DNA of 64,000 nucleotides from Felis catus (lineage: Eukaryota): NCBI RefSeq assembly GCF_018350175.1, contig NC_058368.1, positions 83,578,001-83,642,000 on the forward strand. The letters run 5' to 3'. The translations under genes and the position numbers were made by a program. A model generated the notes under the pieces. It had not been told where the DNA came from, made no database searches, and saw only the letters and a list, made by a program, of their open reading frames with translations. Positions 1 to 64,000 of this stretch are shown here, piece by piece. Positions within the stretch are counted from its first letter, which is position 1, and each line of letters begins with the position of its first letter.

Positions 1-611
1 GACATCATAATGCTATCTGCCAAGAATGTTTTGCAGTTCTGGGCCCTTAAAGTGGAACAACCGGGCCACTGAAACAGAATGGCCACCTCACCGCCACCAC
101 ACTGGAATCAGACAAGGAGTAGCCAAAAGGAACAATATGATCAGGAAATGAAATTTTATACCAGTCCTAATCTTCGATCACATTTATCCAGGACCCTGAA
201 GCCTTTACTCCGAATTTTCACCCTTTAAAAACTCCTGCTTATAAGGGGTGCCTGGTTGTCTCAGTTGGTTAAGCAGCTGACTTTTGTGTTTGGCTCAGGT
301 CATGCTCTCATGGTTCATGAGTTCAAGCCTCACATTGGGCTCTGCACTCAATGTGTAGAGCCTACTTCAGGTCCTCTGTCTCTCTGTCTTTCTCTCTGCC
401 CTTCCCCCATTCTCTCTCACTCTCTCAAAAATAAATAAATGTTAAAGTTAAAAACAAAAAACAAAAAAACAAAAGTTCTGCTTGTAAGCCATCAGGGAGT
501 TTGGGACTTTGAGCATTAGCTCCCCATTCTCCTGGGAAGTGCCACACCATTGTCAGTTTTTAGTGGCTTGCTGCACATTCGGTGGACAAACTCTTGTTTG
601 GTTCAGTTACA
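1..611 (+). mobile_element. ERV LTR fragment (3' part), interrupted by a SINE
   Basis: LTR-like TATA/R region (cccttTAAAAactcctg...ccatcagggagtttgggactttgagcattagc) ending in ...ttcagttaCA. The same terminus occurs on the LTR at 34779. Confidence 0.55.
245..470 (+). mobile_element. CanSINE (SINEC)
   Basis: ggggtgcctgg tRNA-derived head, (CT)n, AATAAA, A tail; degenerate TSD ctgctt(a/g)taag. Confidence 0.92.
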
Positions 612-2278
612 CCATCAGTCCTCTGAGGAAACTCCCCAGAGGCAACAATGACATCAACCTTTCCAAATATAATGATTAATTTTCAGTCTTCATTTTTCTC
701 AATGACCAGAATTGGGTATCATGGATCTCTTTCTCTTGTTTTTCCTTCATCATCAGAGACTGGATACCTTTACTGGAAATTCTTCATCTCACTGCCCTCT
801 TGCCTTTAGAGATTCCCACTCTTTCTGTTCAGATTTCTCCAGCATTTCATCTAGGGTCATAGTTGTAAATGCCAAATACCTCCTGAAAACCACCAAATGA
901 ATATTGCATACCTATCCTCTGCCCTGCACTCCGGACTAGGATATCAAAGTGCTTATTCAGTAATTTATCTTGGCTAGTAGACATACCACTCTTTCCTATT
1001 CTGGGGTGAGCCCTTGTCTCTCTTCCTCCTGTGTGCTTTCCTCAGTCCACCCCGTATTAGAAAATGTAAACCCCATTTTCAATATCTTTGCCCAATTAAA
1101 CTCAAAGCTAATACTTCACTTCTCTCATAAATCTAAAGGCATTAGCAAATCCTGTTGCCTTTCTGGTAGATAAATATGTCATAAAACCACCCCATTTTCC
1201 ACCCCATTACCCTTCTAACACACATTATTTCTCCCAACTTTTCACTCCTTCATTCTCCACGCAGACATTTGAGTAAGTCTTTAAAAATATGTTTTTCTCG
1301 AAACTCTCCCGTTATTCTCCAGGTCACTTGAAAGTACAATTACCTGGGACAACAAATAATCAAGCCTCATTGAACTCCCAGCCTTATTTTCACCATGTCT
1401 ATTCTTCCCTACTCCACTGCAGGCACACAGAACACTTGGCTATTTTTCAACAATAATCCTTTCTCATAAGTTTCATACTTATAGTCATTTTTTTTCCAGA
1501 AAACTTCTCTATTATTAGGGAATTTAACCTAACCACTATATGAACTAAACTCAAATGTTAGAGGCTTAACATCATAAAAATAAATTAATTCCTCTCTCAG
1601 GCAGAATAACATGTGATGGTTCCTAGTCAAGTTGTTCTATAAGTGGTGCTTATCCAAGCAGTGACTCAGAGATCCAAGTTCCTCCCATTAAATGTCTTTT
1701 TTTTTAATTTATAGCCAGGCTTCAGCCAAGGAAAAAGAGAGAAAGGGAGAATTAAGTCTCATGTCCCAGAAGTAAATGATAGCACTCTTATTGATACTCC
1801 ACAAGATGTTCTGCTCACATGGAATGCATTTATAGTGACATCTCACTGAATGTCCTGTCGGTATAATATGACCCTCCACTTCTATTCCACAGGATGTCCT
1901 GTTCACATAGGATGTACTTCCATTGATGTCCTGAGGGTTATCATATCCACATGGTTTCATCCACTTGGGAGAATACTGAGACATAAAGCCCTAAGAGGGC
2001 AAACACATTTAGGAACATCTCTACCTAATGATAGGAAAGTATCCATCTCCAATAGAATACTGGCCATCTCTGCCACATTCAGTCACTTTGCTCACCAACA
2101 ATTGCTAGATAGCCCTTTTTCCATGTATAGAATAAACCATCCTCATGAAAGAAAGTCAAAATCTGTCCAGTTATTGCAGCTTAAGTTCTCAGATTCCTGG
2201 AGGACTCAAAACAAAAGAGGGTCCTCTTGGCCTGCTCACTTACTAAGTAAAATATAAATAATTTCTGTCATCTGACTA

Positions 2279-2315
2279 TCAGAGTCCAGAGTGCTAACCA
2301 TTACACAATGGAACC
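2279..2315 (-). pseudogene. Tailless retropseudogene of the 5' half of tRNA-Gln(CTG)
   Basis: The minus strand reads GGTTCCATTGTGTAATGGTTAGCACTCTGGACTCTGA, matching 36 of 37 nt of mammalian tRNA-Gln-CTG as recalled and ending just past the anticodon. It is flanked by 18-bp direct repeats ctgtcatctgac(t/c)atcag (2265-2282, 2318-2335) and has no poly(A). Confidence 0.88.
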
Positions 2316-2977
2316 GACTGTCATCTGACCATCAGGAGAACATAAAGGATACAGTGTTTATACAGTGGTAAAACTGAAACAAGATAATTCAAGAAATGTT
2401 TCTATTCAGAAAGCAGAGGAGAGTAATGGAGACAGACATAGTAATTCAGCAATAGAGACATACAAACATTGCTATAATGCAGATGGAGAAGGCCTTAGTT
2501 CAGATGTCAAGGAGAAAAACATTTAACCTTGTTGTTGGTAGCTCCCTGCTCCACCTTGTCAATTATTCTACCTTATCCATGCTGATTCCTAAATATATTT
2601 GATGTGAACATGGGAGATATGTCTTCTTTGAGGGATGTACTTAAATGTACTTCTGCTCCAATGGCTTAAGGTAACCCAAACAATCAATAGAGATTGTTGT
2701 GTGTGTTTAAAAATTTCCTGCAGCTTATTTGTTTTTGATCTTCTGGATGTTTTTGTAATAAAAATGATATTATTATTTTTATGCTTCCAATAAATTTTAA
2801 GTGCTAGTAAGCAAAGTTATTTTATATTTTAAAAAATGCTGAGAGGAATAACAAGATGGTGACAGAGTAACAGGACCCTAGGCTCATCTCCTCCTATGAA
2901 CACAATAAGATAACTATCAAATCATTGTAAATACCACAGAAATAATCTTGAAGACTGAAGGAACAAAATCCACAACT

Positions 2978-4655
2978 AGGGGTGCCTGGGTGGTTCTTTC
3001 AGTTAAGCCTCTGACTCTTTTTTTTTTTTATGAAATCTTTTTATTGATATAATTATTATTTTTTTATATATGAAATTTATTGTCAAATTGGTTTCCATAC
3101 AACACCCAGTGCTCATCCCAAAAGGTGCCCTCCTCAATACCCATCACCCACCCTCTCCTCCCTCCCACCCCCCATCAACCCTCAGTTTGTTCTCAGTTTT
3201 TAACAGTCTCTTATGCTTTGGCTCTCTCCCACTCTAATCTCTTTTTTTTTTCCTTCCCCTCCCCCATGGGTTCCTGTTAAGTTTCTCAGGATCCACATAA
3301 GAGTGAAACCATATGGTATCTGTCTTTCTCTGTATGGCTTATTTCACTTAGCATCACACTCTCCAGTTCCATCCACGTTGCTACAAAAGGCCATATTCCA
3401 ATACTATTTTAAATAACAGTGGTGAGAGTGGAGCTCTCTTTTGTGTTCCTGATCATAGAGGAAAAGCTCTGAGTTTTTCCCCATTAAGGATGGTATTAAC
3501 TATGGGTTCTTTGATATATGTCCTTCAGTATATTATGTATGTTTCCTTTAATTTCTATTTTGTGGCACAAAAACAGACACATAGACCAATGGAATAGAAT
3601 AGAAACTCCAGAACTAGACCCACAAACGTATGGCCAACTCATCTTTGACAAAGCAGGAAAGAACATCCAATGGAAAAAAGACAGCCTCTTTAACAAATGG
3701 TGCTGGGAGAACTGGACAGCAACATGCAGAAGGTTGAAACTAGACCCCTTTCTCACACCATTCACAAAAATAAACTCCAAATGGATAAAGGACCTGAATG
3801 TGAGACAGGAAACCATCAAAACCTTAGAGGAGAAAGCAGGAAAAGACCTCTCTGACCTCAGCCGTAGCAATCTCTTACTCGACACATCCCCAAAGGCAAG
3901 GGAATTAAAAGCAAAAGTGAATTACTGGGACCTTATGAAGATAAAAAGCTTCTGCACAGCAAAGGAAACAACCAACAAAACTAAAAGGCAACCAACGGAA
4001 TGGGAAAAGATATTCGCAAATGACATATCGGACAAAGGGCTAGTATCCAAAATCTATAAAGAGCTCACCAAACTCCACACCCGAAAAACAAATAACCCAG
4101 TGAAGAAATGGGCAGAAAACATGAATAGACACTTCTCTAAAGAAGACATCCGGATGGCCAACAGGCACATGAAAAGATGCTCAACGTCGCTCCTTATCAG
4201 GGAAATACAAATCAAAACCACACTCAGGTATCACCTCACGCCAGTCAGAGTGGCCAAAATGAACAAATCAGGAGACTATAGATGCTGGAGAGGATGTGGA
4301 GAAATGGGAACCCTCTTGCACTGTTGGTGGGAATGCAAATTGGTGCAGCCGCTCTGGAAAGCAGTGTGGAGGTTCCTCAGAAAATTAAAAATAGACCTAC
4401 CCTATGACCCAGCAATAGCACTGCTAGGAATTTATCCAAGGGATACAGGAGTACTGATGCATAGGGGCACTTGTACCCCAATGTTCATAGAAGCCTCTGA
4501 CTCTTGATTTCAGTTCAGTTCATGATCTCATGGTTCATGGGATCAAGCCCCATGTTGGACTCCATGCTAACAGTGCTGAATCTGCCTGGGATTCTCTCCC
4601 CCTCTCTCTCTTCCCCTTATCTCTTCTCAAAATAAATAAATAAACTTAAAAGAAA
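2978..4655 (+). mobile_element. CanSINE split by a young L1 (head 2978-3019, remainder 4491-4655)
   Basis: The SINE sequence resumes exactly after the duplicated aagcctctgactctt. The SINE's own TSD ccacaacta lies on both sides. Confidence 0.9.
3020..4490 (-). mobile_element. Young felid L1, 5'-truncated with 5' inversion (twin priming)
   Basis: Poly(T), 3'UTR and ORF2 end on the minus strand (3020-3397); uninterrupted ORF2 C-terminal part on the plus strand (3563-4490); perfect 15-bp TSD at 3005-3019 and 4491-4505. Confidence 0.92.
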
Positions 4656-6657
4656 AACCCCACAACTACAGACAGAGAGTACCCACAATGAGGAAGGTAG
4701 GAAGTCCAGATGTATGCTTTAGGGGAGAAACAGATCACAGGTGCTGTGGATGGAAGAGAACTGTGGTTGTGGAGAAAGGTGAGAGAGAGAAGCACGGAGG
4801 GAAATGCAAAAGGAGAATATTTCCCCAAAAAGCATAGGCTGGGAAAATGAAAGGTGCTTATTTTCATGAGTTTTTGCAGCCAGCGGGGCTCAAAGACTGG
4901 AGTTTTAAAGGTCAGTGGTGATAGATCCTGGAGGACACTGTGCTACTCCTAGAGAAAAGTCAGTAAACAACTCAGGGTCAGATAGTGTGGAACAACAATC
5001 TGAAGATTGCTTGGCGCTCACTGGGGAGAGATTATTCACTCTTCTCAGAGTATGTCCCTGAGAGGCAGCGTTCCCCGAGACTCCTCTCTAGGAATAGGGG
5101 AGCTGGCCTGTGCCATTTTCCTACCCTGTCATTCAGGATAAACACAGAGCCACCTCAGGGAAGCAACTCAGCATGAACACTGGCTACCTAAGTTGCTACA
5201 TCAAGCCCCACACTTGGTGCTCTGGTAGAACTGTCCTTCTCAGTCAAGCTTGTCGCAGACCCAGTGTGGTGATCCCAGAAGTATGTATTCTTTCCCTAGA
5301 GACTAGCCCCAAACTCTGCCCACACCATGTATCCCATGGCCAGGGAGTTCTGCAGGGCCTCAGTTCAGGGAGAGTTGGTGTCAGGTCTCATTTAACATGC
5401 AGACCAGAGCACACCTGGCTAAAAGTCACCACATTCAGGCCAGGGACCAAACGCACCACACACAATAGGCTGCCCAGATGACTGCCCTGAAGGATAGAAC
5501 AGCTCAAACACAATGGCAGAACACACACAGCAAACACTGAAGATGCTGCCTGAAGTGCCAGACCCTGGTCACCACATGACCTTTTATTCATAAAGCCATT
5601 ACTTTCAAGAACAGAAGACATAAATTGCTCCGCTCTTACATACAAGAAAGGAGACACAGACGAAATGCCAAGATGGAGGAATTTATCCCAAATGAAAGAA
5701 CAAGATAAGGCCACAGCCAGAGGTCTGAGCAAAACATATAAGTAATTGCCTGATGGAGAATATAAAGCAACATTCATAAGCATACTCACTGGGCTTGAGA
5801 AAAAAAATAGAAGACATCAGAGAGATCTTTACCACAGAAATAAAAGAGTGAAAAAAGAATCAATCAGAGATGATGAGTGCAATAAACGAGATTGCAAACA
5901 GGCTTCATGCAATTAACAGCAGGCTGGAAAAGGCAGAGAAATTAATGAGTGACATAGAATATAAAATAATGGAAAATAATGGCGCTGAAGAAAAAAAAAG
6001 AAGAATAATGAAACATGAGAAAAGACTTAAGGAACTCAGTGATTCCATCAAATATTTTAAAAAATGTATTATAGGAGTCTCAGAAGAAAAATAGAGAGAA
6101 TTTATTTTGAGAATGATATCAGAAAACATCCCTAGTCTAGGGGAAAAAAACCCAGACATCCAGATCCAGAGGACTAGGAGAACTCCCATCAAAATCAACA
6201 AAAGGGGGCCAACACCAAAACACATTGTAATTAAATTTCCAAAATATAGTGATAAAGAAAAAAAATTATCTTAAACACAGTTAGGACAAAAGAAGTCTTT
6301 AACTTACAAGGGAAAACCCATAAGTCTAGCTGGAGATTTCATAATAGAACCTTGGCAAGCCAGAAAGGAGTGACATGATATACTCAAAATGCTAAATAGG
6401 AACAAGCTACAGCCAAGAATCCTCTATCCATCAAGGTTGTCATTCAGAATAGAAGGAGAGATAAAAAGTTTCCCAGACAAACAAATATTAAAAGAGTTTG
6501 TGATAACTCAACCAGCCCTGCAAGAAATATTAAAGGGGACTGTGAAGATAGAGTCCAAAAGTGGCAAAGACAAGAAAGGAACACAGAAAATCTCCAGAAA
6601 AAAATGACAAAATAAGTGATAAAATGGCACTAAGTGCATATCTAAGATAATTATTTT

Positions 6658-6850
6658 GGGGGCACGTGAGTGGCTCAGTTGGTTAAGCATCTGACTTTGG
6701 CCCAGGTTGTGATTTCATCCCACATCAGACTTTGCTGACATCTTACAGCCTGGAGCCTGCCCAGATATTGTGTCTCCCTCTCTCTCTGCCCCACCCCCAC
6801 TTGCACTGTGCCTCTCTCTGTCTCTCAAAAATGAATAAACATTTTTTTAA
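6658..6850 (+). mobile_element. CanSINE inside L1
   Basis: Head, (CT)n and tail; degenerate TSD ata(a/g)ttatttt. Confidence 0.88.
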
Positions 6851-7090
6851 AGAAAATAGTTATTTTGAATGTAAATGGACTAAATGCTCCAGACAAAAAT
6901 CACAGGGTGTCAAAATAGATAAAAACAAAAACAAAAACACAAGACCCATGTATATGCTGCCTAAAAGAGACTCATTTTAAATATAAAGACACCTGCAGAT
7001 TAAAAGTGAAAAGGTAAAGAAACATTTATCACACAAATAAATGTCAAAAGAAAGGCCAAGTAGCAATACTTATATTGGACAAACTAGACG

Positions 7091-8400
7091 TTTTTGTTCT
7101 TGTATTGTTTTTATTTTGCTTTGGTATCAGGTTAGTACTGGCCTCATAGAATAATTTTGAATGTGTTTTCTCTATTTCATTATTTTCAAGATTATTATTA
7201 AGGCTGTCATTAATTATTATTGTGTTTTATTGTTTGATAGAATTCCCCAATGAAACCATGGGATCTTGGACTTTTCTGAGCTGGGAGATTTTTTTTTATT
7301 CCAAACTCCACTTTCATTTCTGTTATTGGTCTGAGATTTCCTACTTGTTGGATTCAAAATCCATGATTCAAACTTATAACCTGAGCATTTAATAGGAATT
7401 TTCTTTTTTCCCTAAGTGATCTGATTGTTAGTATATAATTGCTTAGAGTAATCTGTTACCACGCTATGTATTTCTGTGGTTATCTGTTGTATTGCTTTCT
7501 CTTCCGTTGTTAATTTTGATTTTTGAGTCTCCTGGCTTTCTTTTCTTAGTTAATGTAGTTAAAGTATTGCCAATTTTGTTCATTTTTTGGGGGGAAAAAT
7601 GGTTATTATTTTCAATGTTATATTATTGTTTATTCTGGTCTCTATTTTATGTATTTACTATTTTTATTTGTTGTTTCTTTCCTCTACTAAATTTTAGCTC
7701 AGTTTCTTTTTCTAGGTCCTTGCGGTGTAATGTTGTTTGTTTGCAGTTTTTTTTGTTGTTGTTGTTTGCTTATTTATTTTGAGAGGAGAGAGAGAGAGTG
7801 AGTGGAGCAGAGAGAAAGGGAGAGAGAGAATCCCAAGCAGGCTCCATCCACACTGTCGGTGCAGAGGCTAACATTGGGTTTGATCTCACCAACCGCGGAC
7901 TGAAACCAAAATCAAGAGTTGGATGCTTAACCAACTGAGCTACCCAGGCACCCCTAATTTTTTTTTTCTTAATGAAATCATTTATAGCATATATTTCAAT
8001 CTAACATCTGCTTTTGCTGCTTGCAAAGATTTTGTAATATCATTTTCCTTTTGTTTTGAGACATATTTTGATTTGCCATTTGATTTTTTATTTGGTTTAT
8101 TGCTTGTGCAGTTTTGTACTATTTAATATTTACATATTAAATATTTACATTGTAGGTTTTCCAGCTTTGTGGTACAGTTGATCTTTAGTTTTGTAATATT
8201 GTGGTTGAAAAATATACTTGGTATGATTTCAGTCTTCTTAAATTTGTAATATTTGTTATGTCTCTTTTTGTGTGATTTAACCAGGGCATTTTTCTGTGCA
8301 TACTTAAGGAAAATGTGTGTTCCATTTTTCATAGAGAAAATGCTTTATATATGTCTTTAGAACCATGTATTATGAAGGATGCTTTAGGCAAAAGATATTC
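7091..8400 (-). mobile_element. Old L1 ORF2 fragment
   Basis: Decayed ORF2 EN/linker sequence on the minus strand (KKTEIIPSIFFNHN-like peptide). Confidence 0.75.
7760..7954 (-). mobile_element. CanSINE
   Basis: Reverse-oriented head (ccaggcacccc), (GA)n, tttatt. Confidence 0.88.
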
Positions 8401-8429
8401 TTGTTGAAAAAAAAATCTTTAACTGAGGG

Positions 8430-8640
8430 CACTTGTTTAAAGTAAAACACATCAGAGGGTAGGTGTGTGGGGGGGCTGGGTGAAATAGGTAAGGTAGAGT
8501 GAATGAAGAGTACACTCATCATGGTAGGCACTGAGTATCATGTAGAGAATTGTTGAATCACTGTATTGTACACCCTAAACTAATAAAATACTGTATATTA
8601 ACTATACTGGAATTAAAATTTAAAAATTTAATAAAGAAAA
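8430..8640 (+). mobile_element. L1 3'UTR fragment
   Basis: cactgag...gttgaatcactgtattgtacacc...ttaactatactgg followed by an A-rich tail. Confidence 0.7.
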
Positions 8641-8789
8641 ACAAGTGCTGAATCCTGGCTTATTTAACCATCATCATCTGTGTTTCTCTCCGTATAAACT
8701 ATTACTTTGAAATAATCTGAAACAACAGATGTAAAGTCCACACTCAATCTGAGCTCAATCAAGAATTATAACTTGATTAGTTTTCTTCT

Positions 8790-9017
8790 TTTTTTTTTTA
8801 ATTTTTTTTCAACGTTTATTTATTTTTGGGACAGAGAGAGACAGAGCATGAGCAGGGGAGGGGCAGAGAGAGAGAGAGGGAGACACAGAATCGGAAACAG
8901 AGCTCCAGGCTCTGAGCCATCAGCCCAGAGCCCGACGCGGGGCTCGAACTCACGGACCGCGAGCTGGTGACCTGGCTGAAGTCGGACGCTTAACCCACTG
9001 CGCCACCCAGGCGCCCC
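8790..9017 (-). mobile_element. Young felid CanSINE (SINEC_Fc-like)
   Basis: CpGs retained; TSD gattagtttt. Confidence 0.93.
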
Positions 9018-9239
9018 GATTAGTTTTTTTTCTGATATAATTATTGAGCAAAGTCTTTAAAAAATTCCTTCATTCCTATTTGGAATGCAATAGTATCAGA
9101 TTTTTCAAATCCTGCAAGGACTTTCATTTCTGGCTCTGTCTGCTCTGTTTCACTTTGGCACATATTGGCCAATTATATCCTGCGCTCCACTTTGTTTGAA
9201 CCCTTTGCCAAAGGTAACTAGCAAAAAGAAACATATTCC

Positions 9240-10031
9240 AATTGGGGTTTTGATTTGCATTTCCCTGATGGTGATGTTGAGCATCTTTTTATGTGTTTTT
9301 GGCCATTTGTATGTCCTCTTTGGAAATTTGTCTATTCAGGTCCTCTGCCCATTTTTTAATCAGAGTGTTTCTTTGTTTAGTGCTAGTTTTATAAGTTATT
9401 TATACATTTTGGATGTTAACTGCTTATTGGATATGATATTTACAACATCTCCTCCTATAAAGTATGTTTCCTTTTTGTTTTGATGATGGCTTTCTTCACT
9501 GTGCCAAAGCTTTTTATTTTGGTGTAGTACCAATAGTTTATTTTTGCTTTTGTTTCCCTTGCCTGAGAAGACACATCTAGAAAAAAATGCTTCAATAGTT
9601 GATATTAAAGAGACTACTGCCTATGTTTTCTTCTAGGAGTTTTATGGCTTCTGGTATCACATTTAGGAGAAACAAACAAACAAACAAACAAAAGATTCTT
9701 AAATATAGAGACCAAAATGCTGGTTTCTGGAAAGGAAATGGCTGAGGAGATGAATAAAATAGATTAAAAAAAAAAAAAAAGGTTAACAGTGCAGTTATCT
9801 TGATGAGCACTGAGTAATGTATAGAAATGTGAATCATTATATCCTACACTTGATATTATATAAGACTGTATGTTAATTATACTTTAATTAAAAAAAAAAG
9901 TTACAGGGGCACCTGGGTGTTTCAGTCAGTTAAGCTTCTAACTCCTAGTTTTGGCTTAGGTCAGGATCTCATGGTCCCTGAGTTTAAGCCCTGTGTTGGG
10001 CTCTGCACCTCCTATGTGGAGTCTGCTTGGG

Positions 10032-10078
<47 letters not shown>

Positions 10079-10350
10079 ATGACCTTCCCCTGCTCATTCT
10101 CTCTCTCTATTTCTCAAAATAAATACTCTTAAAAGAAAGAGTTATAAATATCCAGGCATAAAGTCATGTATATGAAAAGCACAATATAGGGAACATTGTT
10201 AATAATATTGTAAAACATTGTATGGTGACAGATGGTGATTACACATATCATAGTGAGCATTGAATAATGTACAGAGTTGCAAAATCAATATATTGTACAC
10301 CTGTAACTAATATAACATTATATGTTAATTATACTTCACTAATAAAAATA
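9240..10350. mobile_element. L1 fragments: ORF2 3' part on minus (9240-9667), then two plus-strand 3'UTR ends (9690-9900, 10150-10350)
   Basis: Recognisable L1 ORF2 and 3'UTR motifs, with an orientation switch at ~9668. Confidence 0.7.
9906..10135 (+). mobile_element. CanSINE
   Basis: Head, long (CT)n, AATAAA. Confidence 0.9.
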
Positions 10351-10832
10351 AAGGAATACCATTATTGCTTTGTTTCTATCTTAGAATCATAAACTCTTCA
10401 GCTTCTCACAGGAACAATTTTACCAAGTGCTTAGACACCACATAATAGTGATAGCTATCATTTCAGCCATTAACCCATTTCTCACCATCTACCACCTGAC
10501 TGGCCAAGAATATAGTTTTTAGGCTTCTTAATGTTAGTACCTACTGAAGTTACAAGTTCCAATATTAGATAATATCACCGATTCTAGCTTCCATAGCAAC
10601 AACAATAACAACATCAGCAACAACACCCGGAAATTTTCGTGACTATGTTAGAAAGTTTATTTCACCCTAGGCAAGTCTCCCTGTGAATATTCCTAGTTGA
10701 ATAACTAACATTTGAATCTGTCCTCTATGGAAAGACTCATGATCTTAACTTCTTCCCTTTAATGAGAGTCTTGTAAATAGATGATGTAAACTTATAGTAT
10801 CGATTAAGTACAGTGCAGTACTTATTTTCTAT

Positions 10833-11325
10833 TGTAAGGGTTAAATTGTAGTGTAGGGCTAATGCTTAGCTTGAAAAATAACAGCTTTGTGTTGACACTG
10901 AAGGTTAAGAGATAACAGCCTTGCTTTGCTCTTGTAAACTATGCCTCATACTCTTGTAAATTAGGCTTCACCAATTAAGGAAACAAAAGTTCAAAGAAAA
11001 GAGCATCAGAGGCAGGGTCAAGGAGATCCACTGGTTGCAACTTAGAGGCAGAAAGTCTAAAATAAACACCTCATTAGACAACTGTTTCTAACTCATCTGG
11101 CAACTCTTTCTAACTCATCTGGAAACTGTTTCTTTGTTCTGTTCCCAGGTGATGATAAAACAATGTGATCAGTTATAAAACTCTGTACCCCAGCTGTTCA
11201 AGGCCGCACTCTTATCAAGAGTGTTGGTCCCAATCGGTCGGCCTTGCCTCTCATTGTAATAAACTTTGTTGTGACTGTCACTGGTGCCCGTAGCATTCTG
11301 TTTCAGGAGTCATGTGGATGCAACA
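10833..11325 (+). mobile_element. Solo ERV LTR (class I-like), 493 bp
   Basis: TG...CA termini, 4-bp TSD CTAT (10829-10832, 11326-11329), TATAAAA at ~11174, AATAAA at ~11258. Confidence 0.88.
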
Positions 11326-11361
11326 CTATTCTTCATGATTTTCTTAATAATATTTTATCTC

Positions 11362-11572
11362 AGGGATGCCTGAGTGGCTCAGTCAGTTAAGCATCTGACT
11401 TTGGCTCAGGTCATGGTTTCATGATTTGTGCGTTTGAGTCCCGCGTCAGGCTCTGTGCTGACAGCTTACAGCCTGAAGCCTGCTTCAGATTCTGTGTCTC
11501 CCTCTCTCTCTGCTTCTCTCCCAGTCATGCTCTGTTTCTCTTTCTCTCAAAAATAAATAAACATTAAAAAAT
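11362..11572 (+). mobile_element. CanSINE
   Basis: 15-bp TSD aataatattttatct. Confidence 0.92.
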
Positions 11573-11739
11573 AAGAATAATATTTTATCTATGACTTACT
11601 TTATTGTAAGAATATAGTATATTATACATATAACATGCAATATATTTGTTAAGTGTTTGTGTTATAAATAAGGTTTCTAATCAACAATAGGCTGTTAGCA
11701 CTTAATTTTGGGGGGATTCAAAAGTTATATGTGGACTTT

Positions 11740-11924
11740 TAAAAATTTTGTTTATTTTGAAAGAGAGGGAGAGGAAGCACAAACAAGGGAAGGAGAGAGA
11801 GAGAGAGAGAGAAAGAAAGAGAATCGCAAGCAAGCTCCATGCTGTCATGCTCTCAGCTCAGAGCCCCACATGGGCGTTAATCTCATGAAGAAAACATTTA
11901 ACTGATTGAGCCACTCAGGTGCCC
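11740..11924 (-). mobile_element. CanSINE (internally deleted)
   Basis: TSD tatat(g/a)tggactttt. Confidence 0.88.
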
Positions 11925-13061
11925 CTATATATGGACTTTTGACTGTTTGGGGGGTTGACACTCCTAAACCTCATGTTTTAAACATGTAATTTTCTAAAAA
12001 TCCTGGGGTAACAACTTCTTTTTTTTTCTTTAGTTCTTAAATATACAACAGTGCATCTCACTTCTCATACTTTGTAATATTTCTGGGACACATATGTAGT
12101 AGAAAAATTTTAAACAAAAAACATTTTGGCAACCTCTAATAACATTGAGAAGTGTATGGCTAATAACAAAATCTACTTATAACTACATACTAAAAATAAT
12201 CTTACTTGTTATATTTATATGTATACAGAGATTAACAATGATATATATTTCACAATATTTTGTTGTAGCAAAAAGAGACATCAGTTTTTAATAATGAAAT
12301 AATTAAATGGAATTCAAAATAATGGAATGAAATTATGAAATTAATTTCTGGTTAAATTATGAAGTTATATTTTGGAGTAAATTGAACTGTGTATTTCTGA
12401 AAAGATAAACTTTCAAATATAATCATGTTAATGGACAATAGGTTTGGAACAATCTGTGGAATGAATGTAAATTTTAATAAGTTTTATAGACCCTGTCTTG
12501 ATTCCCACTGACCTTCTCTCTCTTCTTCCCTGGCATGGACCTCTTAATTTCCCAGCATCCTTTGGTGTGGCTATGTGACTTAGTTCTGACCAATGGTCTG
12601 TGAATGAAATTGTGAACCAATGCCAGGGCTGACTATTGAGAATCTCCCAGATTCTCCTCCATGATTTAGGATTTATGTTACCTAGAAATGGGCCTCCACT
12701 GTGTTTGCAGCATTATGTATTTTAAGGTTTGCTACAGTACTCACTTATGTAGTGAATAGACATATATTTACATCAATAAAATATTTGTTATTTGGAGACA
12801 TACATGAATGAAAATAACTTATGGGTTGTATGGTTCTCAAGATTGATGCTGCTTCTGTGAAAGGGATAAAGGATAGAGACACAGGGTGATTGACATTTTT
12901 CTTGAAATGATCTTTTTATTCTCTGTGAAGTCACACCTGACTTTACAGCACATTATAAGGTTGGGAAGGGGAAATTAATTTTAAAATTACCTGATGATGG
13001 TATCTTAGACTATACTTATATGACTATCTTTAGAAAAAAAAAACAAACTTTGTTTATGCAC

Positions 13062-13297
13062 TTATTTATTTTCTTATTTTTTTCAACTTTTTACTTAAAT
13101 TCTAGTAAGTTACCATATATTGTAAATTGATTTCTGGTGTAGAACTTAGCGATTCATCACTTACATATAACACCCAGTGCTCATCACAAATGCCCTCCTT
13201 AATACTCATCACCCATTTAGTCCAACCCTTCACCTCGCCTCTAGCACCCTTCAGTTTGTTTTCTGTATTTAAGAGTCTGTTTTTTTTTGTTTGCCTC

Positions 13298-13328
<31 letters not shown>

Positions 13329-13490
13329 TGCTCTCTCTCTCTCTTTTTCCCCTTTGTTCATTTGTTTTGTTTCTTAAATTCCACATATCAGTGAAATCAT
13401 ATGGTATTTGTATTTCTCTGACTGACTTATTTTGCTTAGGATAATACACTCTAGCTCCATCTACATCATTGCAAGATATAACTATATTCT
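13062..13490 (-). mobile_element. 5'-truncated carnivore L1 3' end
   Basis: Poly(T), 3'UTR (CDEHWVLYVSDES-type reading) and ORF2 terminus. Confidence 0.85.
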
Positions 13491-14607
13491 TTCTAATTAC
13501 TAAACCCCATTCTGGGATGGGCTTGGTATTTCAGAATTCTAGCTGCCATTTACTGCTTTCCATGTATGTTCAGGGGATTTTATATGTCCTATGGTGGAAG
13601 TTAGCAAATGGCCTTAGATAAACCAGTGCCCATTTGTGCCTCATTGGTTTCTCAGCCAGCAGAGTTAGTCTGTGTTACCCCTAAATTGGTTTCTGCTGAG
13701 ACAAGACAGCTGCTATTTAGAATTTGGGATGCCATGTTAGCATGCTCATGTTCTTCCCAGTATGCAACTGGCTGTGAAGTTCTTTAACCCAGAAACCTCT
13801 TCTTTGTACACCTAAGACTCTTTAAATTCACAGTTATTTCTAAATGTCCCCAATTAGGAAGCTCAGTAAATAATACTGAACTTTATTTGCCACAGCATTT
13901 TTTGAAGAAACCTGAGTATGTCAATGTGTGTATGTGTTTTATGTAGTATGTAAATGTTAGTTTTAATGTATCTAATTATGTTTAAGAAGTCTCATTTTTA
14001 GTCATCTGTAGAAAATGGTTTTGTTCATTATATTTCTTCAAGTGTTATTTTTTAACACATTTAAGAAGGCAGAAATTTTATGAAAAAATAATGCAAGCCT
14101 TTCTACCTAATGCATGTTGGTTAATTCTAAATTTGGATGAAGAATTCGAATAAAGGTCCTTACTATTCTCTGGAGGTTTTAGAAACCTGAAACCTTGTTA
14201 CTATGGGTTAGAAGTGATTCATTTGGCCAAATGCTGGTGGTATTACTATTTTTATACATTAATAAGAAATTTGAAAATTTTAGACTATTTTATAGCAACT
14301 ACTTATTTGATACTAATAAGAAATTGCATTTGAGTGCCTATAGCCCATCCATTTCAGTTTTTAACTCTAAATGGAAGAAATTTGGAGCAGCAATTGTTCC
14401 TCCCTGTCTGGGAATTCTTAGTATTAGACACTATGTATAATTTGATAAATAACTTTCCCAACTGCATAGCTCTTGTAAAATCTTATTAGTAGAGACTATG
14501 GAAAGTTATATTTTAGACACATTACTTAAAAGGATAGTCATTCTAAAAACATGTTTAAATAAATATTTTTGGTTCAAGATAGAGTAATTTTTAAAAATCT
14601 TTAGAAT

Positions 14608-14812
14608 AGGGGCATCTAGGTGGATCAGTTGGTTAAGCATCCAACTGTTGGTTTTGGTTCAGGTCATGATCTCATGGCTTCATGAGTTCGAGCCCCATGT
14701 CAGGTTCTGTGCTGGCAGTGCAGAGCCTGCTTGGAATTCTCTGTCTCTCCCTCTCCATGCCCTTCCCCCTCCCACACTGTATCTGTCTCTCTCAAAATAA
14801 ATACACAAACGT
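14608..14812 (+). mobile_element. CanSINE
   Basis: TSD aa(a/t)atcttt(a/g)gaata. Confidence 0.9.
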
Positions 14813-15825
14813 GAAATATCTTTGGAATAAAAAAAGCATATTTTATTTTATTTCATTTTATTTCATTTTGTCTCATTTTTTTCTCCATGTTTAGGGTGTT
14901 ATAAATGGAATCATCAAATGTATCATTATAGTCCAGAAAATTGAGGGATGATACATACAATTTTCAATTACTTTAAAGCATGCATATTGTATTAATTCAG
15001 TTTTACTGCAATAAAAATTTTGGAAATTGGTTTTCTGATATTGTTTCTCCAAACACTGCAAGATATTTATTTAACAGTTATGAACTAATCCAGTGTGTCA
15101 AGAGAAAAAAATGATCCATCTGATTCTTCACCAGTTGGACATAGCCCATTATATAATTGTAGACATGCATCCATGTCTGTGTTTTTATGGAACAGGTTCA
15201 TCAAGGACTCACATACTCCAAATATCCCCCTCCTACCTCCAATCCATCCTGGTGTCAAAGTATGGCCCATTCCATTTAGATCAACACCATTTAGTTCATT
15301 TTTACTCACTTGCTCTCTCTACTTGTGATGCTGCTGCACTTCCCCAATTGACCACTAATGTAACATTTCTAAAATGCATATCTAAACATTCTACTACTGT
15401 TTGTAAAACTCTGGGTCACAGAAGGAAAAGAAACTGAAGGAAAAGAAGTGCCTTTTCTGTGGTATCTTGCCCCTGAGAAAGCCTCCATTGCCCCAGCCTC
15501 CCATACTCATCAGAGAGCACATTTAGTCAACATTCAACATAGGGCCCCAGATTCTGACCTCAGTCCCCCTTTTTTGACCAAATTTCTGTATAACAGGTAG
15601 AACAGATGTGTCATTGTGAGCTGTGCACTCTCACATGAGCATCAAGGCATATCATATACTGTATGGCACTTGTTTGCATATCAAACTATGCAGGCTCAAA
15701 TTCCTTGAAAATAGCAACAATGCAGTATTCAGATTTTAATCTCATTTAGCTATTTTGAAATATAATATACTATAAAATATCTATTGAATAATTAAATAAA
15801 TGAGTGAATATTTGATATCCTGATT

Positions 15826-15830
15826 ATCTC

Positions 15831-15876
<46 letters not shown>

Positions 15877-15886
15877 GTCTCTCTCT
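15826..15886. repeat. (CT)n microsatellite
   Basis: Read directly from the sequence. Confidence 0.9.
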
Positions 15887-16742
15887 GCCTAATAAATTAC
15901 ATACTTCAAAACTTGGCTCAGATGTCACTTGAAGCAAGGAATCTCTCCTAAATGGAAGGAAGCTTCCATTCTGAGTTCATATTTTTCCTACAGTTTCTTA
16001 TACAGTAGGGATGCAAAGCCCATCATTTGCTGGGGCTTTTAACCACTAGATGCCTTCAGTTTTGGACCATGTACACTTGATGTGCATTATTATGGTATAG
16101 CAAATTAAGGGATGATACAAAGTAGGAAGAGACAGGATTGTCCCAGTGATAATTAGTAACATTTAAATGAGCATCTTTTATAAGATATGTGATTTACACT
16201 ACCATCAAACAGAACACAAACTAAAAAAGGGAGGAAGACTGACATTTTAACTGCTTGTGTGCGATAATTATATATTTACAGAAAATTAGAATGAATAAGA
16301 ATGGTACAAACCACATTCACATACCTTTTACCATGACTCAACAATTCTTAACACTTTTTACCTCTTTTTCTTCATCACCTTTCTTCTTTCACTTTAAAAT
16401 GGATTTTATAGACTCAGATGAACTTTTTTTTCTTTAAATATTTTAATTTATGTATTTTTAAGAATATGTAAGTTCTTCTACAGAGTCGGGATGCAGTTCA
16501 GTAAATACAATTCAACAACTTCAGTAAATATAACATCAATATAATTATATAATATATTTTGAAAGGAGAAGAATTAGAAAATTTAAGAGTTTTATAGTAC
16601 AGGCAGGCAATTCTTCAAAAAAAAATGTAAAAGTGAGATAAGACACCACGGTGTAAAATTCTAAGAAATAAAGTTGACATAAATTTCTGAACTTACAATG
16701 TGTAAAGAGAAGGAAAAACAATAATGTCAAGGTTTTCTACTT

Positions 16743-17699
16743 TTAAGTTTCGTGAAAGACACGTTCCACATTCCACATTTTCTTCAGAGCCCCAATAACA
16801 TCCTTATTTCTTAGACTATAGATCAAAGGGTTGAGCACAGGAGTGAGTATTGTGTAAAAGACAGATACCATCATGTCCTTCTCAGGTGTATGGTAGGACT
16901 TGGGGAGCATGTAAGTATAAATGGCAGCCCCATAGAAGAGGATGACCACAGTCATGTGGGAAGAACAAGTGGCAAAGGCCTTCTTTTGGCCTTCTGCTGA
17001 GTTCATCCTATGGATGGTGATGAGGATAAAGTAGTAGGATCCTGAAATGACTGTCACAGGAATGAGAAGCATGAGGACACAGCACAAGTACATGAAAATC
17101 TCATAGATGGAGGTGTCTGAACAAGAGAGTTTCAACACCGCTGGGACTTCACAGAAGAAATGATGGATCTCCCGAGATCTGCAGAAGGGGAAGGTCATGG
17201 TGATGGGAGTGAACAAGAAGCCATCCACTGAACCCAGGAACCAGCAGCCAGATGCTAGAAGGAGAAACACCCTAGGGTTCATGAGGACTGGGTAACGGAG
17301 GGGATGGCAGATGGCTACATAGCGGTCATAGGCCATAGAGGCTAGAAGAAAAAATTCTGAACCTGCTAGTGTCACATAGAGAAACATCTGTATCCCACAT
17401 TCTGTGGTTGAGATCTTGTTCATACCCATGACTTGGTCCATGAGCATCTTCGGCACAGTAACAGAAATGTACATTATGTCCATGAGAGACAGCTGGCTGA
17501 TGAAAAAGTACATGGGGGTGTGGAGGTAGGCATCAGAATGTATCAGTAGGATCAGAATGGTGTTTCCAGTCAAGGCCATCAGGAAAGCCACAAAAATCAC
17601 CAAACAAAGGAGAGCTGGGTGTTTGGATTCACTGAAGATTCCCACCAGGATGAAATCTGACCTCGCAGTGTAGTTAGCCACCCAGTTGGTTTTCTCCAT
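16743..17699 (-). CDS. Olfactory receptor, family 2 subfamily T (OR2T4/OR2T5/OR2T29-like), intact, 318 aa
   Basis: Single-exon ORF with OR motifs: GN in TM1, [54 protein letters not shown], and N-glycosylation sequon NYT. SKHPALL and [19 protein letters not shown] match the OR2T4/5/29 clade as recalled; the exact orthologue cannot be assigned. Confidence 0.95.
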
Positions 17700-18951
17700 G
17701 AGATTTCACTTGGACAACATAGGAAACCTTTAGGATTAATGAATCACTCATGGGACACCACACACTTAAATGAATGTTTAGTGGGAGAGAGAAAGAGAGA
17801 GAGGAAAAAAATGATTATGTTGACAGAAAGAAATTCCATGGTCCTATAGATTTGTAGATTAAAATTACCTGTAATTCCATAAATATACCAGAAAACTAAT
17901 AATACACAAATATGAGTAAAGAGAATTTATAACATATAGTGAGGTTGCATTGTTCAAAGTCATGAGCTTACTTTTTGATACAGTCTCCTTTACCAGTAGC
18001 CATGTAAATTTGTTTAGCTATTGCCCTAAACAACACCAAAGATGAAAGATGAATATATATATATATATATATCACTCTTCTAGAATATATATATATATAA
18101 AATCACTCTTCTAGAATTTTTGTTGTAGATCTCAGAATTTCATTAACCTCTCTTGTCTAAAGATCCAACTGAGATCTTGAATACTCTCCATGGTGTATTC
18201 TGTATAAGAAAATTTTAACATTTTGCAGAGCATAGACATATCAAATCATTGCATTCTACAACTGAAACTGATAGAATATTATAAGTCAATAGTATGCCCC
18301 CCTAAAAGAGAACAATCTAAAAAGTAACCATGACACAATTTGGGGAAAAATCTATATGAAATGTTTGAACCCCCTTTTTCCTATAAGAATGAATCACACT
18401 GTGAGGCACTGTGATTGTATGGAGTAAGCCACAAATCCTCCAAAACAGGCCATGGTCATCACCAATATACCAATCCCTTAGATAGCCTAGGGACATCATT
18501 TTGGAGTCCAGACTCTGAGGCCAGACTGTGGCTGTGGGTCCAGCTTATCCTCTACACCCTATTGCTCCATCTGCTCTACATACAGAAAAAGATGATAAGT
18601 ATAATGTCTTGCCTTATGTATAGTTAGGAGTAAATGATGAAGTGCTTAGAATATTACTAGTTACAGATGAATAAGCATATAGTATATAGTGTTAGTTTAA
18701 ATGATTAACTATAGTAGTAATTATGCAGAATCTATGTAGGAGATAGGTGGTACATTATCATTTGATAATATAAGATCCATTTTGTCAGTTCACCAGTTTA
18801 ATAACTATCTATGCATTTAAGAATTTGATTTGATCATCTTTTTAGTCCTAGACAACTAGTGTGTGTATATATGCATATATGTATTATACACATTCTTATT
18901 ATGTATGCATATAATTATTTTATATAAATATATAAACTTTAAATAATAAAA

Positions 18952-19140
18952 GGGGCTCCTGGGTGGCTTGGTCAGTTATGTGTCTGAATCTTGATTTCAA
19001 CTCAGGCCATGATCTCACAGTTCATCAGATTGAGTCCTGCATTGGGCTACACACTATCAGCATGAAGCCTGCTCGAGATTTTCTCTCTCCCTCTCTCTCT
19101 GCTTCTCTCTCTCAAAGTAAATAAATAAAAGAACTTTAAA
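18952..19140 (+). mobile_element. CanSINE
   Basis: Head and tail; TSD aactttaaaa. Confidence 0.88.
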
Positions 19141-21516
19141 AAATGAAAATATGTATATATTTCTTATCTTAACCCTGATTAAGCAGAGTTTTATGTAAAA
19201 ATCCATCCAATTTGTATCTAGTACATGTTTTTCCAAGTTGAAATTCATCTCCTTAAAGTTTCTACCATTTGCTTTAAATTTCAGAGGACAAGAAATAGGA
19301 TTTAGAGGGGCATTGCCATTTTTCAGAGAGGACTTTACTTTTTTTCCCAAATGTTACCTACTTTAATGCACAAAGCAATTAATTGTTCATGAAACTGACA
19401 TGCAGAGAGGAAAACTGAACAACACTAAGATATTTCTGACTTCAATTTACTGTTTCTTCTCCTATCTTGCTGTTCATAGCCAGCCTCTCTATCAGACACT
19501 GAGGATGAATGAAAACCACATTAAACTTAGCTAAAATTAATGGAGGTCATAGTCAGTCTGTTCAGAAACTGAAATAGAAATGTGATTTACAACAGAATTC
19601 TAAAAAAGCTATAAAATAAGTAAAACAATGAACACAAAATACATCTGACCTTTATTAAGAGAATAAGTATTACCTTCTTTTACACTTTCTCTTATTAAAT
19701 TTAAATCTATACAACTTTTTAATTTCTGACATATTAAGTGTCAAAGTTCAAAATCCCTTCAAAGAGGAAGGAAATATTGGCTCTTCTTTCTGGGAAGTGT
19801 TTAGAGGCAGTTATGGTATCTGGATATTTCAGGAAGTATTTCCAAGTTTCAAATGAATTTTATAGTTGTGTAATAATTCTAAAGCTAATTAAAAATAAGA
19901 TGTTAAAGCAGTTGAGAACACGGAAAATGATTTTGTTTTCTTAATAAAAATATACAACAAAATTTTGACACATATATATAGTCTTTCTATATATATAGTC
20001 TTTTGACACAAATATAGTCTTTCTATGATATCCCACCCTCACTGATAGATGATATCTGAGCACTCTGAAAAATAAAAACAACAGTTTGATAAACTACAAA
20101 ACACACCTGCTGACAAAGTCTATATTTGTGATCAAAATAAAGTGAGGACCAGCATAGGGGGCAACAAATGTGAAGAATTTGAAGCTGCTTGCTGGGTGAA
20201 TGGAGGGAGACCAGAAGGGTACCAGGGAGAGGGGGTCACTGGGAAATTTCTGCTGCACTTTTGTACTGTGGGTCACTGAACAGCCCACCTGGGATACCAG
20301 ACACACAAGGGAACACGGTCTGTACCGTGCATGGCAACTGGCCCCTCTGTTCATTGTTACTCTTCTCTAATATAATTCCTTAAGTTTAATGTAAACAACT
20401 TAGTATATATTAACACAGAAAATTATTGACAGTGGTGGTGGATTAATATCAAACCTTTATTTGAATCTCACAGCATCCTAGAAATTGTTCTAATGCTTTA
20501 TTATATTTTATCTTTCCCAAGTCCCTATGAAGTACATATTCATCTTATTTTCTCCTTTTACACATTAAAGAATTCAAATTTTGAGGATCTGCTTAACACC
20601 ACATAACTACACTGAGTGAAAACTAATGTCTCAGACCAATTTGAGCCCACAGGTTGTAACTATGCCTCAGATTTTGGGAGGACATAGTCTTTCCATAGTA
20701 TAGATAACTTGGGTATTAGGGCACCCACTGTCAGTTTCATTAGAAAATATAAATATGGTTGAGATATTTCTTTCTACTAGTTTCTAACCCAGAAATGATG
20801 CCCGCTCAAAGTAAAATCAGTAGCTCCTCTGTAGAATCTCAGTCTCAGGAAAAAAAAAAATGCATTATCCAATCATATAGCAAAACTGTATCTTCTTCTG
20901 GCCACAAGTAATTGGAAAGCAAAAACCTATTTTTTTTAAATGTGCTATACAAAAATATTCAAGAGAAAAGTACTTTTTTTTTTTTTCTACTTACAAATAG
21001 ATAAAAAAAAATTTAGGACATTTTTTCAGCAACCAGTGGAAAATATCAGAAACAGAGGAACAAATCAAGATAGCTAGAATATAATCACCCTTTTTGCACT
21101 TGTAGATCTGTTTGTCTGGTTGAATCCACCATCAGATGATATAGCCGGTCTCATGCAGATGGACTAATGGAGTGTGACCACGTTAAGTGTACAGAGAGAA
21201 GTAGGAGATCTTTACTATGCCCATTAAGCAGGTGGATGATTTCCTTTCAATAAATCCCTTCTGAGACTATAAAGAAGAATGCAATTATAAGAGCTAAAAA
21301 AAAAAAAAAAAAAAAAAAAGCTAATACATATCCCGGTTGCGCTAACCTGATACTTTTTTTCTTTTTTAAGTCTTTTAATGTTAATGTCAATACATATCAA
21401 AATCTTAAAGACCGCTAATACTACTCAAAAATCACATCACTAATGAATCCTCAGCTATGACATATATGAAATAGTTTTCATGTAGCCTTTTAATTTTAGA
21501 AAATAAATATTTCCTG

Positions 21517-21700
21517 TAAGTGTAAATATATATATGTGTATATATATATGTGTATATATATAAGTGTATATATATAAGTGTAAATATAAAATATATATAT
21601 AAATGTATATATATTATATATATATAAATATACACACATTTATATATATAAATATGTATATATATGTATATATATGTATATATATTTACACTTACATATA
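21517..21700. repeat. (TA)n-rich degenerate microsatellite
   Basis: Read directly from the sequence. Confidence 0.9.
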
Positions 21701-21838
21701 AATTTTAAGTTCAAGGAAAATATTTGGAATATATATTTTTCTTTTTAAGTTTTACTAATATAGAATCTAAAATTCATAGTTCAATTAATTTTTCAAATAT
21801 AATACCATTAATTAGTACTATTGTTGAAAATAAAATTG

Positions 21839-22339
21839 AGGGTGCCTGGGTGGCTCAGTCAAGCATCTGACTTTGGTTCAGGTCATGATCTCATGGTTTG
21901 TGGGCTTGACCCCCGCATCGGGCTCTGTGCTGACAGCTCATAGCCTGGAGCCTGCTTCAGATTCTGTGTCTCCCTCTCTCTCTGTCCCTCCCCCCTCACA
22001 CTCTGTCTCTATTTCTGCCTCTCTCTCTCTCTTTCTCTCAAAAATAAATACTTAAAAAAGTTAAAAAAAAGAACCTAAAATTGAGGTGGTCTCTTTCACG
22101 TTTTTTTAAAAGACTTTTTTTTTTTTAATGATTATTCATTGTTGAGGGAGAGAGAGAGACAGAGTGAGCGGGGGACGGGCAGAGAGAGAGGGAAACAGAA
22201 TCTCAAGCAGGCTCCAGGCTCCGAGCTGTCAGCACGGGGCCTGATGTGGGTCTCGAACTCACAAACTGTGAGATGATGACCCGAACTGAAGTCTGATGCT
22301 TAACTGACTGAACCACCCAGGGGCCCCTGATCTCCTTAA

Positions 22340-22372
<33 letters not shown>

Positions 22373-22486
22373 GTTTTGTTTTGTTTTGTTTTATTTTGAC
22401 CCGTCTTCATTGGATTGCTGATTGTATACTTTCTGCTGTTATTCACATGGAATCTACAATATTTTAAAAAATTTTAATGTTTATTT

Positions 22487-22532
<46 letters not shown>

Positions 22533-23037
22533 AACAGAGCACAAGCAGGGGAGGAGCAGAGAGAGAGGGAGACACAGAATCTGAAGCAGGTTCCAGGCTC
22601 TGAGCTGTCAGCACAGAGCCTCAAGTGGAGCTCAAACTCTGGACCTGGGAGATCATGGCTTGAGCTGAAGTCAGATGCTTAACTGAGCCACACAGGTGCC
22701 CCTATGTTATTTTAATGTTACTTTTTTTTAATCAAAATTTTCCAATTTTTTGAATTTTTAAAAAATATATCTTATGTTTTAAAACATAAGGTAAATATAT
22801 CTTATATCTTGTGTTATCTTATATCTTTAGATATGGTATCTTATCTAAATATATCTTATGTTTTAAAACATAAGGGGGGGGGGCGGGGAGAGGAGCAGAG
22901 AGAGAAGAAAACACAGAATCTGAAGCATCTCCAGGCTCTAAGCTGTCAACACAGGGCCCAAAGTGGGGCTCAAACTCACAGTGAGATCATGACCTGAGCC
23001 AAAGTCAAATGCTTAACTGACTGAGCGACCCAGGCAC
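21839..23037. mobile_element. Cluster of four CanSINEs: 21839-22070 (+), 22115-22328 (-), 22470-22702 (-), 22875-23037 (-)
   Basis: Each has a head and (CT)/(GA) tract. The first has TSD taaaattgagg. A (TTTTG)n tract lies at ~22342-22390. Confidence 0.9.
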
Positions 23038-23815
23038 TTTCTTTTTTAATTTTTAACAAAACATTTCCAATTGAAATGAGTAAGTCAAAAGATTAAAAAG
23101 CAGAACATAAAGAATATAGTCAGTGATACTGTAATAGTGATGTAATAGAATAGATGGTAGCTATATTTGTGGGGGACATAGCATAATGTATAAACTTGTC
23201 AAATCACTAAGTTGTATCCCTGAAATTAATGTAACATTGTATGTCAGCTATACTCAAATTTTTTAAAAAAACTTCCAGTTTTATTGAGACATAATTGACA
23301 TATAACATTGCCTGAGTTTAAAATGTATGAGGTAATTTGATATGGGTATATACTGCAAAATTCTTTACTACAATAAAATTAGTAAACATATCACTCAATT
23401 CACATAATTGCCATTTTGTTGTTGTTACAGTGAGAACATTAACTCTGTACTTTCATAGCAACTTTCAAGTATACAATGCAATATTGTAACCTATAGTTAC
23501 CATATTATAATGTATAAGGTTAAAGTAGATAACATGCTGATTTGATACATATTTATATTGTAAAACACACCTTCATCACATCGAATAATTACAATTATGT
23601 GACAATTTTTTTGTGGTGAGAATAAGATCTACCCTTTTAACAGATTTACATTCCTATAATCCAAAATCACAAGGCTGTTATTAACTTCAGAATGTATTCA
23701 TCTAACTGGAAATTTGTGTGCTTTGACCAAACCTTTCCCACTTCCCTCACCTCCAATCCCTGGTAGCCATCACTGTACTCTGTTTCTGAGTTTGGCTTTT
23801 TAAGATTCTACATAC

Positions 23816-24018
23816 GGGGTGCCTGGGTGGCTCAATTGGTTAAGCATCTGACTTAGCTCAGGTCATGATCTCATGGTTTGTGGGTTCCAGCCCCATGTCA
23901 GACTCTGTGCTGACAGCTCAGAGCCTGGAGCGTGCTTCAGATTCTGTCTCCCTCTCTCTCTCTCTGTCCCTCCCCCACTCATATTCTGTCTCTCTCTCAA
24001 AAATAAACATTAAAAAAT
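23816..24018 (+). mobile_element. CanSINE
   Basis: TSD taagattc(t/c)ac(a/g)tac. Confidence 0.92.
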
Positions 24019-24879
24019 AAGATTCCACGTACAAGTGATATTACACAGTATTTGTCTTTCTCTCTCTGACTTACTACAGTAAGCATAATAGCTCCAAGTT
24101 GCTGCAATTGCCAGGATTTCTTCTTTCTCACATGAATAATACTCTATTACATATATGTAAATCTATACATATATCTAAATCTGTTTCTATTTGTATACAT
24201 AGATATAGATTATATATCTACAATCAATATCTACTCTGTCTCTATATCTAAATCTCATATATTCTTTATACATTCATCTGTTGATAGATACCTAGCTTTT
24301 TTTTTTTTAACATACTAGTTATTGTGAATATGCTGCAATAAACATGGGAGTTCAGATAACTCTTTGAGATCTTGCTTACATTTCCTTGGATACATACCAA
24401 GAAGTGGGATTATTGGATCATATGAGTTCAATTATTATTTTTTTGAAGGACTTCCATACTGTCTTCCATAGTGGAAATATTTTCTCCAGTTATGTAGTCA
24501 TCTTTTCATTTTGTTTATTTCTTTCTTTTGTTGTGGCGAAGCTTTTTAGTTTTTTGTAGTCTTACTTTCTAATTTTTATTTTTGTTGTTTGTGCTTTTCT
24601 TGTCATACTCTTAAATCATTGACAAGACCTATGTCAAAGAGCTTTTGCTCTATATTTTCTTCCAACACTTTTAAAGTTCCAGGTATTACATTTAAGTCTT
24701 AAAGCCATTTCAAGTTAATTTGTGGTAGAGGTATAAAATAGGGGTAAAATGTTATTATTTTGCATTATTTTGGCATATACTTTACGCAACATAATTTATT
24801 AAAAAGATTATCCTTTCTCAGTTAATATTCTTGGTTACCTTTTCAAATATTAGGTGACCATATTTATATTGTTGTATTT

Positions 24880-26497
24880 AATTTTATTTTTTAATATGTG
24901 ATTGTCAGGTTGGCTAACACATATTGTGTACAGTGTGCTCTTGGTTTTTGGGGTAGATTCCTGTGATTCATCACTTACATACAAGACCCAGTGCTCATCC
25001 CAACAAGTGCCCTCTTCAATGCCCATCACCCATTTTCCCCTCCCCCCATTCACCCTCAGTTTGTTCTCTGTATTTAAGAATCTCTTGAGGTTTGCCTCCT
25101 TCCCTCACTGTTTGTCACTATTTCCCCTTCCCTACTCCCATGTCCTTCGGTTAAGTTTCTCAAGATCCACATATGAGTAAAAATATATTATATCTGTCTT
25201 TCTCTGACTGACTTATTTCACTTACCATATAATGCCCTCCAATTCCATCTACATTGCTGCAAATGGCATTCTTTTATTCCTTCTCAATGCCAAGTAGTAT
25301 TCCATTGTATATATAAACCACATCTTCTTTACCCTTTCATCTTTTTATGGACATTTAGCTTCTTTTCATAATTTGGCTATTATTGAAAGTGCTACTATAA
25401 ACATTGGAGTACATGTACTCCTATGAATCAGCACTCCTATATCTTTTGGATAAATTCCTAGTAGTACTATTGCTGGGTCATAGGGTAGTTCCATTTTTAA
25501 TTTTTGGAGGAACCTCCACACTGTTATCCAGAGTGGCTGCACCAGTTTACATTCCTACCAACAGTGCAAGAGGGTTCCTGTTTCTCCACATCCTTGCCGG
25601 CATCTGTTGTTTACTGAGTTGTTCACTTTAGCTACTCTGACTGGTGTGAGGCGATATCTCAATGTGGTTTTGATTTATATTTCCCTGACAATGAATGTTG
25701 AGCATCTTTTCATGTGTCTGTTAGCCATCTAGATGTCTTCTTTAGAAAATAATCTATTCATGTCTTTTGCCCATTTATTCACTAGATTATTTGTTTTTCA
25801 GGTGTTGGGTTTGCTAAATTCTTTATAGATTTTGTATACTAACCCTTTAAAAATTTTTTTAATGTTTATTTCTGAAGGAGAGAGAGACAGAGTGTGGATG
25901 GGGGACAAGGGCAGAGAGAGTGGGAGACACAGAATCTGAAGCAGGATCCACGCCCTGAGCTTTCAGCACAGAGCCTGACACAGGGCTCGAACCCACAAAT
26001 CGGGAGATCATGACCTGAGCCGAAGTCGGACACTCAACCAACTGAGCCATCCAGGCGCCCCAAATCCAATATGTCATTTGAAAAAATATTTTCCCATTCC
26101 ATTGGTTGCCTTTTAGTTTTGCTGACTGTTTCCTTTGCAGTGCAGAAGGTTTTTGAGGTTTTTTGTTTGTTTGTTTTGTTTTGTGTTTATTTTTTTATCT
26201 TGGTGATGTCCCAATAGTTCATTTTTGCTTTTATTTCCCTTGTCTTTGGAGATGTGTCAAGTAAGAAATTGCTGCAGCTGAGGTCAAAGAGGTTGTTGCC
26301 TGTTTTCTCCTGTAGGGTTTTGATAGTTTCCTTTCTCACATTTAGGTCATTCGTCCATTCTGAGTTTAATTTTGTGTATGGTTTAAGAAAGTGGTCCAGC
26401 TTCATTCTTTTGCATGTTGCTGTCCAGTTCTCCCAGCACCATTTGCTACAGAGACTGTCTTTTTTTTTTTTTTTTTTCTTATTGGATACTCTTTCCT
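24880..26497 (-). mobile_element. 5'-truncated carnivore L1 (3'UTR plus ORF2 C-terminus), containing a CanSINE at 25850-26061 (-)
   Basis: GKWVMGIEEGTCWDEHWVLY-type 3'UTR and KLDHFL...YTK ORF2 peptide. Confidence 0.88.
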
Positions 26498-26557
26498 ATG
26501 TATGGTTTTATTACTAGCCTCTCCATTATATTCAAATGGTGTATATATCTATTTTTA

Positions 26558-29500
26558 AAGTTTTTATTTAAATTCCAGTTAGTTAACATACAGTGTAATA
26601 TTAGCTTCAGATGTACAATATAGGGGTTCAAAACTCCCATGCAGAATCCAGTGCTGATCACAACAAGTGCCTTCCTAAATCCCCATCACCTATTTTACCC
26701 ATGCCCCCCCACCACATCCTTTTTGGTATCCATCAATTTGTTCTCTACACTGAAGACTCTGTTTCCTGGTTTTCCTCCGTTTCTTTCTTTTTTTTTTTCT
26801 CCTTTCTTTTTGTGCATGGTATAATAAAGTGGTCCTGTTTTATTCTTTTGCATGTTGCTGTCCAGTTTCCACAGCACCATTTTTTGAAGAGGCTATCTTT
26901 TTATTATTGAATATACTTTCTTCTTTGCCACAGATTAATTATCCATATAGTTGTGAGTTCATTTCTGGGTTTTCTATTCTGTTCCATTGATCTATATGTC
27001 TATGTTTATTCCACTACTACCCTGTCTTGAACACTTCAAGACATTGTAATGTATCTCGAAGTCTAGAATTTGTGAAACCTCTAGCTCTGCTGTTCTTTTT
27101 CAAGGTTTCATTGGCTATTTGGAGTCTACTGTGATTCCATACAAATTTTAGGATTGTTTGTGCTCAGCTCTGTGAAAAATACTGTTGATATTATAATAGA
27201 AATTGCATTAAATGTGTAGACTGCTTTGAGTAGTAAACAATATTTTTTCCATGAGCATAGAAAGTTTTACCATTTCTTTGTGTTATCTTCAATATCTTTC
27301 ATCAGTGTTTTATAGTTTTCAGAGTACAGGTCTTTCACCTCTTTGGTTAGGTTTATTACTAAGTATCATATTGTTTTTGGTGCAATTGTAAATAGAATTT
27401 CTAAATTAATTTCTTTTTCTGCTACATCATTATTGGTATATAGAAGTGCAACAGTATATTGATTTTATATATTGCAAATTTACTGAATTTGAGTATTAGT
27501 TCTAGCAAATTTCAGGGGAGTCTTTTGTGTTTTCTATATATAGTATCATGCCCCCTGCATGTGGTGAAAGTTTTACTTTTTCATTGTCCATTTGGATGTC
27601 TTATATTTCTTTTTGTTGTCTGATTGCTGAGGTTAGGACTTCCAGTACTATGTTAAATCGCAGTGGTGAGAGTGGACATCCCTGTCTTGCTTCTAATGAT
27701 AGAGGAAAATTTTTGAGTTTTTCCCTCCTGAAGAGGATATTAGCTGTGGGTTTTTGTATATGATCTTTATTATGTTGAGATATGTTCCCTCTAAACCTAC
27801 TTTATTGAGGGTTTTTACCATGTATAGATGTATGTGTCAACAGTTTTTCTGCACCTACTGAAAAGATCATAGTATCCATAGCCTTTATTTTATCCAGGTG
27901 GTATATCACATTGATTTTTGAATATTGAACACCCTGGCAACCCAGGAATTAATCCCATCTGATTGTGGTAAATTATTATTTTAAGGTAACGTTGGATTCA
28001 ATATGCTAGTATTTTATTGAAAACTTTTGCATCCATGTTCATCAGGTGTATTATCCTGTAATTCTCTTGTTTAGTGGAGTCTTTATCTGGTTTTGGTATC
28101 AAGATAATGGTGGCCTCATAGAATGAATTTGGAAAATTTTATTCCTTTTGTATTTTTTGGAACATTTTGAGAAGAATAGATATTAACTTTACTTTAGATA
28201 TTTGGTACAGTACATCTGTAAATCTATATGGCCCTGGACTTTTGTTTCTGGGAGGTTTTTTATTACTGGTTCAACTCCTTTGCTGGTTATCAGTCTATTC
28301 GAGTTTTCTATTTCTTCCTGTTTCAGTTTTAAAACTTTATATGTTTCTAGGGGTATATCCCTTTCTCCCAGTTTGTTCATTTTTTCACATATAGTTTTTC
28401 ATAATATTCTCTTATAATTGTTTTTCTGTGGTGTTGGTTGTTATTTCTGCTGTCTAACTTGTGGTTTTGTTTGTTTGCACCTCTCTCTTTTAGTTGTTTT
28501 TTTTTAAGCGTTTATTTATTTTTGAGACAGAGAGAGACAGAGCATGAACGGGGAAGGGTCAGAGAGAGAGGGAGACACACAATCTGAAACAGGCTCCAGG
28601 CTCTGAGCGGTTAGCACAGAGCCCGACGCAGGGCTCGAACTCATAGACCGTGAGATCATGACCTGAGCCGAAGTCGGATGCTCAACTGACTGAGCCACCC
28701 AGGTGCCCCTCTCTCTTTTAGTTTTGATAAATATGGCTAGGGGGGTATCTATTTTATTTTATTTTATTTTATTATTATTTTATTTTTCCAAAGAGCCAAT
28801 TCCTGGTTTCATTGATCTATACTACTGGTGTGTGTGTGTGTGTGTGTGTGTGTGTGGTTAGTTTCTATACATTTTATTTCTGTTCTATTCTTTATTATGT
28901 TGTTTCTTCACCTGACTTTAGGTTTCATTGGTTGTTCTTTTTCTAGATCCTTGAGGTAAGCGGTTAGGTTAGTTATTTAAGATTTTACTTGCTTCTTAAG
29001 GTAGGCTTGTATTGCTATATATTTCTCTCTTAGGACTGCTTTGTTGCATTCCAAAAGATTTGTACCAATGTGTTTTCATTTTCATTTGTTCCCATGTGTT
29101 TTTTTTTATTTCTTCTTTGATTTCTTGGTGGACCTATTTATTGTGTAGCACCATGTTGTTTTACCTACATGTATATGTGACCTTCCAATTTTTTTTTCTT
29201 GTAGTTGACTTCAAGTTTCATGGCATTGTAGTCAGAAAATATGCTTGGTATGATTTCAATCTTTTTGTATTTGTTGAGGCCTGATTTGTTACCTAATATG
29301 TGATTTCTTCCGAAAAATATCCCATGTATACTTGAAAAGAATGTATATTTTGCTGTTTTAGGATGTAATGTTCTGAATATATCCGTTAAGTCTATCTGGT
29401 CCAGTGTGCCATTCAAAACCATTGTTTATATTCTGCTTAGATTAGATGATCTGTCCATTGATGTCAGTGGGATGTTAAAGCCCCCTATTATTATTGTATT

Positions 29501-32500
29501 ATCAATGACTTTTTATATATACGTTATTGTTTTATCTATTTTTGAGTCCCCATGCTGAATGCATAAATATTTAGAATTGTTAGATATTCTTGTTGTACAG
29601 TCCCCTTCGTGATGATACAATGATCTAGTTCATCTCTTCCTACAGTTTTTGTTTAAAGTCTACTTTGATATAAGTATTGGTAATTCATCTTTATTTTGAT
29701 GTTCATTTGCATGGTAAATATTTCTCTGCTCTCTCTCTTTAACCTGCTGGTGCCTTTAGATCTAAAATGAATCTTGTAGGCAGCATATGGATGGATATTG
29801 CTTTTTATCCATTCTGACAACCTACAACTTTTTTTAAGAGAGCGCACAAGGGAAGGAACAGAGAGAGACAGAGAGACAGAGAGAGAGAGAATCCAAGCAG
29901 GCTCTGAACCACTAGTACAGAGCCCAGTGTGGGGCTCAAAGTCATGGACTGCAAGATTATGACCTGCGCTGAAGTCAGATGCTTAACCAACTGAGCCACC
30001 CAGACACACTTGACAGCCGATAGCTTTTGATTGGAGCATTTAGATCATTTACATTCAAAGTATTTTTTTAAGTTTATTTATTTTGAGAGAGAGAAAGCAT
30101 AAGCGGGAGAAGGGCAGAGAGAGGGAGAGGCAGAATCACAAACAGGCTCTGCAATGTTGGTGCAGAGCCGAACACAGAGCTCAAACTCACAACCTGTGAG
30201 ATCATGACCTGAGCCAAGATCCAGAGTTGGATACTTAACTGACTGAGCCACCCAGGTGCCCCCAAAGTAAGTATTGATAGATAGATATTTAGTGCCATTT
30301 TATTAGTTTTTGTTGTTGCTGTTTCTGTAAATATTCTCTGACCTTTTTTGTCTTGATTACTTTGCTCTCTCCTTTCCACTCAAAGATTCCCCTTTAATAT
30401 TTCTTGGAAGGCTGGTTTACTATTACAAACTCCTTTAGCTTTTGTTTGGGAAATTATGACTCTCAATTTTGAATGACACCTCTGTTGGATAGAGTATTCT
30501 TGGCTGCAGCTTCTTCCTATTCAGCACTTTGAATATATCAACCCCTTTCTGGCTTCCCAAGTTTCTGTTGAGAAATCTCCAGCTAGACTTATTGGTCTTC
30601 CCTTGTAAGTTAAGGACTTCTTTTGTCTTGCTACTTTGAAGATTTTTTTGTGTGTATGACTATATTTTGCAAATTTAATTACAGCATGTCTTCGTGTTGG
30701 CCTACTCTTATTGATTTTGATGGGAATTATCTGTGCCTCCTGAATTTAAATATCTGTTACTTTTCCCAGAGTAGGGAAGTTTTCAACTATTGTTTCTTCA
30801 AATACATTTTCTGACACCTTTTCTCTTCTTCTTCTTCTTCTGGAACGTGGATAAATACAAATGTTATTATGCTTGATAGAGTCACTGAGTTCCTAAGACT
30901 ATTCTTATGTTCCATAATACTTTCTCTCTTTTGATCAGCTTTCTTATTTTCTATAATTTTGTCTTCTATATCAGTAATCCATTCTTCAGCTTCTTCCATC
31001 CTGTTGTTCAGTGCATCAAACCTGTTTCCAATCTCAGTTACTATATTATTCATTTGTGACTGATACTTTTAACTCTTATCTCTGTGGTAAGGATCCCCTT
31101 GATGTCCTCATTCTTTTCTCAAGTCTAATGTGTATCTTTCTGATTGTTGCTTTAAATTCTCCATCAGTCATATTACTTATACCTGTTTCACTTAGATCTC
31201 TGGCTATGACCTTATATTGTTCTTTAATTTGGAATGAATTCCTCCTATTGACATTTTGTCTAAGTCTGCATTCTTCTCTGTGTTAGAAAAGCCAGTTATT
31301 TTTTCTACTCCTGAGAATAATGGCTTTATGAAGAAAATGTCGTATAGTGTGCAGGGCCTGGAGCTTCTGGAAGTATTCCTGGTGAGTGCTGTGTGCACCC
31401 TGCTGTGGTGTTTTAGCTGCTCTATGCCTCAGGCCAGTTGTCTGCAGAGGATCTCTTGCCTGCAGTGGGCAGTGTTTGGTCCTTGGCTAGAATGTGGTGA
31501 GTTTTAACTCCAAGTATGCTCTAATCTGCTTGTTAAATGACAATTGTTAATACTTCCACAATAACTGAAGCCCTTAGAGCTCTCTGGTTGGTTATGTGGT
31601 GTGGATAGGTGTTTCTGCTGGTTTTCTGGGGAAGGGGACTGCTGAGCTGGGACTGACACAAAGTTGACTGAGAAGGGCAGTTCTGTCAGAGTACAGGGGT
31701 TTGGGAGTGGGTGTAAGCAAGTTAGGCAGCCTATGTTGGTGCTATTCTGTTTCCTCCAGGCTGCTCTGTGTTTATGCTGGAGCAGCAGTGGGAGATGGTG
31801 CCAAGCAGCTCCTTCATCCTTGGAGAGGCATCTCAGTGAAAGCTGCCTCTAAAGGAAGCACTCTAAGAAGAGAAAATAACCTTCCTTCTGTGTGTTTCAG
31901 GCATTTTTCAGATCACTGTCTCCACATTATCTGTGGGTTATTTTCCTGCCTTATCTCCACAAACAGTGCAGTCCATCCAGGCCCTATACCAGCCAAGACT
32001 ACTGACCTTCAAAACCCAAGGATTTAGAGATATGATGTGCTGGGTCTTCTGGTGGAGACCGGTCTCACTGAGACTGAGGCAAGCATGAGTAAGAAGGACA
32101 GTCCTTCCAGAGCACAAGAGTTGTGGGGCTTGGTGTCAACAAGTTAGGTAGCCAATGTAGGTGCTGTACTGTCTCACACAGGTGGCTCTATGTTTATGAT
32201 GAGGGGAAGAGAGGGAAATGGTGCTATCCCTGGAGATGTGTCTCTGTGAATGCTGCCCCCAGGGACATGGTCCAAGAGTGAATAATCTCCCCCATGTGCC
32301 CAGGCATTTTTCAAATTCTATTTCCAGTCTGTCTGCCCCCAGATTGTTTGCCTGTCTTCTCCCCAGAAGCAGGGCATTGTTTTCCAGGCTCCATCCTAGC
32401 AAAGTTTGCTGACCTTTAAAACTCTAGGATTTAAGCACCACTAGTTACAGAAACTTACAAAAAATCAGTCTTTATAATTTTCCCAGCTAAAGCTTTGGAG

Positions 32501-32790
32501 AAATGTTCTCTTGTTCATTTCCCTATATGCTCAATTCTCTCTTGCCTTCACTGTGACCATGGCTTCCTCCTCTCTGCAAAAACTATGACCCATTTCTCCC
32601 ATAAACCACAACTCCACACCTCCTATTTTCTTTGATGTGGCCTATTTTCTCCTCTTAGTTGTGGAGTTTCTTCTGTCAGTCTTCAGGTTGATTTCTGAGG
32701 TTTATACAATGGTTTAATAGTAATCTGGTTGTGTCCACCAGACAGGAGTAGCCTAGGGTCCTCCTACTCAGATGCCATCTTCTCTTCCTT
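26558..32790 (-). mobile_element. Carnivore L1 with 5'UTR, ORF1, ORF2 and an internal deletion at ~26805; CanSINEs at 28500-28709, 29830-30009 and 30063-30263 (all -)
   Basis: 5' end gccatctt at ~32780; ORF1 coiled-coil peptide at 30787-31053; EN peptide (DLTDIFRTLHPK) at 29165-29422; degenerate TSD at(a/g)tc(t/c)attttta. Confidence 0.87.
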
Positions 32791-34778
32791 CTAAATGTCC
32801 ATTTTTATGCCAATACCATACTGTTCTGATTATTATAAGTGTATAATATATTTTCATATCAAGAAGTGTGATGTTTAGCTTTGTGTTTTTTAAGATTGCT
32901 TTGACTATTCAGGGATTTTTGTAGTTCCATCCAAATTTCAAGATTGCCTTTTTATATCTATAAAACTTCTCATGGTAACTTTAATAGATATTGGATTGAA
33001 TGCATAGATGACTTTGGGTAGTATGACCATTTTAGCAATAACTTTTCTAGTTAATAAACATGAGTTATATTTGTATTCATTCGTGTCTTCTATTTATTCC
33101 ATCAATGTGGTCAAATTATTCCTAAGTAAACTATGGATGAATGAATGAAGAAACTTGGTATATACAAAGGAATAACTTTTGGTCATAAAGAAGAACATTC
33201 TGCTCTTTGCAACATGGACTAAAATTGAAAGTATTCTGTTAAAAGGAAACCATAGGCTCCAAATTGCATCATTTAGACCAAGTCAACAAACTTGCCCCCA
33301 AAGGAAAGTGACCTCACCTGAAATATTTTTTTTCTATTTATGACTTCCTTGTCTTGCCTTTTTTTTATAAAATGATTTCTTCTACTTAGCCCTTTAGAGC
33401 TCCACTTTTCTTGCTAGATGTGATGTTGCCTGATTCCTGAATAATAAACCATAGTAGATCTTCAAATTTAGTCAGTTGAATTTTGTTTTTTAAAAGATTA
33501 TGTCACACCACGATCTGAAGGGAACTTCCAGTAGCATTCAGATACAAAAAGAAACAAGGTGTAATTCCCTGTAAACACTCTGAGTTTACAGTCTTTCCCA
33601 TTATTTGTGAGGGCTGTGAGTAAATTCTCTTCAATGCTGAGCTCCACTGTTTGTGCATTTGTGCTCCTGATCTAATTGGTTTTCCTTTACTAGGCAGAAC
33701 AGTTTAAGCTGGTTGGATGGTTATGCACAGAGCCCAACTGAACTGGCATATTTGCCTGCATCCCAATTGGCTGGCATACTCACCCAGAATTCAATTGAGC
33801 TGGCCATTTTTTTCAGAGCCAAACTGAGCTGGCAGAATGGTCTGCCCAGAGCCAACCTCCTAGGCTTTCAGACCGTAATTCTCCTGGTGAAAAACAACAC
33901 ACTTTAGCTCTATCTCTGGCTTTAATGCTGAGGACTGTTAGTGGTACCTGCAGTTAGTTCTCCATCTTGTTTTTGATCAGCCCACAGTCCCCATTCTTTG
34001 AGAATTTCTGGCCCAACAACTACCTTTGTCCAAAGTTCCATGGGAATTATTGGTGATGTGTTCAAGGTCATCTTATGGACAAGACACATTAACATTTCTT
34101 ACTGATGATACATTACAGCACACATATTTGTTTGTATTGATTTGTATAGGTAAAGATAATTGCTAACAGATACCTCACAGGTCAAAAGGCTGCAAAAATT
34201 CGTGGGCATTAGCATGCATTTGGTGACTTTCAGAGTGTTCACCACCTCAAGAAGACTCCTGTAATAAAATAAGTTGGTCATGGAATGAGTTAGATTGACA
34301 CTAGATTACCTGCCAACTTCAAAAAACTGTGAAGCAAGGTACACTGTAAAACATGCATAAATCCTTAGCCAGAGGCACATCCTTTTTAGGTATTAGTTCA
34401 GCTCCAAGAAACCCAAATTTTTGATTAAGGGGACACTTAAATTCTAAAGAGTTGGGCATGATACCTTCTGACACATCCACTTATTTTATGTCTGAGAACT
34501 AGTGTCAGAAGTTGCAGATCATCTAGTAAAAATGGCAAAAATCTTACCAAGAGTAATCTAGAATTAAAATTGTCATTATGGGAACTATTCTAATTAGATA
34601 TCACTTAAGAAGTGCATTTGAAAGCAACAGTCTCTGAATTAAACATAATGGGATACTTGTTTCAATTGGCACAGATTACTCCAAAAGTTTTCAAAATTGC
34701 AAAATATTTTCATTGAAGAACTCATTGGAAAAGACTAATGAAAAATTAAAGATATAAGAAGTAACTAAAATAAACTGT

Positions 34779-35351
34779 TGTAACTGAACAACATGAGTTC
34801 ACTCCTTGGTGAATCAGAAACCATGTTGAGTTGTCACACAAAGAAAAGTTTACTTGCAACAAATGAGATCACAGGAAATAGTTTCTAATGATGTGACTCC
34901 CCATGTAAGGGTAGAATGGACTTATTTTATTTAGGGTTAAGGTGAGTATTTAGATAGGGAAGCCTTGCCATCCTACGTAGAGATTGGCATAAGGCTACGC
35001 ATGCATTGGAAACATGCCTATACACACATTGTATGTTATGTAAATGAGGCCAGTGCTCCACCTTGGGTGGAGATTTTAGTATTATAATGAGGTAAATGTA
35101 GTTTTCAGTCATTCTAGAGGTAATTTCATAGTCCATCTGCATAGGCAGGATTCAAAGGTTAAGCTCAAACTGGTCTGGGTGGTCTGGTCTGGCTGTAGGT
35201 CTTGTCAAGATAGTGACTATCACTCCAAGGATGGTTTCACTTTCCACTTGCCTGAGTTAAGAGATAAGCTTAAGAAAAAATGTGGGACAAAGGTTTATGA
35301 GTACAAACAGGTGGGCAGTAAAGATCTGATCTTGGGGTCAAGCTGGTGACA
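34779..35351 (-). mobile_element. Unrelated solo LTR nested antisense inside the provirus
   Basis: The minus strand starts TGTCACCAGC and ends ...gttcagttaCA, the same end as the LTR at 1-611. No clean TSD. Confidence 0.5.
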
Positions 35352-36239
35352 AACTCTTAGTTACTCTTCCTTTGAGTACTCATTCTGGATTGATTTTTTT
35401 TTTCCATGCTAAAAGTACTGCATAAACAAAAAAAAAAAAAAAAAAAAAAAAAAAAGGTCCACCATGTTATTGGCCTTATAGACACTCCCACATCTATCTC
35501 CAAAAGAAGGCCCCCTTAGGACTCCTCTCAGAGTTAATGTAACAGAGATTTTCTGATAAACTGCTATATTATTCCCTTAAAGAGCTAAGGGTAAACTCTG
35601 ATGGATACTAGAGCCTATAAAAGGGATCTTGAAAAAAGTGGTACAAGACAACAAAAGGTGTAAATACCAGGAGTAACTATTATCCAGTGGTTATCTCATT
35701 TTAACTGGTCTTGGCTTTCTTCTTGCCTGAGGCAGCAGATTTTTTTGTTTGTTTTCTTGTTTTGGCTCTTATTGTAAGTGGCTTTAGAGACTTAAGAAGG
35801 TAGTATACTTTGCTCCCTCTTTGGGGCCCTCTCTTACACCCAAAAGATTTATTCAATGCTTCCAAAATATTTAAAATTACAACTATGGACTCAGAAGATA
35901 TGCAATCTGAAGATGATGTAGGTTAATAGGTAGGCAACTTTTATCTCATTTAAATCATTGAAATCAACTGTTTTTATCTTACAAATCTTTTCAAAAATAA
36001 GAATGCAGCTTTTAAGACAATTCTAAACTTACCAGTTTCTTTACCATTCCCAAGGCTATCCTGGACTATCTCAAACTGCCTGTAAATTATTGACCTTAGG
36101 AAACCAAGATCTTTCTTGGAGAAGCTTGCACTCTTTCTCTGTCCCTTAAAGTTTTATATCTTATCATGTTTTTGATATATAAACATAGCCCACAATCACC
36201 TGAGACTGATGGAGAAAAAAAAAAGGAAAAAAATACTGA

Positions 36240-36620
36240 TTTTATTATATATGTAATATTATATATATAATATATATTATTAATATATATAATTTATATA
36301 TATAAATTATACTTATATATATTTATACATAATTTTTAAATAGTATTTTTCCATATATATGGAATATACATATATATGTATATAGTATTTTAAATAGTAT
36401 TCAGTATATATTTCTATATATTACATAGTTTAAATATATATTTATATATTATATGTATATATAGTTATATATAATGTATATATACATGTATATCATATGC
36501 ATATAAATATATGTATATGTATATAGCATATGTATATATTACATGTATATAATATATACATATAAAATATATAATATAAATTATATATATATAATATATG
36601 TATATATTACATATATAATG
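36240..36620. repeat. Long (TA)-rich low-complexity tract
   Basis: Read directly from the sequence. Confidence 0.9.
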
Positions 36621-36719
36621 GGATATCTTTATACCTCCAGATGGTATTCCTGAAATTAATTTGTAAAAGAGCTCTATGTAATTGGTTTAAGACCAAGTGC
36701 TTATAAGAATTGGGCATTC

Positions 36720-36955
36720 AGGGCACCTGGGTTGCTCGGTTGAGCGTCCGACTTTGGCTCAGGTCATGAACTCATGGATCGTGAGTTCTAGCCCCGCTTG
36801 GGGCTGTGTCCTGAGAGCTCAGAGCCTAGAGCCTGCTTTGGATCCTGTGTCTCCTTCTCTCTCTGTTGCTCCCCGGGTTTCTCTGTCTCTCTCTGTCTCT
36901 CTCTCTTTCTCTCTCTCAAAAATAAATAAAGATTTTTTTAAAAAATTAAAAAAAA
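36720..36955 (+). mobile_element. CanSINE
   Basis: Perfect 16-bp TSD aagaattgggcattca. Confidence 0.93.
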
Positions 36956-37657
36956 AGAATTGGGCATTCAAATACTTAGAAAGATAGAAACAAACTCAAA
37001 TATTTCTTACAAGTTTATGTGGTTTAGGAAAATATTTAATATAAAAGCTAGTTTAAGGTTGATGAGTTAATTAAAACAGGCATGTCTTCCGAGTTATCAA
37101 CATTAAATATAAAAGTTTTATTCTACCTAAGTTTACTAGCCAAATTAATTTTATGTAATCTCTTAGGAGATCTGTATAAAAAAATAGTAGTGTGGATAAT
37201 GTCTGACTTTGTCTAATGTTTTATAAAATTTATTTTATTTCATCTAAACATAATTATTAAGAACAAGTGAATAACATATATATGATATAAAATTTTATAA
37301 GTAAACATCTCAACAATACTCATGTCGACTTAAATAGCTTTCACAAATCTTTTTGATACTCTTAAACTTTAAAGATTATCTAAATTAAATTAGATAATGG
37401 GTAGTCATTAAATATCCACATCATTTCTAAATAAGATACAATATTAAATCATTGATTATGCAACATAAGTTTATCTATGTTATTACAGAGAATCTAAAAG
37501 ATACCTGGATGTGTCAATGCTACAATGGAAAATTTTAAAAACCATGTTTTTAAAAGTTATAAAATTTATTCATAAACCTGCAAATCTAAAGAATGCTAAA
37601 AAATAAATGATACACAATTGCTTACTGATTAGTTTTCATTAGAAATTAAGGTTTCTT

Positions 37658-38010
37658 GGGGCACTTGGGTGGCTCAGTCAGTTAAGTGTCCTCATTCAGC
37701 TCAGGTCATGATCTCATGGTTCATGCCTAGTGTCAGGTTCTGTGTGGAGCCTGGAGCCTACTTTGGATTGTGTCTCCCACTCTCTCTGCCCCTCCCCAAC
37801 TTGCACTCTGTCTCTCTCTCTCTCTCTCTCAAAACTAAATAAACATTAATAAAACAGAAATTAAGGTTTCTTGGGGGTGACTGAGTGGCTCAGTTGGCCG
37901 AGCATACAACTCTTGATTTCAGCTCAGGTCATGGTCTCAGTGTGGTGGGATTGAGCCCTGCATAGGGCTCCCCACTGAGCATGGAGACTGCTTGTGTTTC
38001 TCTCTCGCTC

Positions 38011-38045
<35 letters not shown>

Positions 38046-38100
38046 GTTCTTCTCTCCCACTCACACACAATCTCTATCTCTGAAGTAAAAATTAAAAAAA
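37658..38100 (+). mobile_element. Two head-to-tail CanSINEs (37658-37855, 37873-38100)
   Basis: Target agaaattaaggtttctt precedes each copy, and a degenerate third copy follows. Confidence 0.92.
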
Positions 38101-39368
38101 ATAATGGTTTCTAAAGGTTAACAATTCTAATAAATGTAATTATAGGCAATAACCTCTATGGAAAAGGAATATTTAGAAAAAAATATTATGTAGTCAAGCT
38201 GGGTTTCACACAACAGCAACAGCAACAGAATCTATAAAGATTGTGGTACATGTGAATGAAATCCATTCTGCTTCTGCAAAAAATGGCCCCTCATGGAAGG
38301 ATTTTTGCCATCATGATGCCCTTTTAACATGACAACAGTCTGGAAGCAGAGAAATTAAGGTGAATAAACAACGCTTGTAAATTAAATAAACAGCTGGGAT
38401 CAAAACATCCATTTGGTTCTTCCTTGCTTCTTGACAAACCCCATTTTCAACTTTTACATTTCTTTACCTAACATAAGGCACTTAAAATGATTCAAGTTAT
38501 GAATAGATATTGGTGGGGAGACTTCTATAAAATTGCCAAAACAGTCTTCCAGAAATGTCTGACTTGACAGGTTGTTTACATTCTTATAAAAAGGGGGGAA
38601 CTGTCACAAAGGAAACCACAGGACCAAAATGACATCATTTAGGCCAAGTCACCAAACTGGGGCTTGATATCTAACCTAATTGTACTTTCCACCATCCCCA
38701 GAAATTGATCAGACATGAATTTTCTGGTTAGCATCAATAATCTGTCAGATGGGCCCACTTCATCCCCAAAAGGAAGATGTGATAATGCTCTAAGACCAGT
38801 TTGCCTCCAAAGGAAGGTGATCTCACCTTAAATAATCCTTTTTTTCCATTTATGAATTCTTTGTCCTGCTTTTAAAAACCTTTCCATTTCTGTAGCCCTT
38901 TGGAATTTCCCTTTACTTACCAGATGGAATGCTGTTCAATTCCTGAATGGTTTAATAAACCCAATTAGACCTTCAAGTTTACTCAGGTGAATTTTTTTTT
39001 TTTTAGCAATTCTAAGTAAAGTAAGTCAGAGAAAGACAAATACAGTATGATCTCACTTAATGTGGAATCTAAAACAAATGAACAAACAAACAAACACCAG
39101 CAACAACAATAGCAAAAACTTCCTAGAAAAAGAGAAGTTTGGTGCAGAGTAATGGCTAATAGTGACCAAAGTGTAAAACTTGTAGTTATAAGATGAGTAA
39201 GTTCTAAGGGTCTAATGTATAGCTTGGTAATTATAATTAACAGTACTGTATTTTATAGTTGAGAACTGTTAACAGAGTAGAAATTAAAAGTTCCCACTTC
39301 AAAAAGGAAATAACTATAGCAATGTGAGGCAATGGATATGTTAACTTTATTGTAGTCATGTATTTTGT

Positions 39369-39399
<31 letters not shown>

Positions 39400-39529
39400 A
39401 TATATATGTCACATATACATTAAATCATTATGTTTTACACATTAAAATTATGAAATTATGTCAATTATATCTTAAAGAGAGAAAAATGTTAAAAAATTTA
39501 AATAAAATTTATTCTGACAATTATTCTGA

Positions 39530-40880
39530 GGTAGGATGTTTAAGATGGCAGAGGAGGAGGGTGACCCTAAGCTCATCTCTTCCTCCCAACAGCTTGATAA
39601 ATATCAAATCATTCTGAACACCCAAGACATTGATCAGAAGTCTTAGAGAACAAAGCTCATATTTACACAACAGCCTGTGGAAGGTAGGAACTACAGAGTG
39701 GAGTTGTGGGAGAAAAGAGCCTCAGGTGCTGAGACAGAGAAAGAGAAAGAGTGGGGAAAAAAAATAGAGTGAAAACACACACAGGGACTGCACAGGAAAG
39801 CTGTTCTTCAAAACCATTGACAAGGAAAAAAGAGAGGATTTCAATACCACCATATTTTTAAATAAACAGTGGAAAGCAGAGTCTGAAGTTTCAGAGGTCA
39901 ACACCTGGCAGTGCTCTCCTGAGGAAGCAGGGCAGAGCCCCAGTAGCAAGCAGCACAGTCTTAGGATTCCCTGGGTTGCATGGGGAGAAGCAGTTCCCCC
40001 ACTTGGAGTACATTGGGTAGAGGTGATAAGGCCTCTCCACAGGCAAAAGACCCTGTGGGCACCATTGAGGTTACGCATTCACCAGTATAGGAATAAAGAT
40101 GCTGGCTAACGTCAGCAAAGTCTGGCACCAACTGTGTGTTAGGATTTACCATAAACTCTGAGTTGCTGCCACGGCACAGTGACTGCTTCCTGTGACATGC
40201 TGGGACCAGGCACAGTGGAGTAAGACCCGCCTGCAGAGGATCAGTGCACATCTGAGCTGTGAGGGTCTCCGAAGTGGGTGGTTTTGAAACATGCACACAC
40301 CTGTGGTAAAACACACGAGTGCTGAGGCGCCTTCATGTGGATAGCTCGATCAAAGACAGGGTGAAAGTGGGGATCTGACAGAACCCGGGGACACAGGAAG
40401 GGTGATTGTTTGGGCAATTGTTAGGGCCCAAACTTGATGCTCCAGAGACTAGACAGTGGGGTGAAACAATTTTCACCTATAGCCCACCAGCATTGATGAA
40501 CCTCAGTGAGTTAAACAGTGCCACCAAGTGGAAAATTGAGCCACTATAGCAAGCTTCACCCCCCTGCCCCCCACCAGGCACATATCCACTGGGGCAAATA
40601 CACCAGAGAATCACAGCAGCAGGCACCTCCCCCAGAAGAGCAGCACAATCCCCTCCTATGCACTAAGTCTAGTGATCATAGAGTGCTGCAAATCTTCAGC
40701 ACTAGGGGAAGCTGGATCTAGCCTCCTTTGTTTTGCTTTGTTTTTGTTTGTTTCTTTGTTTCTTTGTTTTGTTTCTGTTTCTGTTTCTGTTCCACCCCCC
40801 CCCCCCGAAACAGAAAGAGCAAATTTATATATATATATATATTTTTTTTTTTTCTATCAAAAGTCTCTTAACAAGCAGAC

Positions 40881-40915
<35 letters not shown>

Positions 40916-42591
40916 ACCTGGGCTCTAGCTTCTTTTGTTTTTTAATTAAAAATTTTTATTTTATTATTATTTTCATCCAAAATGACAAGATGAAGGAATT
41001 CACCCTAAAAGAGAGAAAAGAAGGAAATGATGGCGAGAGATTTAATCCAAACAGATATAAAATGTCTGAAGTAGAATTGAAAAAAAAAAACAATTATAAG
41101 GATTCTAGCTGGGCTTTAAAAAATAAAAACATAGAAGGCACTAGAAAATCCCTCACTGCGATGAAAAAAATAACTAAAATTTAGTCAGGCAGAAATTAAA
41201 AATGGTATAACTGAAATGCAAGCGTGAATGCTGCAATACAACAATAATGGATGGATTAAGCAAAGGAACAGATTAGTGACACAGAAGATACATCTATGGA
41301 AAATAATGAAACTGAAAAGAAGAGGATAATAAAGGTAACAGATCACAAAGGTAGACTTAGGGAAGTCAGAGGACTATTAAAATGGGATAATATTCCTGAC
41401 ACAGGAATCCCAGAAGATAAAGAGAGAAAAAAAGTGATGTGGGGAAACAAGGTTTAGTTGAGCAAATTATATCTGAAAACTTCCATAATCTGGGGAAGGA
41501 GGAAGACATCAAAATCTGAAAAGCACAGAAAACTCCCATAAATTCAACAAAAGGTGACCGATGCCAAGGCATTTCATATTTCAATTCACAAGTTACATAA
41601 TCGAGGAAATAATTCTTAAAGCAGCAAGGGAAAATAGTCCTTAACATACAAATAAAGACAGATAAAGTTCATAACAGACATGTCTACAGAAACTTGGCAG
41701 GCAGGAGGGAATGGCAGAATATATTCAACTTGCTGAATGGAAGACATCCCAGGACTCCTTAATATTCAATCTTGACATATAGTCAAGAATATTAAATCCA
41801 GCAAGGCTGTCATTCAGAATAAAAAGAGAGATAAACAGTTTGCCAGGAAAACAAATACTAAAGGAGTTTGTGACCATTAAACCAGCCCTGGATAAATGTT
41901 AAGGGGGACTCTTAGAGGGGAAAATAAAAGACTGAAAACAACAATATTATAAAGGAACAGAGAACATCATCAGAGACACCAATGTTACTGGTAACACAAT
42001 GGCACTAAACTTATATCTTTCAATAAACACCTTAAATGTTGGGGCCCCTGGGTGGTGCAGTTGGTTAAGCATCCAACCCTTGAACTTGGCTCAGGTCATG
42101 ATCTCACAATTTGTGAGTTCAAACCCCACATCAGGCTCTATGCTCATGATGCAGAGCCTGCTTGGGATAGTTTCCTTCTCCCTGACCCTCCCCTGCTTTT
42201 TCTCTCCTCTCTTGCTCTCGCGTTCTCTCTCACTCTTTCAAAATAAATCAATAAAAACTTAAAAAAATAAACACCTTAAATGTAAATGGGCTAAGGGTTC
42301 CAATAAAAAGACATAGGGTATCAGAATGGATTAAAAACAATCCATCTCTATACTGCCTACAAGAGACTCATTTTGGACCCAAAGACATCAGCAGATTGAA
42401 AGCTAGAATCATCTATCATGATAATGGAGGTCAAAAGAAAAGCAGAGTAGCCATGCTTATGTCAGGCAAGCTACATTTTAAAATGAAGATTATAACAAGA
42501 GATGAATGAGGGCATTATATAATAATTAAGGGGTATATCTATTAAGATATAACAATTATAAATATTTATACCCCCAACTTGAAAACCAAGT

Positions 42592-42632
<41 letters not shown>

Positions 42633-45600
42633 AAACATAACAAAAACTTATTGATAATAATACAATAATAGTATGGGACTTTAATACTCTACCAACAGCA
42701 ATGGACAGATCATCTAAGCAGAACATTAACAAGGAAACAAAGGCTTTGGATGACACACTGAACTTTATTGGACTTAACAGATATATTCAGAACATTTTGT
42801 CCTAAAGCAGCAGAATACACATTCTTTTTGAGTGCACACAGAACTCCAGAATAGATCACAGAATAGATCACATGCTGCATCATGAATCAGTACCCAACAA
42901 GTACAAAAAGATCAAGATCATACCATGAACATACATATTGTCACACCACAAAACATGCTTTGACAGTTGAAGTCAACTATAAGAAAAAAATTGGAAAGAC
43001 CACAAGTGCATGGAGGTTAAAGAACATCCTACTAAACAACAAATGGGTTAACCAATAGATTAAAGATAAAATAAAAAGCTACATAGAAGCAAATGAAAAT
43101 GAAAACATGACCATCCCAAACCTGTGGTATGCACCAAAGGCAGCCCTAAGAGGGAAGTACAGTGTATTGTGATACAGGGCTACTTTAAAAAGTAAGAAAG
43201 GTCTCATGTACACAATCTAACTTTACACCTAAAGTAGCTAGAAAAGGAGTCATAAATAAAGCTAGAATAAAATAGTAGTTATTTTAAGTAAATAATAAAA
43301 TAGTAACAATAATACCAATAATAATATAAATAAATAATAATAATAAGTAAAATAAATAAACACAAAAAACTAGACCAGAAAAAATAATAAACAAACAAAC
43401 AAACAAACAAACCAAAACAGTAGTACAGATCAAGCAAAGTAAGATTTGATGGTTCTTTGAAAGATATGGTTTTTTGAAAGAATTGATACAATTGAGGAAC
43501 CCCTAGCCAGATTTAGCAAATAGAAAAGAGAAAGGACCCAAATAAATAAAATCATGAATGGAAATGGATAGTTCATAACAAACACCACAGAAATGAAATT
43601 ATAAGAGAATGCTATGAAAAATTATATGTGGACAAATTGGGCAATCTGGAAGAAATGGATAAATTCCTAGAAACATACAAACTATCAAAAACATACAAAC
43701 TGTCAAAACTGAAACAGGAAGAAATAGAAAGTTTGAAAAGACCTATAATCACCAAAGAAATTTAATAAAAGTAATATAAAATCTCCCAACAAAGTAAAGT
43801 CCAGTGTCAGATGGCTTCCAAGGGGGAATTCAAGCAGACAAAGAAGAGTTAGCACCTATTCTTCTCAAACTATTCCAAAATTTAGAAATGGAAGGAAAAC
43901 TCCCAAACTGTCTATGAAGCTAGCATTACCTAGAGTCAAAACAGTCTCCACTAAAAAGGAAAATTTCAAGTTAATATCCTGATGAAACTGGATGAGAAAA
44001 ATTCTCAAAACGATACTAGCAAATTGAATTCAACAGTACACTTAAAGAAGTATTCACCATGACCAACTTGGAATTATTTTGGGGCTGCAGGAATCCTTCA
44101 AATTTTTTTTAATGTTTATTTATTTTTAGCAGAGTGAGAGAGACAGAGCATGAGTGGGAAAGGGGCAGAGAGAGAGGGAGACACAAAATCCGAAGCAGGC
44201 TCCAAGCTCTGAGCTGTCAGCACAGAGCATGACGCGGGGCTCAAACTCACAGACTGTGAGATCATGACCTGAGCCGAAGTCGGACGCTCAACCGACTGAG
44301 CCACCAAGGCATCCCAGGACTCCTTAATATTCAATCACTCAGTGCAATACACAACATTAATAAAAGAAAGAATTAGAACCATATAAACCTCTCAACAGAT
44401 GCAGAAAAAGCATTTGACAAAATACAGTATCCTTCTTGATAAAAACCCTCAACAAAGTATGGGTACATGGAATACACCTCAACATCCTAAACGCCTCAGA
44501 TGAAAGACCCACAGCTAATATCATCCTCAATGGGGAAAACTGAGAGCCTTCCCCCTATGATCAAGAATAAGACAATGATGTCCACTCTCACCATTACTAT
44601 TTAACATGGTACTAGAAGACTTGGCATCATCAATTAAACAAGAAATAAAAAGCATCCAAATCTGCAAAGAAGTCAAACTTTCACTATTTGCAGACAGAAG
44701 ATGTCCTATGTAGAAAATCCAAAAACTTCCATCAAAAAATTGTTAGAACTTGGGCGCCTGGTTGGCTCAGTCCGTTAAGCATCCAATTCTTGGTTTTGGC
44801 TCAGGTCATGATCTCCTGGTTGGTAGGTTCGAGCCCCAGGTTGAGTTCTGTACTGACAGCATGGAGCCTGCTTGGTATTCTGTCTCTCTCTCTCTGTCTC
44901 TCCTCTGCTCACTCACTGTCTCTCTCTCTCTCTCTCTCTCTCTCAAAAGTGAGTAAATAAACATTTTAAAAAAATTGTTAGAACTAATACACGAATTCAG
45001 CAAAGTCGCAGGATATAAAATCAACATATAGAAATTTGTTGCATTTCTGTACATCAGTAACAAAGCAGCAGAAAAAAGAAACCAAAGACTCAATCCATTT
45101 TTCGACTGCGACAAAAATAATTAGATAACTAGGAATAAACCTAACCCAAGAGGTAAAAGGTCTGTAGCCTGAAAGCAATAAAACACATAAAGAAATTGTC
45201 TCAGTCGGTTAAGCATCTGACTCTCCATTTAGGCACGGGTCATGATCTCACAGTTCATGTGTTCAAGCCCTGCATTTGGCTCTGTGCTGACAGTACAGAG
45301 CCAGCTTGGGATTCTTTCTCTCTCTCTTCCTCTGTCCCTCACCTTCTCATGCTCTCTCAATCACTTTCTCTCTCTTTCTCTCCCTCTCTCTCTCTCTCTC
45401 TCTCTCAAAGTAAATAAGCTTTAAATTTTTTAAAAAATAAAAAAATGAAAAATAATATCATGTTCATGGATTGGAAAAGCTTATATTTTAAAATGTCTAT
45501 ATTACCCATAGCAATATACACATTTAATGCAATCCCATTCAAAATACTCCACAATTTTTCACAGATAAAAAACAAGCAATCCTAAAATTTGTATGGAACC

Positions 45601-47333
45601 ATAAAAGACCCTGAATAGCCAAAGCAATATTAACAAAGAAAAACAAAATTGGAGGCATAATGATTCTGAATTTCAAGCTATGTTGTAAAGATATAGTCAT
45701 CAAGACCATATGGTACTGGTACAAAAATAGACAAATAGATCAATGGAACAGAATAGAATGGAACAGAATAGAAAACCCAGAAACTTTAAGGTTAACTAAT
45801 CTTCAACAAAGCAGGAAATAATATCCAATGGAAAAAAAAAAAGACAGTCTCTTCAGTAAATGGTGTTTGGAAAAATGGACAGCAACATGCAGAAAAAGTT
45901 AAACTAGAATACTTTCTTAAACTATACACAAAAATAAGTTAAAAACGGATTAAAGACTTAAATTTGAGACAGAAAACCATAAAAATTCCAGAGGAGAATA
46001 CAGGTAGCAAATTCTTTGACTTTGGCTGGAGCAACTTCTTATTAGACATGTTGCCAGAGACAAGGGAAACAAAAGCAAACATGAACTTTTGGGACTTCAT
46101 CAAGATTAAAAGCTTCTACACAACAAAGGAAACAGCAAAACTAAATGACAGCCAAGGGAATGAAAGAAAATAGTTGGAAATGACATATCTGATAAAAGGG
46201 TAGAATCCAAAGTCTATAAATAACTTATCAAACTTAACCCTCCCAAAAAATAACCCAGTTATGAAGTGATCAGAAGACATGAATAGACATTTCTCCAAAG
46301 AAGACATCCAGAAGGCTATTAAACATGTGAAAAGATGCTCAACATCCCTCATCATCAGGAAAATACAAATCAAAACCTTGATGAGATTCTACTTCACACC
46401 TGCCAGAATGGCAAAACTTAACACAAGAAACAACAGGTGTTGGCCAGGATGCTGAGCAAGAGGAAACCTCTTACACTATTGTTGGGAATGCCAAGTGGTG
46501 CAGCCACTCCAGAAAACAATATGGAGGTTCCTTAAAAAGTTTAAAATAGGACACCCTATGATCCAGCAATCACACTAGTAAGTATTTACCAAAATGATAC
46601 AAAAATATAGATTTAAAAGTGTACATATGCCCCAGTGATTATAGCAGCACTATCACCAATAGCCAAACTAAGGAGAGAAACCAAATGTCCATCAGAATGA
46701 TAAGGAAGACACAGTATATCCATACAATGGAATATTACAGAGCCATCAAAAAATTGCAATTTGCAATAGTGTGGATGGAGCTAGAGTGTATTATGTTAAG
46801 CAAACTGAGTCAGGGGCACCAGGATGGCTGGTCCAATTCTTGATTTTGGCTTAGGTCATGATTTCATAGTCATGGGTTTGAACCTGCATTGGGCTCTGTG
46901 CTCACAGTGCAGAGCCTGCTTGGGATTCTCTCTCTCTGTCTCTCTCTCTCTCTGTCTCTCTCTTTCTTTCTCTCTGTGCCTCCTTGCTTGATCTTTCTCA
47001 AAAATAAACATTAGGAAAAATAATAAGTGAGTCGAAGAAAGACAAATACCATATGATTTCACTCATATATATGTGGTATTTAAGAAACAAAACAGATGAA
47101 CATATGGGAGGGGGGAAAGAGAGAGGGGAACTAATCACAAAAGGCTCTTAAAGTAAAGAACAAGCTGAGGGTTGATGAAGGTAGGTGGGTGGGGGATGGG
47201 CTAGATGGGTGATGGCTGTTAAGGAGGGCTCTTGTTATGATCAGCACTGTGTGTGGTATGTAAGTAATGAATCACTGAATTCTACTATATTGCTCTGTAT
47301 GTTAGCTAACTAGAATTCAAATAAAAATTTGGA
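39530..47333 (+). mobile_element. Full-length decayed carnivore L1; CanSINEs at 42041-42265 (+), 44102-44315 (-), 44751-44970 (+), 45198-45440 (+) and 46813-47020 (+)
   Basis: aagatggc 5' end, ORF1 ~40982-41915, ORF2 from ~41999 (MALNLYLSINTLNV), 3'UTR to ~47325, TSD aattatt(c/t)tga; many stops and frameshifts. Confidence 0.92.
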
Positions 47334-49390
47334 AAAATTATTTTGATGTTTTATTTTTATGTTATTATAAATGGGATTATTATCTTTATTTCTTTTTATT
47401 TTAGTATTTAGAAATGCAACTGAATTTTGTATTTTGACTTTGTACTCTGAGTTTACTATTTTTTTTTTTTTTAGTCTTGTTTTTTAGTGATGTCTTTTGG
47501 ATTTCCCTATACAAGATTGTGACGTCAATAAACTGAGACAATTTTACTTCTTTTCTGATTTTGATAACTTTTATTTCTTTTCCTTTTGTAACTGCTTCTG
47601 GCTACCATCTCTGGTACTATATTGAGTAGGAGATGTGAGACTTGGTACATTTGGTTTGTTCCTGGTTTTAGATGGAAAACTTTAAACTTTCACTGTTGGA
47701 CATGTTTGCTGTTATTATGTAGATGTATTATATTTCTTTAGTCAATTTATTATTGGGAGTTTATAACATGAATATTTTTTCTTGGATTTGTTGAATGTTT
47801 TACTACATAAATTTAAGATTATTATATTAATTGTTTTATTTTATTCCATTAATGTGGTGTATTATATAGATTGGTTTTAGTATGTGAAATCATCTGTGAA
47901 TAAAAGGTATAAATCCCCCTTAATCATGTTGTGTGATCATTTGAATATGCTGTTAAATTCAGTTTCGTAGGATCTTAACTGAGAATTTTCACGTGTATAT
48001 TCTTTAGGCATATTGGCCTGTATTTTTATTTGATTATGATATTCTATTCTGGCTTTTTTATATGGGCAGTGCCATTATTACAAAATTAGTTTGAGAGTGT
48101 TTCCTTCTATTCAAATTTTTGGAAGAGTTTGAGAAGATTAGGTATGAATTATTTTTCAAATGATTAATGCAACTGACCCATGAGACTGATCCTTGGCTTC
48201 GTTACTGATTCAATGTCCTTTGTTGTTACTTATCAGTTTACTTTTTTTTTTTTCTTTCTTCATGGTTAAGATTTGGAAGGATGTATATTTTAAGGAATGT
48301 ATCCCTTTTATGTAGGTTATCCATTCGCTAACATGATTTTTCATAGTTGTCTTTTTACTGTATTTGTGTATCCATTGCAATGCTTCCTCTTTCATGCATA
48401 ATTTTATTTACTTGGTTCCTCTCCTTTTATCTTGGTAATTCTAGCTAAAGTTTACTCAATTTTATTTTTTAAATTATTTTTCTGTTTGCTGTTTCAATTA
48501 TTTCTGCTCTGATATTTGTTATTTCCTTTCTTCTGCCAACTTTGGGCTTAGTTTTTTCTTGTTTTTCAAATTCTATGAGGTGTGAAGTTACATTGAATAT
48601 TTAATATTTTGTTATTTTTATTTTTTTGTTTTTTTAAATGTGGGCATTTTGCTATGGTTTATAATTTTTATGCTGTGATTTCATTTTTAATTGTTTCAAA
48701 ACTTTTCCCTTCCTTTTTTAATTTCATCTTCAAACCACTGGTCATTCAAGAGTGTGTTGTTTAATTTGCTCATATTAGTGAATTTTCCAGAATTCCTCCT
48801 TTTATTGATCAGTTTCATATATTTGTGGTCATAAATAACACTTGGTATAATATCAACTTATTAAAATTTCCTGGGACTTGTTCTGCAACCTAACATATGA
48901 CCTATCCTGGGGATTGTTTGTTGTGCCCTTGAGAAGAATGGATGAATTTTCTTTTTAATAATGGTCAGGTCCACTTGGTTTAAAGTTCAAGTCCAATATT
49001 TCCTTATTGATATTCCATTCATTGTTAAAAGTGGAGTATTGGAGGCCCCCACTATCATTGTATTTTTGTCGATTTCTCACATATATGTAAGTATTTGCTT
49101 CATATATTTAGATATTGTGATGTTTGGTTTATATATAAATTTTTATAGCTTATTAAATTATTCATCTGTTTATCATTATATAATGGTCCTCTTTGTCTAT
49201 TGCTACACTTTTTGACTTAAAGTTTATCTTTTCTGATATAAGCATAGCTAGCACTCCTCTCTTGGTGTTTATTTATGTGAAATATATTTTTTCAATATTT
49301 TTATTTGAGACTATGTATATCATTGAAACTGAAATAAGTATGTTGGAAACAAAATATAGGTTGATTTTTAAAAATTTTTTCATTTATTTA

Positions 49391-50306
49391 CTTTTTTCTT
49401 TTTTTTTCTTTTTTTTTTTAGTTTTTATGAAATTTATTGTCAAATTGGTTTCCATACAACACCCAGTGCTCATCCCAAAAGGTGCCCTCTTCAATACCCA
49501 TCACCCACCCTCTCCTCCCTCCCACCCCCCATCAACCCTCAGTTTGTTCTCCTATGCTTTGGCTCTCTCCCACTCTAACTTCTTTTTTTTTTCCTTCCCC
49601 TCCTCCATGGGTTCCTGTTAAGTGTCTCAGGATCCACATAAGAGTGAAACCATATGGTATCTGTCTTTCTCTGTATGGCTTATTTCACTTAGCATCACAC
49701 TCTCCAGTTCCATCCACGTTGCTACAAAAGGCCATATTTCATTTTTTCTCATTGCCACGTAGTATTCCATTGTGTATATAAACCACAATTTCTTTATCCA
49801 TTCATCAGTTGATGGACATTTAGGCTCTTTCCATAATTTGGCTATTGTTGAGAGTGCTGCTATGAACATTGGGGTACAAGTGGCCCTATGCATCAGTACT
49901 CCTGTATCCCTTGGATAAATTCCTAGCAGTGCTATTGCTGGGTCATAAGGTAGGTCTATTTTTAATTTTCTGAGGAACCTCCACACTGCTTTCCAGAGCG
50001 GCTGCACCAATTTGCATTCCCACCAACAGTGCAAGAGGGTTCCCGTTTCTCCACATCCTCTCCAGCATCTATAGTCTCCTGATTTGTTCATTTTGGCCAC
50101 TCTGACTGGCATGAGGTGATACCTGAGTGTGGTTTTGATTTGTATTTCCCTGATAAGGAGCGACGCTGAACATCTTTTCATGTGCCTGTTGGCCATCTGG
50201 ATGTCTTCTTTAGAGAAGTGTCTATTCATGTTTTCTGCCCATTTCTTCACTGGGTTATTTGTTTTTCGGGTGTGGAGTTTGGTGAGCTCTTTATAGATTT
50301 TGGATA
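49391..50306 (-). mobile_element. Young felid L1, 5'-truncated, inserted in a SINE tail
   Basis: Open 227-aa ORF2 C-terminus, poly(T), TSD tcatttattta (49380-49390, 50307-50317); near-identical to the copy at 3020-4490. Confidence 0.92.
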
Positions 50307-50510
50307 TCATTTATTTAATTTTGAGAGACAGAGAGAGACAAAGCATGAGCAGGGGAGGGGCAGAGAGAGAGGAAGATACAGAATCCAAAGCAGGCTCCAG
50401 GCTCCAAGCTGTCAGCACAGAGCCCAATGCAGGGCTTGAACTGACAAACTGCGAGATCATGACCCAAGCTGAAGTCAGACGCTTAACCAACTAAGCCACT
50501 CAGGCACCCC
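50307..50510 (-). mobile_element. CanSINE hosting the young L1
   Basis: Its TSD taggttg lies at ~49357 and 50511, bracketing both elements. Confidence 0.9.
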
Positions 50511-51150
50511 TAGGTTGGTCTTTTTTATCCACTCACCTACTCTGTACATTTTTATTTTATGACTTAATACACTTAAAGCAATATTGATAATAATTTAACT
50601 GTTGATAGGTAAGGATTTACTATTGCCATTTTGTTCATTGTTTCTTGGATTTTTTTTTGTTTTTTGTTTGTTTCTTTTGATTTGTTTTGTTTTGTTTTTG
50701 TAGTTGTTTGTTCCTCTTTTCCTCTCTTGCTGTTTGTTTTCTGTTGTGAATTCATGATTTTCTGTAATGGTATACCTTGATTCTGTTAACTTTATTTTGT
50801 GTGTATCTAATATAGGTATTTGTTTTGTGGTTATTTTTAAATCTTAATTGAAATATATTATGATAGAAAAAAACATATTTTAAGTTGATAACAACCTAAT
50901 TCTATCACCTACTAAACCTCGACATTTTTACACTTTCTCCCACATTTAACGTGTTTGATGTTATAATTCACATATTTTATGCTATGTATCCATTAGCAAA
51001 TTATTGTAGTTAAGGTTATTTTGAATTATTTTTGTCTTTCAACCTTATACTAGAGTTCAGTGGTTAACATACCACCATGTTACAATTATTAGAGTATTCT
51101 AAATCTGACCATATACACTTTTTAATGGGTGTGCTGTATGTTTTCACATA

Positions 51151-52218
51151 TGGTAAAACCTTGGGTTGTAAATAAGTTGGTCTGAGTGTTCCTCAAGATG
51201 AGCAAACGTTTCTAATAAATTTTAACTTGATAATTGCACGATGTTTTCCAATATGAGTAGTATATGATGCTGAACATCACATTATAACAACTGAGCCAAT
51301 GGTTCTTCCCTCTCTTTTGCTGTGGGATTGTGGGTGATTGTCTCCCATGCTCAGATGCTCAGTCTCAGACTGTGGTGTTTGGCAGAAATCAGTAATTTAT
51401 CAGAATGTTGGAAGGTGCCCACAACTGGCATTAGTGTATTTTTTTGTTACTTCAAAGAACCTATGGACAGTACTTTACTTTTCCATACAAGAGTAAGCTT
51501 AGGAATGTTTTGCTGCATGCTAGGTCAGGCTGTCTGCACATATAGACCCTTTCTTCTGTGGCCTTATTGCCAGTTAAAGTATATACAGTATATGACAAGA
51601 GTTTATTATTACTGCACTGGAGTCAACATCTGTATGAGCATACAGAATGGTCCCATGCAGAAAAATGTACCATTGAGCCCATAAAGAGCAGTGATTCCAT
51701 TAGTGATAATGAAAGTCATCCTACGCAATAACCCTCCTCTCTCATGTCTCCCGCATACCAGTAGTGAAGATTTTCAAAGGTATGTGCAGATTAATTTATT
51801 TTTCTTTATATTTTGAATTTTTTTTCAACGTTTATTTATTTTTGGGACAGAGAGAGACAGAGCATGAACGGGGGAGGGGCAGAGAGAGAGGGAGACACAG
51901 AATCGGAAGCAGGCTCCAGGCTCTGAGCCATCAGCCCAGAGTCTGACGCGGGGCACGGACCGCGAGATCGTGACCTGGCTGAAGTCGGACGCTTAACCAA
52001 CTGCGCCACCCAGGTGCCCCATATATTTTGTATTTTATTAATTATGTTGCATTATATTATAGCATTATATTCATTTTTATATGAATATTTTTGGATTGTG
52101 GAACAAATCATTTGAGTTTCCATTATTTCTTATGGATAAATTCACTTTGATATATAAGTCCATTGGATTACATGCATGTTTCTGGAATGAATTTTGCTTG
52201 CAAACCAAGGTTTTACTG
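51151..52218. mobile_element. Non-autonomous Tc1/mariner (Tigger-type) DNA transposon, containing a young CanSINE at 51818-52020 (-)
   Basis: Terminal inverted repeats tggtaaaaccttgggttg and caaaccaaggttttactg, with TA dinucleotides at 51149-51150 and 52219-52220. Confidence 0.82.
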
Positions 52219-52339
52219 TATTTTCATGTTCATAATTATTGTTCTTTTATTTCTTCTTGAAGAATTATTTTTGGATTTTTTGTAAGGTATTTCTTGTGTA
52301 AAGGAACTCCCTCAGCTTTTGTTTGTTTGGGGAAGCTTT

Positions 52340-52860
52340 TTTTAATTTTTAATTTTAATTTTAATTTATTTTGAGAGAGAGAAAGAGAGTGAGCAGGGGA
52401 AGGGCAGAGAGAGAGGGGGACACAGAATCCAAAGCAGGTTCAGGCTCCGAGCTGTCAGCACAGAGACCAATGTGGGGCTTGAACTCATGAACTGTGAGAT
52501 CATGACCTGAGCTGAAGTCAGATGATTTAACTGACTGAGCCACCCAGGTGCCCCTGGGGAAGTTTTTATTTTACCTTCACCTAAATAATTACTTTGCCCA
52601 AAAATGTATTTTGGGGGGCATGTGGGTGACTCAGTCAGTTAAGAGTCCTACTCCTGATTTTGTCTCAGGTCATGATCTCTCTGACCATGTGATGGAGCCC
52701 CATGTGTGCTGACATCATGGAGCCTACTCAGGATTCACTCTCTCATTCTCTCTCTGCCCCTCCCCTGCTCACACAACCTTTCTCTCTCTCAAAATAAGTA
52801 AATAAATACATACATACATAAATAAATAAATAAAATTAAAAATAATAATAATTAAAAAAA
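52340..52860. mobile_element. Two CanSINEs: 52340-52554 (-) and 52614-52860 (+)
   Basis: The first has TSD tggggaag; the second has a (TACA)/(TAAA) tail. Confidence 0.9.
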
Positions 52861-52864
52861 TGAA

Positions 52865-60875
<8,011 letters not shown>

Positions 60876-61171
60876 ACACCTCAGATCAGAAATCACCTTG
60901 TGCATGAACCTTCCACAAGTCTTCCTTCCATATGAGTTAATATTTTCCACCATCCCATATGCATTCTGAATCTTAAAAAATACCACATAGCAGAATTATT
61001 AATCCTCTCTAAATACCTCTAAGGTTGGACGATGTAGATCAATGTAGTGTCCAATAAATGTGGGAAGCTAACTGTACTGTCTCAGTAATAAAAAGCCACT
61101 TTAAAAATCACATTTTCATACTATTTTGTGTCACATTGCCACCAGACAGAAAATAAAAACTCAAGAAATAA

Positions 61172-61215
<44 letters not shown>
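61172..61215. repeat. (GT)n(GA)n compound microsatellite
   Basis: Read directly from the sequence. Confidence 0.9.
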
Positions 61216-61813
61216 CTGTATTAAATATTTATTTAGAGCTAATTTCAATTTTGTTGAAAAATATGAATAAGAGTGATATTATTCATCATAATGAGTGTTC
61301 AAAGTGTTCAGAGTGTTCAAAGAACACTCATATACTCTTTACCTAGAATCATCTATTACTAACATTCTACCTGCTCTGCTTCATCGCTTCTCTGTCAGTC
61401 TAAATTTTTCTCTCTTTCTCTCCCTTTTTTACTCCCTCCCTCCTTCTCTCTCTATATCCTTTTTTTCCTCATTTCTGTTTGAGAAAATTTCTTATCTCCA
61501 CATGGCCTTTATCCTCTAAATATTTCATTACGTATTTCATAAGAATGGGGATATTCTTCTATACACTAAGAGTGTAGCTATAAACTTTAGTCAGTGTTAC
61601 ATCAAAATATTACAACACTACACTACCCTTTAGTGGAGGAGTTTATAACCAAAGACACTTGTAATATTGAAGCAATTCATAAAGTAGTTTGTGAATATGA
61701 TGTAAGATGCCATGGTATTAGCGGCTAAGAAATATCACTGGCATAAATTTCTAAATTTCTGATGTGTAGAATGAAGAAAAACACATTAACATCTAAATTT
61801 TGTATTTTCTAAT

Positions 61814-62759
61814 TTATTGAAAGACAGTTCCCACATTCAACATTTTCTTTAAAGTCCTTGTGACATCTTTATTCCTCAGACTATAGATTAAAGGGTTTAG
61901 CAGTGGAAGGAGGATGGTATAAAAAACAGATACCATTATGTCCTTTTCAGGGATGTAGTGAAAGCTGGGAAGCATGGAGTTGTAGACTCCAGCCCCAAAA
62001 AAGAGGATAACAACAGTCATATGGGAGGAAAAAGTTGCAAAGGACTTCTTCTGGCTCTTTGCTGAGTTCATCCTGTAGATGGTGAGGAGGATGAAAAAAT
62101 AGGAGTTTGAAATGACTCTCACTGGGAAAAGGAGCCTGAGGACACAACACAGGTACATGAGTGTCTCATGGAGGGAAGTGAGCAGGAAAGCTTTACTATG
62201 TCAGGAACTTCACAGAAGAAATGATGGATCTCCAGAGATCTGCAGAAAGGGAATGCCATGGTGACAGATGTGAGCATGAATCCATCCACAGATGCCAGAA
62301 ACCAGCAGCCAAATACCAGTAGGAGACAAACCCTATGGTTCATGATGACAGGATAATAAAGAGACTGGCAGAGGCAACATAGTAGTCATAGGCCATGGTG
62401 GCTAGAAGGAAACATTCTGAACCTCCTAGTATCACATAGAGAAACATTTGTATCCCACAGTCGAGGGTTGAGATCTTATTCACACCCATAACCTGGTCCA
62501 TAAGCATCTCGGGCACAGTGATATAAATGTACATTACATCCATGGGAGACAACTGGCTGATGAAAAAGTACATAGGGGTGTGCAGATAAGCATCACAGTA
62601 TATCAGAAATATCAGGATAGAGTTTCCAGACAATACCAACAAGAAAAACACAAAAATGACCACACAGAGGAGAGTTGGGTGTTTTGACTGACTGAAAATT
62701 CCCACCAGGATGAAATCAGACTGTGCCGTTTCATTGACCACCCGAGTTTTGTTGTCCAT
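61814..62759 (-). pseudogene. OR2T-family olfactory receptor pseudogene, paralog of 16743-17699
   Basis: Three consecutive ORFs (62340-62759, 62119-62343, 61814-62158) together rebuild a full OR. There is a 1-bp deletion after MAYDYYVA (~62372) and a 4-bp deletion after KLSCS (~62180). The DRY motif is changed to DYY and ATCSSH to ATFSSH. Confidence 0.93.
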
Positions 62760-64000
62760 GAGGTTTCACCTAGACACAAGTTCATTGAGACCTCAAATTC
62801 AGCAAGGAAAGCTTTGGAGGCAATTGGTCATTTATAAAATGCAATAACCTGAAATGATTTAAGAAATGCTTACTGAAAAAAAGGAAAAAAAAAGAAATGC
62901 TTACTGAGAGTTTTTGTGTTAATGTTTGTGTACATCAACATGTGCTAAAAAGAAGAAGTCCCATGGGCCTATATATAGGGGATTATTAATCACTTATGAT
63001 TTAATGAACTTATCACAAAACTAAAAATTTACAAATGTGGGTCAGAATGGTTGCTAACTAATATTGAAATTGCCACAGTTCACATCATCACATTTCATCA
63101 TGATAGATAATGTCATACATTAACATATATTTACAGAGAGGCTAACTTAAGCATATATGGCAAATCACTGAATCATTGAAAATATAAATAAAAATTATAT
63201 TTCTAGAATTTTTGTTGTACAAGTCTAAATTTATTTAACATCAATGCTTTGAGTACCAACAATAATATTAAAAATTCTTGGAAGTATATTCAATGTAAGG
63301 AAGATGTAGAAGCAAATTAAACATAATTGGAGAAAAACCATACCAAATATTAGAGACCCTTGTACCTATAGGAGCAGACTTCCCTGTGAGGTTTTTGTGG
63401 TTGTGTACAGTGAGCAATGCACACACCAGGGAAAGGTCAGGTTTCTCACACATGAATGACCCTTTAGAGACCTATGAGCCTTTAGATGAGATACTTAGAA
63501 TCTCAGCAACCATAGACCCAACTTCCCCCCTTTACTCACCATTTCTGTGTCCACTCTATATAAAACAAAGGATAAGCTTAATTTTGGAGCTCAGGTGTGG
63601 CGAGGATTGAGGGGAAATAATAAAACTACTTAGAACATTACCAGTTACAGATACACACATATACTTTTAGTTAAAAGAGTTCATATCAATGTTAATTATT
63701 ATGAAGGATCAATGTAAGAAATAGCTGTGACTATTACCATCTTATGATGCAAGATGCATTACTTCACATGGTTTAACATCTATTCATATATTTAAAAATT
63801 TAGAATTGATCATTTCTGTATCTCCAACAACTTGAATAAGGTGTGTGTTTATGTTTATTTATTTTGACATGTACTTATTCCATACAAATATACATAAACA
63901 AATAAACATATAATTGATCATGTAATATATATTTATATATTTTGACTATGTATATATATACATATATATATAACTTTTTATTTTTTATTTTTTAATGAAA

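Follow-up and report, generated by a model that had tools for sequence, protein, structure and literature searches.

Background

The closest described counterparts of the locus reported here are the tailless retropseudogenes of Noll et al. 2015 (PMC5322556), which are 5'-intact, 3'-truncated tRNA copies that end in loops, lie within a target-site duplication and carry no oligo(A) tail. A short complementarity to the target accompanies them, and their templates include both processed and unprocessed RNAs. The main text of that report, taken apart from its supplements, does not contain the string 'modif' and does not treat substitutions at modified bases. A second related product is the chimera of a tRNA half and LINE-1 (L1), in which tRNA nt 1-37 are inserted by L1 with duplications of 9-19 bp (bioRxiv 10.1101/2025.02.02.635956); outside its supplements, that preprint holds no passage tying mismatches to tRNA modification.

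A third line of work concerns N1-methylguanosine at tRNA position 9 (m1G9). In tRNA-seq, a wrong base appears at position 9 of TRMT10A substrates; misincorporation during read-through of m1G9 is known for laboratory enzymes, and the signal vanishes in knockouts (PMC7293042, PMC5066629, PMC8062790). Those signatures arise in vitro, whereas the error considered here would have been made in vivo by the L1 reverse transcriptase (RT), ORF2p, and then inherited. No measurement of ORF2p behaviour on m1G templates was found in the literature searched. Likewise, literature listings, which mostly leave aside subscription papers and supplements, returned no link between retrocopy substitutions and tRNA modification, and a prior mention of a position-9 footprint is possible.

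Results and discussion

A tailless tRNA-Gln half in the cat genome

The window, the whole 64,000-nt stretch of DNA that was analysed (Felis catus, NC_058368.1, positions 83,578,001 to 83,642,000), contains a 5' fragment of tRNA-Gln(CTG) at 2279-2315 (Table 1). The fragment covers nt 1-37 of a 72-nt gene, and the 3' half is missing. It stops one base past the anticodon, where nt 37 is followed directly by the duplication without oligo(A), and it carries no pre-tRNA leader. The direct repeats differ at a single position (2277 vs 2330) and form the top repeat family within 2000-2600; of 400 spots drawn at random from the window, only 1 had a flanking repeat as good. The only change within nt 1-37 relative to the Gln genes L006, L008, L012 and L018 of the same genome is G9 to T. 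A preliminary description of this DNA, made from the sequence alone, had proposed the tailless copy, the 18-bp repeats with one mismatch, the 4-nt overlap, the two extra 5' bases and the sole mismatch at base 9; all were recovered here, the last against genes of the same genome.

Table 1. Positions of the tRNA-Gln retrocopy and its flanking features in the window
Feature	Position	Strand	Basis
Tailless copy of tRNA-Gln(CTG) nt 1-37	2279..2315	-	36/37 nt identical to genes L006/L008/L012/L018
Anticodon, nt 34-36 of the retrocopy	2282-2280	-	Alignment to Gln genes of the same genome
tRNA base 9, T in place of the G of all genes; likely m1G9 misreading	2307	-	Gene alignment and sister copies
Target-site duplication, copy at the 3' end of the fragment	2265..2282	.	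18 nt, 94% identical to its partner
Target-site duplication, copy on the 5' side of the fragment	2318..2335	.	Partner of 2265..2282
Overlap of 4 nt between tRNA nt 34-37 and the duplication; putative priming complementarity	2279..2282	-	Sister copies generally show the same overlap
Two extra bases at the 5' junction, likely non-templated	2316..2317	-	Match 0/13 distinct Gln gene leaders

Compared with the definition of Noll et al. 2015, the 5' end is intact, the 3' truncation is at least 10 nt and the length at least 30 nt; the duplication (18 nt, 94% identical) lies within 8-35 nt and is at least 70% identical; an oligo(A) tail is absent; and the terminal nucleotides complementary to the target (2-18 nt in the definition, here the 4-nt overlap at nt 34-37) lie in the anticodon loop. 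The fragment thus belongs to the known class of tailless retropseudogenes, and as a single insertion it is ordinary. Unlike the tRNA-half chimeras, which are fused to L1, it stands alone. Its target site is weakly A-rich and a poor endonuclease site, which makes it a weak example of the L1 type.

A full cloverleaf, a B box and a terminator, as a functional tRNA gene would have, are all absent at 2279-2315, and neither ARAGORN nor Rfam makes a call there, as expected of a half. The copy shows no sign of function and is valuable as a record. The three tRNAs that ARAGORN does predict in the window (11368-11453, 14614-14707 and 25971-26056) are the heads of tRNA-derived SINEs and not genes.

Base 9 is changed in most tRNA-Gln halves

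Sister copies were sought in one assembly (2.43 Gb, 71 contigs) with up to 3 mismatches allowed, a limit that favours young copies. The fragment itself yielded 49 matches and its reversed control 0 (3 mismatches, whole genome), while a search anchored on G9 with a Gln-TTG gene yielded 54 matches, eight of them new. From the 57 loci, 40 halves were retained; the 17 dropped comprised 14 gene-like loci, the full-length L048, the 58-nt L037 and the duplicate L041. The last of these and L040 lie about 168 kb from each other and represent a single Gln half that was copied along with its flanks in a segmental duplication after insertion.

Base 9 was changed in 26 of the 40 independent halves (T 8, C 10, A 8, G 14). 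At the other 36 positions, only 31 of 1440 bases were changed (2.2%), with 4/40 at the next highest position; base 8 was changed in 0/40 and base 10 in 2/40. The binomial P for position 9 is 2e-33 at the observed background of 2.2% and 6e-17 even at 10%. The excess in sister retrocopies that the preliminary description had asked for is therefore present. In addition, all 15 full-length Gln loci (the 14 gene-like ones and one more) carry G9, and the T9 gene that would have spoken against a modification footprint was found in none of them.

The excess was not produced by the T9 query, as base 9 was changed in 23/37 copies of the G9-anchored set; the proportion was 23/36 in the set complete for any base 9 and 24/35 among copies with a good duplication. 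Changes occurred on four of five Gln isodecoder backgrounds, with three different letters and at unrelated sites. The copies are independent, having differing duplications and flanks that share just short SINE-type repeat matches, the dropped duplicate aside. Duplications in the 35 copies measure 12-21 nt, and the empty site at the junction reads T, G, A, A, A in 30, 31, 32, 30 and 19 of 35, respectively. These target sites and duplication lengths are L1-like, pointing to L1 ORF2p as the probable maker of the Gln copies.

The pattern extends to other m1G9 tRNAs

Other families were queried with the first 31-32 nt of tRNA genes from the same genome, leaving out matches that were full-length or longer than 42 nt. 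They were sorted by the list of position-9 methylation in Table 2 of PMC7293042, a map from a human cell line and not from cat germline. Base 9 was changed in 4/6 halves of iMet, 3/8 of Arg-CCT, 4/8 of Arg-TCT, 1/2 of Pro and 1/2 of Trp, 13/26 in sum, whereas the controls gave 0/18 for Gly, 0/26 for Glu and 0/1 for Ser (0/45 overall); one further Gly match, a member of a tandem gene array, stands outside the count. The smallest families (one Ser, two Pro and two Trp halves) carry wide uncertainty. Across the Gln, iMet, Arg, Pro and Trp copies, base 9 was changed in 39/66, with G in 27, C in 15, A in 13 and T in 11. The gene-like loci of the other families all have the reference base at position 9. 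Against the controls, Fisher tests give P of 5e-11 with Gln and of 2e-7 with the remaining substrates; with Gly as the sole control, P is 4e-6.

These families also correspond to measured RT errors in human tRNAs. According to PMC7293042, most isodecoders of Gln, iMet, Pro and Arg-TCT have an RT error rate of 0.05-0.2 at position 9, and Arg-CCT and Trp one of 0.01-0.08; Gly and Ser are absent from its Table 2. Glu-CTC has a rate of 0.0035, about 20-fold below Gln, and is given as a low-confidence m1G9 substrate, so that Glu serves as a negative control with some reservation. The T8-G9-G10 context, the fold and the distance to the 5' end are common to Gly, Glu and the substrates, and none of the 44 Gly and Glu copies is changed at base 9. 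The controls are at least as diverged as the Gln copies, and not younger, as judged by changes at non-CpG G (11/377 vs 6/325). The position-9 excess is thus mixed (T, C, A) and confined to TRMT10A substrates on the human list.

Halves were recovered unevenly (Gln 40, Glu 26, Gly 18, Ile 18, Asp 10, Ser 1 and Asn 0). All 18 matches of the Asn-GTT search were full-length, with no halves, and no His gene was present among the genome stretches extracted. Possible reasons for the unevenness are how abundant each tRNA is in the germline, how well its anticodon loop suits L1 targets, modifications that act as a block, and CpG loss that removes copies from the search.

Other modifications leave weak or no traces

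A clear trace is left by m1G9 alone, and the other RT-blocking marks leave none. In Asp-GTC, m1A9 is nearly full in human cells (PMC7293042), yet base 9 was changed in just 1 of 10 halves. For m2,2G26 of Ile-AAT, no transversion at G26 was seen in 18 copies; changes at C25-G26 were of the CpG type only (5 and 5 of 18), and since C25-G26 is a CpG in this tRNA, m2,2G26 is not cleanly separable there. A34 was kept in 15/18 Ile-AAT halves, with G34 in 2. As a speculation, the templates may have been captured ahead of the other marks; alternatively, the enzyme may halt at those marks or copy them faithfully.

Three Ile-AAT copies (L254, L260 and L270) bear changes near the priming junction; two have G34, a possible inosine footprint, and two have G35. 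Separately, the Ile-AAT halves L249-L270 and L334 keep leaders in 10 of the 15 with a good duplication and mostly have an unedited A34, which suggests capture from very early nuclear transcripts.

The processing stage of the templates

Among the Gln copies with at least 3 extra 5' bases, 7/15 match the leader of their own gene over at least 4 nt. Leaders of other families would give 0.8 such matches, and 0 of 2000 shuffles reach 7/15. Base 9 was changed in 10/17 leader-bearing copies vs 14/19 flush ones (P 0.48), by which the idea that the change needs a mature template was rejected. Individual changed copies keep gene-matching leaders: L023 has the 7-nt leader of gene L018 and C9; L036, a TTG isodecoder, has the leader of L047 and A9; the iMet copies L169 and L173 have the 5-nt leader of L163 and C9; and L363 combines an Arg-TCT isodecoder and the leader of L361 with A9. 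It is therefore possible that m1G9 is added before leader removal, and these junctions suggest that it can precede that step. This agrees with the proposal of m1G9 as an early nucleolar mark (PMC12532308) and differs from PMC7293042, in which the signature, from data not shown there, is described as very weak among precursor reads. Thus, where the preliminary description saw the window copy as a possible fossil of a mature, modified tRNA or tRNA half, a modified template is supported but maturity is not required.

Whether the template was a 5' half cleaved beforehand or an uncut tRNA or pre-tRNA on which priming began within the anticodon loop bears on the same description, which had allowed for a half. 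We consider prior cleavage tenable but somewhat the weaker choice. The ends do bunch tightly at nt 36-38 in all families, the Gly, Glu and Asp copies, with C at nt 38, match nt 37 in 36/54 and nt 38 in 11/54, and a cleaved half is favoured for the tRNA/L1 chimeras (bioRxiv 10.1101/2025.02.02.635956). However, the same ends are expected if a T-rich target end primes on the loop purine, and internal priming was argued for by Noll et al. 2015 (PMC5322556); an end at nt 37 with target complementarity fits it equally well. Moreover, the Arg-TCT copies L359 and L366 run 4-5 nt into the introns of L358 and L356 (at about position 1500 of the locus). They are copies of unspliced pre-tRNA, both with G9, and those two RNAs were hence not cut at nt 37.

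Two further junctions were observed. L322 contains at 301-375 a full-length Glu-CTC copy that has a CCA end and matches the leader of gene L199 over 6 nt; the presence of both leader and CCA would represent an uncommon state of processing. In addition, CA or CCA precedes the halves L152, L153, L005, L307 and L321 at the 5' junction, possibly through a template jump onto the CCA end of another tRNA, by chance or as part of the duplication.

Origin of the change at base 9

Taken together, the fragment at 2279-2315 is a tailless copy of tRNA-Gln(CTG) nt 1-37, the base 9 of which very probably results from misreading of m1G9 on a germline tRNA by the L1 RT. Since sister copies are mostly changed at base 9 and Gly and Glu copies never are, the copies likely record a tRNA methyl mark. 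We infer the causal role of m1G from the match to human modification data. The earlier proposal of a modification recorded as a DNA substitution gains support in the same way, as the pattern repeats in other m1G9 tRNAs and is missing from the Gly and Glu controls.

By this account, L1 ORF2p would nick the target DNA, and the freed end would pair with 2-4 nt of the anticodon loop (nt 34-38) and prime there. Copying towards the 5' end, the RT would meet m1G9, which does not pair normally, and read through it; between about one half and two thirds of the copies would receive a wrong base, with C, A and T of comparable frequency. It would then reach the 5' end of the RNA, adding in the window copy two untemplated bases, and second-strand synthesis would fix the error and leave the duplication.

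Several other origins of T9 deserve consideration. An ordinary point mutation may have struck base 9 of the window copy after insertion; the one mismatch in its duplication indicates that the locus had time to mutate, and any single copy could have been hit by chance. The rates make such a coincidence highly improbable, since non-CpG G in the Gln halves changed to any letter in 6/325 cases (1.8%) while T9 alone accounts for 8/40 (20%) of the sisters. Even less credence, practically none, is due to lost or undetected tRNA genes with T9, C9 or A9, or to one master copy. Extinct genes are invisible, and the search covered one assembly with at most 3 mismatches, but the reference base is kept in 15/15 full-length Gln loci and in all gene-like loci elsewhere. 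To account for three letters across several isodecoder and leader backgrounds and five tRNA types, numerous genes would have to have been lost independently, and, apart from the one dropped duplicate, flanks common to the copies consist only of SINE-type repeats, contrary to a master copy.

Misreading of position 9 without methylation, whether caused by local structure, by a sequence hot spot or by stalling of the enzyme close to the 5' end, appears quite improbable. It draws on the link to m1G being made by a match to human data and on the Asp and Ile copies, in which not every expected modification leaves a trace. The unchanged Gly and Glu copies (0/44), equal in context, fold and 5' distance, argue against it, as do the adjoining bases 8 and 10 of the Gln copies, scarcely altered beside base 9. 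A variant of m1G9 misreading itself is that the RT wrote C9 in the window copy, forming, together with G10, a CpG whose later decay left TG. C is indeed the commonest replacement (15/39), and the mirror decay to C9-A10 is seen in 3/15 C copies (L035, L173 and L364), so that, if decay is symmetrical, decayed C9 may account for about 3 of 11 T9 copies, possibly including that of the window. As 11 T9 copies exceed the roughly 3 expected from decay, most T9 are primary, and for the window copy this route is rather unlikely.

Implications

On these grounds, we find it reasonably probable that mammalian genomes preserve, in tailless retrocopies, an inherited and datable archive of how germline tRNAs were modified, written by in vivo ORF2p errors at m1G9, and that TRMT10A acts before leader removal and before marks such as I34 and m2,2G26 are made. 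An RNA modification has apparently been converted into inherited DNA changes again and again. If the pattern holds, it would provide in vivo evidence of read-through at m1G by the LINE-1 RT together with its error spectrum, as well as a handle on the order of tRNA maturation, for which the human data differ between little m1G9 in precursors (PMC7293042) and an early nucleolar mark (PMC12532308). It would also call for caution in tRNA-seq, since the copies mimic modification signatures and could attract reads used for modification calls. It would offer a way to read germline tRNA methylation from genomes only, between species and through time; if true, assemblies alone could reveal, for any therian lineage, which tRNAs its germline methylated, at what stage of maturation, and when this changed.
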